This document shows positions 1 through 59,307 of a stretch of 59,307 bases of DNA, in pieces. Below the pieces are notes generated by a model. The model was not told the DNA's origin. It worked only from the letters and a program-made list of their open reading frames with translations, and ran no database searches. Source of the stretch: Candidatus Limnocylindrales bacterium (GTDB lineage Bacteria > Chloroflexota > Limnocylindria > Limnocylindrales > CSP1-4); the NCBI GenBank assembly GCA_036555445.1, contig DATBLH010000103.1, positions 1-59,307 of the forward strand. The letters run 5' to 3'. The position numbers and the translations under genes were made by a program. Numbering within the stretch: the stretch's first letter is position 1; each line of letters opens with the position of its first letter.

Positions 1-30
1 GTCCACACCGTTCGTGGCACCATCGACCGG

Positions 31-507
31 ATGGCCGTCCCCTCGACCCCCGCCGCACCCGGCCCGGCGGTCCACGTGCACGGCTGCGTCCGGTGTGGCA
101 AGCCGGTGCCGCTGGACGTCGCGATGTGCGAGGACTGCAACCCGCTCGGGTTGTCCCAACCGGCGTCCACCCAGGTCCATGGCACGGTGTTCCTCGCCGT
201 CGGGCTGGCAATCGTGGTGATGGCGGTCTTCGCCCGGCTCGCCGTCTCCGGCATCGGCCCGTTCCCGGCCGCGGTCCGCGACGTCGTCCCGTCCAGCGGC
301 GGTCTCACGATCACCTTGACGGTCACGAACAGCGGGACCAAGACGGGGTCCACCACGTGCCAGATCAGGCGCAGCGGTTCGGGCGGCGGTGGCGTGATCG
401 TCCAGAGCCCTCACATCGACCCGGGACAGACCGTGACGTTCCGCACGACCACCGAGAGCTTCGGCACGAAGCGGCTTCCCCTCGCCGTCGCCTGCGATAC
501 GCCATGA
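31..507 (+). CDS. Hypothetical membrane protein: N-terminal zinc ribbon, one TM helix, C-terminal beta-rich (Ig/CARDB-like) domain
   Basis: CVRC...CEDC motif; hydrophobic GTVFLAVGLAIVVMAVFARLAV; beta-rich tail with two Cys; its stop overlaps the next ATG (ATGA 504-507). Confidence 0.75.
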   Translation: MAVPSTPAAPGPAVHVHGCVRCGKPVPLDVAMCEDCNPLGLSQPASTQVHGTVFLAVGLAIVVMAVFARLAVSGIGPFPAAVRDVVPSSGGLTITLTVTNSGTKTGSTTCQIRRSGSGGGGVIVQSPHIDPGQTVTFRTTTESFGTKRLPLAVACDTP

Positions 508-1367
508 CGGCGACGCCTCGGGCGTCGTCAGCGTCGAGCGACCAGGTCGACGATCGACCCGAGCCCCACGGGGCAGAGCTCGCGTTTGCACTCGAGGTTG
601 CCGAGCGTGCCGGGGAGCTCCTCGTCGACCGATTCGAACGGGTCGAGCGGATCTCGTACAAGAGTGCCCGCGACGTCGTGACCGAGGTCGACCATCTGTC
701 CGAGGAGATGATCCTGGCCGCGATCCGGTCGCGCTTCCCGGGCGACGGGATCCTGGCCGAGGAATCGGGCGAGCACCATGCCGTCGCCGGCGCCGAGCGC
801 GGCCTGGCCAGCGGCCGGTCGTGGGTGGTAGATCCTCTTGACGGCACGATCAACTACGCGAACGGGATCCCGTTCTATTGCGTCTCGATCGCCCTCGTCG
901 TGGATGGGCGATCCGCGGTCGGGGTCATCCGGGATCCGGTCCGGGGCGAGTCGTTCGCGGCGACCGCCATGCACCCGGCCACGCTCGACGGGCGTCCGGT
1001 GCACGTCTCCGACAAGGACCAGCTCTCCGACTTCGTGATCTCCATGGCGCTCTCGGGCAGGGCCGTCGCGTCGCGCGTGCGCACGATCCGGAAGGCGATC
1101 CGGGTGCCGCGCTCGATGGGGTCGGCCGCCCTGGCGCTCGCGTATGTCGCGAACGGTCGCTTCGATGCATTCATCCAGCAGGGTGGCCTCTCGGCCTGGG
1201 ACGTCGCCGCAGCGGGGCTGATCGCCGAGCGGGCCGGCGCCATCGTGACGGACCTGCATGGCGGGCCCTGGTTCGACCTGTCCCGATCGCCGCGCTCGAT
1301 CGGCATCGTCGCGGCGCCGCCATCCCACCACCCGACGCTGCTTGGGCTCGCGTCCGGGGCTCGCTAG
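504..1367 (+). CDS. suhB: Inositol monophosphatase family protein
   Basis: Motifs DGILAEE, DPLDGTINY, GSAAL, WDVAA. True start is ATG504 (ATGA coupling), not 93. Confidence 0.9.
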   Translation: MTATPRASSASSDQVDDRPEPHGAELAFALEVAERAGELLVDRFERVERISYKSARDVVTEVDHLSEEMILAAIRSRFPGDGILAEESGEHHAVAGAERGLASGRSWVVDPLDGTINYANGIPFYCVSIALVVDGRSAVGVIRDPVRGESFAATAMHPATLDGRPVHVSDKDQLSDFVISMALSGRAVASRVRTIRKAIRVPRSMGSAALALAYVANGRFDAFIQQGGLSAWDVAAAGLIAERAGAIVTDLHGGPWFDLSRSPRSIGIVAAPPSHHPTLLGLASGAR

Positions 1368-2257
1368 TCGTCTCGCCAGCGATGCGGACGCGCCCGGAGG
1401 CGCTCCAGGCCCAGCTCGTCGCACAGCGCCTCCCAGTCGGCTCGCCGGGCACCGAGCCATTCGAGATCGGCCGGGCGCGATTGCGGGATCGGCACGCCGT
1501 CGTCCGCCGTCCTGAGCCGGGCGAGGTCGCGATAGAGCATTGCCGCGTCCCAGTGCTCGGCGAGGACCGCCGCCAGCCGCACCGCGCCGGGCACGGCGAC
1601 GTCCCAATGCGAGGCCTGTCGCGGGACGTCGTCCAGCGAGCCGTAGCGGGCGAGGACGGTCGCGGCCGACTTGGCGCCCCAGCCCGGCAGGCCCGGATAG
1701 CCGTCCGAGGAGTCCCCGACCAGGGCCAGCCAGTCGGCGATCGATCCGGGCGGGACGCCCCACTTCGCGCGCACGGCGGCGTCGTCGTAGGTCAGGTCGC
1801 GACGACGATCCCAGAGCACGATCCGCTCGTCGCGAACGAGCTGCGCCATGTCCTTGTCGGGGGTGCAGACGACGATCCGCTCGACCGCCGGATCGTCGGC
1901 AAAGCGGAGCGCCGCCGCGGCGATCGCGTCGTCCGCCTCCCACTCGACCATCGGCCACAGGACGATCCCGAGCGCCTCGATCGCACGTTCGGCGATCGGG
2001 AACTGGGCCAGCAGCTCGGGTGGCATGCCGACGCTCGACTTGTAGCCCGGAAAGAGGTCGTTTCGGAACGACTCGATCACGCGATCGGTGGCACACCCGA
2101 CATGGGTGGCGCCCTGCTCGCGGAGCAGGAACAGCAGCTGATCGCAGAGCCCGGACACGCCCGACAGGAGCAGCCCGCCCCGGCCGCGGACCGGTGGGCG
2201 CGGCGCATAGTGGGCGCGGAACAGCTCGTAGGTCGCGTCGACGAGATGAAGCTGCAT
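1364..2257 (-). CDS. Stand-alone 5'-3' exonuclease / flap endonuclease (DNA Pol I N-terminal domain)
   Basis: LVDATYELFRAHY, EADDAI, DKDMAQL, and H3TH motif LVGDSSDGYPGLPGWGAKSA; start ATG2257 overlaps the upstream stop. Confidence 0.9.
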   Translation of the reverse strand: MQLHLVDATYELFRAHYAPRPPVRGRGGLLLSGVSGLCDQLLFLLREQGATHVGCATDRVIESFRNDLFPGYKSSVGMPPELLAQFPIAERAIEALGIVLWPMVEWEADDAIAAAALRFADDPAVERIVVCTPDKDMAQLVRDERIVLWDRRRDLTYDDAAVRAKWGVPPGSIADWLALVGDSSDGYPGLPGWGAKSAATVLARYGSLDDVPRQASHWDVAVPGAVRLAAVLAEHWDAAMLYRDLARLRTADDGVPIPQSRPADLEWLGARRADWEALCDELGLERLRARPHRWRDD

Positions 2258-2805
2258 CAGGCGGCCTGGTCCGCGGCTCCTGCCTCGACCAGGTCCCGCA
2301 ACCGCTCCAGGTCGCGCTGGAAGACGTAGCGGAACACCGGGGCGGTCGCGACCGCGGCGACGTAGGGCAGCACCGGCGCCACGAGTGCCTCGCGCCAGCG
2401 GACGATCGTGGTGCTGCGATCGGCGCCGGCGTCGAGCGTCATCGTGCCGGTGCCCGAGAACGCCCCCTCGTGTCGAACCGCATACCGGGTCGGCGGATCG
2501 AACTCGACGATCGTGACCGGGTCCTCGACGGCGATGCCCAGCATCCGGACCGTGGCGACACCGCGGGCACCCACGCCGTGACGTCCCGGCGTCTCCATCC
2601 GAACGGACTTCAAGTCCGTCATCCAACGGGGCTGGGCCTCGATGTCGGCAATCCGGGCCCACACCCGCTCGATCGGCGCGTCGATCACGATCAGCACGTC
2701 CACCGGCGCGGGCGGATCGTCTCCGGCCCTTGCCCGGAGCAGGCGATCGGCAACCCAGGCAGCGCCGGCCGTCACGATCACCAGGCGCACGCCACGCCCG
2801 ATCAC
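2257..2805 (-). CDS. SRPBCC/START-like (polyketide cyclase/dehydrase) family protein with N-terminal hydrophobic segment
   Basis: IVIDAPIERVWARIADIEAQPRW pattern; coupled to both neighbours by overlapping stop/start. Confidence 0.85.
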   Translation of the reverse strand: MIGRGVRLVIVTAGAAWVADRLLRARAGDDPPAPVDVLIVIDAPIERVWARIADIEAQPRWMTDLKSVRMETPGRHGVGARGVATVRMLGIAVEDPVTIVEFDPPTRYAVRHEGAFSGTGTMTLDAGADRSTTIVRWREALVAPVLPYVAAVATAPVFRYVFQRDLERLRDLVEAGAADQAA

Positions 2806-3386
2806 GACACGGTCACGCCGGCGGCGACCAGCTCGGCCAGCGCCTGCTCACCATCGCCCGGCCGGAGGTCCACGGCGGCGATGGCATCGGCAGCCACGCT
2901 CGTTGGATAGCCCAGCCGGACCGCATCGAGCGCGGTGGCCCGGACGCAGTAGTCGGTGGCCAGACCGCACACGACGACGCGTCGGACGCCTCGATCGCGG
3001 AGCAGCCCATCCAGCTCGGTGGGCGTCGTGTCCCCGGTGACCGGGTCGCGCATCGAGAAGCCGGAATAGCCGTCCTCGCCGTTCGCACCCTTGCGCACGA
3101 CCGGACCGGAGACCGTGAGGCCGGGATGGAGCTCGGCGCCCCAGCTGCCCGCCACGCAATGGACGGGCCAGATCCCGCCGTCCTTGGCGAAGTGGGGGGT
3201 GGACTGGGGGTGCCAGTCCTGGGTGTAGACGACGAAGGCCCCCGCCGCGGCGGCCGATCCGATCAGGGCGTCCACGACGGGCACGATCCCGTCGCCGCCG
3301 TTGACGCTGAGATTGCCACCGGGGTCGGCGAAGTCGTTCTGGACGTCGACGACGACGAGCGCCGTCGATGGATCGAGCGCCTGCAC
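2802..3386 (-). CDS. pncA: Nicotinamidase/pyrazinamidase (isochorismatase family)
   Basis: VVVDVQNDF, QDWHP, WPVHC, RKG...YSGF, CGLATDYCV catalytic and metal-binding motifs. Confidence 0.92.
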   Translation of the reverse strand: MQALDPSTALVVVDVQNDFADPGGNLSVNGGDGIVPVVDALIGSAAAAGAFVVYTQDWHPQSTPHFAKDGGIWPVHCVAGSWGAELHPGLTVSGPVVRKGANGEDGYSGFSMRDPVTGDTTPTELDGLLRDRGVRRVVVCGLATDYCVRATALDAVRLGYPTSVAADAIAAVDLRPGDGEQALAELVAAGVTVS

Positions 3387-3451
3387 GCCCGCAGGCTAGC
3401 GCACGGCAACCGGGTCGGCGTTCACGACCCGGCCGACGACCGAGCGGAGGT

Positions 3452-4216
3452 TCAGCCGATCAGGGCGGTCGTCGGTGCGACGCCGACCGTCTCGGAGGCG
3501 TCCTCGGCGGACTCGTCCGGTGCGCCGGCCTCGACGTCGAGGAGATAGCCGATCCCCTGGAACGTCTTGATCCGTCCGGGCTCACCGGGTGCGGCGCCCA
3601 GCTTGCGCCGGACGCGGCTCACCCAGACCCGCAGATACTGGAGGTCATCCCGGTATTCGGGGCCCCAGACCTTGGTCAGGAGCTCGGTGTGGAGGACGAC
3701 CTTGCCGGCGTTCGCGGCCAGGTGCTGGAGGAGGAGCCACTCGGTCCGCGAGAGCTGGACCAGCTCCCCGTTCCGGGTGACCATCCGCCGCTCGAGGTCG
3801 ATCTCGACGTCGTCGAACTTGATGACGCCCGCGCCCGGAGCCGCGCCCGACGAACGGCGGATAACCGCTCGGACGCGGGCGGCGAGCTCGTCCGGATGGA
3901 ACGGCTTGGCGACGTAGTCGTCCGCGCCGAGGTCGAGTCCCTTCGCCTTGTCCGCAGTCGACCCCTTCGCCGTGAGCAGGATCACCGGCACCGGCCGGCG
4001 TTCGCGGAGCTGGCGCATCACCTCGATCCCGTCGAGGTCGGGCATGACGATGTCCAGCAGGACGATGTCCGGGCGGACCTCCTCTGCCTTCTCGAGCGCC
4101 TCTTCACCGCCATTGGCGGTGACGACGCGGAAGCCCTCGTCGGAGAGAGCGATCTGCACCAGCTTCGTGATCCGTGGCTCGTCGTCGGCGACGAGGATGA
4201 GCGGTTGCGTGCTCAA
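3452..4216 (-). CDS. OmpR/KdpE-like DNA-binding response regulator
   Basis: Receiver domain (VADDE, LLDIVMP, YVAKPF) plus winged helix (LSRTEW...VWGPEY...YLRVWVSRVRRKL); TTG start with GGAGG RBS. Confidence 0.93.
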   Translation of the reverse strand: MSTQPLILVADDEPRITKLVQIALSDEGFRVVTANGGEEALEKAEEVRPDIVLLDIVMPDLDGIEVMRQLRERRPVPVILLTAKGSTADKAKGLDLGADDYVAKPFHPDELAARVRAVIRRSSGAAPGAGVIKFDDVEIDLERRMVTRNGELVQLSRTEWLLLQHLAANAGKVVLHTELLTKVWGPEYRDDLQYLRVWVSRVRRKLGAAPGEPGRIKTFQGIGYLLDVEAGAPDESAEDASETVGVAPTTALIG

Positions 4217-4296
4217 ATCGATCCTCCAGTAGGAGTGTCAGTGTGCTCCCGGACGCGCGACCGCGCCAACCGGGACGTCGGCATACGGGTCGCCGA

Positions 4297-4411
4297 TCAA
4301 ACGGCGAGGATCACGAGCAGGACGATGATCACGCCCCAGGATGACGCCCATCCCGCTGCCCGAGCCGGAGTCGGTCACGATGACCTCGCGATCGTGATGT
4401 TCATGCGTCAT
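4297..4411 (-). pseudogene. Small single-TM protein (about 37 aa) interrupted by an apparent +1 frameshift in a G run
   Basis: ATG4411 gives MTHEHHDREVIVTDSGSGSGMGVILG; removing one G of CTGGGGC continues as VIIVLLVILAV-stop (TGA 4299-4297); GAGGA upstream. Confidence 0.5.
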
Positions 4412-4603
4412 TGGGATCAGGTTCCTCATCCGGTGGCGCCAGGGAGCACCGGCCTCGATCTTCGTGGCGTCCCGGTCGAGGACGCTCCCGGCGGACATTG
4501 CAGAACCGCTACATCGGCATTACAGGCCGCGGCTCTGCCCGCTCGGTTGAGGCGGTTCGCCCGTTCGCGAGGGCAAGCGTGATCCGGTACGCTCCGGGTC
4601 GAC

Positions 4604-4969
4604 ATGAGCTTCAGCGCCGAGGATCGTGCGTTGCTCGACCAGGTCGAGGAGGTCGAGATCGAGACCCAGCCACCCGGTGGCCCAGCTCACCGGACGACGA
4701 TCTGGACGGTCGTCGATGGCGACGACGTGTTCGTCCGCTCCTATCGCGGGGACCACGCCCGCTGGTATCGGGATGCCCTCGCCAACCCCGCCGTTGCAAT
4801 CCATGCAAACGGTCACCGGATCCAGGCCACCGCGATCGCGGCCTCCGATCCCCAGTCGATCGAACGGGCGAGCGCGGGTTACCGGCGCAAGTACCTCGGG
4901 GATCCTGCCGCCGCTGCCATGGTTCGTGCCGAGGTCCTGTCCACCACCCTGCGTCTCGAGCCGGCCTGA
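4604..4969 (+). CDS. DUF2255 family protein (split-barrel, PNPO-like)
   Basis: EEVEIET...TTIWTVVDGDDVFVRSYRG...WYRDALANP pattern. Confidence 0.8.
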   Translation: MSFSAEDRALLDQVEEVEIETQPPGGPAHRTTIWTVVDGDDVFVRSYRGDHARWYRDALANPAVAIHANGHRIQATAIAASDPQSIERASAGYRRKYLGDPAAAAMVRAEVLSTTLRLEPA

Positions 4970-5005
4970 GTTCCGGCCACCATCGCCGACGAGAGCGGAG
5001 CCACG

Positions 5006-7687
5006 ATGACCTTCGACGAGTTCAAGCACCAACTGCCCGACATCGACCCCGACGAGACGGCCGACTGGCTGTCGTCGCTCGACCAGGTCGTCGCCCAGGA
5101 GGGCGAGAGCCGGGCGCGGTTCCTCGTCTACAAGCTCCTCAAGCGCGCGCGCCAGCTCCGTGTGGGACTGCCGCCGCTGACCCAGACCCGGTACATCAAC
5201 ACGATCAGCCCAGAGCAGGAGCCGTTCTTCCCTGGTGACGAACAGCTGGAGCTCAGGATCCGGCGCATCGTCCGCTGGAACGCCGTGGCGATGGTGCTCC
5301 GCGCGAACAACCGGTTCGCCGGCATCGGCGGCCACCTGTCCACCTACGCCAGCAGTGCCAGCCTGTACGAGGTCGGCTTCAACCACTTCTTTCGAGGCAA
5401 GGACGCGGACGGCGGCGGCGACCAGATCTTCTACCAGGGTCACGCGGCGCCGGGGATCTATGCCCGCGCGTTCCTCGAGGGACGCCTGAGCGAGGACCAG
5501 CTCGACCACTTCCGGCGCGAGACGGTCCCGGGCGAAGGCCTGTCCTCGTACCCGCACCCCCGGCTGATGCCCGATTTCTGGGAGTTCCCCACCGTGTCCA
5601 TGGGCCTGGGGCCCCTGGCCGCGATCTACCAGGCGCGGTTCAACCGCTATCTCCAGAACCGTGGCCTCAAGGACACCTCCAATCAGCGCGTGTGGGCGTT
5701 CCTCGGCGACGGCGAGATGGACGAGCCCGAGTCGCTCGCCGGCCTGTCGCTGGCGGCCCGCGAAGGGCTCGACAACCTCACGTTCGTCGTCAACTGCAAC
5801 CTGCAGCGCCTGGACGGCCCGGTCCGCGGCAACGGCAAGATCATCCAGGAGCTGGAGGGGCTGTTCCGCGGTGCCGGCTGGAACGTGATCAAGGTCATCT
5901 GGGCGCGCGAGTGGGACGAGCTCCTTGCCCGGGACACGACCGGGCTCCTGGTCGAGAAGATGAACGACACCCTGGACGGCGAGTTCCAGAAGTTCTCGGT
6001 TGCCGGTGGGGCCTACATCCGCGAGCGCTTCTTCGGGCCGGATCCGAGACTGCGCAAGCTGGTGGAGCAACTCTCCGACGACGACCTGGCACGCCTCCGT
6101 CGTGGCGGGCACGACTATCGCAAGGTCTACGCCGCATACAAGGCGGCAACCGAATACCAGGGTGCGCCCACCGTGATCCTGGCCAAGACGATCAAGGGCT
6201 GGACGCTCGGGCCGGGTGTCGAGGGCCGCAACGTCACCCACCAGGCGAAGAAGCTGTCCGAGGCGGAGCTCAAGGTGTTCCGGGACCGGATCCAGCTGCC
6301 CATCCCGGACGAGAAGCTCAAGGACGCACCGTACTACCACCCCGGCCCCGACTCGGAAGAGGTGGCGTACCTGACCGAGCGGCGGCGCGCGCTGGGCGGG
6401 CCGCTGCCCAGACGGGTCGTGCGCAACGAGCCGCTCCCGGCGCCGTCTCCGGAGGTCGACAAGGAGTTCGCCGCCGGGTCGACGACGCCGGTGAGCACGA
6501 CGATGGTGTTCACCCGGATCCTCCGGAACCTGTTGCGAGACAAGGAGGTCGGCGCCCGGATCGTGCCGATCATTCCCGACGAGGCGCGCACGTTCGGGAT
6601 GGACCCACTGTTCAAGGAGGTCGGCATCTACGCGGCGCTCGGACAGCGCTACGAACCCGTGGACTCGGATCTCGTGCTGTCCTACCGCGAGGCGGTCAAC
6701 GGGCAGGTGCTGGAGGAGGGGATCACCGAGGCCGGCGCGATGGCTTCGTTCCAGGCGGCCGGGACGGCATACGCGACCCACGGCCTGGCCACGATCCCGT
6801 TCTACATCTTCTACTCGATGTTCGGCTTCCAGCGGACCGGAGACCAGATCTGGGCCTTCGGAGACGCTCGCGGGCGCGGCTTCCTCATGGGCGCCACGGC
6901 CGGCCGGACGACACTGACCGGCGAAGGGCTCCAGCACGACGACGGCCACACGCACATCCATGCGTCAACGCTGCCGAACATCCGGGCCTACGACCCGGCG
7001 TTCGCGTACGAGCTGGCGGCGATCGTCCGCGACGGCATCGATCGGATGTACGGAAAGGGCGAGGACGTCTTCTACTACGTCACCCTGTACAACGAGAACT
7101 ATCCGCAGCCGGCGATCCCGGATGACGTCACCGACGGCATCCTGCGCGGGATCTATCGCCTGTCGGCTCCCCCGGATGTCGGCCGCGGCGCCCACGCCGC
7201 CCGCCTCGTCGGCTCGGGCTCGATCCTCGCCCAGGTGATCGCGGCCCAGGGGATTCTTGCCGAGAGGTTCGGGATCGCGGCCGAGGTGTTCTCGGCACCG
7301 TCCTTCCCGTTGCTGAGACGGGATGCGCTGGCCGCGGAACGGTGGAACCGGCTCCATCCCCAGGACGAGCCGCGCGTGCCGTACGTCAGCACGATCCTGC
7401 CGGCCGATGGAGGTCCGATCGTGGCGGCCACGGACTGGCTCAAGGCGCTCCCGGACATGGTCGCCCGCTGGCTGCCGCCGCACTACGTGTCGCTCGGGAC
7501 CGACGGCTTCGGACGGAGCGACACGCGGGAAGCCCTTCGGTCGCTGTTCGAGATCGACCCGCCGTCGATCGCCGCCGCGACGCTGGCCGAGCTGGCGCGA
7601 TGCGGGGCCATGAGCGAGTCGAAGGCGGCGAAGGCGATCAAGGAGCTGGGGATCGACCCGGACAAGGTGGATCCGGTCGCGGTCTGA
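5006..7687 (+). CDS. aceE: Pyruvate dehydrogenase E1 component, homodimeric type
   Basis: 893 aa; GGHLSTYAS, SSYPHP, FPTVSMGLG, ThDP motif GDGEMDEPES, NCNLQRLDGPV, EGITEAG, EGLQH, DGFGRSDTR. Confidence 0.97.
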   Translation: MTFDEFKHQLPDIDPDETADWLSSLDQVVAQEGESRARFLVYKLLKRARQLRVGLPPLTQTRYINTISPEQEPFFPGDEQLELRIRRIVRWNAVAMVLRANNRFAGIGGHLSTYASSASLYEVGFNHFFRGKDADGGGDQIFYQGHAAPGIYARAFLEGRLSEDQLDHFRRETVPGEGLSSYPHPRLMPDFWEFPTVSMGLGPLAAIYQARFNRYLQNRGLKDTSNQRVWAFLGDGEMDEPESLAGLSLAAREGLDNLTFVVNCNLQRLDGPVRGNGKIIQELEGLFRGAGWNVIKVIWAREWDELLARDTTGLLVEKMNDTLDGEFQKFSVAGGAYIRERFFGPDPRLRKLVEQLSDDDLARLRRGGHDYRKVYAAYKAATEYQGAPTVILAKTIKGWTLGPGVEGRNVTHQAKKLSEAELKVFRDRIQLPIPDEKLKDAPYYHPGPDSEEVAYLTERRRALGGPLPRRVVRNEPLPAPSPEVDKEFAAGSTTPVSTTMVFTRILRNLLRDKEVGARIVPIIPDEARTFGMDPLFKEVGIYAALGQRYEPVDSDLVLSYREAVNGQVLEEGITEAGAMASFQAAGTAYATHGLATIPFYIFYSMFGFQRTGDQIWAFGDARGRGFLMGATAGRTTLTGEGLQHDDGHTHIHASTLPNIRAYDPAFAYELAAIVRDGIDRMYGKGEDVFYYVTLYNENYPQPAIPDDVTDGILRGIYRLSAPPDVGRGAHAARLVGSGSILAQVIAAQGILAERFGIAAEVFSAPSFPLLRRDALAAERWNRLHPQDEPRVPYVSTILPADGGPIVAATDWLKALPDMVARWLPPHYVSLGTDGFGRSDTREALRSLFEIDPPSIAAATLAELARCGAMSESKAAKAIKELGIDPDKVDPVAV

Positions 7688-7712
7688 CCATCTCGAGCGC
7701 GGTCGACGGCCG

Positions 7713-8873
7713 ATGGCCGATCCGCCCCATCCCGGTTCCGCGCGCGAAGTCGCGCGCCTGTTCCTTCGCCTCGGCCTGACCGCATTCGGCGGCCCGGCGG
7801 CCCACATGGCGCTCATGTACGACCAGGTCGTTCGCCGCCGGCCGTGGCTGACCGACGCCGAGTTCGCCGACCTCCTGGGCGCGTCGAATCTCATCCCCGG
7901 GCCGACCTCCACGGAGCTGGCCCTCCACGTCGGTTATCGACGCGCCGGGTGGCCGGGCTTCCTGGCCGCGGCGATGGCCTGGATCCTGCCGGCGGTGGTC
8001 GTCTCGCTCGCGCTCGGAGTTGTGTACGTGACGGCCGGGTCGATCCCCGAGAGCGCGGTGATCCTCGCCAGCGTGGCCCCGATCGTCGTCGCGATCGTGG
8101 CCCACGCGGCCGTGCTCCTGGGTCGCTCGATCGTCAACGGCTGGGTGGCCGTGGCGATTGCCCTCGCGGCGACGGTCTCGTCCCTCGCAGGCGTGACCGA
8201 GATCGCGATCCTCGGAGCCGGGGCCATCGTTGGGCTCACGACCGTCGGTGGGTTGCGCCGAGGGCATCGCAGCCCAGTCGAAGCACTGGCGACCCCGGCC
8301 GCGATCGAGTTGCCGGCCGCCCTTGCGGGCGCCGTGGCCGCCGGCGCGGCGAGCGTGGGCGGCGTGTTCCTGGCGTTCCTCAAGATCGGCGCATTGCTCT
8401 TCGGGTCGGGGTACGTGCTCGTGGCCTTCCTGCGCTCCGACCTGGTGCTCGGTGCCGGCTGGATCACCGAGCGTCAGTTGCTCGATGCCGTCGCGGTCGG
8501 CCAGGTCACGCCGGGGCCGGTTTCGAGCACGGCCACGTTCGTCGGCTATCTCGTGGCCGGCGTTCCGGGGGCGGTGGCGGCAACGCTCGGGATCTTCCTG
8601 CCGGGTGCGTTGTTCGTCGCCGCCAGCATCCCGATCCTGCCGCGGCTGGCAAATTCGCCGATCGCCCGCGCTGCCCTCGACGGCGTCAACGCGGCGGCGC
8701 TGGGGCTGCTGGTCGCGGTCACGGCGGGCCTGGCACGGGGTGCCCTCGTCGACGGCGTGTCGATCGGCCTTGCTGCGGTGGCAGCGATCCTGCTGCTCGT
8801 GTGGAGGGTCGCGCCCGGCTGGCTGGTCCTGGGTGCGGCCGCGATCGGGGTGGTGCGAGCGCTTGCCGGTTAG
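7713..8873 (+). CDS. chrA: Chromate efflux transporter (CHR family, long-chain)
   Basis: Two repeated halves: AFGGP...LIPGPTST and FGSGY...VTPGP; multiple TM helices. Confidence 0.92.
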   Translation: MADPPHPGSAREVARLFLRLGLTAFGGPAAHMALMYDQVVRRRPWLTDAEFADLLGASNLIPGPTSTELALHVGYRRAGWPGFLAAAMAWILPAVVVSLALGVVYVTAGSIPESAVILASVAPIVVAIVAHAAVLLGRSIVNGWVAVAIALAATVSSLAGVTEIAILGAGAIVGLTTVGGLRRGHRSPVEALATPAAIELPAALAGAVAAGAASVGGVFLAFLKIGALLFGSGYVLVAFLRSDLVLGAGWITERQLLDAVAVGQVTPGPVSSTATFVGYLVAGVPGAVAATLGIFLPGALFVAASIPILPRLANSPIARAALDGVNAAALGLLVAVTAGLARGALVDGVSIGLAAVAAILLLVWRVAPGWLVLGAAAIGVVRALAG

Positions 8874-8976
8874 CGGACCCGCGATGTCCGGGACCGGCCG
8901 CGCGGTTTGACGCGGCTGCGAGACGTTCTGCACCCGGCGGGATGCGCTCGCGCGTCCGGGCGGTGATGCTGGCGAC

Positions 8977-10089
8977 GTGCTGCGCACGTCGCTCGACGGG
9001 CTCGACGGCGCCGGCGGGCTCCACCACACCAACGACGGTGTGCCGGGGATCCGCCGGCTCCGGGCGGGCCGCGGGTTTCGCTATCTCGATCCCGAGGGGC
9101 GATCCGTCCGCGATCCTGAGACGCTGGCGCGGATCGGGTCGCTCGCGGTTCCACCGGCGTGGACCGATGTCTGGATCTGCCGTTCCCCCAACGGCCACCT
9201 CCAGGCGACCGGCCGGGATGCGCGGGGCCGGAAGCAGTACCGATATCACCCGCGGTTCCGCGCCGCGCGCGAACGCTTCAAATACCAGCGCCTGCTCACG
9301 TTCGCGAGGGTCCTGCCCGCCCTCCGGCGTCGGGTGCGACGCGATCTCCGCCGTCGCGGCCTGCCGCGCGAGAAGGTCCTCGCGACGGTCGTCTCCCTGC
9401 TCGAGCGAACGCTGGTGCGGGTGGGCAATGCCGAATACGCGCGCGACAACCGCTCGTTCGGGCTGACAACCCTGCGGGATCGGCATGCCCGGGTCAGGGG
9501 CCCGCGGATCCAGCTGCGGTTCCGAGGCAAGGGCGGCCGCGTCCATGAGGTGGACATCGAGGATCGCCGGGTCGCGAGGATCGTCCGGCGCTGCCAGGAC
9601 CTTCCGGGCCAGGACCTGTTCCAGTACCTCGACGAGCACGGGAACGTGGTCGAGATTCGCTCCGACGACGTCAACGCCTATCTGCGCGAAGCCTCAGGTG
9701 AGGAGATCACCGCCAAGGACTTCCGGACCTGGGCTGGAACCCTGCTCGCGTTCCGGGCTCTGCGCGCAACCCCTCGCCACGAGGGGTCGGCGGAGGAGCC
9801 GGCGCAGGCGGCCCGGCGTGCACTGGTTGCGGCGGTCCGTCAGACCGCGATGCGACTGGGAAACACGGCTACCGTCTGCCGGCGGAGTTACATCCACCCC
9901 GCGGTCCTCGATGCCTATGCCGATGGCCGGCTCGGTGACGCGGTGGCCGATGCGGCCGCAGGTGAGATCGACGGGGTGGGAGCGCCGACGCCTGCCGAGG
10001 AGCGCGAAATGGTGCGGCTGATCCGGCGATCCTCCTCACGGCGCCTCGGGCGGGGAGCGGGCCGCCGGGCTCAGGCGAGCGGACGGTAG
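8977..10089 (+). CDS. Bacterial (poxvirus-like) DNA topoisomerase IB
   Basis: GRKQYRYH, RVGN..YA, FRGKGG, KDFRTW, LGNTATVCRRSYIHP (catalytic Tyr). Confidence 0.93.
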   Translation: MLRTSLDGLDGAGGLHHTNDGVPGIRRLRAGRGFRYLDPEGRSVRDPETLARIGSLAVPPAWTDVWICRSPNGHLQATGRDARGRKQYRYHPRFRAARERFKYQRLLTFARVLPALRRRVRRDLRRRGLPREKVLATVVSLLERTLVRVGNAEYARDNRSFGLTTLRDRHARVRGPRIQLRFRGKGGRVHEVDIEDRRVARIVRRCQDLPGQDLFQYLDEHGNVVEIRSDDVNAYLREASGEEITAKDFRTWAGTLLAFRALRATPRHEGSAEEPAQAARRALVAAVRQTAMRLGNTATVCRRSYIHPAVLDAYADGRLGDAVADAAAGEIDGVGAPTPAEEREMVRLIRRSSSRRLGRGAGRRAQASGR

Positions 10090-10766
10090 GTCGGCAGGGC
10101 GAAGCCCACCTCGAGCCCGCCACCTGGATTCGATCGAACCCAGAGCTCGCCGTTCATCGACTGGACGAGTTGCCGGGAGGCGAGCAGCCCGATGGGCCCG
10201 GCCGATGCGTCGGTGGCCGGAAGGTCGAGACGCGGCGCGGCAGCGGCCGGGTCGCTGGGGCGGCGGATCGTGATGCGAACGCGGACCGAATCCCCGTCCG
10301 GCTCGGTCGAGACCCGGATCGGCTCTCCCTCCAGCCGCAACGCGGCAGCATGGCCCAGCAGGTTCCGCACCACCTGACGCACGTGTCGCTGATCGCCGGA
10401 GACCGCTGGCAGGTCGTCGCGCGCTTCGACGACGAACGGGTTCGCCTGCCACTGCGTCGCCTCGAGGCGGGCCATCTCGGCCAGGATTGGGCGGAGCGTG
10501 ATCCGCTCGTCCTCGGCCTCCAGGATGCCGCGCTCCGCACGAGCGATCACGAGCAGATCCTCGATGAGGCGGAACAGGCGTTCCGCCTCGGCACCGATGT
10601 TGGACGCGAGCTCGCGTCGGGTGGTGCTCGATAGCGGCTCACCGCGCGCGAGGAGTCGAGCGCCGGCATAGATCGTGGTCACGGGGGTTCGCAACTCGTG
10701 CGACAGCATCCCCAGGAACGTGTCCCGTTCGGCACGGCCTCCGCGTCCCACGCGCGTGTCGCGCAT
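10071..10766 (-). CDS. Sensorless HisKA protein with degenerate HATPase_c domain
   Basis: H-box SHELRTPVTTIY intact; N-box reads NLLGHA; DxGxG and F boxes are missing. Start ATG10766 uncertain (the frame is open further upstream). Confidence 0.8.
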   Translation of the reverse strand: MRDTRVGRGGRAERDTFLGMLSHELRTPVTTIYAGARLLARGEPLSSTTRRELASNIGAEAERLFRLIEDLLVIARAERGILEAEDERITLRPILAEMARLEATQWQANPFVVEARDDLPAVSGDQRHVRQVVRNLLGHAAALRLEGEPIRVSTEPDGDSVRVRITIRRPSDPAAAAPRLDLPATDASAGPIGLLASRQLVQSMNGELWVRSNPGGGLEVGFALPTYRPLA

Positions 10767-10926
10767 CACGGCGTGGAGTCTGGGACCCGGGACGTGCCCG
10801 CCGTCCAAGCAGGGAAGGGGAGGAGTGTTTCGGCGCCCTTGCGGAGGGCGAACGCCGGCGTTGCGTGCATACAAGCACCGCCCCGACCGGTTCGGTCGGG
10901 GCGGTGTCGAGATGGCGTTGGAGCGT

Positions 10927-11151
10927 TCAGGACTTCCGTGCCGGATCGTCCTCCGGGCGCAGGTCGTCCTGATCGTCCGTCGCACGATCGATCCCGCGCT
11001 GGAGATCGTCGCCCGCATTGCCGGCGTGCTTGCGCAGGTCGTCGCCCGCGTTCGCGATCTTGTCGGAGACACTCTCCTCGCCGTCGGCCTTGCGCCATGT
11101 CTCCTTGGCGGTCTCTTCGGCTTCCCTGTAGGCCTTCTTCATGTCGGTCAT
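10927..11151 (-). CDS. Small hydrophilic CsbD/LEA-like stress protein (74 aa)
   Basis: MTDMKKAYREAEETAKETWRKADGEESVSDKIANAGDDLRKHAGNAGDDLQ; NAGDDL repeated; GGGGAG RBS. Confidence 0.7.
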   Translation of the reverse strand: MTDMKKAYREAEETAKETWRKADGEESVSDKIANAGDDLRKHAGNAGDDLQRGIDRATDDQDDLRPEDDPARKS

Positions 11152-11398
11152 GGTGTCGACTCCCCGCTGAACTCCTCGGGAGCGGGTGCTCCTGGGATCG
11201 ACGCTAGGGACCCGGAGGTATGGGCCGGACAGCGAATCCGGGGTGGGCCCTATCAGCCGACTTGCAGCCGCCCCTGGGACAACGCGCGCCATCGAGCCTG
11301 AGAGGAGCCTGCAAGGCCTCGCCGGATCGACGTCCACGTGACCGACGATCGATCGCGGTTAGCGTCTGCTCAACAGTCGTCACCCGAGGAGGCAGATC

Positions 11399-11767
11399 AT
11401 GGCCACGACACGCACCAACGGAGAACAAGGGCGAGGCCGGGTCGCGAACCCCGCCGCCGGCACCGTTGCCGTCGCCCGCGACCTGGCCGAAGGCATCGCC
11501 GGTGCGGCCGGCACGGTGGCAGGAGCCCTGCCCGAAGCCGCTGCGACCACGCGCGCGGCAATCGACGACGCCGCGAAGCGCCTCGACGACGGCTCGGACG
11601 AGATCCTCGCCGTGGGCGCCACCTATGCCCTCGGGCTGGCCACGGGCCTCCTCGTCGGCGGCGCTCCCCGCGTGCTCGTCCTGGCGGCACTCGTGCCGGT
11701 TGGGGCCGTCGGGATGACGCTCGTGAATCGAAGCCGGTCGGCGACCCGGGGCCGGGCGACGAGCTGA
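11399..11767 (+). CDS. Hypothetical Ala-rich protein with C-terminal membrane anchor (ElaB/DUF883-like architecture)
   Basis: GGAGG RBS, TAGCGT -10-like hexamer upstream, hydrophobic C-terminal hairpin, downstream stem-loop. Confidence 0.7.
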   Translation: MATTRTNGEQGRGRVANPAAGTVAVARDLAEGIAGAAGTVAGALPEAAATTRAAIDDAAKRLDDGSDEILAVGATYALGLATGLLVGGAPRVLVLAALVPVGAVGMTLVNRSRSATRGRATS

Positions 11768-11795
11768 CGGTTCTTGCGTCGCGGCGCCAGACGCG

Positions 11796-11830
11796 ACGGA
11801 CCGCCCGAGGAGGGGGCCCGGGCGGTCCGT
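11796..11830 (+). terminator. GC-rich stem-loop, probable terminator
   Basis: ACGGACCGCCCG / CGGGCGGTCCGT 12-bp inverted repeat just after the 11767 stop. Confidence 0.55.
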
Positions 11831-12038
11831 TCCGGAGAGCCGGCGCCCCGTCACAAGCGCGCGGCTCGAGGATTTCGAGGGAGGTCGCGGCCCCTGCTTC
11901 CAGGGTCGTGCCGCGCCACACGGAACGTAGGCCCTGCGTCGGTGCAGCGAGACGACGGAACTTGGGAGGGATGTAACAGGCGCCTATCAGGGCGATGCGG
12001 TCGACCCGCGCGATCCGCGCGACCCGCGCCTCAGATCC

Positions 12039-12395
12039 TCAAGCCATCGCATCCCGGGTGAGGATCTCGATGACGGCCGCCGCCAGATCGCGGGCCTCGA
12101 CATCGCATCTGGCGGTCGGGCGAGGCCCGGGCGGCCGGCGCGGCCCGACCAGGATGGTCCGCACCCCGGCTGGTCGTTGGTCGCAGTGTTTCGGGTCTGA
12201 TGTCACCAGCCAGCTTCCGGCGGGCACGAGCGCCGTAGGAGCAGATGATTGGTCGGCCGTCCGCTCGAGGACCGTGACCTCGTAGCCGGCATCGCGGAGC
12301 GTCGCGATCGCCTCGTCCGCGCCGGGAGCGGCACGTCCCGCACCCCAGGATCCTCCGGTGAGCGATTCACGCTCGATGAAGATCGGCTTGTTCAT
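12039..12395 (-). CDS. Degenerate GmhB/HisB-like HAD-fold protein lacking the catalytic DxD
   Basis: PIFIERES (vs AVFLDRDG), PGADEAIATLRDAGYEV, SWLVTSD, AGVRTILV, CDVEARDLAAAVIEIL follow GmhB motif order. Confidence 0.6.
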   Translation of the reverse strand: MNKPIFIERESLTGGSWGAGRAAPGADEAIATLRDAGYEVTVLERTADQSSAPTALVPAGSWLVTSDPKHCDQRPAGVRTILVGPRRPPGPRPTARCDVEARDLAAAVIEILTRDAMA

Positions 12396-12506
12396 CACGG
12401 TGTCATCGAGCCGTTCACGGCGCAGCACAGCGGGAACGCCCACCGAGCCCGGTGGACGTTCCCGCTCACAGCACACCCTGTCGGCGGTGCCGACAGCGCT
12501 CGTCGC

Positions 12507-12788
12507 TCAGATGGCCCCTCGACCCGATCTCGAGCTGCCCATCACGGTGTTGACGACTACGACCACGATGACCGCGCCGATGGTCGCTGTGACGATCGAT
12601 GACAGGTCGAGCTGTCCGCTCACCGGGTCGGTGTTGAACAGGACGCCGGCCAGGAAGCCGCCGACGAGAGCGCCGACGATCCCGAGCACGATGTGTCCGA
12701 TGATGCCGAGCCCCTCGTCACCCCTGACGAGGAATCCGGCAAGGTACCCAGCGATCGCGCCGAGCACGATCCAGGCGATGATGCTCAT
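12507..12788 (-). CDS. GlsB/YeaQ/YmgE family stress-response membrane protein (transglycosylase-associated)
   Basis: MSIIAWIVLGAIAGYLA...IVLGIVGALVGGFL...ATIGAVIV; GGAGG RBS. Confidence 0.92.
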   Translation of the reverse strand: MSIIAWIVLGAIAGYLAGFLVRGDEGLGIIGHIVLGIVGALVGGFLAGVLFNTDPVSGQLDLSSIVTATIGAVIVVVVVNTVMGSSRSGRGAI

Positions 12789-13241
12789 TCGGAGACCTCC
12801 ATCCCGTGCATGCGTCCGGCCTTGGGTCCGGCCGCTCCAATGTGGAGCCGTAACGGACTCTCGGGGATGCGGCCGCTCCGCCCCACAACGGCGCCGTTCC
12901 GCGACGTATCAGTCGCCTGACAGCCGGTTGGCGGTGGCGCGAGACCTGGCCCGCGGGTTGACGCGTCCGGGCGGGCGCCCAGACCAGGTGCGCGTCCGGC
13001 TCTGGGTCCGCCGCCGCCGGCGGGCAAGAAGAAGCGGAGGGCGCGGGGAGGGGGCGCGCGCCCTCCGCATCTGTGCGAGGACGTCCGTCACCACGTCCTC
13101 GGATGAAGATTTCGACCTGCGGCGAGGATCGCCGCCTCACCTCCGCGCTGGTGCAACGGTCACGGCTGACGCCGTTGCACCTGCCTCACGGTCCCGCGAA
13201 GGCGCACCGTCGGCGTCCCGACAGGGGCCCGGACATGGAGA

Positions 13242-13269
13242 GGCGCCGGGGCCCGTCAGCCCCGGCGCC
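13242..13269 (-). terminator. 11-bp GC stem-loop downstream of the small lipoprotein gene
   Basis: GGCGCCGGGGC-CCGTCA-GCCCCGGCGCC, 20 nt after the 13289 stop. Confidence 0.6.
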
Positions 13270-13288
13270 ATGAATGACGCTTAGATGG

Positions 13289-13459
13289 TCAGGACGGGCT
13301 CGCCGACTCCTCCATGCTCTCGGACGGCGCACCACTGCTGGGCGCGACGCTCGGGCTCGACAGCGACGGGCTTGCTCCGCTCGGCGACGCGCCGGGGCCG
13401 CAGGCTGCGAGGAGACCCGCGAACGCAAGCAGGATGACCATGGACAGGCGCTTCAGCAT
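13289..13459 (-). CDS. 56-aa Ser/Pro-rich lipoprotein
   Basis: MLKRLSMVILLAFAGLLAAC (lipobox LAAC) followed by GPGASPSGASPSLSSPSVAPSSGAPSESMEESASPS; GAGGT RBS. Confidence 0.75.
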   Translation of the reverse strand: MLKRLSMVILLAFAGLLAACGPGASPSGASPSLSSPSVAPSSGAPSESMEESASPS

Positions 13460-13735
13460 GCTGTTACCTCGTGGTGCTGGCTCGCCGGCCGACCACGACG
13501 CGGCGACGGCGGCGATGGTTCCAGGCCCGGTGGGGGTTCCGGGTCCGTCGCGCAGGCTAACGACCGGGCGGCGACGGCCGCGGTCCCCACCGGCGGATCG
13601 CCGTTGCAGGTCTATCGCAGTGATCGATCGCAATTCGCGTGATAGGCAATCGGCGGTGGACCGCGTGCGTTCGGGACCGGCGACGTTGGAGGCTCTGCGC
13701 AAATCGCCACCCGCTCCCTGCCCAAGGAGAGACCA

Positions 13736-13867
13736 TTGACCGAGGTACCGCCCCCCGAGTCGCGAGCGAATGCAGGGATCGCTCGGGATGAGCGCTCGAT
13801 GCGGCTCATCGAATACGCCGTGGCGTTCATGGCGCTGGCTGTCGCCGTTCTGCTGGGGATCCACTGA
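13736..13867 (+). CDS. 43-aa single-TM small protein (not in the ORF track)
   Basis: AAGGAG RBS, TTG start; MTEVPPPESRANAGIARDERSMRLIEYAVAFMALAVAVLLGIH-stop. Confidence 0.65.
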   Translation: MTEVPPPESRANAGIARDERSMRLIEYAVAFMALAVAVLLGIH

Positions 13868-13998
13868 CGCGGTCCCGGGCCGCCACCGGCTCGCAACGAC
13901 AACGGCGATCCAGGCAACAGAAGCCCGCAGCCGGCGCGCTCCGCGCATGGCTGCTCGATGCCGACGGACGCGACGACCTGGTCTCGCCCGAGCCAGGG

Positions 13999-14901
13999 AT
14001 GGCTCGTGGCCTCGGCGAGCGTCAGCTGGTCTGGTTGGACCTGGCCGAGCGCGACGAGGCCCTGATCGAACGGCTGGCAGCGGCCGCCGACCTGCCCGAG
14101 CCGTTCCTCCGGGACCTGGCGGCCGCGCATGAGCGGGCCCAGCTGCGTCGCCTCGACGACTTCGTGCGCTTGACCGTGGTCACCGTTGCCGGCACCGGCG
14201 ACGGTCATTCCCTCCAACGCGTGAGCCTCGACATCGTTGCCGGACCGGGCGTCATCGCGACGATCCACGACGGCGCGAGCCAGGTCGTCGAGGACGCCTT
14301 CGAGCAGCTCCAGGGTGAGTCGAGGCTGGGCGCGCTCGACGCGGGCTCCATGCTGGCCATCCTGGTCGACGTGGGCTTGAGCAGCTACTTCCGCCAGGTG
14401 GAGGAGATCGAGCGAACCATCGACGAGCTGGACGAACTGGTCCTGGGTCCGACACGCGAGAGCGAGCAGGTGCTCGAGAGGCTGGCCGACATGCGCCACC
14501 GGCTGGCGATCGTTCGACGCACGCTCTCTCCGCATCGTGAGGCGTTCTCACCGTTCGGGCGGCCGGACTTCGAGCTTCACGAGGAGCTCGGGCGCCCGTG
14601 GCCCGGGCTGATCGATCGGTTAGGTCAGGCGATTCTCGCGGTGGAGAACGCGTGGACGTTGCTCGTTGGCTCGTTCGACATCTACATCGGCCGCGCCGCC
14701 CAGCGTTCGAACGACGTGATGAAGGTGCTGACGCTCCTGTCCGCGGTGCTCCTCCCGGCGGTCGTGCTGGCGGGAATCTTCGGGATGAACTTCAAGCTCC
14801 CGATCTTCGATCGCGCTGAGAATATCTGGCTGATCGTCGGCGCGATGGTCGTGCTCGCCGCCACGATCCTGCTCGGCGCTCGCTGGCGCGGCTGGCTGTA
14901 G
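13999..14901 (+). CDS. corA: CorA-family Mg2+/divalent cation transporter
   Basis: C-terminal GIFGMNF signature between two TM helices; NDVMKVLT. Confidence 0.9.
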   Translation: MARGLGERQLVWLDLAERDEALIERLAAAADLPEPFLRDLAAAHERAQLRRLDDFVRLTVVTVAGTGDGHSLQRVSLDIVAGPGVIATIHDGASQVVEDAFEQLQGESRLGALDAGSMLAILVDVGLSSYFRQVEEIERTIDELDELVLGPTRESEQVLERLADMRHRLAIVRRTLSPHREAFSPFGRPDFELHEELGRPWPGLIDRLGQAILAVENAWTLLVGSFDIYIGRAAQRSNDVMKVLTLLSAVLLPAVVLAGIFGMNFKLPIFDRAENIWLIVGAMVVLAATILLGARWRGWL

Positions 14902-14921
14902 CGACCGGAGCCGCTCCGGGA

Positions 14922-17900
14922 TCAGTCCTCGTCCATCACCGTCAGCGCGAACCCGAACTCGGCGCCCCCGTCCGGTCGCGGCGTGGCCCAGATCCGGCCG
15001 CCCATCGCCTGGATCAGGCGGGCACAGACATACAGGCCGATTCCTGCGCCGCTCGCCTGGCCGGCCGTGGACGGTGCTCGGTAGAACAACTCGAACAGCC
15101 GGGACCCCTCGTCGGGCTGAAAGCCAGGACCGCGATCGAGGATCCGGATCCGGACTTCGTCGCGGCCCGCCTCGGCGATTAGCCGGACGGGCTCCTCGCC
15201 GCCGTATTTGGCCGCGTTCGACAGCAGGTTGCGGACCACCTGCTCGACATAGGTCGGATCCGCGCTGACCGTCGGCAGACCCGGCGGGACCTCCACCTGG
15301 AACGTGGTTCCGGGCCAACGAACTTCCTCGGAGCGGACGACATTGGGCAGGATCCGCTGGACGAGGACCGGCTCCTGGCCGATCGACAGCTCCTCCTCCC
15401 CGAACCGGGTCAGCGCGACCACGTCCTCCACCAGGCGGTGGAGCCGCTCCGCCTCGGAGTGGATGTCCTCGAACACGCTCTGGCGAACGTCGGGATCGAT
15501 CGATGAACCTTCGCGGGCGAGCACCTTGGCGCCCGCGAAGATCGTCGTCACCGGCGTCCGGAGCTCATGCGACAGGACGCCGACGAAGGTGTCGCGCACC
15601 ATCTGTCGCTGCCGCGCCGCCGTGACGTCGCGCAGGAGGACGATCGTCTCCACCTGCCCGGCCGGCTCGGAGCGGGATTCGACGGGCCATGTCGAAAGCT
15701 CCACCCACCGTTCCTCCGGCCCGTCGACCCGGAGCTCGACCGGACCGTCGCGATGGCCAAGCCGGGGTGCGTCCCCGTCGGGATCGATCAGCCGCCCCAG
15801 GATCCGGTCGTAGGTCCCCGAGGCGGTCTCCGGGAGGAGCACCTCGGCAGCCGGATTGGCGAGCCTGATCCTGCCATCGGCACTGAGCACCACGACGCCG
15901 TCGCCGAGGGCCCGCAGCACGGCATTGAGCTCCGCGGCCCTCGCGTGCTCGGACTCGGCAAGGCGCTGGAGGCGCGCCTGCGCCTCCACCCGGTCCGTGA
16001 TGTCGCGGGCGACGGCCACGATCCGCCCCGGCTCCCGCGCGGTGGCGACGTGCTGGAGCAGGATCTCGACCGGGATGACGTGTCCATCCCGGGCGCGGTA
16101 GGCCTGGGTGACGGTTCGGGACTCCATCCGCCCGTCGACGAGCGGGGCGATGAGTGCCCGGAACCCGGCCTCGTCGAGGTCGACGACGAGGTCGGCCGGG
16201 CCCAGCTGCACCAGCTCCGCGCGCGAGTATCCGAGCGCGTCGATGGCGCCCTGGTTCGCATAGCTGAATCGAAGGCTCTCGGGGTCGATGGTCATCGTGG
16301 CGTCGGCGATCGTGTCCAGCACCTGGCGGTAGCGGTCCGCGTCCCGGAACAGCAGCGCTCGCTGGATGGCTGCCGCTGCCCGGTCGGCGACGTCCTGCGC
16401 AAAACCAAGGTCGGACTCCGTGAAGCGCCGGCCAGACTCTGCGCCCACGAACGTCATCGCTCCCAGGGTGCGGCCCTGCCACACGAGGGGCACGCTCAGG
16501 TACGAGCGGAGATCGAGCGCGACCAGCTGCTCCCGAACGTCGTCGTTCACCACTGCCTGGTCGATGAGGTCGCGTGGGATCTCGGTCATCAGGTCCGGGC
16601 GTCCGGTGCGGATCACGGCCGGCACCCCGCGCTCCGCCCCCGGGTCGGGCGGGTAGCGTCCGCTCATCGCTCGAGCCAGCTCCACCTTCGACGGATCGCT
16701 GTGTGCCACCGCAACCACCTGGATCGCCCCGTTCTCGTCCACGAGGTGGACCGCACACCAGTCGGCGACCCGGGGAACGGCGAGCTCCGCGACGCGCGCA
16801 ATGGTCTCCTCGTAATCGAGGGACGAGGCCAGGACGGCGGAGGCGTCCACGAGGAACTCGTTGGCGGCGACTTCCTGGCGGCGCTCGGTGATGTCGCTGA
16901 ACACGGAGACCGCCGCGATCACACGACCGCCGCCGTCGCGAACCGGGGCGGCGTCGTTGACGATCCAGCCGCGGCTGCCGTCGAAGCGGACGATCTCGAA
17001 CTCCTCACCCACGACGGTCTCACCCTGTCGGAGCGCGCGGACCAGTGGCCAGTCGTCATCGCCCAACTGCCGGCCGTGGGCATCGAACGCGACGTACTCG
17101 GGATAGTCGGAGGTCGACCGGCCGGGCGGGATCGGCTGCCGCCAGATCTCGCCCGATCGCCCGTTGGCCATCACCAGCTGCCCATTGACGTCGGCGATGA
17201 GCACGCCGCTCGGCATCTGGGCGAGCACCGTTTCCAGGCGTGCCCGCTGGGCCTCGAGGTCGAGGAACAGAAGCTCCCGTGCCTCGAGCAACCCGACCCG
17301 GGCCAGCGCCTGTGCGGTCTGGCCCGCGAGCGCCAGGAGGAATGACCGCTCGGTCTCGTCGAACGGTCGGGACTCGGTCCAGCCCAGCGACAGCAGGCCC
17401 ACGATCCCGCCCTCGTGCGAGAGCGGCAGGATCGCCGTGGAACCGTCGCTGGCGGGATCCCCGCGGCCGGTCGTTTCCGTGATCCACTGGGGTTCGGCCC
17501 GCTGGACGACGACGGCGAGCTGGTGGTCGCCGTCGAGCGCGACCCGTCGACGATCCTCCATCAGCTCCGGGGGGTAGCCGGCGATCGCCTCGGCAACGAG
17601 GACACCGGAGCGGATGACGCTCACGTGGCCGCTACTGGCGCCGGTCGCCGTGCGGGCTTCCGCGAGGGCAATCGCGGCCACTTCGCGTTGGGATCGCGCG
17701 TCGGACAATGCCGTACCAATCCGCCGCAGCTGCTCGGTTCGCTGGGTCGCGCGCTCGGCCGCCGCGAGGGCGCGCTGGGTCTCCGCGTACAGGCCGGCAT
17801 TCGCGATCGCCAGGCCCGCACGGCTGCCGATATCGGTCGCCAGTTCGAGGTCCTGCTGATCGAAGTGGCGATCGGGATCGTTGAGGACGAAGAACATCGC

Positions 17901-19958
17901 GCCAAGCACGCGGTCGCGCGCGCGGAGTGGTACCGCGAGGACGCTGTGGGCGCCCAGCCGTTCGAGGAGCTCCGCGTGTTCCGGCCCCTGGCTGCGGCTG
18001 CGGAGCGCCTCGGGGGTCAGATTCTCGATCAGGACGGCCCGCTCTTCGCGCACGGCGATCGCACCGGCCGTCGTGCCGCCCAGGATCGTCGGGTGGGCAA
18101 CGAGTGCCTCCGCGAGCGCCTGCTTGGCCGGATCGGCTGTGACGATCGCGGCGCGGCGAACGGACCCGCCGGGCTCGATGAGGTCGACGACGCTCCAGTC
18201 CGCCAGATCGGGGACGACCGCTCGCACGGCTGCGGTCACGGTCTCCTCGGGGTCCAGGCTCCCTTCGAGGGCCTTGGACGTCCGGGCAAGGACTTCCAGT
18301 CGCTCGATCGCGCGGCGCTCGTCTTCGACGTCGGTCACGCTTCCCACGTACTCGCGAACGCCACCGTCGGGTGCCCGGATGGGGACCCCGCGAACGACGA
18401 CCCGACGATAGGCGCCGTCGTGGCGGCGCAGCCGGTACGAGGTCTCGAAGTAGTCGTGGTCAACGGCCGTCCGCTCGACGAGCGCTTCTCTCGCCGCGCG
18501 ATCCTCGGGGTGAATCGCATCCAGCCAGCCGCGACCCAGGTACTCCGCCTCCGTCTGCCCGGTGAACGCTTCCCATGCCGCCTGCCCGGGATTCATCGCG
18601 CCGTCGACCGATGCCGTCCAGATCACATCGCTCGTTGCGCTGGCGAGTAACCGGAAGCGGTCCTTGCTCAGGCTGAGCGCGGTTTCGGCCGCCCTGGCCT
18701 CCTCGGCGATCCGGTGCTCCTGGCTGATGTCGCTCGAGATGACCACGAGCGAGGTGGCATGACCGGCGTCGTCCCGGATCGCCGACACGCTGTCGCGCAC
18801 CCAGACGATCTCGCCGTTCGGTCGCACGTAGCGCTTCTCGATCACGAACGGGCGCCCCTCGTCGATCAGCCCGCGCAGGAGCTCGAGCCGTCGTGGGAGA
18901 TCGTCGGGATGGGCGATGTCCTGGAGACGGAGCTGGTACAGCTCCTCGCGCGATCGCCCGGTGATCTCGCCATAGCGCGCGTTGGCGAACAGGAATCGAC
19001 CGTCGAGACCGGTCTGGGCGATCCCGGACAGGACGGATGCGAACAGGGCACTCAGACGGCCCTCCGCTTCCCGCAGGGACTTCTGGGCTCGGATCGTCTC
19101 GTCGATATCGGTCGATGTGCCGATCCAGCCCGTGATGTCGCCACCCTGATCGCGGACAGGCAGCGCCCGGACAACGTGCCATCGGTCGGCACCGTCGGCC
19201 CGTCGAAGGCGAGCGGTCGCCTCCATCGGCTCGCCGCCGGCGAGCGCCGCATCCCATCGCGATCGCAGGTCGTCGCGGTCGGCCTCGTGCACCGGCGTGG
19301 CGTCGACCAGGGATCGTCCGATCTCCGGCTGCGACCCGACGTACTCGTGCCAGCGGCGGTTCACGCGGACGAGCGACCCGCGAGCGTCCGTCATCCAGGC
19401 GATGGTGGGGATGGCGTCGGCGAGCTCGCGATACAGCGCCTCGCTCGCGCGGACACCGGCTTCGGCGACGACACGCTCGGTGATGTCGTGGAAGGTGTTG
19501 ACGGCGTAGACGATCGACCCACCCGCGTCGCGAAGCGGCGTCGCGCGCACGATCGCCCACCGATCCCGACCCGTCGCCCGGGAACGGAAGCGGAGCGTCA
19601 GCGGTTCGGGATCCTGGCCCTCCAGCGCCAGCCGTCCCGGAAGCACTGCAGGCGAGAGCCGCTCGCCGTCCTCACCGTAGAGCTCGAACCGGGCAAGGAT
19701 CTGGGGGCCCGAGGCGGCAAGGAGCTCATCGACCGAATCGAAGCCGATGATGGCAACGGCGGCCTTGTTGGCATACACCAGGTTGCCGGCGCGGTCCTGC
19801 ACGGTCACGCCATCGGCGACGGAGTGGAGGACCTCTTCGATCTGGTCGCCCAGTGGGAGCCTTGCCCGCTGCTTGGTCGTGCCCGGGGACGTTGCAGGTC
19901 CTCCCCTCGCGCGCATGCCTCGACGGCACGCGTGCCGAGGAGGCTCCCCCCGGGCCAT
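14922..19958 (-). CDS. Cytoplasmic multi-PAS/GAF sensor histidine kinase (1678 aa)
   Basis: Several PAS/PAC repeats (IHPED, AHPDD, VRDSV...DIS), three GAF-like segments, H-box SHELRTP, N-box NLLSNAAKY, DRGPG, F box, GAGIGL; no TM segment seen; exact start uncertain. Confidence 0.93.
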   Translation of the reverse strand: MARGEPPRHACRRGMRARGGPATSPGTTKQRARLPLGDQIEEVLHSVADGVTVQDRAGNLVYANKAAVAIIGFDSVDELLAASGPQILARFELYGEDGERLSPAVLPGRLALEGQDPEPLTLRFRSRATGRDRWAIVRATPLRDAGGSIVYAVNTFHDITERVVAEAGVRASEALYRELADAIPTIAWMTDARGSLVRVNRRWHEYVGSQPEIGRSLVDATPVHEADRDDLRSRWDAALAGGEPMEATARLRRADGADRWHVVRALPVRDQGGDITGWIGTSTDIDETIRAQKSLREAEGRLSALFASVLSGIAQTGLDGRFLFANARYGEITGRSREELYQLRLQDIAHPDDLPRRLELLRGLIDEGRPFVIEKRYVRPNGEIVWVRDSVSAIRDDAGHATSLVVISSDISQEHRIAEEARAAETALSLSKDRFRLLASATSDVIWTASVDGAMNPGQAAWEAFTGQTEAEYLGRGWLDAIHPEDRAAREALVERTAVDHDYFETSYRLRRHDGAYRRVVVRGVPIRAPDGGVREYVGSVTDVEDERRAIERLEVLARTSKALEGSLDPEETVTAAVRAVVPDLADWSVVDLIEPGGSVRRAAIVTADPAKQALAEALVAHPTILGGTTAGAIAVREERAVLIENLTPEALRSRSQGPEHAELLERLGAHSVLAVPLRARDRVLGAMFFVLNDPDRHFDQQDLELATDIGSRAGLAIANAGLYAETQRALAAAERATQRTEQLRRIGTALSDARSQREVAAIALAEARTATGASSGHVSVIRSGVLVAEAIAGYPPELMEDRRRVALDGDHQLAVVVQRAEPQWITETTGRGDPASDGSTAILPLSHEGGIVGLLSLGWTESRPFDETERSFLLALAGQTAQALARVGLLEARELLFLDLEAQRARLETVLAQMPSGVLIADVNGQLVMANGRSGEIWRQPIPPGRSTSDYPEYVAFDAHGRQLGDDDWPLVRALRQGETVVGEEFEIVRFDGSRGWIVNDAAPVRDGGGRVIAAVSVFSDITERRQEVAANEFLVDASAVLASSLDYEETIARVAELAVPRVADWCAVHLVDENGAIQVVAVAHSDPSKVELARAMSGRYPPDPGAERGVPAVIRTGRPDLMTEIPRDLIDQAVVNDDVREQLVALDLRSYLSVPLVWQGRTLGAMTFVGAESGRRFTESDLGFAQDVADRAAAAIQRALLFRDADRYRQVLDTIADATMTIDPESLRFSYANQGAIDALGYSRAELVQLGPADLVVDLDEAGFRALIAPLVDGRMESRTVTQAYRARDGHVIPVEILLQHVATAREPGRIVAVARDITDRVEAQARLQRLAESEHARAAELNAVLRALGDGVVVLSADGRIRLANPAAEVLLPETASGTYDRILGRLIDPDGDAPRLGHRDGPVELRVDGPEERWVELSTWPVESRSEPAGQVETIVLLRDVTAARQRQMVRDTFVGVLSHELRTPVTTIFAGAKVLAREGSSIDPDVRQSVFEDIHSEAERLHRLVEDVVALTRFGEEELSIGQEPVLVQRILPNVVRSEEVRWPGTTFQVEVPPGLPTVSADPTYVEQVVRNLLSNAAKYGGEEPVRLIAEAGRDEVRIRILDRGPGFQPDEGSRLFELFYRAPSTAGQASGAGIGLYVCARLIQAMGGRIWATPRPDGGAEFGFALTVMDED

Positions 19959-20070
19959 CTTCCCGGGAGGCGATCGATCAAGTTACCGATATCCGTCGGC
20001 GTTCACGTTACAGATCCGTTGCGATCTCGTCCGCCGGCATCACGATCGCAAATCGCGCGATGGTCCGCGG

Positions 20071-21174
20071 CTACTCGGGAGCGGTCCGGACGCGGGGGCG
20101 GGTCGCTCGCCTGGGCCGCTCGGGCGCCTCGGCCTCCCCGCCTCCTTCATCCTCGCGCGCGAGCAGTCGCTCGATCACCACCGCCGCGGCCGCGGCCACC
20201 GGCAGAGCCAGGAGTGCGCCGACGAATCCACCGGCGGCCGCACCGACCAGCACGGTGATCAGCACGATCAACGGCGAGAGGCCGATCGTGTTGCGCATGA
20301 CGAGGGGCACCAGGATGTTGCCCTCGATGATCTGGACGATCGCGTACACGACCGCGACCGCGACCACGAGCTGGGGCGAGATCGTCGACGCCACGAGCAG
20401 GGCCGGGATCGCGCCCAGCACGGGTCCCACGATCGGGATCGCCTCGGCCAGCGCGGCCAGGACCCCCAGCAGGAGCGCCGACGGCAGGCCCAGGATCGCG
20501 TAGGCGGTTCCGGCGCCGACGCCCATCGTGCCCATGAGGATCAGCTGGCCCCGCACCCAACGACCGAGCCGATCCTCGATCTCGCTCCACGCCTCACGTG
20601 CCTCGGCCCGACGATCCGCCGGCACGACCGCGAGCAGCGAGCGCTCGAGGCGCGAGTGCTCGAGCAGCCAGAAGGCAACGATCGTGAGCAGGGTCATCAA
20701 CCCGGCCAGGGCCTCGGCCACGCTGAGTCCGGCCTGGACCACGACGTCGGGGTCGGGTGGCGGAGGGCTGGTGAGCGCCTCCGCCCGGTCGATGACCGCG
20801 GTGAGGGACGACGAAAGGGTCGGGGGCCCAAGCGTCGCCGCCCAGTCGCGGGCCTGATCGAAGAACGACGGGAGCGCCCGGGCGATCTCGGCACTCTGCT
20901 CGATGGCGGCCGGCACGATGACCAGCGCCAGGCCGAGAACGACCAGGAACATGCCGGCGAACACGACCAGGATTGATGCGCCACGGTTGATCGGGAGGCG
21001 GCTGCGGATGCCGTCCACGAGCGGCTCGATCCCGGATGCGAGGAGGATCGCCAGGAATACGAGGACGAGCACCGGCCCGGCGGCAACCGCGAGCACGAGG
21101 ACGAGCACGGTGAACGCGACCCCGGCCGCGAGGCTCGCCCCGCGGCGGAACCAGGTGACGGCTTCGGAACGCAC
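20071..21174 (-). CDS. AI-2E (PerM/YhhT) family transporter
   Basis: Multi-TM; WVRGQLI, IPIVGPVLGAIP, IEGNILVPLVM, GALLALP. Confidence 0.92.
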   Translation of the reverse strand: MRSEAVTWFRRGASLAAGVAFTVLVLVLAVAAGPVLVLVFLAILLASGIEPLVDGIRSRLPINRGASILVVFAGMFLVVLGLALVIVPAAIEQSAEIARALPSFFDQARDWAATLGPPTLSSSLTAVIDRAEALTSPPPPDPDVVVQAGLSVAEALAGLMTLLTIVAFWLLEHSRLERSLLAVVPADRRAEAREAWSEIEDRLGRWVRGQLILMGTMGVGAGTAYAILGLPSALLLGVLAALAEAIPIVGPVLGAIPALLVASTISPQLVVAVAVVYAIVQIIEGNILVPLVMRNTIGLSPLIVLITVLVGAAAGGFVGALLALPVAAAAAVVIERLLAREDEGGGEAEAPERPRRATRPRVRTAPE

Positions 21175-21367
21175 CCTCAGCCCGGCGACGGGCGCGGCGC
21201 ACGCGTCGCCCGGTCCGTGGCAGGGGCCGGACGGATCATGGCCTCAGGCTCCGGCACCGGTACTCGCGGACGGTGCCGTCGCGACCCACGGCGGCTTGCA
21301 GAAGGCTTGCGCGGGAGGGTCCGACGGCCGTGGGCGGCTGGCCGGACGTCAGGTGCCCGGCCGGACG

Positions 21368-22633
21368 TCAGGCGCCCGGCACGACCACGTGGAACAGCTG
21401 GCCGGCGTCGAGGAGGGTGACATAGACCTCGCCCGCTTCGTCCTCGCCGAACGAGCTCAACTGCCCGGCCGCGCCGCCGATCTCGGTCGGTTCCTGGCGC
21501 GCCTCGCCGATCGCGTCGATCGCCCACAGCTGTCCCGAGCAGTAGTCGCCGAAGAGGTAGGCGCCGCGGAGCCCGTCCTGGACGGTGCCGCGGTAGACAT
21601 AGCCGCCGATCACCGTGCAGCCGACGTCGTGGCCGTACTCGGCGACCGGGGCGGTGAGCTCGTCGCCGCAGTCCTCGGCCCGGCAATGGAAGCCCTCCAT
21701 CCGCGACCAGCCGAAGTTCGTGCCACCTGGAGCCCCCGCGCGCTGGACGTCGATCTCCTCCCACGAGCCCTGGCCCACGTCCCCGATCCACAAGTCGCCG
21801 GTCGTCCGATCGAAGCTCGTTCGCCACGGGTTCCGGAGGCCGGTCAGCCAGATCTCGGGCTCTCCTCCGCCTCCTGCGAACGGGTTGTCGGCCGGGATTC
21901 CATAGCCGCGATCACCGTTGGTGGTGTCGACATCGATGCGGAGGATCTTGCCGAGCAGGGTGTCCGTGCGCTGGCCGTTGTCCTGGGGATCGCCGCCGGA
22001 GCCGCCGTCACCGGTGGCGATGGTCAGGAGCCCATCGGGACCGAACGCAAGGGCCCCGCCGTTGTGGTTGGGGAACGGCTGGTCGATCCGAAGCAGGCGC
22101 TGTTCCGAGGACGGGTCGGCCCGGTCGGCACCGGGGGTGGCAACCCGGAACGAGGACACGATCGTGTCCCCCTCGTCTGCCTCGGTGTAGTCGACGAACA
22201 GCCGCGGGTCGTCGGGGAACCGGGGATGGAATGCGAGGCCGAGCAGCCCGCGCTCACCGCCGTCCAGGATCCGGTCCGAGAGATCGAGGAATGGATCGGC
22301 GGCTAGCCGGCCGTCCCTCACGACGAAGATTCGTCCGCCCTGTTCGACGACGAACAGGCGCCCGCTCCCGTCTCCGGCATGGACGGCGGCCAGCGGTCGG
22401 TCGAAGCCCCCGGCGACCTGATCGAGCTCCACGTGGAGGCTCCGTCGTGCAACCGGCGGCGGCGAGGGTCCCCCCGACAAGGATGGCGCTGCGCTCGAGC
22501 TGGGGGTCGCGGGGCTCCGCGTGGGTGATGGGGCAACCGGGGTCACCGGGGCCACCGGGGCACAGGCCGTGGCGAGCCATGAGGCGGCGCACAGGAGGAT
22601 GGACAGGCGGCGCGATCGCGTCCCGCGGGTCAT
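21368..22633 (-). CDS. PQQ-dependent sugar dehydrogenase (GdhB/sorbosone family), lipoprotein
   Basis: ERGLLGLAFHP, NHNGGALAFGPDG, GDGGS, GKILRID, GLRNPW, WIGDVGQ, NFGW; N-terminus MTRGTRSRRLSILLCAASWLATAC followed by a Pro/Ser linker. Confidence 0.92.
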   Translation of the reverse strand: MTRGTRSRRLSILLCAASWLATACAPVAPVTPVAPSPTRSPATPSSSAAPSLSGGPSPPPVARRSLHVELDQVAGGFDRPLAAVHAGDGSGRLFVVEQGGRIFVVRDGRLAADPFLDLSDRILDGGERGLLGLAFHPRFPDDPRLFVDYTEADEGDTIVSSFRVATPGADRADPSSEQRLLRIDQPFPNHNGGALAFGPDGLLTIATGDGGSGGDPQDNGQRTDTLLGKILRIDVDTTNGDRGYGIPADNPFAGGGGEPEIWLTGLRNPWRTSFDRTTGDLWIGDVGQGSWEEIDVQRAGAPGGTNFGWSRMEGFHCRAEDCGDELTAPVAEYGHDVGCTVIGGYVYRGTVQDGLRGAYLFGDYCSGQLWAIDAIGEARQEPTEIGGAAGQLSSFGEDEAGEVYVTLLDAGQLFHVVVPGA

Positions 22634-22690
22634 CTCGGCGAATCGTACGTTCCGGTCCCGGATCCGGTTCCCGTGGGCTACCCTGCGGCG

Positions 22691-23038
22691 ATGGAGACGT
22701 TCGATCTCGATGCCCTCCGGGCACGCCAGGCCGCGGGTGGCCGGCCCTATCTCGAGTTCCTGAGCGTTCCGGATCTCTCGATCGGGCTGTACGTTCTGCC
22801 GTCCGGGGGCGTGGATCGTCAGCAGCCGCACACCGAGGACGAGGCGTACTACGTGGTGGCCGGCCGGGGCCGGATCACCGTGGACGACGAGACCCAGGAG
22901 GTGCATCCCGGCTCGATCGTCTTCGTGGCGGCCGCCGTCCCGCACCACTTCCACGACATCGAGGAGGAGCTGACCCTGCTGGTCGTCTTTGGCCCGGCCG
23001 AAGGTTCGCGCGCCCGGCCAACCGATCCGTCGAGCTAG
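22691..23038 (+). CDS. Cupin-2 domain protein
   Basis: QQPHTEDEAYYV...VPHHFH metal-binding cupin motifs; TACCCT 6 nt before ATG22691. Confidence 0.88.
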   Translation: METFDLDALRARQAAGGRPYLEFLSVPDLSIGLYVLPSGGVDRQQPHTEDEAYYVVAGRGRITVDDETQEVHPGSIVFVAAAVPHHFHDIEEELTLLVVFGPAEGSRARPTDPSS

Positions 23039-23751
23039 CCGGGCCCAGACGCTCCGACCGCCTCTGCCAGCTCGCGCGCAAGCTCCGGCGCCCGCCCGAC
23101 GGGGTCGTGGCGGAAGAACACGAACGCGTCGGTTCCCGACGCCAGGAACGGCTCCAGGCGGGCAGCCCAGGCTGCGATCTCCGCGGAGGCGTAATCGTGC
23201 CGCCGGAGCCTCAGGTAGAGGAACGGGCCGGTGCGATGGATCGATGGCGGGTTCTCGTCCTCCGGTGTTTCCGTCGCCACCCACGCGGCACCAGCTGCGG
23301 TGACGACCCGGAAGGTCTCGTCCACTGCCCACGACGGATGCTGGGCCTCGATCGCGATGGGGAGGTCCCGTGGCCAGGCCTCGAGGAGGGACCGTAGGCG
23401 ATCGTCGTTGCGCGCGACCTCGGCCGGCACGCGGAACAGGATGGCACCCAGGCGCTCGCCGAATCGCCGATACGGCCCTGTCAGCCAGTCCATCGATCCG
23501 GCAGGGTTGTTCGCGAGGAGTCGCATCGACCCGCCGCGTTGGGCCTTGACGGCGAACCGGAAGTCGTCCGGGGTCGCCGCCAGCCACGCCCGGACCTTGG
23601 ACTCGCTCGGCTGCTGGTAGAACGTGTTGTTCAGCTCGCAGGCGGGGAGGACCGAGGCGTAGTGGGAGAGCAGGCCGTCGGCCCGCAGGCCCGGCGGGTA
23701 GAACCGGGGCGACCATGCCGGGTAGGCAAAGCCACTGGTGCCCACGAGCAG
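23035..23751 (-). CDS. DUF72 (YecE-like) family protein
   Basis: GTSGFAYPAW, ELNNTFY, FRFAVKA, YLRLRR, VFFRHD. Start unresolved (CTG23751, GTG23745 or further upstream). Confidence 0.85.
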   Translation of the reverse strand: MLVGTSGFAYPAWSPRFYPPGLRADGLLSHYASVLPACELNNTFYQQPSESKVRAWLAATPDDFRFAVKAQRGGSMRLLANNPAGSMDWLTGPYRRFGERLGAILFRVPAEVARNDDRLRSLLEAWPRDLPIAIEAQHPSWAVDETFRVVTAAGAAWVATETPEDENPPSIHRTGPFLYLRLRRHDYASAEIAAWAARLEPFLASGTDAFVFFRHDPVGRAPELARELAEAVGASGPG

Positions 23752-23779
23752 CCGGCCGCGCCCGCCGCCCGTCGAGGGG

Positions 23780-24289
23780 TCAGTCGTCGTCCGTCTCGGC
23801 GGGAGGTGTCCCGGGAAGGCGGGCGGCCACCCGGCTGGCGACGCCGCCGAGCGATCGCTCGACGATCCCCAGGTCGTCGGGCGGGATGACGCCGAGGAAA
23901 TAGCTCTCGACGCCGCGCAGGTGCGTGGCCGATGCCGACCGGAGGCGTGCAAGGCCCGAGTCGGTCAGCTCCGCTTCTGCCCCGCGGCCGTCGGAGGTGC
24001 ACACGCATCGCGCGACGAGACCGTTGGCCTCGAGGCGGTCGATCAGCCGCGTCGTCCCACTCCGCGAGAGCAGCACCCGCTCCGCGAGCTCGTGCATCCG
24101 GAGCCGCCGGTGGCTGGCGGACGCCAGGTGGAGCAGGGTCTCGTACTCGCCGAGCGACAGGCCGTGCTCCGCGCGGAGCTCCTCGTCCAGGCGACGCACG
24201 AGGCGGGCATGGGCGGTCAGGAACGTGCGCCACGCGTCCAGGCGCGGGTCGTTCGGGGCAATGCGCGGCGAGGCGACGGTCTCGGGCAC
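23780..24289 (-). CDS. MarR family transcriptional regulator
   Basis: LSLGEYETLLHL...LRMHELAERVLLSRSGTTRLIDRLEANGLV.R...DGRG...LT; divergent from pirin. Confidence 0.93.
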   Translation of the reverse strand: MPETVASPRIAPNDPRLDAWRTFLTAHARLVRRLDEELRAEHGLSLGEYETLLHLASASHRRLRMHELAERVLLSRSGTTRLIDRLEANGLVARCVCTSDGRGAEAELTDSGLARLRSASATHLRGVESYFLGVIPPDDLGIVERSLGGVASRVAARLPGTPPAETDDD

Positions 24290-24310
24290 GAGCCCGATGA
24301 TACGCTACTC

Positions 24311-24332
24311 ATTGGTTGACCACGCAACGAAT
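24311..24332. promoter_or_regulatory. Probable MarR operator between marR and pirin
   Basis: Imperfect palindrome ATTgGTTG-N6-CAACgAAT in the 61-bp divergent intergenic gap. Confidence 0.6.
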
Positions 24333-24350
24333 GGGACGGCGAGCGGGGCG

Positions 24351-25085
24351 ATGAGGGACATCCGGGACGCGTCACAGATCCACCACACCGAGGGCGGCTG
24401 GTTCTCGGCTCGCTGGCACTTCTCGTTCGACGATTACCGCGACCCGGACCGGATGGGCCTCGGCCCGCTCCGCGTGTTCAACGACGATCGGCTCATCCCC
24501 GGGGCCGTATGGCCGCTGCATCCGCATCGCGACGTGGAAGGGATCACCTACGTCGTCCAGGGAACGTTCGAGCACAAGGACTCGGCCGGCAACGGCGGCA
24601 TCCTCCTTCCGGGCGCCGTCCAGCGAGCGACGCTGGGGTCGGGAATGTGGCACTCGGAGGGCAACGCCTCGGCCACCGAGCCGCTGCGCTTCCTCCAGTT
24701 CTGGATCCTGCCCGACGCGCCGGACCTGCCGCCGTCGGTTCAGCAGCAGCAGTTCGAGCGCAGCGACCGGCTCGGCCGCTGGCTACGCGTCGTGGGACCA
24801 GCGCAGCACGACCCGATCCTCGTCCACCAGGACGCGTCGGTCCACGTGGCGGCCCTCGAGCCGGGCCACGAGATCAGCCATCCGATCGAGGAGGGTCGCG
24901 GCGCCTATCTCTATCTGATCGATGGAGCCGGATCGTTCGACGACCGTCAAGTCGACAGCGGCGCCGCTGCCGCGATCACCGACGCCGCGGCGGTCAGTGT
25001 TCGGGCGAGCGCGCCATCCGAGCTGATCCTGGTCGACGTTCCCCTCGACTGGACACCGGTCGGCGTGTGGGCGGGTCGCGGGTAG
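24351..25085 (+). CDS. Pirin family protein (YhhW-like)
   Basis: ARWHFSF, LRVFNDD, HPHRDVEGITYV, HKDS.GN, GSGMWHSE, QFWI. Confidence 0.93.
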   Translation: MRDIRDASQIHHTEGGWFSARWHFSFDDYRDPDRMGLGPLRVFNDDRLIPGAVWPLHPHRDVEGITYVVQGTFEHKDSAGNGGILLPGAVQRATLGSGMWHSEGNASATEPLRFLQFWILPDAPDLPPSVQQQQFERSDRLGRWLRVVGPAQHDPILVHQDASVHVAALEPGHEISHPIEEGRGAYLYLIDGAGSFDDRQVDSGAAAAITDAAAVSVRASAPSELILVDVPLDWTPVGVWAGRG

Positions 25086-25107
25086 GCGGAGCCGCTAGCA
25101 TCCGGCC

Positions 25108-26373
25108 ATGAGCGGTTTCGACGTCGAGGCACTTCGCCGGCGGTTTCCAGCGCTGTCACTGACCAACGACGACGGCCGGCCGGTGGTCCTGTTCGATGGA
25201 CCCGGCGGGACCCAGGTCCCCGACACGGTGATCGACGCCGTGAGCCGCTACTACCGTGAGTCGAATGCGAATCACGGCGGCCCGTTCACCACCAGCCGGC
25301 GCTCGGACGCCATCGTCGACGAGGCCCATGCCGCGGTCGCCGACCTCCTCGGCGCCGATGCCGACGAGATCAAGTTCGGCGCCAACATGACGAGCCTCAC
25401 GCTGCACATCAGCCGATCGATCACGGCCACGATGCAGCCAGGCGACGAGATCGTCGTCACGACGCTCGACCACGATGCAAACGTGTCCCCGTGGAGGCTG
25501 GCTGCCGCCGATCGCGGCATCCGCGTGCGGACGGTCGACATCCGGGACCCGGACTGCACGCTCGACCTCGACCGCCTGGATGAGGCCCTGACCCAGCGCA
25601 CCCGCCTGGTCGCATTCGGCTGGGCGTCGAACGCCGTGGGGACGATCAACCCGGTGGCCGAGATCGTGCGCCGCGCCCACGCCGTGGGCGCCTGGACGTA
25701 CGTCGATGCGGTCCACGCGGCACCGCACCTGGCGCTCGACGTCCGAGGGGTCGACACCGATTTCCTCGCCTGCTCCGTCTACAAGTTCTTCGGGCCGCAC
25801 ATCGGCGCCCTGTTCGGCCGACGCGACCTCCTGCGCCGTCTCCCGGCGTATCGCGTCCGACCGGCCACCGACCGATTCGAGACCGGGACGGGCAACTTCG
25901 AGGGAGCCGCCGGGACCGCTGCGGCGATCGACTATCTCGCCGGCATCGGCCGCGCCCACGGCCAGCTCGACGGCCAAGGGCGGCGTGCCGAGCTGCGAGC
26001 CGGGATGGCCGCGATCCGCGCCTACGAGCTGGACCTGTATCGCCACCTCGTCGACGGGCTGGAGACGATCCCCGGACTCCGCCTGTGGGGAATCACCGAC
26101 CGCCACCGGTTCGAGGAACGGACGCCGACGGCTGCGTTCACCCTGGATGGGATCGCGCCGCGGGCGATCGCAGAGGCCCTTGGGCGAGATGGCATCGCGG
26201 TCTGGGACGGCGATTTCTATGCCACCGGCCTGATCGAGCGACTGGGCCTGGCGGACGCCGGGGGCGTGGTTCGCGTCGGGATGACCCACTACAACACGAC
26301 AACCGAGGTCGATCGGCTCGTCACCGCCATGCGGTCCCTCGCGGACGCGGAAGTCGCGATCGCTCGCGCGTGA
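25108..26373 (+). CDS. Cysteine desulfurase-like PLP protein (VC1184/TIGR01976 subfamily)
   Basis: FDGPGGTQVP, DHDAN..PW, VDAVH, CSVYKFFGPH, ETGT. Confidence 0.92.
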   Translation: MSGFDVEALRRRFPALSLTNDDGRPVVLFDGPGGTQVPDTVIDAVSRYYRESNANHGGPFTTSRRSDAIVDEAHAAVADLLGADADEIKFGANMTSLTLHISRSITATMQPGDEIVVTTLDHDANVSPWRLAAADRGIRVRTVDIRDPDCTLDLDRLDEALTQRTRLVAFGWASNAVGTINPVAEIVRRAHAVGAWTYVDAVHAAPHLALDVRGVDTDFLACSVYKFFGPHIGALFGRRDLLRRLPAYRVRPATDRFETGTGNFEGAAGTAAAIDYLAGIGRAHGQLDGQGRRAELRAGMAAIRAYELDLYRHLVDGLETIPGLRLWGITDRHRFEERTPTAAFTLDGIAPRAIAEALGRDGIAVWDGDFYATGLIERLGLADAGGVVRVGMTHYNTTTEVDRLVTAMRSLADAEVAIARA

Positions 26374-27497
26374 CCCGGGCGCCGGATGTCGTCGTCATCG
26401 GCGGCGGCATCGTCGGCGCCTCGGCGGCGTCGTTCCTGGCCCGCGCCGGCGCCCACGTCATGCTCGTCGAACGGGAGGCGCTGGCTGCCGGCGCGTCCGG
26501 GCGCAACTCCGGCGTCGTCCAGCACCCGTTCGACCCGGTGCTCGCGGATCTCCATCTCGAGACCGTTCGCCTGTATCGCGAGCTGGCTGCCGCGGGCCGC
26601 CCGAGTCGATTCCGGATCCCGCACCGGCCGTCCGGACTGCTCTATGTCGCCGCGGACGCCGCTCGCGTCGCGAGCCTGGCCGACCGGCTCATCGAGGACC
26701 AGCCGGATCTCGATCCGACCTACCTCGCGCCGGGCGACGTGACCCGTCTCGAACCCGCGCTGAGGCCCGAGATCGCCGGATGCCGGCTCGCGATCGGTTA
26801 TCCCGTGGCACCGGCCGCGGCGACCCTGGCCTACGCCGAGGACGCGCGCCGTGCCGGCGCGATCATCGAGATCGGCGTCGACGCGCGACCGTGGCTCGAC
26901 CGGCGCGGTGTCGCCGGCGTTCGGGTCGGCGATCGGACGGTTCCGGCAGGAGCGGTGGTCGTGACCGCAGGTCCCTGGTCACCGGAGGTGGTCGATCCCG
27001 CGGGCCGCTGGCGTCCGATCGGGCGCTCGTGGGGGGTGGTCGTCGACGTCGGGCTGCCGGCGCCGCCACGGCACGTGCTCGAGGAACTGGACGTGGAGGC
27101 GGCGATCGAGCCGGACGGCGGTGGCGTCGGTGGGCTGGGGTTCAGCCTCGTGCCGGCGGACGGATCGAGCAGCCTGGGATCGACGTTCCTGCCCCGGCGC
27201 CCGGACCCGGAAGCCGTCGTGCCGGCGCTTCGCGAGCGGGGAAGCCGGTTCGTGCCGGCAATCGCGATCGCACGGAGGGGTGTGGTTCGCGTCTGCGCGA
27301 GGCCGGTCTCCCGCGACGGACGTCCGCTCGTCGGCATGCTGCCGTGGCAGCCTGGCCTGTTCCTGGCCGCAGGTCACGGGCCGTGGGGGATCTCCACCGG
27401 CCCCGCATCCGGCCGGCTCGTCGCCGACCTCGTCCTGGGTCGCGTCCGGCGCCCACCGCGCGAGCTCGAGCCCGGTCGATTCGGTGAGCCGGCCTGA
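26370..27497 (+). CDS. FAD-dependent oxidoreductase, DadA/glycine oxidase family
   Basis: VVIGGGIVG, GASGRNSG, RP.S.DGRP.VG, GHGPWGISTGP; GTG26370 overlaps the upstream TGA. Confidence 0.9.
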   Translation: MTRAPDVVVIGGGIVGASAASFLARAGAHVMLVEREALAAGASGRNSGVVQHPFDPVLADLHLETVRLYRELAAAGRPSRFRIPHRPSGLLYVAADAARVASLADRLIEDQPDLDPTYLAPGDVTRLEPALRPEIAGCRLAIGYPVAPAAATLAYAEDARRAGAIIEIGVDARPWLDRRGVAGVRVGDRTVPAGAVVVTAGPWSPEVVDPAGRWRPIGRSWGVVVDVGLPAPPRHVLEELDVEAAIEPDGGGVGGLGFSLVPADGSSSLGSTFLPRRPDPEAVVPALRERGSRFVPAIAIARRGVVRVCARPVSRDGRPLVGMLPWQPGLFLAAGHGPWGISTGPASGRLVADLVLGRVRRPPRELEPGRFGEPA

Positions 27498-27500
27498 CCG

Positions 27501-28421
27501 TCAGCCGTCTGCCGCGGCGGTGGGCGTTGGGGTCGGCGCCTCGGTCGGCGCTTCGGTCGGTGTCGGGGTCGGCGACGGTGTCGGCGTGGGCGCGGGACGC
27601 GTTCCGGGAGCCACCCAGCCGAGGCAGTTCGTCCCGCGCCCGAGGATCCGGGGCTGGCCCCGGGCAGGGATGACGATGCGGACATAGGCACAGTTGTTCG
27701 TCTCGGACCGCTCCCGGTAGTTGTTGTCCAGGTCGGCGACGGCGCGAATGGTGTAGCTCCCGGCCGCCAGGCGCGAGACATCGATCCACTGATAGGCGAA
27801 GTTCCACGGGTAGTTGTCGCCCCAGCCGACCGAGAGGCCCATCGACACCGCACGACTCGATCGCACCCCGCATCGGCCCTGGAAATATCGCTGCCGAGCC
27901 GGCGACCCGCGCATCCTGGGGTAGCTGTGGGTCGTGTCGAAGAAGCAGAAGCCGAGCTTCGCCGCCCGGCGCAGGAATCGCCTGTCAGGCGTCAGGAGGT
28001 CGTAGGTCGCGACCCGCTGGACGTGCCAATGGTTGTGTCCGTCGCCCGCGTAGCGGCCCACCGCCCTCGTGGCGACCGTGCGGAAGCCGCCCGCGGTGTT
28101 GTAGATCCGCTGCGTCACGCGCATCGACTTCTCGGCGACCGAATTGCGACTGGCATGGAGCTCCAGCGGCCCGGTGCCGGTGTTGGTCAGGATCGTGGTG
28201 AACCGGAGCAGCCGGCGACCCGATGCCGTGACCTGGATCCGGAGATCGCGGATCGATGCCATCCGCAGGTCCGGCAACCGATCGACCGCCGCGGCGGCCG
28301 GAGGTGCCGGGAGGAACGCGGCCGCGATCGTCCACAGGCCGGCGATCGCCGCCAGGCGCGGCAGGGATCGCCGGTCGACGGCGGGTCGCGTGCGGCGGAT
28401 CGGGATGGGCTGGGGGGCCAC
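27501..28421 (-). CDS. Secreted lysyl-oxidase-like protein with C-terminal (PT)n tail
   Basis: Signal peptide, LPDL, RFTT...N.G.GPLE, His cluster GHNHWH, KLGFCFFDT, GLSVGWGDNY, YTIRAVAD, E..E.NN; start GTG28421 inferred. Confidence 0.8.
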   Translation of the reverse strand: MAPQPIPIRRTRPAVDRRSLPRLAAIAGLWTIAAAFLPAPPAAAAVDRLPDLRMASIRDLRIQVTASGRRLLRFTTILTNTGTGPLELHASRNSVAEKSMRVTQRIYNTAGGFRTVATRAVGRYAGDGHNHWHVQRVATYDLLTPDRRFLRRAAKLGFCFFDTTHSYPRMRGSPARQRYFQGRCGVRSSRAVSMGLSVGWGDNYPWNFAYQWIDVSRLAAGSYTIRAVADLDNNYRERSETNNCAYVRIVIPARGQPRILGRGTNCLGWVAPGTRPAPTPTPSPTPTPTEAPTEAPTPTPTAAADG

Positions 28422-28434
28422 CGGATCTGACGGT

Positions 28435-29667
28435 CTACACGCTCTCGATCCGGTAGACGGTCCCCCCGTGGTCGACAACGTACACGCGTCCGGCTTCGTC
28501 CTCGCCAAACGAGGTCACGAGCAGGCTCGTGTCCAGGAGCCGGAACGGCGCGGCGGGAGTGGCGGCGCGATAGCCGACGGTCCAGATCCGGCCCGAGCAG
28601 TAGTCGGCGAAGAAGTAGCGCCCCTGGAGGATCGGATCCGGTCCGCGGTAGACGAAGCCGCCGGTCACGGAGCAATTGCCGCTCGCGTGGCTGTACTCGA
28701 CGAGCGGCCGGATCTTGCCCGAGGTAGAACAGCCGGACGACGGTGCGAAGCAGTGGCGCCCCTCCATGACGCGCCAGCCGTAGTTCACCCCCCGACCGGC
28801 GGCACTCGAGGCCGGCTTGACCGATCGGTCGATCTCCTCGTAGCGGTTCTGTCCCACGTCGCCGATCCACAGATCGCCGTTCGCGCGGTCGAACGACCAG
28901 CGCCACGGGTTGCGCACGCCGCGCGCCCAGATCTCGTCGCGTCCGGTCCGCCCGATGTAGGGGTTGCCGGGCGGGATCCGGTAGTTCCTGCCGGCGCTGG
29001 TCCCGTTGACGTCGATGCGCAGGATCTTGCCCAGCAGCGAGTTGACGTTCTGGGCGCGGTTGCCCGGGTCTCCGGCGGAGCCGCCGTCGCCCATCCCGAT
29101 GAACAGGAACCCACCGTAGAAGGCGAGGTTGCCGCCGTTGTGATTCGAGTACGGCTGGCCGATCGTCATGATCGCCTTGCTCGCGGTGCGCGTTGCCCGC
29201 TTCGGGTTGACCGGATCGCGGTACAGCAGCCGGATCACGGTGTCGCCGTTGGAGTTCGTGTAGTTCACATAGAACCGGCGGTTCGTCGCATAGCCCGGGT
29301 GGAAGGCGAGGCCGAGGAGCCCCTGCTCGCCGCCGCTGTCGTTGACGATGTCCCGGATGTCGAGGAATGTCTCCCATGGGTCGCTGGGCGAGTCACCGTC
29401 CTTCACCCGGATGATCCCGTTCTGCTGGACGACGAACCAGTAGTTCGAGCCGTCGCGCGCGTTGGTGAACAGGATCGGCTGGGTGAACGTCCCCGCGAGC
29501 GGCGTGAGCGTGATCGCCAGCGCCGCGCGCCGGACCGGGACCGCGTCGGCCACGCCCGACACCGTGCCTGGCGCAATCGCGCCGATGGCGACCAGGACGG
29601 ACAGCACGAGGGTCGTGCCACGCCGTCGGCGGGTCGATGGGGTCAGGGCTCGGACAGGCAACGTCAC
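28435..29667 (-). CDS. Second PQQ-dependent sugar dehydrogenase (GdhB family), secreted
   Basis: RRRR-type signal peptide; EQGLLGLAFHP, NHNGG, GDGGS, GKILRID, GVRNPW, DVGQ, NYGW. Confidence 0.92.
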   Translation of the reverse strand: MTLPVRALTPSTRRRRGTTLVLSVLVAIGAIAPGTVSGVADAVPVRRAALAITLTPLAGTFTQPILFTNARDGSNYWFVVQQNGIIRVKDGDSPSDPWETFLDIRDIVNDSGGEQGLLGLAFHPGYATNRRFYVNYTNSNGDTVIRLLYRDPVNPKRATRTASKAIMTIGQPYSNHNGGNLAFYGGFLFIGMGDGGSAGDPGNRAQNVNSLLGKILRIDVNGTSAGRNYRIPPGNPYIGRTGRDEIWARGVRNPWRWSFDRANGDLWIGDVGQNRYEEIDRSVKPASSAAGRGVNYGWRVMEGRHCFAPSSGCSTSGKIRPLVEYSHASGNCSVTGGFVYRGPDPILQGRYFFADYCSGRIWTVGYRAATPAAPFRLLDTSLLVTSFGEDEAGRVYVVDHGGTVYRIESV

Positions 29668-29701
29668 AGGGCATTCTCCATGAGCTTGATGGCCGGCAGG
29701 A

Positions 29702-29848
29702 TCAGCGCCAGCTCTCCGAGTCGAACAGGAAGAACGTCGTCTGGTTCCAGCCGGTCACGACATCCTCCCGCAGATCGCGGAGTCGCGCCCAGGGTGATCG
29801 ACCGACGAGCTCTTCGAGGGCGCCGCGCTCGTCATCGTCGCGGGCCAT
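29702..29848 (-). CDS. Small hypothetical protein (48 aa) with aromatic C-terminal motif
   Basis: GGGAG before ATG29848; MARDDDERGALEELVGRSPWARLRDLREDVVTGWNQTTFFLFDSESWR; composition unlike the Arg/Pro-rich shadow ORFs. Confidence 0.6.
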   Translation of the reverse strand: MARDDDERGALEELVGRSPWARLRDLREDVVTGWNQTTFFLFDSESWR

Positions 29849-30021
29849 GGGCTCCCATTCGTGCTCCCAGCGGACGGGGTCCGCCGGGGCGGCCGCCACG
29901 AGCGCGGCGACCTCCACGCGCTGGATCCGCGAGCTGACCGCATACCCGGTCACCTGCCAAGCCTACGACGTTGGGCAAGGACCGTGCCGCGTGCGGGAGC
30001 TCACCCGTATCCTTGCCGGCC

Positions 30022-30891
30022 ATGGCCACGACCCTCGCCGGGTACGGCGTTCAGTCATCGACGGCGCCGCTGCGCGACGTCCTCGTGAAGCGCCCGGGGT
30101 CGGCGTTCGCCGGTGCCTACGACGATCCGGCCGTCGGCTTCCTCCACCCGGTCGACCTCGGCCGCGCGCAGCGCGAGCACGACCTCCTGGCGGACACGCT
30201 GGCCGGACTCGGCGTGCGCGTCCACACCCTCGAAGCAGAGCGCGAGGGCGACCCCGATCTCGTCTATGTGTTCGACCCGCTGCTCGTCGCACGGGACGGC
30301 GCGATCCCGCTCCGACCGGGCAAGGCCGGGCGCGTGGGCGAAGAGGCCGTCCTCGAGGCCTGGACGGCCGCGGCCGGAATCCCCACCGCGGGACGGGTCG
30401 AGGCGCCCGGAACGATCGAGGCGGGCGACACGATCTGGCTCCGCGACGGCCTGTTCTGCATCGGCCGGACCCTGCGCACGAACGATGCCGGTGCCCGGCA
30501 GCTCGCCGCTCTCCTGGGGGGCGACGTCAGGGTGTTCGACGTGCCCTACTGGCGCGGTCCAGCGGAGCTGGTCCACCTGATGTCGGTCATCTCACCGGTG
30601 GCGGACGACCTTGCCGTGGTCTACCTGCCCCTGCTGCCGGCTGGACTGTTCGAGCTGCTCGCGGAGCTGCGGGTCCGGCTGGTGGCGGTCCCGGACGAGG
30701 AGTATCCAACGCTCGGCTGCAACGTCCTCGCCGTTCGTCCCGGTGTCGTGGTGGTCGCGGACGGCAACCAGGCGACCCGACGCGGGCTCGAGGCCGCTGG
30801 CTGCGAGGTCCACGCCGTGCCGCTGGGCGAGGTCGGCGAGAACGGGTCCGGCGGCGTGACCTGCCTAACCCGCCCGTTGTGGCGCGAGTGA
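30022..30891 (+). CDS. Amidinotransferase / dimethylarginine dimethylaminohydrolase superfamily protein
   Basis: APLRDVLV, AQREH, VFDP, IEAGD, RTN..GA.QL, VHLMSV, GGVTCLT.P (catalytic Cys). Confidence 0.9.
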   Translation: MATTLAGYGVQSSTAPLRDVLVKRPGSAFAGAYDDPAVGFLHPVDLGRAQREHDLLADTLAGLGVRVHTLEAEREGDPDLVYVFDPLLVARDGAIPLRPGKAGRVGEEAVLEAWTAAAGIPTAGRVEAPGTIEAGDTIWLRDGLFCIGRTLRTNDAGARQLAALLGGDVRVFDVPYWRGPAELVHLMSVISPVADDLAVVYLPLLPAGLFELLAELRVRLVAVPDEEYPTLGCNVLAVRPGVVVVADGNQATRRGLEAAGCEVHAVPLGEVGENGSGGVTCLTRPLWRE

Positions 30892-32129
30892 CTGCTCCTC
30901 CGGTCGACGAAGCGTGGGTGCTGGCTGCCCTCGGCGAGCTCGTCCGGACACCATCGATCACCGGGTCGGAGGAGGCCGTCGCGGGGGTGGTCGCCCGCCT
31001 CGCCCGGGAGACGGGCGCGACCGTCGAGGAACGCTCGCCGGACCCGGCAGAGATCGCCCGCGACCCGGACTTTCCGGGCGCGGAGATGGAGCGGGCGTCG
31101 CTTCCGATCGTCGCCGCGCGGATCGGCCGGGTCGGCGGGCGACGCCTGATCCTCCAGGGGCACCTCGACGTCGTGCCGCCCGGCGATCCCGCGACGTGGA
31201 CGGTCGACCCGTGGAGTGGCGAGACCCGCGACGGTGCCCTGTACGGCCGGGGCGCGTGCGACATGAAGGGTGGCGTGGCGTCCATCCTGGGGGCCCTGCG
31301 GGCGATCGCAGCGTCACCGGCGGCGGATCGTCTCGAGGGCGAGGTCGTGGCCCTGTTCGTGCCGTCCGAGGAGGACGGTGGCCAGGGAATGCTGGCCGCG
31401 ATCCGCGAAGGCTTCGTCGGAGACATGGCCATCGTCGCCGAGCCGACCGAGCTCGACGTCGTGATCGCGCACGCCGGCGCGATCACGTTACGACTCACCG
31501 TCCCCGGACGTGCCGCCCATGCGTCCAAGCGCCGGGAGGGCGTGTCGGCACTGGACAAGCTGCAGGTCCTCGTCCGCGCCCTCGAGGCCGACGAGGCCGC
31601 GCGGAATGCCGCGGAGACCGATCCCCTGATGACCCCGCTGGGGTTGCCGTACCCGACGATCATCGGCAAGGTCTCGGGCGGCGACTGGGCGTCTACGGTG
31701 CTGGACCGTATCGTGGCCGAGGGCCGCTACGGCGTTCGCCTCGGGCAGACCTGGCGGGAAGCCGAGGCCGACCTCCGGGCTTGCATCCGGGCCGCTGGCG
31801 AGGCCGACCCGTTCCTGCGCGATCATCCCGCCCAGGTCGAGATCACCGGCGGCAGGTTCTCGTCCGCGCGGGTGCCCGCGGACCATCCCCTGCCGATCGG
31901 CGTCGCCGCGGTTGCGGAAGCGGTCACGGGCCGGCGGCCGGCCATGGTCGGCGAGCCGTATGGCGCCGACATGCGGCTGCTCGTCAACGAGGGCGGGACG
32001 CCGACCGTCATCTATGGCCCCGGCGCCGTCGACGTCGCTCACGCGGCCGACGAGCACGTCCCGCTCGACCAGGTCATCACCTGTTCCCGGGTCCTCGCCG
32101 CCTGGGTCCTGGCCGAGATCAGCGTCTGA
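30888..32129 (+). CDS. M20 family ArgE/DapE-like deacylase
   Basis: QGHLDVVP, GRGACDMKGG, SEEDGG, AEPT, GRAAHAS, AHAADEHV; GTG overlaps the upstream TGA. Confidence 0.92.
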   Translation: MTAPPVDEAWVLAALGELVRTPSITGSEEAVAGVVARLARETGATVEERSPDPAEIARDPDFPGAEMERASLPIVAARIGRVGGRRLILQGHLDVVPPGDPATWTVDPWSGETRDGALYGRGACDMKGGVASILGALRAIAASPAADRLEGEVVALFVPSEEDGGQGMLAAIREGFVGDMAIVAEPTELDVVIAHAGAITLRLTVPGRAAHASKRREGVSALDKLQVLVRALEADEAARNAAETDPLMTPLGLPYPTIIGKVSGGDWASTVLDRIVAEGRYGVRLGQTWREAEADLRACIRAAGEADPFLRDHPAQVEITGGRFSSARVPADHPLPIGVAAVAEAVTGRRPAMVGEPYGADMRLLVNEGGTPTVIYGPGAVDVAHAADEHVPLDQVITCSRVLAAWVLAEISV

Positions 32130-32172
32130 CCTCGCTCCGGCCGGTGCGCTCGGCGCGCGCCGAAGCAGAGCG

Positions 32173-33426
32173 TCAGTCGCCGATCGGCTCGAAGGACCCG
32201 GCGCCGCCCGCGCCCGGGATCCGGCCGCGGGTGAGTGTGAGGACCGCGATCGGGACCAGGACGAGGGCGGCAGCGATCACGCCCAGCGCGGCGAACCCCG
32301 CCGTGCCCACGATCACCCCGGCGCCCAGACTGGCCAGCGCTGCGGTGCTCCAGATCAGCCCGTCGGCGAGGCCCTGGATCCGGGTCCGTTCGGCGATCGA
32401 CACCCCGCCGGTGAGCATCGCGCTGCCGGCGACGAACCCGAGGTTCCAGCCCCAGCCGAGCAGGAACAGCGCGATCAGCAGCGCGACCTCCGAGTCGGGT
32501 GGTGCGATTGCCGTCAGGACGCCCGAGACCAGGAGGGTCGCCGTGCCGGCGTAGACGATCGGCGGACTCCCGAAGCGATCGGTCAGTCGGCCGGAGATCG
32601 GGGCGAGCGCGAACATCCCGAACGTGTGCGCGCTGATCACGAAGCCCACCGCACCCAGGTCATGCCCGTGGGTGGTCATGTGGAGCGGAGTGAGGGTCAT
32701 GATCAGGACCATCACGAACTGGCCGACCACGAGCGCCACCAGGGCGGCGACCACGGCCGGGCGGCGCACGATTCGCGACAGCGGCTCTGCGACAGACTCG
32801 CCCGACTCATCGGATCTCGAGGCCGCCAGCTCCATCGGGTCCGGCCGGAGGAACATAAACGACAGCAGGCTGGCCAGACCGACGAACAGGACCGGGACGA
32901 GATAGGGCCCCGCGAGGTCCGGCAGGCCGAGCCGCTCCGCGAGCACCCGACTCGGCGCGACGAGATTCGGCCCCACGATCGCCCCCACCGTCGCTGCCCA
33001 GACCACGGTCCCGATCGCGGATGCCCGTCGATCGAGCCCGAACAGGTCGGCGGCGGCATACCGCGACAGCTGGTTGGAGCTGTTGCCGAAGCCGATGAGC
33101 GCCGATCCCGCGAGCAGTGGCATCAGCTGCCCGGCGACGATCCCGGCCACGGCGACGAGGGCGCCTCCCACCCCGACGAGGTAGCCGAGCGCGAGCCCGA
33201 AGCGCCGACCCCGCTGGGACATGATCCAGGCCAGGATCGTGGCACCGAAGGCCGCGCCAAGCACCACCGCTGCCGCCGGCGTGCCGGCGAGCGCGGGCGA
33301 GCCGCTCAGCCGCTCGGCGACGACGGTCGCCACCGTCAGCGCCGCCAGGTGCCCGGTGCTCCCGAGCGCAACACCGAGGACGAGGATCCGGACGGTCCTC
33401 CGACGCAACCGATCGAGGTCGTTCAC
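32173..33426 (-). CDS. MFS transporter
   Basis: About 12 TM segments; motif A MSQRGRR and GRLTDRFGS; GTG33426 overlaps the upstream stop. Confidence 0.9.
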   Translation of the reverse strand: MNDLDRLRRRTVRILVLGVALGSTGHLAALTVATVVAERLSGSPALAGTPAAAVVLGAAFGATILAWIMSQRGRRFGLALGYLVGVGGALVAVAGIVAGQLMPLLAGSALIGFGNSSNQLSRYAAADLFGLDRRASAIGTVVWAATVGAIVGPNLVAPSRVLAERLGLPDLAGPYLVPVLFVGLASLLSFMFLRPDPMELAASRSDESGESVAEPLSRIVRRPAVVAALVALVVGQFVMVLIMTLTPLHMTTHGHDLGAVGFVISAHTFGMFALAPISGRLTDRFGSPPIVYAGTATLLVSGVLTAIAPPDSEVALLIALFLLGWGWNLGFVAGSAMLTGGVSIAERTRIQGLADGLIWSTAALASLGAGVIVGTAGFAALGVIAAALVLVPIAVLTLTRGRIPGAGGAGSFEPIGD

Positions 33427-36400
33427 CAGGCCAGGTCCTGGTCGCCCCACAAGGTCAACGGTCCGGTGGCCATGACCGTCATGAGATCGGGCCGGCCGGT
33501 CTGCTCGCCGGCCACCTCGACGAAGCGGCACAGGGCGTTCACCAATCGCATCTGCTCGGGCGTCCGACAGGCGACCCGGAGCAGCGCCGGGGACGCGACG
33601 AGGACGGCCAGGCCACGCGCCCTCGAGATCGCGACGTTCAGGCGATTCCCGGAGTACAGGAACTCGAGATCCCGCGGTGCCTCCTCCGGCGTCGACGTGG
33701 TCATCGAGTAGATCGCCACCGGTGCCTCGCGGCCCTGGAACTTGTCGACGGTGCCCACGTTCGGGCGACGACCGAGACGCGCCTCGACGGTTCGTACGAT
33801 CTCGGCCACCTGGGCGTTGTAGGGAGCGACGACGAGGACGTCCTCGATGGCGATCGGCCGCGAGGCGCCCTCTCGATCCGTCCAGCGGCGACCCACCAGC
33901 CCCTGGATCGCCTCGGCGATCCAGTCCGCTTCGGTCCGCGACCGGTTGCCGGCTCCCGTATGCGCGAGCGGCACATGGCGAACACCGGTCCCCCCAATCG
34001 GCTCGCCGGCCGCGACGTCCTGGCGCTCGTTCGCGGGATCCGGGGCGAGCCGTCCTTCGTAGAACGCCTCCGAGATGTAGGCGTTGACGTCCGGGTGGAG
34101 CCGATACGTCGTCCCCAGCAGCAGGCCGCGATCGGGCGCAATCGTCCGCGCGTCTCCGACGAGATGCTCCAGGGCGGAGGCGGCCGCGCCTTCCGGGTGG
34201 GTGCCCTGCGAGACCTGGGGGAGCTGGTTCGGGTCGCCGAGGAGCACGATCGACTCGGCGGCCCCGGCAACCGCACACACGGTCGCCAGCGACAGCTGGC
34301 CCGCCTCATCCACGAACAGGACGTCGAGCGTCCCTTCGATCTCGGGTCGGGCCCAGAGCCAGGACGTCCCGCCGACCACGTCCCAGGCGCCGGACGTGAG
34401 TCCCGCGAGGACCGCGTCGTTCGTCGTCAGGCGACCGATCCGTTCGTCGTCGGACGCGTCATCGCCTTCATCGCACTTCTGGGCCACGGTGACCGGGATC
34501 CCCTCGGCCGCGGATGCCCGCACGACCGCCTCGAGGAGATTGGCGATCACCCGGTGCGACTGGGCGGTCACGCCCACGCGCTTCCCCGCCTGCACGAGGC
34601 TGAGGATCATCCGCGCACCGGTGTAGGTCTTGCCGGTGCCCGGTGGTCCCTGGATCGGCAGGACGCTCGAGCCCAGGCCGAGCCCGAGCCGGCGGGCCTC
34701 GTCCGTCGGGCTGCCACCCGTCGAGGCCAGTGGAGTTCCGACCGGATGACCGTGGATCCTGGGCGGTTGCCGGAGGATCAGCTCGCGGGCGGCTCGATAT
34801 CGCCCTTCGCCGTCGATCCCGTGGTCGATCACCTCGTCCGCGAGCCGGCCCAGGGCACTGCGCATCGGTTCCGTCCCGAACGGCCGCGAAGGGATGAGCG
34901 CTTGTGGATGATCGACGGCCGCGCCGTGCCTGAGATCGATCGTGCCAGCCAGGGGATCGAGGGCAACGATCGTCCCGGCGCCCCTCCCGGTGGCGGGGTC
35001 GATCGGATTGTCGCCCTCCCTGAGCTTCGTCTCCTGGGCCGGGTCGTATCGATAGCGGTGGATGACCGACTTTGCCGCCCGACCGAGCTCGGTCTCGAAC
35101 GTCAGCTCGCCAAGCGCGGCGGCGTCGGCGACGAGGTCCTCCATCGGTGCCTCGATGAGCCGGAAGTGGTCCCACCACTGGGGCTTCGCCTCGCGCCGGT
35201 GCCAGTCGAGGAGCGCGGCGAGGAGCCAACGGGCCTGTTGCTCGTCCGTCCGCTCCTGCCGATCGGCCGGGATCCCTGCCCGGAGCGATTCCTCGCGAGC
35301 GCGGGTCTCGGCCTGGTCCCTGACGACCTGTTCCGACGCCTCGCCCTCGACCGGCGGTGGACGCGGCACGACCCCGTCGGGAAACAGCGGGGCCGCCTCC
35401 GTTCGCAACTCCTCGAGCCAGTCGCGGAGGCCGAGGTTGGAGAGGCAGTCGTCGCGGTTGTACGCAGCGATCGCATCGAGGATCGAATCGTCGTGGCTCT
35501 CCATCCACCGCTCGTACTCGACCACCGAGAAGCCGGCATCCGTGATCCCGCCCTCTCGCTCGGACATGTAGAACTTCTCGATTCGCTTGATCGAGTAGGA
35601 CTCCACCGACGCCCGGACCGCGCCGCGGAGGACGTGGTCGTAGAGGTTCACGAGGACGCGGCCACGGAGGAGGCGGTCCACCTCCTCCTCGCGCGTCGCG
35701 TGGCGCTGCATCAGGCGCTTCAGCGCCCCGGACTCGTAGCCGCCGTAGTGGTAGACGTGCATCGCGGGATCGCGCTCGAGACGCTCGACCACCACGTCCA
35801 CGAAGGTCTCGAAGGCCTCCTTCTCGGACGTCCGGTCGTGCGCCCAGACGACCCGATAGGTGGGCTGGCCATCCCCGATCTCCACCCAGCCGAACAGGTA
35901 CTCGAGGCCGTCCTCGACCGCCCATGGGTCGGCCTCGATGTCGAAGAACACGTCCAGGGGCGACGGCGGGGGGAGCGCCGCCAGTCCCTTGCCCGGTTCC
36001 TCCGGCCGCGGGGGGATGAGCTCGTAGCTCAGGCGTCCGGTGACGCGATGGTCCAGCTGCAGTGCGGCCTGGCGTCGGAGCCGGTGGAGGATCCGCGGCG
36101 GGATGTCCCGAACCCGCTGGCCGTCATCCAGCGTCCCCAGCGCTTGCACGGTCGGCACGCCGGCAGCCACGAGATGCCGGCGCTGGTTGCGGGTCACCCC
36201 CGCGACGAGCGACAGGTGGTCATCGGCCCGGCGGCGATCGATGCACATCGGCCACCAGGTGCAGACGCGGCAGTGGTCGACCGGCTCCGGATAGGTCGGG
36301 TGGTCGTCCTGGTCCCCGAACACCCGGCTCTCGAAGCGCGCCTTCGCCGAGCGGTAGTAGGCGGCGAAGTCGGCGAGCCGGTGGGGATGCGCGATGCCGT

Positions 36401-36935
36401 CTCCGGTGACGACGGACACGGTCTCGGGCGCAATCCCCTGGAGTCGTTCCAGGAGCTCCGCGTACACGCACATCTGCAGGATTGCCGCCGCCTTGACCCG
36501 TCGGGCGAGCTTCGTGTCCGCGATGTCGTAGCTGTAGTCGCCCAGGTCGGACGGGCGGTCGTCGCGGCGTAGCAGGAAGTCGGCGTGACCTCGCCAGCGA
36601 CCGTCGAAGAACGTCGCCTGGAAGATCACCTCCTCGCCACGACGCATGGCTGCGAGCGTCTCGGCCTCGGCGTCGCGAAGCTCGGCGGGCGTTCGGGCCT
36701 CCCGTGCCGCGATCTCGTGGACCGCCCGGCCCTCCGTGCGCAGGCGCTCCAGGAACCGCTGTTCGTGGTCATAGCCGCGGCGCCGGATCAGCTCCAGCTC
36801 GGGATCGTCGCGGAACGGCTTCTCGATCTCGCCGCGGGCGCGGGAAAGCTCGAGTGTCACCAGGTGGTCGCACTCGAGGAAGCCGACGAGATCGGTGGCG
36901 GAGACGACGAGGCTGCCGTCGTTGTGGAGCTGCAC
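33423..36935 (-). CDS. TM0106-family RecB-like nuclease fused to RNase H-like domain and SF1 helicase
   Basis: GHADFL...DTK...Q...Y (RecB-type), FFDIEAD (RNase H fold), QGPPGTGKT, VDEAGQ, GDPNQL, TVDKFQGRE, NVAISRAR; GGAGG before GTG36935. Confidence 0.92.
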   Translation of the reverse strand: MQLHNDGSLVVSATDLVGFLECDHLVTLELSRARGEIEKPFRDDPELELIRRRGYDHEQRFLERLRTEGRAVHEIAAREARTPAELRDAEAETLAAMRRGEEVIFQATFFDGRWRGHADFLLRRDDRPSDLGDYSYDIADTKLARRVKAAAILQMCVYAELLERLQGIAPETVSVVTGDGIAHPHRLADFAAYYRSAKARFESRVFGDQDDHPTYPEPVDHCRVCTWWPMCIDRRRADDHLSLVAGVTRNQRRHLVAAGVPTVQALGTLDDGQRVRDIPPRILHRLRRQAALQLDHRVTGRLSYELIPPRPEEPGKGLAALPPPSPLDVFFDIEADPWAVEDGLEYLFGWVEIGDGQPTYRVVWAHDRTSEKEAFETFVDVVVERLERDPAMHVYHYGGYESGALKRLMQRHATREEEVDRLLRGRVLVNLYDHVLRGAVRASVESYSIKRIEKFYMSEREGGITDAGFSVVEYERWMESHDDSILDAIAAYNRDDCLSNLGLRDWLEELRTEAAPLFPDGVVPRPPPVEGEASEQVVRDQAETRAREESLRAGIPADRQERTDEQQARWLLAALLDWHRREAKPQWWDHFRLIEAPMEDLVADAAALGELTFETELGRAAKSVIHRYRYDPAQETKLREGDNPIDPATGRGAGTIVALDPLAGTIDLRHGAAVDHPQALIPSRPFGTEPMRSALGRLADEVIDHGIDGEGRYRAARELILRQPPRIHGHPVGTPLASTGGSPTDEARRLGLGLGSSVLPIQGPPGTGKTYTGARMILSLVQAGKRVGVTAQSHRVIANLLEAVVRASAAEGIPVTVAQKCDEGDDASDDERIGRLTTNDAVLAGLTSGAWDVVGGTSWLWARPEIEGTLDVLFVDEAGQLSLATVCAVAGAAESIVLLGDPNQLPQVSQGTHPEGAAASALEHLVGDARTIAPDRGLLLGTTYRLHPDVNAYISEAFYEGRLAPDPANERQDVAAGEPIGGTGVRHVPLAHTGAGNRSRTEADWIAEAIQGLVGRRWTDREGASRPIAIEDVLVVAPYNAQVAEIVRTVEARLGRRPNVGTVDKFQGREAPVAIYSMTTSTPEEAPRDLEFLYSGNRLNVAISRARGLAVLVASPALLRVACRTPEQMRLVNALCRFVEVAGEQTGRPDLMTVMATGPLTLWGDQDLAW

Positions 36936-37050
36936 GAGACCCTCCCGACGCCCGTGGCCGGTCATCGGACGTCCCGGCCACGATACCCGCGGTCCGCGAC
37001 ACCTCGCGTGTCACGAGCTGCGCGTGCAGCGGCGTCCGGGTCGGGTTGAG

Positions 37051-38325
37051 CTAGGCGGGCTCCAGAGAACGCCACATCTGGAGTGCCCACTCCCAATCGG
37101 TCGGATCGTCGATCACGATCCGCAACGCGGCGCCACTCCCGACCACCGCCGAGTAGCCCTCCAGGACGGCGACCTCCACGCCCGAGCTCGGGTCGACGCC
37201 CAGCCGGGCGCGACCGACGACCGGTCCGTGGCTGTGGGTCAGGGCGTCTGGCCCCAGGTCACCCCCGACCTGCCGGAGGAATGCCTCGGCCGACATCGGG
37301 CTCGTGCCGTTACCGGTCGGGACGGCGGCGAGGGTGATCGCTCGCCCGGCCTCGCCACCCCACCATTCGCCGTCGGCCCAGCGCTCGGCGAACGAGCCCG
37401 GAATCTCGAGAGCCCAGCCGCCGTGGACGACGGTGACGGGTGACCTGCGGTAGCCGACGAGGGGCCCGGTCGCCGTCGCGGCGCGCTCGATGACCACCGC
37501 GGACGGCCGGTACGCGGGGCCGCCGAGCGAGAGCAGCTCGCACCACTCCCGCCACGGATAGGGGAGTGACGGATCGAGCGGATACGCCTTGTGGAGGAGG
37601 CCGACGATCTCGTCCAGCAACTCGGCCTCGCCGTCGAGGGCCGGGATTCGCCAGCGGACCGCCGTCCACATCAGTGACAGCGCGCGATCGAGCAGGTAGC
37701 GCGCGTCCATCGCATCGGCCCACCACGGCCAGGCATCGATCGCGACCCGCGGATCGGCGATCGCGCGGTCGAGCCAGTGGTCATCGCGCGGCCCGAGCAC
37801 CGTGGCCAGGGGACCGTCGATCGCGAACCGGTCGCCGTCCACGCGACACAGCTGGACGGCTCCGAGCCCGCGCTCCCGGGCCTCGCGGACCCGCAGCAGG
37901 GTTGCCCGCAGCCAGATGAGGTGCTGCCGCTCCACGTCGGCTCGTCCGGCCTGCAGCGCCCCGTCCCCGGCTGCGTCCTGCTCGTTGCCCGCCGCCCAGG
38001 CGACATCGAGCTCCTCGCCCATGCGGCTGAGCAGTCGCGCCACGTATCGGTGATAGCCCGGGCCGGCGGCGGTCGTGGGCGCGGTCACCGCGATCGGCGC
38101 ATCCGGTGGGGCGACGATCCGCACAGCTTCGGCGGCCGGGTGGAGATCGACCAGCAGCGCGGGTGTTCCGGGTTCGGCCTCGCCCAGCCGGGTCGATCTC
38201 AGGGTGTCGGCGGCATTCGCGTGGAGCCAGGTGCCGATCTCCTCCACGACGCGCTCGGGCGCCGGGGCACGTCGAAGCGGACCGCGCTTCGATGGCTGAC
38301 CGGTGACGGAGATCTCCAGACCCAT
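37051..38325 (-). CDS. Hypothetical protein (424 aa), no family recognised
   Basis: AAGGAG RBS before ATG38325; normal globular composition, Trp-rich; TATCGT -10-like hexamer upstream. Confidence 0.75.
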   Translation of the reverse strand: MGLEISVTGQPSKRGPLRRAPAPERVVEEIGTWLHANAADTLRSTRLGEAEPGTPALLVDLHPAAEAVRIVAPPDAPIAVTAPTTAAGPGYHRYVARLLSRMGEELDVAWAAGNEQDAAGDGALQAGRADVERQHLIWLRATLLRVREARERGLGAVQLCRVDGDRFAIDGPLATVLGPRDDHWLDRAIADPRVAIDAWPWWADAMDARYLLDRALSLMWTAVRWRIPALDGEAELLDEIVGLLHKAYPLDPSLPYPWREWCELLSLGGPAYRPSAVVIERAATATGPLVGYRRSPVTVVHGGWALEIPGSFAERWADGEWWGGEAGRAITLAAVPTGNGTSPMSAEAFLRQVGGDLGPDALTHSHGPVVGRARLGVDPSSGVEVAVLEGYSAVVGSGAALRIVIDDPTDWEWALQMWRSLEPA

Positions 38326-38489
38326 GCCGCTCCTTATGCCCCCGGCCGGCACGATAGCGGTGGACGGCTCGAAAAGGACCCCGTCCGGGGCCCGTTTTCG
38401 TACCATCGCGGGTCGGCTAACAGTCCCGCGTCGGGCCACGGCTTCCGACCGCGTGGGAACTCCGATCGCGCGGGTCGAGACGGGATGCG

Positions 38490-39845
38490 CTACGGGTACA
38501 GGGCGTCGAGCGCGCCTCCGAACGAGCTCGTGTGACGGTCGACGTCCGACTCGGTCGTCGAGGGGCTCATCAGCGCCATGTTGTGGAACGGCGTCATCAG
38601 CACCCCGCGGCCGATCGCCCACAGGTGCAGGAATCGCTCGAGCTCCGGGTCCGAGTGCGCCCATTGTTCGGCACCCGTCCGCGGTGGCTGGGGCAGAAAG
38701 TGGTACTCCGCCCGGCAGCCCAACCGAGTGACGTGCCAAGGAACGCCGTGGACCGAGATCGCGTCATCCACGCCCGCCGTCCAGCGCTTGGCGAGGGGGA
38801 TCATCCGGCCGTACGCCTCGTCGGTCAGGACCTCCGTCAGCGTCGCCCTGATCGCCGCCATCGAAAGCGCGTAGCCGGCCAAGGTTCCGCCGATCCCGCC
38901 GACGTCGGCGTCGTCGAACGACATCGCACCCGAGACCCGCTGCGCAACCTGCTCGCTCAGCCCGTAGGCGCCGGCAGGGATCCCGCCGCCGATCGTCTTG
39001 CCGATCGTGAGGATGTCAGGTTCCAGATCGTGGGCGCCGGTGTAGCCACCGGGGCCAGCGCAGATCGTGTGCGTCTCATCGTGGATGAGCAGCGTCCCCG
39101 TCCTGCGGGTGAGGTCCCTGACCGCCTCCAGGTAGCCGGCCTCGGGGAGCACGATGCCCATGTTCGTGAGGGCCGGCTCGATGAGCACCGCCGCGACCCG
39201 GCCGTCCTCGAGCGCGCGGGCGAGCCCGTCGACATCGTTGAACTCCACGACGCGCGTGGTCAGGGCCGGGTCGACGGGTGGGCCCAGGTTGCCCCGCCGG
39301 GCTTCGACGCGGCCGTCCGGCCTGAGCCAGGCGAACGTCTCGTCGACCGTGCCGTGGTAGTTGTGATCGTGGACGACCACGAGCGGACGACCCGTGATGT
39401 GACGCGCCAGCCGGAGCACGAACCGGTTCGCATCGGTGGCCGTGATCGTGAACTGCCACAGGGGCAGGCGGAAGCGCCGGCGCAACTCCTCGGCCGCGAC
39501 GATCGCGTCCTCGGTCGGGAGCATGTGGGTGATCCCCCGACGCAGCTGCGCCTCGACCGCGCGGATCGTGGCGTCGGGCCCGTGCCCGGCCATCGCTCCG
39601 GTGTCGCCGAGGCACAGGTCGACGTACTCGTGGCCGTCGATGCACGTGAAACGGGCGCCCTGGGCCTCGTCGACGAACAGCGGGAACGGGCTGGCCCACT
39701 TGACCATCCAGTTCATCGGCACCCCGTCGAGGAGCGAGCCCCGGGCACGCTCGAACAGGGCCAGCGAGCGGGGATGACGCTCCGTGAATGCCGCCTCCTC
39801 GGCGGCGGTCAGGCGGGCGAGATGGTCGCGATCGAGATCGGCCAC
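38490..39845 (-). CDS. Class III PLP aminotransferase (glutamate-1-semialdehyde aminomutase-like)
   Basis: DGHEYVDLCLGD, YHG, EP, HDETH, IGKTIGGG. Confidence 0.9.
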   Translation of the reverse strand: MADLDRDHLARLTAAEEAAFTERHPRSLALFERARGSLLDGVPMNWMVKWASPFPLFVDEAQGARFTCIDGHEYVDLCLGDTGAMAGHGPDATIRAVEAQLRRGITHMLPTEDAIVAAEELRRRFRLPLWQFTITATDANRFVLRLARHITGRPLVVVHDHNYHGTVDETFAWLRPDGRVEARRGNLGPPVDPALTTRVVEFNDVDGLARALEDGRVAAVLIEPALTNMGIVLPEAGYLEAVRDLTRRTGTLLIHDETHTICAGPGGYTGAHDLEPDILTIGKTIGGGIPAGAYGLSEQVAQRVSGAMSFDDADVGGIGGTLAGYALSMAAIRATLTEVLTDEAYGRMIPLAKRWTAGVDDAISVHGVPWHVTRLGCRAEYHFLPQPPRTGAEQWAHSDPELERFLHLWAIGRGVLMTPFHNMALMSPSTTESDVDRHTSSFGGALDALYP

Positions 39846-39914
39846 CGGTCGATGATCGCTGCTCGAGCCACCCCGGCGGCGGCGGGTCCCGCGCGGTGCG
39901 TCAGGCGCCGATCG

Positions 39915-40100
39915 TCAGTTCGGTCGGGTGCGGACGGTCCGTCGAAAGCCGCAGACGCGGCAGCTGGCGACGCCGGCGGTCTCGTCGACCTCGAGCAGGC
40001 TGGCACAGCCGTTGGTTGCGCAATAGGGCGGGCGAGCATGCGCGGTGCGTCGCCGCAGGCGGCGGATCGCGCTCGCGCGGCCCGCCACCGATGACGTCAT
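39915..40100 (-). CDS. 61-aa basic zinc-ribbon protein
   Basis: Arg-rich N-terminus, then CATNGC...CRVC (four Cys); downstream of a sigma70 promoter. Confidence 0.65.
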   Translation of the reverse strand: MTSSVAGRASAIRRLRRRTAHARPPYCATNGCASLLEVDETAGVASCRVCGFRRTVRTRPN

Positions 40101-40293
40101 GGTTCGTGAAAGCACAGGTCTTCCTTCCGGTCGCGCTCGCGGGCGGATTGGGCCCGATCGGCTGCGACGTTGTGCGCTCCACGGCCCGGTTTCCTGGGCC
40201 GGAGCATCTGGTTTTCTGCCCGGCGCGGCTGTCGCGGGAGCGGTCGTGGAACACGAGCTCTACCTGCGGCCGTCGCTTCGGGACTCGTGAGTG

Positions 40294-40322
40294 AGGATGC
40301 CGTGTCGTCGCGGAAGTGTCAA
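40294..40322 (-). promoter_or_regulatory. sigma70-type promoter driving an approximately 190-nt leader and the zinc-ribbon gene
   Basis: TTGACA (40322-40317), 17-nt spacer, CATCCT (40299-40294). Confidence 0.7.
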
Positions 40323-40584
40323 ACGAATGCACCCGGCGGCCCGAAACGATTCAGCTTCCGCAACCGTCCGTTCACCCGCTCGTGGTTGCACGACCTGCCA
40401 TCGATGCGGTATCTGTTGCACCGGCTCGGCGGACGCCTCCCCGGCGTGTCGCGAGCCGCATCCGCGCCGCCGCCGGCCTCGCTCCGAGGCGACCGCGCAC
40501 CCTGGCCGCCGTGGAGGACGGCAAGGACCCCCGAACGGGGGATCCGGCGCGAGCTGACATGCGACAACGCAGGAGGGTTCGTCC

Positions 40585-41817
40585 GTGGCCGACACGAGGT
40601 ATCCGGGCTCAACCGGCAGGCGCCGGCCGGCAGACGCGCGACCGAATCGCCCGGTCCCCCGCAGGATCACCCGTCGACTGGCGCTGGCTCCTCTGGCCGC
40701 GGTCGCGTTGCTGACGGGCCTGGCCCCGGCGACCCTTGCGTCCCACGGCCTGCAGCTCACCACCCAGTTCCCGGATGTTGCGGTGGCTCCCGGCGACGAC
40801 GTGACGTTCGACCTCCAGGTCAGCACGAACCGATCGTCCCGTATCGCGCTCGCCGTGCAGGGCGTGCCCAGCGGCTGGACCGCCAAGCTGCAGGGCGGTG
40901 GCTTCGTCGTCGACGGCGTCGCCACCCGGGGCAGCACCCCCGTCGAGATCCAGCTCAACGTCACCGTGCCCGCGGAGGCGACCGGCGTCCACGGGTTGAC
41001 CGTTCGGGCGACGTCCGAGGGCGAGACCGTCAACCTCCCGCTCAACGTCCGCGTGGCCGAAGGCGCCGCCGGTGACATCACGATGGATACCGAGATCCCG
41101 GTCCAGGAGGGCCCGTCGTCGCAGACGTTCAGGTTCCCGCTGACACTCCACAACGACACCGCCGAGGAAGTCACCGCATCGGTCACCGCGACCGGGCCCA
41201 CCGGGTGGCAGGTCGAATCGCAGATTGCCGGCCAGGCACAGGCGGCCAGCGCGATCGTTGCCGCGAGCGACACGCTCTCGGTCGAGATCAGCGTCACCCC
41301 GGCCGAGGACGCCGAGGCGGGCGATTATCCGATCGACGTCGTCGCGACCGCCGGGGGCAAGACGATCAACAACCAGGTCGGCGTCCGGATCACCGGCTCC
41401 TACAGCATCGTCGTCGGGACGCCCGACGACCGCCTCAGCACCCGGGGTGAGGCGGGAAGCACGATCGTGCTCCCGATGACGATCAGCAACAGTGGCACGG
41501 CCCCGATCACGAACCTCCAGATGGAGGGGACCGGACCGACCGACTGGACCGTCGATTTCGACCAGGACGGGCTGATCGCGTCGATCGCTCCCGGCGCCGA
41601 CGCCCAGATCAACGCTCGCATCCACCCATCGGACAAGGCGATCGCCGGCGACTACCAGGTGACGGTCACCGCCAACGCGGCAGACCAGGCCAACGAGAGC
41701 CAGACGATCCGGGTCACGGTCGAGACGTCTCCCGTGTGGGGGATCGTCGGGATCGGCCTGATCGTGGTCGTGCTCGGCGGCCTGCTCTGGGTGTTCCGGA
41801 CCTACGGCCGGCGATGA
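40585..41817 (+). CDS. Surface protein with NEW3/Ig-like repeats (COG1470-like) and C-terminal TM anchor
   Basis: Signal peptide; three P.GW-containing beta-sandwich repeats; IAGDY motifs; C-terminal TM followed by RTYGRR; AGGAGG RBS. Confidence 0.85.
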   Translation: MADTRYPGSTGRRRPADARPNRPVPRRITRRLALAPLAAVALLTGLAPATLASHGLQLTTQFPDVAVAPGDDVTFDLQVSTNRSSRIALAVQGVPSGWTAKLQGGGFVVDGVATRGSTPVEIQLNVTVPAEATGVHGLTVRATSEGETVNLPLNVRVAEGAAGDITMDTEIPVQEGPSSQTFRFPLTLHNDTAEEVTASVTATGPTGWQVESQIAGQAQAASAIVAASDTLSVEISVTPAEDAEAGDYPIDVVATAGGKTINNQVGVRITGSYSIVVGTPDDRLSTRGEAGSTIVLPMTISNSGTAPITNLQMEGTGPTDWTVDFDQDGLIASIAPGADAQINARIHPSDKAIAGDYQVTVTANAADQANESQTIRVTVETSPVWGIVGIGLIVVVLGGLLWVFRTYGRR

Positions 41818-42956
41818 GCGGCATCCCGAGGAAGGGTCGCCGCGGCTCCGTCCGGCGACCGAATCCGCCATCGTCCGGCAGCGCGCCGGCCGCACAGGGA
41901 ACCGGAGGCGCGCCGCCGGCTCCGTCCCGCCGCCCCACCGCCGCTGGGCGAAGCACGCTCACCACCGAGGGGGTGCCGATCCGGACGCGTGGGCTGACCA
42001 AGGCCTATGACGAGCTGATCGCCGTCGACCACCTCGACCTCGAGGTCCAACGCGGCGAGATCTTCGGGCTCCTCGGGCAGAACGGCGCGGGCAAGACGAC
42101 CACGATCCTGATGCTCCTCGGCCTCACGGAGCCGACATCGGGCGAGGCTCGTGTCGTCGGGCTCGATCCGGCACGGAACCCGCTCGAGGTGAAGCGGCGG
42201 GTGGGGTACCTCCCCGACAGCGTCGGCTTCTACACCGGGATGACCGGCCGCGAGAATCTCCGCTACACGGCCCGTCTCAACGGGCTCTCCGCCGACGATG
42301 CCGGCCGCACGATCGACCAGGTGCTGGAGCAGGTCGGGCTCGCAGCCCGCGCCGACACGCCCACCGGCACGTACTCCCGGGGAATGCTCCAGCGACTCGG
42401 CATCGCCGACGCCCTCCTCAAGGACCCCGAGGTCCTGATCCTCGACGAGCCCACCACGGCGATCGACCCGCTGGGCGTGGTCGAGATCCTCGACCTCCTG
42501 CGGTCCCTCGTCCATGAGCGTGAGATGGCCGTCCTGCTGTCGTCGCACCTGCTGACCCAGGTCCAGTCCGTGTGCGACCGGGTCGGGATCTTCGCCGCCG
42601 GCCGCCTGGTCGGTGTGGGGACGGTGGCCGAGCTGGCCGGCCGCTTCGGCGACGACACCGCGCACGTGGAGGTCGGTCTCGAGCTCACCGGTGATGACGC
42701 CGACACGCGGCGCGAACAACTGCTCCGGTCGATCGAGGGCGTCGAAGCCGTCCACCACGGAGAGCGGCCCGGCGATCCCTGGATCCTCGACGTCCGGCCT
42801 GCCGATGCGGGCGGGCGCGTCCGTCAGGAGATCCTCGCCGCGGCCGCCACCAACGGTCTCGAGTTGAGCTCCCTGCGATCGGTCGTGCCATCGCTCGACG
42901 ACATCTACCGCCGCGCCGTCGTCCGCCGCGGCGGCTCGGCACGGGTGGCGGCGTGA
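41814..42956 (+). CDS. ABC transporter ATP-binding protein
   Basis: GQNGAGKTT, YSRGMLQR, ILDEP, SSH; ATGA overlap with the upstream gene. Confidence 0.93.
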   Translation: MSGIPRKGRRGSVRRPNPPSSGSAPAAQGTGGAPPAPSRRPTAAGRSTLTTEGVPIRTRGLTKAYDELIAVDHLDLEVQRGEIFGLLGQNGAGKTTTILMLLGLTEPTSGEARVVGLDPARNPLEVKRRVGYLPDSVGFYTGMTGRENLRYTARLNGLSADDAGRTIDQVLEQVGLAARADTPTGTYSRGMLQRLGIADALLKDPEVLILDEPTTAIDPLGVVEILDLLRSLVHEREMAVLLSSHLLTQVQSVCDRVGIFAAGRLVGVGTVAELAGRFGDDTAHVEVGLELTGDDADTRREQLLRSIEGVEAVHHGERPGDPWILDVRPADAGGRVRQEILAAAATNGLELSSLRSVVPSLDDIYRRAVVRRGGSARVAA

Positions 42957-43999
42957 CGACGGTCGCCGCAGAGGCAACCACTGCCCAGCCGGTGGCCCGG
43001 GACCTCCGGGTGCCCCGACACGGCTGGTTGGTCATCGCGCGCAAGGAATTCGGCGATCACATCCTGTCGGCGCGGTTCCTGGTGCTGGTCCTGGTCGTGG
43101 GGCTGGCCGCGATCGTGCCCCTGTTCCTGGCCGCCAACCAGCTTCGGGATCAGGCGTCGCAGACGAGCGGCGCTTCGGCGATCTTCCTGGCCCTGTTCAC
43201 GCTGGGCTCCGAGCAGGTCGCGATCCTGCGCGTCGATGCGTTCGTCGGGATCGTGGCGCCGCTGCTCGGGATTGCATTCGCGTTCGACGCCGTCAACGGC
43301 GAGCGATCGGACGGCACCCTACCGAGGTTGATGTCCCAACCGATCCATCGCGACGACGTGATCAACGGCAAGTTCGTGGCCGGGCTGGCGGTGATTGCCC
43401 TCGTCCTCGCCGCGGTGCTGCTGTTGATCTCGGGGATCGGCATCTTCCGCCTCGGGATCATCCCCACGGTGTCCGAGGTCATCCGGCTCATCGTCTGGTA
43501 CGTGGTGACCCTGGCCTATGTCAGCTTCTGGCTGGCCCTCGGCCTCCTGCTGTCGGTCGCCGTCAGGCGCGCCGCGACGTCGGCACTGATCGGGTTCGGG
43601 CTGTGGATCCTGGTCACGGTGTTCGGCGGGCTCATCGTGGGCCTGATCGGCGGCCTGATCGCGCCCTCGGCGGGTGGCCTGGAGGAGCAGATCGCCAGCG
43701 CCCAGACCCAGCAGGCGATCAACCACATCCTGCCCCACACGCTCTACCGCGAGGCGACGACGTCGATCCTGTTCCCGTTCGACCAGGTCACCGCGGCCAT
43801 CTCCGGCGTGGGCAGCTTCACACCCACGAGCATCGACCAGCTCGGCCAGGCCACCGACCAGCGACGGATCACGTCGCTTCTGTCATTGGACCAGAGCCTG
43901 CTCCTGGTGTGGCCACAGATCGTGGGCCTGATCGCCCTGACCGTGATCTGCTTCGCCGTCGCGTACGTCCTGTTCATGCGCCAGGAGGTCCGCGCCTAG
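42953..43999 (+). CDS. ABC-2 / NosY-like permease
   Basis: IARKEF, FDAVNGERSDGTL..L.SQPI.R..VI.GK; six TM segments. Confidence 0.9.
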   Translation: MTTVAAEATTAQPVARDLRVPRHGWLVIARKEFGDHILSARFLVLVLVVGLAAIVPLFLAANQLRDQASQTSGASAIFLALFTLGSEQVAILRVDAFVGIVAPLLGIAFAFDAVNGERSDGTLPRLMSQPIHRDDVINGKFVAGLAVIALVLAAVLLLISGIGIFRLGIIPTVSEVIRLIVWYVVTLAYVSFWLALGLLLSVAVRRAATSALIGFGLWILVTVFGGLIVGLIGGLIAPSAGGLEEQIASAQTQQAINHILPHTLYREATTSILFPFDQVTAAISGVGSFTPTSIDQLGQATDQRRITSLLSLDQSLLLVWPQIVGLIALTVICFAVAYVLFMRQEVRA

Positions 44000-44070
44000 G
44001 GGCGGTCCGGGATGAGCGCCGCGCCCCGCACGCGTCGGGCCGCGTGCAAATCGGCCATACGCTCACGGGA

Positions 44071-44209
44071 GGAACGTAAGGCCGGATCGCCCCGACCGTC
44101 CGCGGACGGATCCCACGAACATCGCGGCGGTCTGGCTCAACCGGCACGAACCTGGTGCTCGGGCGGCCTTCGCCGGTGCCGGTCTCTCCAGGACTGGGCC
44201 TAACGTTCC
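44071..44209. ncRNA. Candidate free-standing structured RNA in a convergent intergenic gap
   Basis: 13-bp closing stem GGAACGTAAGGCC/GGCCTAACGTTCC (1 mismatch) enclosing further helices; -10-like hexamer 7 nt before the stem on each strand. Confidence 0.45.
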
Positions 44210-44269
44210 GTGGATGAGCATCTGGCCAGGTCGCGCGAGACCCGGCCCGCCGCGCGACGCCGCGGCGTC

Positions 44270-45010
44270 CTAGAACGGCGGCCACGGGATCGCGGGCCAG
44301 GTGCGGCTCGGTTGCGGAAATCGCCCGGACGCGAGGAGTCGGTCCACCCGCCGCCCGAGTGCCGCGACCTCGCCGGACGACAGGTGCCCGCGCAGGTCCC
44401 GGGCAAGGTCCCCGCGGAGAGCCGATCGCAGTCGCTCGAGCGGTGCGCACTCGTCGTCGGTCATGGGCTCGCCACGCCAGGCCCAGAGCACGGTCCGCAG
44501 CTTGGGGACGGTCGAGAAACACACCCCGTGGTCGACCCCGAACACGTGCCGCCCGCCGTCCACGGGCAGGACGTGGCCCCCCTTGCGATCGGTGTTGTTG
44601 ACCGCGGCATCGAAGACGGCCATCGGGCGGAGCCGGGGATCGTCGCCGACCACCATCCCGACGATGTCCACCTCCGGGTCCACGTCAACCCACGCCTGGA
44701 CGGCGCCTTCGCCGAACGGCCCGTCACGCATCACGGTCGGCGGCACCAGCCCCCAGCCGCCGGCCTCGGAGACGAGATAGGCCGCGACCTCTCGGTGGGC
44801 AAGCGTGCCGTCCGGGAAGTCGTCGAGAGGCCGCTCACCGAGGATCGGCTTGTACACCGCCTCCACGACCTGAGGCGGCTCCGGGTCCGGGCAGGGGATC
44901 GTGGCCCGGCAGAAGAGGGCGTTGTTCGTGGACGCGATCAGCCGGCCGACGATCTCCAGCTCGCCGTCCTGGAGGACGCGGACCGCCGACGAGGGGTCGA
45001 ACGGGAGCAT
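44270..45010 (-). CDS. SCO1664 family protein (PI3/4-kinase-like fold)
   Basis: YKP..GERPL.DFPDGTLA.REVAAY, VFDAAVNNTDRKGGH, GVDHG..F, LRTVLW. Confidence 0.92.
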   Translation of the reverse strand: MLPFDPSSAVRVLQDGELEIVGRLIASTNNALFCRATIPCPDPEPPQVVEAVYKPILGERPLDDFPDGTLAHREVAAYLVSEAGGWGLVPPTVMRDGPFGEGAVQAWVDVDPEVDIVGMVVGDDPRLRPMAVFDAAVNNTDRKGGHVLPVDGGRHVFGVDHGVCFSTVPKLRTVLWAWRGEPMTDDECAPLERLRSALRGDLARDLRGHLSSGEVAALGRRVDRLLASGRFPQPSRTWPAIPWPPF

Positions 45011-45033
45011 CGCTCGACGACCCTGCGAGCCGC

Positions 45034-45612
45034 CTAGTTGAGGTAGTGGCCGTTCCGGCGCGGGCACAGATGGCCGGCCGGATCGAGTGGCTCGCCGCAC
45101 AACGGACAGGGCGGCCGGCCGGAGGCGACGACGACCATCGCGCGGTCCACGAAGGCGCGCGCAGCCGGTGGGGAGAGGCGCACCCGGAGATAGTCGGGGC
45201 CCTCCTCCGACTCGTCGTCGTCGAGCGCCGCGATCGCCTCCTCCGCCTCCTCGGGTTCCACCTCTTCCTCCGGGACCTGCTCCCGTGCCTCGACGAGGAC
45301 GCGCTCCGCGTCGGTGTCCCAGCCGAGGGTCAAGGTGCCGGCCCGGAAGGCCTCCACGAGGGGCTCGTCCAGGGGTTCCGCATCGGGGCTCGGTCCGTCG
45401 GGCAGGGGGTCGGTGATCCCCCGGCGCTCGAGCTCGTCGAGCAGCTTTCCCAGCCGGTCGGCGAGGACCGCCACCTGTACCTTCTCGAGGACCACGCTCA
45501 CCACGCGAGCGCCTTCCCGGGCCTGGAGGAAGAAGGTCCGGCTGCCCGGCTCACCGATCGTGCCGGCGACGAAGCGCTCGGGCGGATCGAAGACGTATCG
45601 ATGCCGCGGCAT
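45034..45612 (-). CDS. DUF3090 family protein
   Basis: RFVAGTIGEPGSRTFFLQA, LEK.QV..LA, SGRPPCPLCGEPLDPAGH.CPR.NG. Confidence 0.92.
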   Translation of the reverse strand: MPRHRYVFDPPERFVAGTIGEPGSRTFFLQAREGARVVSVVLEKVQVAVLADRLGKLLDELERRGITDPLPDGPSPDAEPLDEPLVEAFRAGTLTLGWDTDAERVLVEAREQVPEEEVEPEEAEEAIAALDDDESEEGPDYLRVRLSPPAARAFVDRAMVVVASGRPPCPLCGEPLDPAGHLCPRRNGHYLN

Positions 45613-45654
45613 GGCCCGACTGTATCCGGTTCGGCCGGTTCGGGCCTTCGACGC

Positions 45655-47208
45655 TCAGCCCACCTGGACGAAGATCGAATGGTGGCCGCGGGCCCCATCC
45701 GGGATCGGTGGCGTCCGGTCCGCGGTCTGCACGACGCCTTCTCCGTCGGTTGCCCGGACCTCCAGCTGGTGGCGACCCGCGGTCGCCTCCCAGTCGAGCC
45801 GCCACTGGACCCAAGTCGCGTCGGAGATCGGCACCGAGAGCGCCGCCGGAAGCCAGGGTCCGCCATCGATGCTGAGCTCGACCCGTGAGACCCCACGATC
45901 GGGTGCCCACGCCACGCCTGCGACGGCGGTCCGACCGGGCGGGATGAATGTCCCGTACCGGGGCACGTCGATCCGCGACTGGGTGAGGATGGGCGCCTTC
46001 TTGGCCCATCCCCGGGGAATCCAGAACCCATCGAATGCCTCGAGGGTCGTGAGCTCCAGCTCGGCCAGCCACTTGGTGGCCGAGACGTAGCCGTATAGCC
46101 CGGGCACGATCAGGCGGGCCGGGAAGCCGTGCTCCATCGGCAGTGGCTCGCCATTCATCCGGAGCGCGATCATCGGCTCGCGGGCCGGGTCCATGACCCA
46201 GGCCGTGGGCATCCCGGCGGTCCAGCCATCGACGGATCGGCCGACGAGCTGGGTCGCACCGGCCTGGACCCCGGCCATCTCCAGGACCTCCCGCAGCCGG
46301 ACGCCGGTCCACTTCGCGTTGCCGACGAGATCGTCACCCACCTCGTTCGACACGCATGCGATCGTCACGTATTGCTCGAACTCGGGGAGTGCGGCCAGCT
46401 CGGCGAACGACAGCGTGGTCTCACGATCGACCATGCCGTGGATCCGGAGCTGCCAGGTGGCGACGTCGATCCTGGGTGTGATCAGGGCGGTGTCGATTCG
46501 ATAGAAGTCGTCATTGGGAACGACGATCGGGGTCAGGCCCGGAACGGCCAGGTCGGCGCCGCCGGGGAGCGTCGCAATCTCGGACGGCGGGGGCAGGCTT
46601 GCCCCCACGGCGGCCACGGCGGCCCGCTGCGTCTCGAGCAGGCGCCGGCCGGCGACACCGGCCACGGCCGAGGCGACCGCGAGGCCACCCGTGCGCAGCA
46701 GGAACGCCCGCCGGCTCCAAGCCGGCATTCCCGGACGGCCGGTGGGTGCGGACGGCATCAGCCACGCGAGGACGAGCGCCCCGGCGCCCGCCGCGGCCAC
46801 CGCCGGCAGGATCGACACCATCGCCGGTGAGCCCGCCCGGAGCGCCGCCAGGAAGCCGACGCCCGCGAACCCGGCGAAACCGGCAGCCGCTGCGTCCCAG
46901 TGGCGTCGCGCGAGGATCCCGAGCGCGGCCGCGATCGCAAGGGAGGCGAGGATGACGACGACCTCGAGGGCGAGCTTGTCGTTGGTGCCGAACAGCGCCA
47001 CGGCGACGTCCTTCGCGCCGGCAGGCTGGAGGTCGATGACCGTCTGGCCGACGGCCAGGAGGAGCGACGGCGCACCCGGCACGAGACCTGCGACGAGCTC
47101 CGACACCCCGAATGCCGCCAGGCCGGCCACGATCCCGACCAGGGCATCGAGGCCGCGTCCCGAAGGACGGACGCCCGGCGTGGCGACGGACATCGAGGAA
47201 CGACTCAC
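45655..47208 (-). CDS. Membrane-anchored molybdopterin-dependent oxidoreductase (sulfite oxidase family)
   Basis: N-terminal TM bundle, SRRAFL, FYRIDTAL, IACVSN, GNAKWTGV, HGFPARL.VPG.YGY.SATKW, C-terminal dimerisation domain. Confidence 0.92.
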   Translation of the reverse strand: MSRSSMSVATPGVRPSGRGLDALVGIVAGLAAFGVSELVAGLVPGAPSLLLAVGQTVIDLQPAGAKDVAVALFGTNDKLALEVVVILASLAIAAALGILARRHWDAAAAGFAGFAGVGFLAALRAGSPAMVSILPAVAAAGAGALVLAWLMPSAPTGRPGMPAWSRRAFLLRTGGLAVASAVAGVAGRRLLETQRAAVAAVGASLPPPSEIATLPGGADLAVPGLTPIVVPNDDFYRIDTALITPRIDVATWQLRIHGMVDRETTLSFAELAALPEFEQYVTIACVSNEVGDDLVGNAKWTGVRLREVLEMAGVQAGATQLVGRSVDGWTAGMPTAWVMDPAREPMIALRMNGEPLPMEHGFPARLIVPGLYGYVSATKWLAELELTTLEAFDGFWIPRGWAKKAPILTQSRIDVPRYGTFIPPGRTAVAGVAWAPDRGVSRVELSIDGGPWLPAALSVPISDATWVQWRLDWEATAGRHQLEVRATDGEGVVQTADRTPPIPDGARGHHSIFVQVG

Positions 47209-47280
47209 GCCGCTAGTGTGCGTCGTGGATGTGACGGGTCTGTGTCGCGGGGGTCCGTGTCCGGCCGGGCGTACAGGCGC

Positions 47281-48582
47281 TCAGCGCGTGCCGAGCGCCT
47301 CGCGAGCCAGGACGTAGGCCTCGTCGTGGCGGCCCAGCGTGGCCAGGGTCTCGGCCCACGTTCCGAGGATCTGCCGAACGCGCGACGGCGGAGCCGTCTC
47401 CCGGGCAAGGTCCGCGGCCCGCTGGAAGGTTGCCACCGCCTCGTCCCCGTCGCGAAGTTCGGACAGTGCCCGGGCTCGGGTGACCAGGGCGTCCAGCAGG
47501 GCCTTCCGGTTCTCCGATCGCTCCGACAGCGCGATCGCCTCGTCGGCCAGCTCGAGACTCCGCTTCGCGTCACCCATCGCGAGCGTCACCGCCGCCTCGG
47601 TATCCGCGAGGTGCGCCGCCAGCCGCTCGTCGCCGCGATGGGCCGTGATGTCGCGCGCGCGGCGCACGACGTCGAGCGCCCGCGTGGCGTTGCCGTTGGC
47701 GAGATAGGCGAGGGCGAGGTGGTTCTCGACGAACCCGGCCTCGAGCTCGGACTCGGCGGCGCGGAGGAGGGTGAGCGCCTTGAGGCCGGTCGCGATCGCT
47801 CCCTCGAGGTCGCCGGCCGCGCGATAGGCCGTGGCCAGCGAGGCCAGGAACGCACCCTGGCGCCGGGCGTCCAGCTCGCCCGCCAGGTCGCGGGCCTCCT
47901 CGAGATAGCCGAGTGCCGCCGCCGCCTCGCCCTGGAACGACTCGACCATGGCGAGCGCGATCAGGAGCCGGGTCTGGAATGCCGCGTCGAGCTCGAGACC
48001 GTTGCGGGTTCGTTCGAGGACCGAGCGCAGCAGCCCACGGGCCTCCTCGGGGTTGTCCTGCATGTTCTCCGCGGACGCGAGGGTGTACTCGGCGCGGGCA
48101 CGGTCTGCCTCGCGGCCGAGCGCAGCGAAGGTCCGGGCCGCCTCGGACGCCGGCCCGATCGCCTCGCTCGGTCGGTCCAGCTTGCACAGGGTCTCGGCCA
48201 TCCCGGCCAGCAAATCTGCCCGGGTTCCTCGCTCCTCCGCGCTCTCGAGCAGGGCGAGATAGCCGTCATAGGCGTCCGTCCATCGACCGCTGGCCAGCGC
48301 GATGTCCGCCTCGAGCCGGGCCCAGGCGGGTCCGGGATCGGCCAGGATCTCCGCCGCCGTCGTCCCCAGCCGCGGCGCGAGGTAGTCCAGCGCGACCATC
48401 GACGGACGTGCGATGCCGTTCTCGAGGGCGCTGATATACGCCTTCGTGTAGCGGTCACCGGCGAGCTGCTGCTGCGTCAGGCCCGCCGCCAGACGCGCCT
48501 TGCGGATGCGCTCCCCGATCGTCCGGGCCAGCTGTCGGTCGTCGGTAACGACGCGGCGGCGCCGTGTTCGAACTGCGCTCAT
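47281..48582 (-). CDS. XRE-HTH + TPR transcriptional regulator (NprR/PlcR-like, RRNPP architecture)
   Basis: IGERIRKARLAAGLTQQQLAGDRYTKAYISALENG..RPS, followed by about 350 aa of TPR-like helical repeats; 433 aa. Confidence 0.88.
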   Translation of the reverse strand: MSAVRTRRRRVVTDDRQLARTIGERIRKARLAAGLTQQQLAGDRYTKAYISALENGIARPSMVALDYLAPRLGTTAAEILADPGPAWARLEADIALASGRWTDAYDGYLALLESAEERGTRADLLAGMAETLCKLDRPSEAIGPASEAARTFAALGREADRARAEYTLASAENMQDNPEEARGLLRSVLERTRNGLELDAAFQTRLLIALAMVESFQGEAAAALGYLEEARDLAGELDARRQGAFLASLATAYRAAGDLEGAIATGLKALTLLRAAESELEAGFVENHLALAYLANGNATRALDVVRRARDITAHRGDERLAAHLADTEAAVTLAMGDAKRSLELADEAIALSERSENRKALLDALVTRARALSELRDGDEAVATFQRAADLARETAPPSRVRQILGTWAETLATLGRHDEAYVLAREALGTR

Positions 48583-48880
48583 GGCCGGGATAGTACACCG
48601 CCGTCATCTCCCGGTTGACGCCGGCGAAGAACGCTTCCAGCGGCGTCCCGAGGCGGTCCAGGAACAGCACCAGTGCCGGGATGGACGGCAGGGTCCGGCC
48701 GTGCTCCACCGCCGACAGCAGCGCCTTGGACAGTGGCGCCGCGACCTCCGCCTGGGTCAGACCGTGCGCGTCCCGCAGACGCCGCAACTCCCCACCGATC
48801 GAGCCCGACAGGCCAGCAAGGGGCCCGCGCGTCGCCCGGACCCGTCGTCGTTGCGCAGGTTGATAAATACTTGACTTCAC
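48455..48880 (-). CDS. Small XRE/Cro-C1 HTH protein
   Basis: IGGELRRLRDAHGLTQAEVAAPLSKALLSAVEHGRTLPSIPAL...LG; 3' end overlaps the next gene by 128 nt; start uncertain. Confidence 0.7.
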   Translation of the reverse strand: MKSSIYQPAQRRRVRATRGPLAGLSGSIGGELRRLRDAHGLTQAEVAAPLSKALLSAVEHGRTLPSIPALVLFLDRLGTPLEAFFAGVNREMTAVYYPGHERSSNTAPPRRYRRPTAGPDDRGAHPQGASGGGPDAAAARR

Positions 48881-48899
48881 GACGGTGGCAGCCTAGCAT
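48871..48899 (+). promoter_or_regulatory. sigma70 promoter of the propeptide gene
   Basis: TTGACT (48871-76), 17-nt spacer, TAGCAT (48894-99), preceded by AT-rich TTGATAAATAC. Confidence 0.8.
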
Positions 48900-48953
48900 C
48901 CCCGCCGTTGCCGCGCCGTCCCCGGAGCGCGGAACGCGGACGGAGGACGCCCT

Positions 48954-49070
48954 GTGCCCACTCGACATCGGATCCGGCTGCTCGTCTCGACCGGTGTGGC
49001 GATGCTGCTCATCGCCGCGAACGCTTTGCAGGCACTCGCCGGTGACGGCAGCCCGCCGTTCCCGAAATAG
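48954..49070 (+). CDS. 38-aa secreted propeptide, candidate quorum-sensing pheromone precursor (not in the ORF track)
   Basis: GGAGG at 48942-46, GTG start; MPTRHRIRLLVSTGVAMLLIAANALQALA|GDGSPPFPK-stop, i.e. basic n-region, hydrophobic h-region and ALA cleavage site. Confidence 0.8.
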   Translation: MPTRHRIRLLVSTGVAMLLIAANALQALAGDGSPPFPK

Positions 49071-49088
49071 CAAGCTCAGGCAGACGCA

Positions 49089-49118
49089 CGTCGGCCGGCC
49101 GGTGACGGGCGGCCGACG
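49089..49118 (+). terminator. Stem-loop closing the propeptide transcript
   Basis: CGTCGGCCG...CGGCCGACG 9-bp stem plus CCG/CGG and a GTGA (GNRA) loop, 19 nt after the stop; no U tract. Confidence 0.6.
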
Positions 49119-49234
49119 AGTCTCTAGGACCGGGATCCTCGCGAGGGCGGCGTAGAATCGAACCGCTTGCCGACCCGCCGGCGACGGGCACGTTGTCCGC
49201 CGTCCGGGCCGCCGGGACGAATGGAGGCCTGCCG

Positions 49235-49633
49235 ATGAATGCGTTCGTCATCGAAGGCGACAACAAGCCGGGCGAGCTGGCCCGTATCACCGAGGCGATC
49301 GCCGATCGGGGCATCAACATCTCCAGCATCAGCCTGGGGACGTGTGGCGACCGCGGCACGGTCGCGATCATCTCCAACGACGAGTCGGGCACCCGGAGTG
49401 CGCTCGGTGCGGCCGGACTGACCTTCCACGAGACGGAGGTCGTCCCCGCCGCGCTGGCCGATCAGCCGGGCAGTCTCGCGCAGGCCACGCGCCGGCTGGC
49501 AGACGCCGGGGTCAACATCGAGGCGCTGATCCCGACCGGGATGTCCGGGGATCGAGTGACGGTCGCGTTTGCCGTCGACAAGGCCGATGCGGCGCGCACC
49601 GCGCTCGCGGAGTTCACGGCCAGCCGCGCCTGA
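49235..49633 (+). CDS. Tandem ACT-domain protein
   Basis: DNKPGELARITEAIADRGINI and DQPGSLAQATRRLADAGVNI; GGAGG RBS; TAGAAT at 49153-58. Confidence 0.9.
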   Translation: MNAFVIEGDNKPGELARITEAIADRGINISSISLGTCGDRGTVAIISNDESGTRSALGAAGLTFHETEVVPAALADQPGSLAQATRRLADAGVNIEALIPTGMSGDRVTVAFAVDKADAARTALAEFTASRA

Positions 49634-49653
49634 CGGCTCGTTCTCGCGATCGA

Positions 49654-49679
49654 CGGGCGGCGCTTCCGGGCGCCGCCCG
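49654..49679. terminator. Probable bidirectional terminator between convergent genes
   Basis: CGGGCGGCGC-TTCCGG-GCGCCGCCCG 10-bp stem. Confidence 0.6.
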
Positions 49680-49706
49680 CGTCATGCCCCAGGCTGGCAA
49701 CCCGTC

Positions 49707-52529
49707 TCAGGGCGTCGGCGTCGCTCCACCACCCGCCGGTGGCTCGGTTGGCGTTGGCGTTGGAGCCTCGGTCGCGGTCGGTTCCGGCGTCGGCGTAGGG
49801 GGCTCCGTCGGCGTGGGCGTCGGACCCCCCGATGGCGACTCGGACGGCGACGGCGGGACCGTTGGACATGGAACCAGCGGCGGCTCCGAGCCGGACGGCG
49901 GCGGGAGGCTGAACGAGGGGACCACACCCGACGCGTCGGGCGTGGGCGGGGGCACGCAGGACGCGGAGGGCGATGGCGTCGCGCAGCTGCCGGATCCGAG
50001 GAGCGCCCCCCAGGTCCGCCCGTATGGCGCGTACCCGCCGTTGTAGAAGTAGCTCGTCCTCGTTCGGTCGGGCCCACCCGCGGTTCCCGGGCCCCGCCGC
50101 GCTCGTCGGATCCAGGCGCGGTCAGCCTCGAGCCAGTCGGCGTGGGCCCCCTCGAGGCTCATCTGGGACAGCAGGACGGCGTCCCCGCATTGCCCGCCTC
50201 CGGCGCCGACGCGTTCGGTTGGCTGCTTGTCGGTCAGGAACAGTTCCTCCACGGTCCGCAAGCGACGGCCGGGCAGGAGGCCCGTGAGGGCATCCACCTC
50301 GACCCGCTCGATTCCGCCCGGCATCGCGAAGTCGTTGATGCCCCAGGTCCGGGTGGCCTCGGTCATGAAGCCCTGCCACACGAACGTCGTCACGTCGATC
50401 GAGAACACCGGGTTGTTGGGTGTCGAGACGACCGAATTGTCGGAGTTGCCGTTCCAGGCGCCGGCGACGAGCGCGTACTCGCCGGCCTGCCGGCCCTCGT
50501 CGGTCGGGGGCGCGATGAAGCCGTAGGCGTTGAGATCTCGGGCGTCGTTGTTGGTTCCGGTCTTGAGGGTCGCGGGTCGGCGGTCGCCACCGCGGGCGCG
50601 CACCTCGAATTCGCCCCAGAACGGATTGATGTCCGGGTTCGTGTTGCCGGCCAGGATGTTGGTCACGATGGCGGCCCCCTGGGGTGAGATCGCCTGCTTT
50701 CCCTCGGGTGGCCGGTATGCGGGTACGACGTCGGTCCCCGCCGCGTCGGCGATCCGCAGGATCGTGGTATGGCCGATGTAGCGTCCGCCGTTGGCGATCG
50801 TCCCGTAGCCCGTGGCCAGGTCGACCGGCCGGACCTCCTCCACGCCGAGGGCGATGGCCAGGCCGGCATCCGCGACGCGTGTGCGGAACCGCAGGCCGAA
50901 TTCCTGTGCCTTCGCGAACAGGTGGTCCGTGCCAACCGAGGCGCCGGCCTTGACGGCCGGGATGTTGAGCGAGAACCGGAGCGCATCGGTGACGCGAACG
51001 GGACCGCGCTCGAGGTTGTCGGCGTCCGTCGGGCTGTAACCACCCCCGAAGTCGGTCGAGACGTCCATGAACATCGTGCCGGCGCTGAATGTGCCGTCGC
51101 TGATCCCCGTCGAGTAGATGAACGGCTTGAAGGCGGAGCCGGGCTGCCGCCATCCCTGGCTGACGACGTCGAACTGGGGCTGGAACCGACGATTGCTCTT
51201 CGTCGCGTAGTAGTCCGCGGAGCCCACGTAGGCGACGATCTCGCCGGTCTGGTAATCGAGGGCGACGAGCGCACCGTTCCGGATCTGCTTGTCGCGCAGG
51301 TTCGTCATCCACGGCTGGAGCTCGAGGCCGAGGCTGCGCGCCGCCTGTCTCGGGTTTGGTGAACGAGGGACGACCGCGGCTGCCTTGACCCACTTCTCCG
51401 CGATCCCCTGGAGACGGGCGTCCAGGCTGCTGGTGATCCGGAAGCCGCCTTCCTCGAGCTGGTCACAGGTGGCGGCGTCCGGGCCGCAGACCCGCGCCGC
51501 AAGCTCGTCCCGGAGCGCCCAGACGAAGTGCGGGGCCACCCACCGCGGCGTCACCTGCGGGGCCAGCAGCACCGGTTCGTCCATGGCCTGCTCGAAGTCG
51601 TCGGGGCCGAACTCATCACCGGTGAGCGGCGTCCGGCCCTGGCTCATCAGCTCCAGCACCTGGTTCCGACGCGCGATGATCGGCGCGTCCGGCGACACCT
51701 CGAGGTGGCTCTTCGGGCACTCCGCGTCCTCGGCCACGGTCGTGTCGCAGACCTCGATCGCGTTGCGCACCAGGTCGTACTCGGACGGCGACTGCGGAAG
51801 GGCGGCGAGAATCGCGGCCTCGGCCAGGGTGAGGTCGGCGATCGCCTTCCCGAAGTACGTCCGCGCGGCGGCCTTCACGCCATAGCTGTCATTGCCGTAG
51901 AAGTTCTGGTTGAGGTAGGCGGCGATGATCGCTTCCTTGCCCGGCTCACCCGGGTACGTCTCCGTCAGCCGGATCGACTGGATGATCTCCTTGAGCTTCC
52001 GTTCGACCGTCCGCCCCGGGTCCTGGACCAGGTCCGGCTCGAGGAGGCGCTGGCGGACCAGTTGCTGCGTGATCGTGGATGCGCCCCGGGCGTTGCCGCG
52101 CAGCGCATCGATCCCCGACGCGATGATGGCGGCCGGGTCGAAGCCCGCATTCGACCAGAACGTCTTGTCCTCGACCGCCGTCGTGGCATCCACGAGGACT
52201 GCGGCGTCGTTCAGTTCGTCCCACGTGGCAACGTCGCGTCTGAACTCGCCGAACCGTGCGAGCTCCTTGGTCCCTGTCCGGTCGTAGACGATCGACTCCT
52301 CCTGGAAGCGGATCGTCTCGAGCTCGGTCGGGTCGGTCAGGTCGCGGGCGAGGGCGAGATAGCCACCGACCACGGCGACCGCACCGAGCGCGCCGAGCGC
52401 GGCGAGGGCCGCGAACAGCACCAGGGCGGCCTTCGAGGCCGCCGAGGCAGGCGGTCGGCGGTCGTAGCCGCCTCCCATTCGTTCGTCATGGCGAACGCGG
52501 GCATCGGCGTTGTCGTAGCGGCCGGTCAT
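49707..52529 (-). CDS. Class A penicillin-binding protein (GT51 + transpeptidase) with Pro/Thr/Ser-rich tail
   Basis: TM anchor, EDKTF, GASTITQQL, RKLKEI, YLN..FYG; SxxK (GSAFK), SxN (SLN), KTG. Start is ATG52529 or ATG52541. Confidence 0.93.
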   Translation of the reverse strand: MTGRYDNADARVRHDERMGGGYDRRPPASAASKAALVLFAALAALGALGAVAVVGGYLALARDLTDPTELETIRFQEESIVYDRTGTKELARFGEFRRDVATWDELNDAAVLVDATTAVEDKTFWSNAGFDPAAIIASGIDALRGNARGASTITQQLVRQRLLEPDLVQDPGRTVERKLKEIIQSIRLTETYPGEPGKEAIIAAYLNQNFYGNDSYGVKAAARTYFGKAIADLTLAEAAILAALPQSPSEYDLVRNAIEVCDTTVAEDAECPKSHLEVSPDAPIIARRNQVLELMSQGRTPLTGDEFGPDDFEQAMDEPVLLAPQVTPRWVAPHFVWALRDELAARVCGPDAATCDQLEEGGFRITSSLDARLQGIAEKWVKAAAVVPRSPNPRQAARSLGLELQPWMTNLRDKQIRNGALVALDYQTGEIVAYVGSADYYATKSNRRFQPQFDVVSQGWRQPGSAFKPFIYSTGISDGTFSAGTMFMDVSTDFGGGYSPTDADNLERGPVRVTDALRFSLNIPAVKAGASVGTDHLFAKAQEFGLRFRTRVADAGLAIALGVEEVRPVDLATGYGTIANGGRYIGHTTILRIADAAGTDVVPAYRPPEGKQAISPQGAAIVTNILAGNTNPDINPFWGEFEVRARGGDRRPATLKTGTNNDARDLNAYGFIAPPTDEGRQAGEYALVAGAWNGNSDNSVVSTPNNPVFSIDVTTFVWQGFMTEATRTWGINDFAMPGGIERVEVDALTGLLPGRRLRTVEELFLTDKQPTERVGAGGGQCGDAVLLSQMSLEGAHADWLEADRAWIRRARRGPGTAGGPDRTRTSYFYNGGYAPYGRTWGALLGSGSCATPSPSASCVPPPTPDASGVVPSFSLPPPSGSEPPLVPCPTVPPSPSESPSGGPTPTPTEPPTPTPEPTATEAPTPTPTEPPAGGGATPTP

Positions 52530-52578
52530 CGGCGCCACCATGCCAGAAAAGCGCTGGGCGCGGTCCCCGAGCGCGGCG

Positions 52579-53565
52579 TCAGCCTCGCGCGGATCGCCAC
52601 AGGTCGTCCCAGCCAGCAAGTTCGGCGAGTCGCGCTCGACCCTGTCGGAACGCGGCTGCCTGCTCGCGACGGGCGGCCTCGGCGGTGCGCACGTCGACGG
52701 CGAGCAGTCGCAGCCGCATCCCGGGGCGCAGCTGGCCGAGCCGGTGGAGATCGGCCGAGATCGTGACGGCCGGGACCGGGTAACCGCCGGTCGGCTGAGC
52801 GTCGGCCAGGAGGACGATCGGGAGGCCGTCCGGCGGCAACTGGATCGTCCCTGGTACGACACCGTGAGGGCGCCGGTCCCCGGGCTCGCCCGGCATCGGG
52901 ACGGCCGGGCCTTCCAGGCGGAGCCCCATCCGGTCGCTCGCGGTGGCCACGGTCCAGTGGATCGCGGCGAGCCGATCCAGCAGCCCTGCATCCGGGCCCG
53001 GCAGCACCCGGATCGGCGCCTCGGCGATCGGTTCGGGATCGTGATCGTGGATCCACACGAGGCCGTCGGGCGCGTCACCCGGATCGCGGTCGGAGGCCAA
53101 CCGGTCGCCGGCCCGGAGCGGCCGACCGTCAAGGCCCCCGAAGCGCGCGGTGAGACAGGTCGATCGCGATCCCAACACGTCGGGCACATCCACGCCGCCG
53201 GGCAGGGCCACATACGCGCGGGCTCCCACGGCGTTCGCCGTACCCGGGAAGGCCACGACCTCGCCTGCCGCCAGGGCGTGGGACCGTCCGGTGGCCAGCC
53301 CACGACCACCGTGGACCGTGGCGCCCAGGTCGGTACCGGCGAGGCCGACCACGCACGACCGGAGCGCACGCAACGTGGGCCCGGCAACGGTGAGCTCGAG
53401 CGCTGCGTGATCCGGCTCGTTGCCGACCAGCAGGTTCGCGACCGCGAGCGACCACGGATCGCAGGCACCCGAGCGCGGCACGCCCAGGTGGCCGAACCCG
53501 AATCGGCCGCCATCCTGAATCGTCGTCAGGAGCCCAGGCTCCAGGACCTCGAACGCCGGCGTCAT
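52579..53565 (-). CDS. pxpC: 5-oxoprolinase subunit C (carboxyltransferase subdomain A/B)
   Basis: PGLLTTIQDGGRFG, SDRMGLRL, GTIQLPPDG.PIVLLAD.QPTGGYP; ATGA coupling to pxpB. Confidence 0.9.
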   Translation of the reverse strand: MTPAFEVLEPGLLTTIQDGGRFGFGHLGVPRSGACDPWSLAVANLLVGNEPDHAALELTVAGPTLRALRSCVVGLAGTDLGATVHGGRGLATGRSHALAAGEVVAFPGTANAVGARAYVALPGGVDVPDVLGSRSTCLTARFGGLDGRPLRAGDRLASDRDPGDAPDGLVWIHDHDPEPIAEAPIRVLPGPDAGLLDRLAAIHWTVATASDRMGLRLEGPAVPMPGEPGDRRPHGVVPGTIQLPPDGLPIVLLADAQPTGGYPVPAVTISADLHRLGQLRPGMRLRLLAVDVRTAEAARREQAAAFRQGRARLAELAGWDDLWRSARG

Positions 53566-54230
53566 GCGCTCAGCGGGACGAAGCGGACCCGCGACCCAGG
53601 CACGAGCAGGGCAGGGGCTGGCCGGCCGGGATCCCACAACTGAGCGTCGGTCCGACCGATCAACCGCCATCCGCCCGGGGACTCGAACGGGTACGCGGCC
53701 GTCTGCCGCCCGGCGATCCCCACACTTCCGGCCGGCACGCGTGCGCGGGGCGTGTCCAGCCTGGCAATCGATAGTGCGTCCGGCAGGTCGCCGAGGTAGG
53801 CGAAGCCGGGTGCGAAGCCGAGGAACAGGACCCGGTACTCGACGGAGCTGTGGAGCTCCACGACGTCCGCGGTCGTCAGGCCCGTCCGTCGTGCGACGTC
53901 GTCGAGATCGGGGCCGTCGGTGCCGCCATAGCGGATCGGGAGCTCGATGGTTGCCGGCTCCCCGCTCCGGGGTGCCGTGGAACTGGTCGTGGTGGCCCGG
54001 AGCGCCGTCAGCCGCTCCATGACTTCGTCGACGCCGACGCCATCCGGGTCGAACGGGACGAGGACGCTCCCCAGTCCAGGCACGGGGTCGCCGAGCGCAC
54101 CGTCGAGCGCACCCAGGCTTCGGACCGCATCGGCGAACCGATGGGCCGCCTCGTTTCCATCGCCCGGCCCGCTCCACCCGACGTCGACCAGCACGGCCGC
54201 GTCCCCGAACGGCTGGACCGATCGGGTCAT
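53562..54230 (-). CDS. pxpB: 5-oxoprolinase subunit B
   Basis: PFGDAAVLV, YGG..GPDL, FLGFAPGFAYL, GSVGIAG.QT..YP.ESPGGWRLIGRT. Confidence 0.92.
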   Translation of the reverse strand: MTRSVQPFGDAAVLVDVGWSGPGDGNEAAHRFADAVRSLGALDGALGDPVPGLGSVLVPFDPDGVGVDEVMERLTALRATTTSSTAPRSGEPATIELPIRYGGTDGPDLDDVARRTGLTTADVVELHSSVEYRVLFLGFAPGFAYLGDLPDALSIARLDTPRARVPAGSVGIAGRQTAAYPFESPGGWRLIGRTDAQLWDPGRPAPALLVPGSRVRFVPLSA

Positions 54231-55024
54231 CCGGGATCCAGGCGCGCCCAGACGCGACCGTCGACGTGGTCGACCCGGATCGGGACGCCGTACGCCGTCG
54301 ACAGAGCCGGACCGTCGATGGCGGTCGCGATGGGTCCGACCGCGACCATCGATCCGCTTCCGAGGACCAGGGCGTGGCCGAACCCGGTCGGGACCTCTTC
54401 CACGTGGTGGGTCACCAGGACGATCGCGGCCAGGCTGCCATCGGCCGCGAGCCGGTCGAGATCGCGGACCAGGAGCTCCCGTGCGCCGAGGTCCAGGCTG
54501 GCCGTCGGCTCGTCGAGCAGGAGCAGGTCCGGCCGCGGCATCAGCGCTCGCGCGATCTGAACGCGCCGTCGCTCGCCGGCCGACAGGAGTCCGAAGGGCC
54601 GATCGGCGATGGCCTCGATGCCGAGCTGGGCGAGCAGCTCACGGGCGCGGGCGTGATCGTCGGCTCCGAACGTGTGCCACCACGTCCCGAGCGCCGCGTG
54701 ACGGGCCGTGACCACGACTTCATGAGCCGTGAGCTCGTCCGGGATCGCCTTCTCGAGGCCGCTGCCGGCATAGCCGATGCGTCGCCGGAGGTCGCGGCTG
54801 TCCACCCACCCGATCCTCGATCCGAGGACCTCCACCGAACCCGTCGTCGGCCACAGGTAGGTGCTCGCGACCTGGATCAGGGTCGTCTTGCCGGCACCGT
54901 TCGGACCCACGATCACCCAGCGTTCACCGCGTTCGATCTGCCAGTCGATGGGGCCGAGGATCGTCTGCCCGCCGCGCCGGACGGTGACCCCGTCGAAGCG
55001 CAGGACGGGTTCGACCTCGGTCAC
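54227..55024 (-). CDS. ABC-type ATPase (ModF/YlmA-like), no permease nearby
   Basis: GPNGAGKTT, LSAGERRR, LLLDEP, VTHH.EE; GTG55024 overlaps the pxpA stop. Confidence 0.9.
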   Translation of the reverse strand: MTEVEPVLRFDGVTVRRGGQTILGPIDWQIERGERWVIVGPNGAGKTTLIQVASTYLWPTTGSVEVLGSRIGWVDSRDLRRRIGYAGSGLEKAIPDELTAHEVVVTARHAALGTWWHTFGADDHARARELLAQLGIEAIADRPFGLLSAGERRRVQIARALMPRPDLLLLDEPTASLDLGARELLVRDLDRLAADGSLAAIVLVTHHVEEVPTGFGHALVLGSGSMVAVGPIATAIDGPALSTAYGVPIRVDHVDGRVWARLDPG

Positions 55025-55764
55025 GCTGTGGCGACGCCGGATGCCAGGGCACGGACCTCGATGCCGGCATCCTCGAGGGCCCTGCGGACGGCCCGGGCGC
55101 GCCGCACCGCGCCAGGACGATCGCCGTGCACACAGATCGTGTCCGGACGCAGGGCCGCGTCTCCGGCCAGCGCGATCGCCTGGCGGGCACATGCATCCGG
55201 GTCGTCGAGGACGGCCCCCGCCTGGCTCCTCGAGCGCAGGCGCCCGTCGGCTTCATAGGCGCGGTCGGCAAACGCCTCCGCCGCCACGCGCAGGCCCACC
55301 GCCCGCCCGGCATCGAGGGACGCCGACCCGGCCAGTCCGACGAGAATGAGGTCGGCCCCCGCTCGGGCCACGCCCCGGGCGACCGCCTCCGCGATCGCGG
55401 GATCGTCGGCCGCTCGGTTGTAGAGCGCGCCGTGGGGCTTGACGTGACGGAGCTCGACCCCGGCGGCCCGGGCAAAGGCGGCCACGGCGCCGACCTGGTA
55501 GACGATCGCGGCCTCGAGCTCGCGCACGGGCATGTTCATGTCGCGTCGTCCGAACCCGGCCAGGTCGGGGTAGCCAGGATGCGCGCCGACCGCCACCCCG
55601 GCGGCGACCGCGCGCGAGATCGTCTGCTCGATGGTCACCGGATCGCCGGCATGGAAGCCACAGGCGACGTTCACCGAGGTGACGACCGGGATCAGGGCGT
55701 CGTCCTCGCCGAGGCTCCAGGCGCCGAACGATTCGCCCACGTCGGCGTTGAGGTCGATCCGCAC
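55021..55764 (-). CDS. pxpA: 5-oxoprolinase subunit A (LamB/YcsF)
   Basis: DLNADVGES, ACGFHAGDP, GAHPGYPD, HVKPHGALYN, CVHGD. Confidence 0.95.
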   Translation of the reverse strand: MRIDLNADVGESFGAWSLGEDDALIPVVTSVNVACGFHAGDPVTIEQTISRAVAAGVAVGAHPGYPDLAGFGRRDMNMPVRELEAAIVYQVGAVAAFARAAGVELRHVKPHGALYNRAADDPAIAEAVARGVARAGADLILVGLAGSASLDAGRAVGLRVAAEAFADRAYEADGRLRSRSQAGAVLDDPDACARQAIALAGDAALRPDTICVHGDRPGAVRRARAVRRALEDAGIEVRALASGVATA

Positions 55765-55819
55765 GGGCGGATGGTACGCGCCGGGCCGATGGCGACCTCG
55801 ATGACGGGTCGTGCGAACA

Positions 55820-55887
55820 TTGTCAGACGACTTGACAAAGCATCCGGCTTGGCCCTACCGTCCGCTTTGTCCACTGACTTGGCAAAG
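55820..55887 (+). promoter_or_regulatory. sigma70 promoter flanked by two ROK-type operators
   Basis: TTGACA 55832-37, 18-nt spacer, TACCGT 55856-61; palindromes TTGTC-N9-GACAA (55820-38) and CTTTGTC-N9-GGCAAAG (55865-87). Confidence 0.75.
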
Positions 55888-55921
55888 TCGGTCGCACGCG
55901 AGGTGGAGGGGCAGACCGCCG

Positions 55922-57124
55922 ATGTCGTTGCCGGCCAAGGCGACACACCAGCAGACCCGCGCGTTCAACCAGGGCCTCGTCCTGCGGACCCTCTACGACT
56001 ACGGGCCGGTCAGCCGTGCCGAGGTCGCCCGTCTGACGGGCCTCACCCGGACGACCGTCAGCGAGATCGTCGGGGAGTTCATCAACGAAGGCCTCGCGCG
56101 GGAGGTCGGCCGCGGTCCATCGAGTGGCGGGAAGGCGCCGATCCTGATCCAGGTCGTCGATGATTCCCGGTACGTCATCGGGCTGGATCTCGGGGAGCAC
56201 GCGTTCACGGGCGCGCTCGTCAATCTGCGCGGGGAGATCCGTCGAATCGCGGACGCACCGGTCGAAGGCCGCGACGGCGGCGACGCGCTGCGCACGGTCG
56301 AACGCCTCGTCGACGACCTGCTCGCCGCCGCACCGGGGACGATCCTCGGAATCGGCGTCGGCACCCCGGGCCTGGTGGACACCGACAGCGGCACGATCCG
56401 GTGGGCGGTCAATCTCGATTGGCAGGACCTGCCACTGGGTCGCATCCTGCGCGATCGCACCGGGTTGCCCACCTATGTCGCCAACGACAGCCGGGCCGCG
56501 GCGATCGGCGAGTACCTGTTTGCCCCAGATCGCACCGCCGGCAGCCTGGTCGCGATCAAGGTCGGCCTCGGGATCGGGGCCGGGATCGTCCTCGACGGGG
56601 AGCTGTTCCAGGGCGACGGCCACGGAGCGGGCGAGATCGGCCATACGGGCGTCGTCGACGACGGTGCCGCCTGCCGCTGCGGGCGATTCGGCTGCCTCGA
56701 GACGATCGCAAGCTCGCGCGCCATCATTGCCGCCGCGGAGGAGGCCGCCCGTGACGAGCCCGGATCGGCGCTCGCGGGCGTCCTCGCCCGGCGGCCACTC
56801 ACCCTGGACGACGTCCGCGATGCCCTCGCCGCCGGCGACGAGGTCGCTCGACGCGTCGCCGTGGCCGCCGCCAGGCCGCTCGGCCAGGTGATCGCGGCCG
56901 TGATCGGTCTGCTGAACGTCCGCCGGGTGGTCCTCCTCGGCAGTGTCTCCGAGCTCGGCGAGCCATGGCTGGCGGCGATCCGGGACGAGGCCGCGCGACG
57001 CTCCCTGCGACTCCTCTCCGACCAGACGACCATCGAGATCGGCCGACCCCATGAGCACCCGGTCGTGCTCGGCGCCACCGCCCTGCTGATGACGCGCGAG
57101 CTCGGGCTCGCCGCGGTGCGATGA
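55922..57124 (+). CDS. ROK family transcriptional repressor (NagC/XylR-like)
   Basis: N-terminal HTH SRAEVARLTGLTRTTVS; GLDLG, ANDS.AAA.GE, GEIGH, CRCGRFGCLE. Confidence 0.95.
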   Translation: MSLPAKATHQQTRAFNQGLVLRTLYDYGPVSRAEVARLTGLTRTTVSEIVGEFINEGLAREVGRGPSSGGKAPILIQVVDDSRYVIGLDLGEHAFTGALVNLRGEIRRIADAPVEGRDGGDALRTVERLVDDLLAAAPGTILGIGVGTPGLVDTDSGTIRWAVNLDWQDLPLGRILRDRTGLPTYVANDSRAAAIGEYLFAPDRTAGSLVAIKVGLGIGAGIVLDGELFQGDGHGAGEIGHTGVVDDGAACRCGRFGCLETIASSRAIIAAAEEAARDEPGSALAGVLARRPLTLDDVRDALAAGDEVARRVAVAAARPLGQVIAAVIGLLNVRRVVLLGSVSELGEPWLAAIRDEAARRSLRLLSDQTTIEIGRPHEHPVVLGATALLMTRELGLAAVR

Positions 57125-58104
57125 GCGACGCCGGGCTCCTGGCCGGGATCGACGTGGGCGGCAGCAAGATTGCCGTGCTCGTCGCCGACCGTGACCTGGC
57201 GATGTGCGCCAGGGCAACCACGCCCACCAGCGTCGACGACGCCGAAGGTGCCGTGGATCGGATCGCGTCCGCGGTCGACCAGGCGCTCGGCGCGGCTGGA
57301 CTCTCGATCGGAGACCTGGGCGCCATGGGGATCGGCGTGCCGGGTCGCGTCGACACGGAGACCGGCACCGTCTCGCTCGCCGTCAACCTCGGCTGGCACC
57401 AGCTGCCGCTCGGCGAGCTCCTCCAGCAGCGCTACCGGATCCCGGTCCGGGTGGAGAACGACGTGCGCGCCGCTGCCGCCGGGTTGCACGAGCGCCGAGT
57501 GCTCGGCGACGGCGCCGATCTCGCCTACCTGAGCGTCGGGACCGGGATCTCGGCCGGTGTCGTGCTCGACGGCAAGCTGCACCGCGGTGCACGCGGGATG
57601 GCCGGCGAGATCGGGCACGTGGTGGTGGACCGGGACGGTCCGCGCTGCCCGTGCGGCCTGGCCGGTTGCCTTGAGGCCGTCGCGTCCGGTCCGGCGGTGG
57701 CCCGCCGCGCCGATGCCGCCCTCGACGCCGGGGTCGACAGCTCGCTTCGCGATCTTCGTCCGATCACCGCCGTCGAGGTCTACGCGGCGGCGGCGGCCGG
57801 CGATGCGCTCGCCCTCCGGATCGCCGAGGAGGCAGGTGCCAACCTGGCTCGGGCCGTCCACGAGCTCGTGATGGCCTACGACGTCCCGAGGGTGGTCCTC
57901 GGTGGGGGAGTGGCGCTCGCGGGCCGGACGTTCCTCGACCCGATCCTCCGCGGCCTCGATCGCCTGCGGGCCGAGTCCGAGCTTGCCCGCGACGTCCTGC
58001 CGCCGGACGTTGCCCAGATCCTCCCCGACGGATCCGAGGCCGGTGCCTGGGGCGCCGTCGTCCTCGCCCGCGGCGGTCTCGGGAGGGAGGTGGCCCATCC
58101 CTAA
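57121..58104 (+). CDS. ROK family sugar kinase
   Basis: GIDVGGSKI, ENDV.AAA.G, GTGISAG, GEIGH, CPCG..GCLE; no HTH. Confidence 0.93.
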   Translation: MSDAGLLAGIDVGGSKIAVLVADRDLAMCARATTPTSVDDAEGAVDRIASAVDQALGAAGLSIGDLGAMGIGVPGRVDTETGTVSLAVNLGWHQLPLGELLQQRYRIPVRVENDVRAAAAGLHERRVLGDGADLAYLSVGTGISAGVVLDGKLHRGARGMAGEIGHVVVDRDGPRCPCGLAGCLEAVASGPAVARRADAALDAGVDSSLRDLRPITAVEVYAAAAAGDALALRIAEEAGANLARAVHELVMAYDVPRVVLGGGVALAGRTFLDPILRGLDRLRAESELARDVLPPDVAQILPDGSEAGAWGAVVLARGGLGREVAHP

Positions 58105-58179
58105 CGAACTCCGGCGTCCATCGCGGAGCCGAGGCTCCCGGTCCACCAGCCATCCAGGCAGCACCGAAGGAGGAGAATC

Positions 58180-59307
58180 GTGACATCGAGGAAGTCCCTG
58201 GCCCTCGCGCTGATCGCGCTACTGAGCGTGGGGGCCTGCTCGCCGGCGGCGTCGCCGTCGGCGGCTCCGAGTTCCGCGGCGCCGTCCGCGGCCTCGCCGA
58301 GTGCTTCGGGCGGAAGCCCATCGGCCTCGGCGAGCGCATCGCCGCTGGCCGTCGATCCGGCCGAGGCGGTCATCCAGGGCGTCGAAGCGAACGCGACGAT
58401 CACGTTCTGGACGTTCTATCTGTCGCCCACCTTCGACACCTACATCGAGAACACGATCGAGCGCTTCAAGGGCACCTATCCCGGCGTGACCGTGAACTGG
58501 GAGGACCACCAGGCGACGTTCCAGGAGGACCTCAACAACGCGTTCAATGCCGGCAATGCCCCGGATGTGATCAATCTCTCCGTCGGCGAGGGCTGGGTCT
58601 CCGACTACGCCTCGAAGGACCTCCTGCTCGGTCTCGACGACAAGGTCCCGGCCGAGGTCAAGAGCCTGTACTTCGAAGGCCTCTGGAAGCAGCAACTGGT
58701 GGACGGCACGAACTTCCAGTTCCCGTGGTACCAGGGGATCGGCGTGGAGCTGATCAACAAGCGGATCTACGAGGAAGGGGCCGGGCTCTCGGTCGACGAC
58801 TTCCCGAAGACGATCGACGGCCTGCCCGCCCTGTGCCAGACGATCAAGGACAAGGCGGGCGCGCTGTGCGACATCCGCCTGACGGTCAATGACCTGCTCT
58901 CGCAGATGGTGTACGAGGGCGGCGTCGACGTCCTGGGCGACGACGGGAAGTTCACCTTCGACTCACCCGAGGGTGTTGCGTGGCTCCAGATGTACGTCGA
59001 CATGGTCGCCGCAGGCACCGTGGACACCGAAGTCCTGACGACCCAGAGCGACCGGGTCGGCCTGCTCCTGTTCTCGTCGGGCCAGGCGCCGTTCTACCAG
59101 ACCGGGCCAAACCTGATCCGCGAGGTCAAGTCGAACAACGCCACGCTGTACGACGACCTGGCCGTGGTCCAGGCGCCGCTGGGCAAGTCCGGTGTCGCCG
59201 GCAAGGGCCTGCTGGGAATCTCGGTCAAGGCCAATACCCAGGACCCGAACGCGGCGATCGCGCTCGCCCAGTACTTCACGAACCCACGGAGCATGCTCGA
59301 GTTCTCG
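58180..59307 (+). CDS. Carbohydrate ABC transporter solute-binding lipoprotein (family 1), 3'-truncated by the window end
   Basis: AGGAGGAG RBS, GTG start; lipobox VGAC, Ser/Ala/Pro linker, ITFW, F...YPGVTV, NAPDVI, FPWY; open to the window end; absent from the ORF track. Confidence 0.9.
   Translation, partial: MTSRKSLALALIALLSVGACSPAASPSAAPSSAAPSAASPSASGGSPSASASASPLAVDPAEAVIQGVEANATITFWTFYLSPTFDTYIENTIERFKGTYPGVTVNWEDHQATFQEDLNNAFNAGNAPDVINLSVGEGWVSDYASKDLLLGLDDKVPAEVKSLYFEGLWKQQLVDGTNFQFPWYQGIGVELINKRIYEEGAGLSVDDFPKTIDGLPALCQTIKDKAGALCDIRLTVNDLLSQMVYEGGVDVLGDDGKFTFDSPEGVAWLQMYVDMVAAGTVDTEVLTTQSDRVGLLLFSSGQAPFYQTGPNLIREVKSNNATLYDDLAVVQAPLGKSGVAGKGLLGISVKANTQDPNAAIALAQYFTNPRSMLEFS

Follow-up and report, generated by a model that had tools for sequence, protein, structure and literature searches.

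A conserved gene pair for a short propeptide and an HTH-TPR protein in Candidatus Limnocylindria: a putative RRNPP-like peptide signalling module

The locus described here raises the question of whether a Chloroflexota genome could carry a signalling module in which a short secreted peptide acts on a cytoplasmic receptor encoded beside it. Ca. Limnocylindria are abundant, uncultured bacteria of soils and lakes. To our knowledge, peptide quorum sensing through cytoplasmic receptors has been described only for Bacillota, their phages and their plasmids. A large RRNPP_detector survey covered Firmicutes and viruses only (PMC10075063), and our full-text literature searches returned no report of such peptide signalling for Chloroflexota or Limnocylindria. 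An earlier note on this DNA had proposed an RRNPP-type cassette, comprising an HTH-TPR receptor, a second XRE gene and a short propeptide, in a high-GC genome outside the Bacillota. The genome was placed correctly, the DNA having a GC content of 72% and belonging to Chloroflexota, Ca. Limnocylindria, and the receptor, small XRE and propeptide genes, the promoter, the ribosome-binding site and the hairpin were all found where the note had located them in the window, the whole stretch of 59,307 nucleotides that was analysed (Table 1).

Table 1 Features of the peptide-receptor locus, with positions in the window.
Feature	Position	Strand	Description
Receptor candidate	47281..48582	(-)	433-aa ORF; cytoplasmic, XRE-HTH and about nine TPRs
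Small XRE-family HTH gene	48455..48880	(-)	141 aa; HTH_31, E=5e-11
AT-rich box	48857..48876	(.)	Window AGGTTGATAAATACTTGACT; family consensus ATGTTTAGCAATACTTGACA
Peptide promoter	48871..48899	(+)	-35 TTGACT (48871-76), 17-nt spacer, -10 TAGCAT (48894-99)
Extended -10 of the XRE-receptor operon	48890..48898	(-)	TGCTAGGCT; 9 nt 5' of the GTG at 48880
Shine-Dalgarno sequence	48942..48947	(+)	GGAGGA; 6 nt 5' of the propeptide GTG
Propeptide gene	48954..49070	(+)	38 codons, GTG start, product MPTRHRIRLLVSTGVAMLLIAANALQALAGDGSPPFPK
Propeptide parts			Signal peptide MPTRHRIRLLVSTGVAMLLIAANALQALA, then predicted mature nonapeptide GDGSPPFPK
GC-rich hairpin	49082..49123	(+)	12 nt 3' of the propeptide stop; -32.5 kcal/mol

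Conservation of the propeptide gene

At such a GC content stop codons are rare and many ORFs are spurious, and the propeptide ORF might be a chance frame of this kind or a cis-acting leader for a downstream cistron. Its GTG start and the absence of the exact propeptide sequence from the public protein collection would fit this explanation, but the position-specific, protein-level conservation of the ORF makes it very improbable. A propeptide HMM found matches in 72 of 80 related loci, every one syntenic and next to the receptor gene, and two further propeptides (loci L069 and L083) were identified by hand, so that 74 of the 76 informative loci with enough flank carry one; the other four of the 80 have no upstream DNA and were excluded. 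With a leave-one-out HMM built from the relatives and a search space of 38,400 ORF fragments, the ORF of the window was the sole significant match in the 2.3 Mb genome (E=1.7e-11). The orthologs, which public gene callers annotate, are of constant length across the 74 loci and start mostly with ATG. The codons of the conserved tail residues vary synonymously (four for Pro, up to four for Gly, two for Lys), the stop codon is TAG or TGA, and nucleotide differences are highest at third positions, indicating that the propeptide is under protein-level selection. The syntenic matches, the leave-one-out E-value and the synonymous-codon pattern together rule out a chance ORF. A leader or translation-arrest peptide of the SecM, MifM or TnaC type was rejected since most loci have no co-oriented downstream cistron, the gene after the propeptide being convergent (PBP1 or NifU), and the hairpin comes after the ORF. 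We also rejected a RiPP precursor, because the Pfam-annotated neighbourhoods of two clades contain no conserved modification enzyme or dedicated transporter; the propeptide begins with a Sec signal in place of a RiPP leader.

By a rule-based check, all 82 signal-bearing peptides among the relatives have a basic N-terminus, a hydrophobic core of 16-25 residues and an (A/V)-x-A site. These peptides have a total length of 33-42 aa, and their predicted mature tails comprise 6-13 residues (mode 9), mostly with an aromatic-Pro near the C-terminus. A Sec-type propeptide of 38 aa adjacent to the receptor gene lies within the RRNPP_detector signature, which specifies 10-100 aa with a Sec signal or, alternatively, a short peptide of the PptAB type. 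In the relatives, a CCTCC-like reverse complement of the Shine-Dalgarno sequence adjoins the propeptide start codon. The hairpin behind the gene (z=-3.7; none of 200 shuffles was equally stable) is likely a terminator without a T-tract, and for lack of that tract a T-tract-based terminator scan does not call it.

The receptor, the small XRE gene and their control region

The receptor gene is present as a single copy in this genome, and Pfam places HTH_3 at residues 26-65 of its product, followed by matches to TPR_12 (E=7e-18), TPR_10, TPR_14, TPR_2 and TPR_8. Its size and TPR content lie within the RRNPP_detector signature (250-500 aa, TPR models), and it has the N-terminal XRE-type HTH that is a criterion for all RRNPP subfamilies except Rap. 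None of the RRNPP subfamily-specific Pfam or NCBIfam models matched it at E<=0.01, and membership in the NsdA family was discarded, as its 42.7 bits are under the family cut-off of 75. The AF2 model (pLDDT 87.5) has 18 helices C-terminal to the HTH. When this model was searched with Foldseek, apo NprR (5dbk_A; TMq 0.62, TMt 0.74, 379 columns) gave the highest TM among the top 50 matches but ranked 39th by E-value, after LGN and other TPR superhelices; the proposed superposition on RRNPP folds was thus borne out by TM score and not by E-value rank. LGN and kinesin light chain also had better E-values than NprR in the search with the receptor family profile. In that profile search of the PDB, the HTH matched PlcR best (1e-5) and ComR next (1e-3), in agreement with the PlcR resemblance that had been noticed, and a single-sequence query also aligned residues 18-71 with PlcR (E=0.002). 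The TPR region matched RapH (2e-3) and NprR (7e-3), both more weakly than unrelated TPR proteins. Because no RRNPP family model matched and generic TPR proteins had better E-values, shared ancestry with RRNPP cannot be taken as proven. The Asn in a mid TPR that had been singled out as a possible peptide contact is Asn287, and it is invariant in a 23-sequence alignment.

The small XRE gene opens the operon, and 128 nt at its 3' end overlap the start of the receptor ORF. In relatives, its product has about 105-175 aa and the overlap is 20-272 nt wherever the gene is present. In the window it lies between the propeptide and receptor genes, but while 37 of the 63 classifiable loci have it, in the other 26 it is absent and peptide and receptor genes are direct neighbours. 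The small XRE gene is therefore an accessory part outside the conserved core, which qualifies the cassette proposed in the earlier note.

The peptide promoter is the sole sigma-70-like site in 48700-49250, where shuffles predict 0, and its hexamers are conserved in 46 loci. The AT-rich box starts upstream of the peptide -35 and overlaps it, falling within codons 2-8 of the small XRE gene. In the 46 loci the box is near-invariant, third codon positions included; it is retained where the XRE gene is missing and accompanies the peptide gene in rearranged paralogs of the 433-aa receptor family. These features make it a candidate regulator-binding site. A PWM scan of the genome returned a single site, the locus itself (score 31.9); with the box occurring just once in this genome, there is no visible output regulon and no output genes can be named. 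On the opposite strand, the extended -10 of the XRE-receptor operon shares 2 bp with the peptide -10, and among the 46 loci with the box, most retain GATGCTAGGCT-N8-9-ATG/GTG. The short distance between this element and the GTG implies that the XRE-receptor mRNA is leaderless.

Distribution, paralogs and competing explanations

Homologs of the receptor number more than 1,100, with lengths of about 430 aa, and its relatives come from Chloroflexota/Ca. Limnocylindria MAGs. Among the best 120 of these homologs the identity is 55-89% with nearly constant length, and in the sampled loci it goes down to about 48%. The family was found in 30 of 401 genomes sampled across Chloroflexota, all 30 in the class Ca. 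Limnocylindria; it is vertically inherited and mostly single-copy. An actinobacterial source, which the GC content might bring to mind, was rejected on the strength of these relatives. The window has no mobile-element signs and its GC is flat throughout. Of the RRNPP criteria, residence in Bacillota or their mobile elements does not apply to this receptor family. A class A PBP gene adjoins the locus in the 17 closest loci, and the gene neighbours past the peptide-receptor pair differ between clades. The host genome encodes SBP_bac_5, Opp/Dpp ATPases and SPase I, and Omp85 was not found in it, a gene content that appears permissive for peptide export and import.

Three genomes (G142, G341 and G365) have two receptor copies each, every copy with its own, different peptide tail, as expected of cognate RRNPP pairs. 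In the paralog copies G142b, G341b and G293b the peptide gene lies on the downstream side in convergent orientation, instead of upstream and divergent. A sister receptor family, 31-33% identical to this one, is paired with a different propeptide, 40-41 aa long, that has a Cys-bracketed CDP...C tail; JGI automatic annotation labels several receptors of this sister family 'quorum sensing regulator NprR'. The expectation that homologs keep an adjacent propeptide was therefore confirmed in the informative loci, the paralogs and the sister family. In the receptor tree, tail type follows receptor clade, and a Mantel test of receptor versus tail distances gave rho 0.37 (p about 0.002). The suggested receptor/peptide covariation is present in this sense, but it is confounded by shared descent: co-inheritance alone could explain it, and we do not count it as evidence for binding.

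In one subclade, nested among signal-bearing ones, the signal peptide has been lost and a 12-codon ORF with its own RBS is left that encodes the tail motif only (MRSAHTGGGWPS, MRSATTGGGWPL, MQHVTNGSGFPA). A signal-less peptide of 12 residues fits a receptor ligand and does not fit a simple Sec-secreted signal; this subclade would require another exporter or intracellular action. The C-terminal peptide motif varies little across the family. Fast pherotype turnover is typical of RRNPP systems, and the vertical inheritance, the mostly single copy, the limited divergence and the little-varying C-terminus are unlike it.

Taken together, we consider it reasonably probable that the locus is a two-gene RRNPP-like peptide-receptor signalling module, to which some members of the class add an accessory XRE gene. 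The RRNPP-type module that had been proposed is partly supported: the conserved propeptide, the highest TM with apo NprR and the PlcR-like HTH speak for it; the failure to match an RRNPP family model, the better E-values of generic TPR proteins, the signal-less subclade, the optional XRE gene, the slow divergence of the family and the single genomic site of the box do not. In such a module, the propeptide would be exported and cleaved to about nine residues (GDGSPPFPK), and the peptide would build up outside a cell that has no outer membrane and re-enter through an Opp/Dpp-type permease. It would then occupy the groove on the concave side of the TPR superhelix, where Asn287 and further polar helix-A residues, all of them invariant, are candidate contacts, and its binding would alter the occupancy of the AT-rich box by an HTH dimer. 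As arranged in the window, the box would span about -37 to -55 in the peptide promoter, and on the leaderless XRE-receptor transcript it would cover +5 to +24. This position and the overlap of the two -10 hexamers on opposite strands suggest that one binding event could raise peptide transcription and lower that of the receptor operon, forming a switch.

The adjacency of the two genes, their common promoter region and the conserved box would fit equally well if the HTH-TPR protein simply controlled the small gene as its target, with its TPRs binding another partner and the peptide, secreted or membrane-anchored, having another job, such as an envelope, adhesion or antimicrobial role or that of a signal for a different sensor. 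The class A PBP beside the 17 closest loci, the lack of any RRNPP family match and a receptor-tail co-divergence that follows from co-inheritance are also in line with this explanation. However, the surroundings of the pair are not conserved between clades, the pairing survives duplication and rearrangement and recurs in the sister family with an unrelated peptide, and a subclade that lost the signal peptide but kept the tail motif alone is hard to reconcile with an extracellular role; we therefore regard it as rather unlikely. The signal-less ORFs, with their RBS and their nested position, also bring up a private intracellular micropeptide switch, in which the tail would be an anti-repressor or co-activator in the producer and secretion, in most lineages, would serve disposal or titration, without quorum sensing. 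The cytoplasmic receptor agrees with such a switch, and strong conservation at the peptide C-terminus, together with a receptor present in single copy, opposes pherotype divergence. But the Sec signal and A-x-A site, constrained in 82 peptides, would serve no purpose in a ligand that stays in the cytoplasm, and known RRNPP peptides without a Sec signal leave the cell by dedicated transporters (SHP and ComS via PptAB; PMC10075063), making this explanation quite improbable.

Returning to the signalling module, a broader and tentative proposal, possible although we doubt it, is that RRNPP-type quorum sensing is not restricted to Bacillota. A monoderm Chloroflexota class would then have at least two vertically inherited module families, one whose linear tail ends in aromatic-Pro-Lys/Arg and one with a Cys-bracketed, probably disulfide-cyclised tail, as well as derived lipobox-bearing and signal-less forms, and the RRNPP principle would date from early Terrabacteria or have at least two independent origins. 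The conserved two-gene layout makes peptide signalling in uncultured Limnocylindria directly testable with synthetic peptide. If true, it would offer a first handle on the social behaviour of these bacteria, and the module might help to bring them into culture by way of peptide-dependent switches in growth or dormancy. The variants, with Sec-secreted, lipobox-bearing or signal-less peptides, rearranged gene order and presence or absence of the XRE gene, form a ready-made series for studying evolution, and the overlapping, leaderless divergent promoters with one common box are a compact switch design worth characterising.

Comparison with known systems

The NprR/NprX pair of the Bacillus cereus group resembles the locus in receptor size and plan, an XRE-HTH followed by about nine TPRs, and NprR is the top global structural match of the modelled receptor as well as a weak profile match over 220 TPR residues. 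As with NprX, the propeptide here is predicted to be Sec-dependent with a short C-terminal mature peptide. NprR differs in that significant sequence-family membership with the receptor is missing and the phylum is another one; nprX lies on the same strand downstream of nprR, whereas the peptide gene of the window is upstream and divergent; and NprR also binds Spo0F, with nothing comparable indicated for the receptor of the window. PlcR/PapR shares the HTH closest to that of the receptor in the PDB, and we list as further likenesses the Sec-exported PapR propeptide, from which Opp takes the C-terminal heptapeptide back into the cell, and the positive autoregulation of papR via a box upstream of its promoter. 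PlcR, however, has only five TPRs in 285 aa, a TPR region without significant alignment to our receptor and an unrelated box (TATGNAN4TNCATA), and papR lies on the same strand downstream of plcR, unlike the peptide gene here.

In gene arrangement the likeness is to Rgg/SHP of streptococci and PrgX/PrgQ of pCF10, where the peptide gene is likewise divergent from an HTH-repeat receptor gene across a short common control region and a regulator box overlaps the peptide promoter, as in the window. There the functional part is the C-terminal 8-9 residues, comparable to the tails described here, and short signal-less forms are known, as are the 12-codon ORFs in our family. The precursors of SHP and iCF10 do not serve as Sec substrates and use PptAB and Eep (PMC10075063), whereas the majority of the peptides here carry a canonical Sec signal with A-x-A. 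The Rgg/PrgX repeats are also shorter and degenerate relative to the TPRs of the receptor, and these systems have neither a leaderless operon nor an additional XRE gene. LGN/Pins and kinesin light chain, which gave the best Foldseek and profile E-values, are eukaryotic scaffolds without an HTH, so a functional relation is absent, and their global TM is 0.38-0.61 versus 0.74 for NprR. Both bind extended peptides in a channel on their concave side, which lends support to a peptide-binding groove in the receptor.

The peptide gene and its neighbourhood

We searched 80 related loci with receptor homologs for the 38-codon peptide gene. In most of these, a relaxed tblastn search turned up look-alike ORFs on the strand opposite the receptor gene, and a peptide HMM built from 31 of these look-alikes matched 72 of the 80 loci, always on the opposite strand and directly upstream of the XRE/receptor genes, with no matches at other places in ~700 kb of six-frame ORFs. 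Including additional divergent or shortened forms in L069 and L083, and leaving aside four loci that end before the upstream DNA, the ORF is present in 74 of 76 informative loci; the adjacent propeptide on which the earlier note made its proposal depend is thus kept in the homologs. The other two, L020 and L025, have an intact receptor gene and no detectable upstream peptide ORF; in L020, the PBP gene ends ~210 nt ahead of the receptor start.

An HMM made without the window's own sequence finds the window ORF (E=1.7e-11) as its sole significant match among the genome's 38,400 ORF fragments. In the 72 HMM loci, the ORFs have 35-42 codons, most commonly with an ATG start, and the stop codon is TAG or TGA. 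Conserved tail residues are written with four synonymous codons for Pro, up to four for Gly and two for Lys, and third codon positions are the most variable, so that selection acts on the protein. Judged by these patterns, the 38-codon ORF is a real, conserved gene, whose orthologs public gene callers name 'hypothetical protein'. In L027 (2172-3620), the ORF continues after ...ALAGGGNGP as a 480-aa frame, and the near-identical L039 has a normal end (…GGGNPPFPK); the likely explanation is a one-base indel, introduced either in assembly or by recent decay.

Genes of the receptor-peptide locus and its flanks
Feature	Position	Strand	Remark
Molybdopterin oxidoreductase gene	45655-47208	-	left flank of four-gene stretch
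Receptor ORF, 433 aa	47281-48582	-	HTH_3 residues 26-65, TPR matches over remainder
Small XRE ORF	48455-48880	-	HTH_31
Peptide ORF, 38 codons, GTG start	48954-49070	+	opposite strand to receptor and small XRE
ACT-domain gene	49193-49633	+	between peptide gene and PBP gene
Class A PBP gene	49707-53513	-	right flank of four-gene stretch

Among the 80 loci, the ACT-domain gene otherwise occupies this place only in L011, which marks it as recently inserted into the syntenic block. Beyond the pair, the flanks vary by clade, with PBP1 or NifU on one side and IclR, DUF3090 or molybdopterin oxidoreductase on the other. Nine of 401 sampled genomes carry two receptor copies; in three (G142, G341, G365) each copy is adjoined by its own, different peptide, and in the paralogs G142b, G341b and G293b the peptide gene is downstream and convergent rather than upstream and divergent. 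In the receptor tree, tail types group by receptor clade, paralogs included. On this sequence evidence, we regard the peptide and receptor genes as one unit. The small XRE gene, which the earlier note included in the cassette, overlaps the receptor start in every locus that bears it, by 20-272 nt (typically 38-47 or 233-248 nt; in the window, its 3' end shares 128 nt, 48455-48582, in a different frame). It is present in 37 of 63 classifiable loci and absent from 26, and we class it as an accessory partner.

The earlier placement in a non-Bacillota, high-GC genome holds: receptor homologs are labeled Chloroflexota or Candidatus Limnocylindria/Limnocylindrales, and GC is ~71% and flat over the whole window (contig C103; the assembly totals 2.33 Mb and is 79% complete), giving no hint of a mobile element. 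Among 401 genomes spread over the phylum, a receptor match (E<=1e-30) was found in 30, all from the window genome's class, and in none of ~350 from other classes.

The control region

The promoter, RBS and hairpin previously assigned to the peptide gene were all located: a sigma-70-like TTGACT-17-TAGCAT at 48871-48899, the only one in the region (0 expected in shuffled sequence), a GGAGGA ending 6 nt ahead of the GTG, and a stable hairpin 3' of the stop (z=-3.7) without a T-tract. The string GATGCTAGGCT-N8-9-(A/G)TG-N5-6-GTCAA(G/C)TATTGCTAAACA is almost invariant in 46 loci. Read toward the receptor, it gives an extended -10 lying 8-9 nt ahead of the XRE start codon, so near that we infer a leaderless XRE-receptor mRNA; in the peptide direction, an AT-rich box comes first, then TTGAC, 17 nt and TAGCAT. 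The window's -10 hexamers on opposite strands (48890-95 and 48894-99) share 2 bp, and the two divergent promoters probably could not be occupied together. The extended -10, TGnTAGNCT, stands 8-9 nt ahead of the start both in the XRE-receptor operon (window 48878-48898) and at the receptor gene of loci without the small XRE gene between the pair (e.g. L071 3950-3979), which suggests leaderless mRNAs in both arrangements.

The box falls within codons 2-8 of the XRE gene but shows no synonymous drift, and it is kept in five loci without that gene (L051, L055, L058, L064, L080), and is thus a DNA element. A similar box lies upstream of the peptide gene also where that gene sits downstream of the receptor. 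XRE-less loci have GGTCAAGTGACGCTTGCCA-N6-TGTAGACT-N8-ATG ahead of the receptor gene, and the apparent dyad at this site may be just two back-to-back -35 hexamers. In these loci (e.g. L030 3797-3977), the peptide-receptor spacer of 165-190 nt holds further conserved strings, GGACAATGACCCGTCGGTCC and GTACTTTCGG, possibly part of the peptide mRNA's 5'-UTR. A box PWM run over the window's genome found no site besides the locus's own, and therefore no output regulon can be named.

Peptide anatomy and readings of the module

The anatomy was derived from 82 signal-bearing peptides, orthologs and paralogs together. Over residues 1-12 their net charge averages +3; next come an uncharged stretch of 16-25 residues and a predicted cleavage site, where -3 is A or V in 82/82 and -1 is A in 80/82; the site picker is biased towards A and V, yet such a site was available in every peptide. 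The predicted tails have 6-13 residues (mode 9) and ~70 distinct sequences, most commonly a Gly/Pro-rich stretch, then aromatic-Pro near the C-terminus, often with K/R/H last. Clade-specific types are GDGSPPFPK-like, (A/V)(S/T)GGGDFP(R/L)(L/R)(R/K), GDGPGPGLR, AETPYPH and the lipobox-like VAAC|SNGNGFP (L043, L053, L061, L076). The cleavage region of L047, VMAC|TGGGDFPR, is also lipobox-like; with Cys at +1 in all five loci, lipidation might tether the mature 8-9-mer to the membrane in these lineages instead of leaving it free. One subclade, nested among signal-bearing forms in the receptor tree, has lost the signal peptide; its 12-codon ORF has its own RBS and encodes the tail motif alone (MRSAHTGGGWPS in L086, L096 and L083; MRSATTGGGWPL in L090 and L098; MQHVTNGSGFPA in L088). 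Such an ORF would be expected if the tail matters to a cytoplasmic partner, and is hard to explain by a purely extracellular job.

We favor, with some confidence, an RRNPP-like module in which the Sec pathway would export the propeptide, cleavage would leave about 9 residues, and the re-imported peptide would bind in the receptor's TPR groove and alter box occupancy. The window's genome encodes signal peptidase I and Opp/Dpp-type binding proteins and ATPases; no Omp85/BamA was found in the 79%-complete assembly, consistent with a cell without an outer membrane. A plain regulator-target pair, with the peptide gene as target, is a less probable but serious alternative, and a private intracellular micropeptide switch is improbable. 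A chance ORF or leader peptide is very hard to credit. Against a textbook quorum-sensing system stand the slow, vertical evolution of the receptor, its mostly single copy, the conserved C-terminal motif of the peptide and the signal-less subclade.

The receptor and known systems

The earlier note knew of no such system in this lineage, and our full-text literature search agrees, with no report tying RRNPP systems to Chloroflexota or Limnocylindria; the main RRNPP survey was restricted to Firmicutes and viruses (PMC10075063). The sole prior hint is an automatic label, 'quorum sensing regulator NprR', given by JGI's pipeline to some members of a sister receptor family (31-33% identity, >560 members, all in the same class). 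Its propeptides (38-41 aa; L102, L103, L107-L109) lie upstream on the receptor's strand, with two Cys bracketing the tail (CDPLASQAGLC, CDPASAAAGLC, CDPNPSSPGFCG). Immediately upstream of the sister module, L107 has a BlaI/BlaR1-like pair (Penicillinase_R and Peptidase_M56), L102 an HExxH-motif ORF in its place, and L108 and L109 an EamA transporter.

The receptor family is conserved, with >1,100 homologs, the best 120 of which are 55-89% identical and ~430 aa long; identity in the sampled loci is as low as ~48%. Almost no variation is seen in the recognition-helix region LTQQQLAGDRYTKAYISALENG or at Asn287, the mid-TPR Asn singled out earlier. In an AlphaFold2 model (23-sequence alignment, pLDDT 87.5), 18 helices, making up about nine TPRs, come after the HTH. 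The PlcR-like HTH proposed before is borne out: among PDB entries, PlcR gives the top HTH match (single-sequence E=0.002, profile E=1e-5) and ComR comes next. For the TPR part, the alignments to RapH (2e-3) and NprR (7e-3) are weak and rank behind kinesin light chain, and no RRNPP-specific family model matched the receptor. Together, the model and the structure and sequence matches suggest a protein built like, and working like, an NprR-type receptor, a likeness rather than demonstrated descent. On the superposition with RRNPP folds that the earlier note asked for, Foldseek against the PDB ranks LGN/Pins and other peptide-binding TPR superhelices ahead by E-value, and apo NprR (5dbk_A) has the highest TM-scores among the top 50 hits, 0.62/0.74 over 379 columns.
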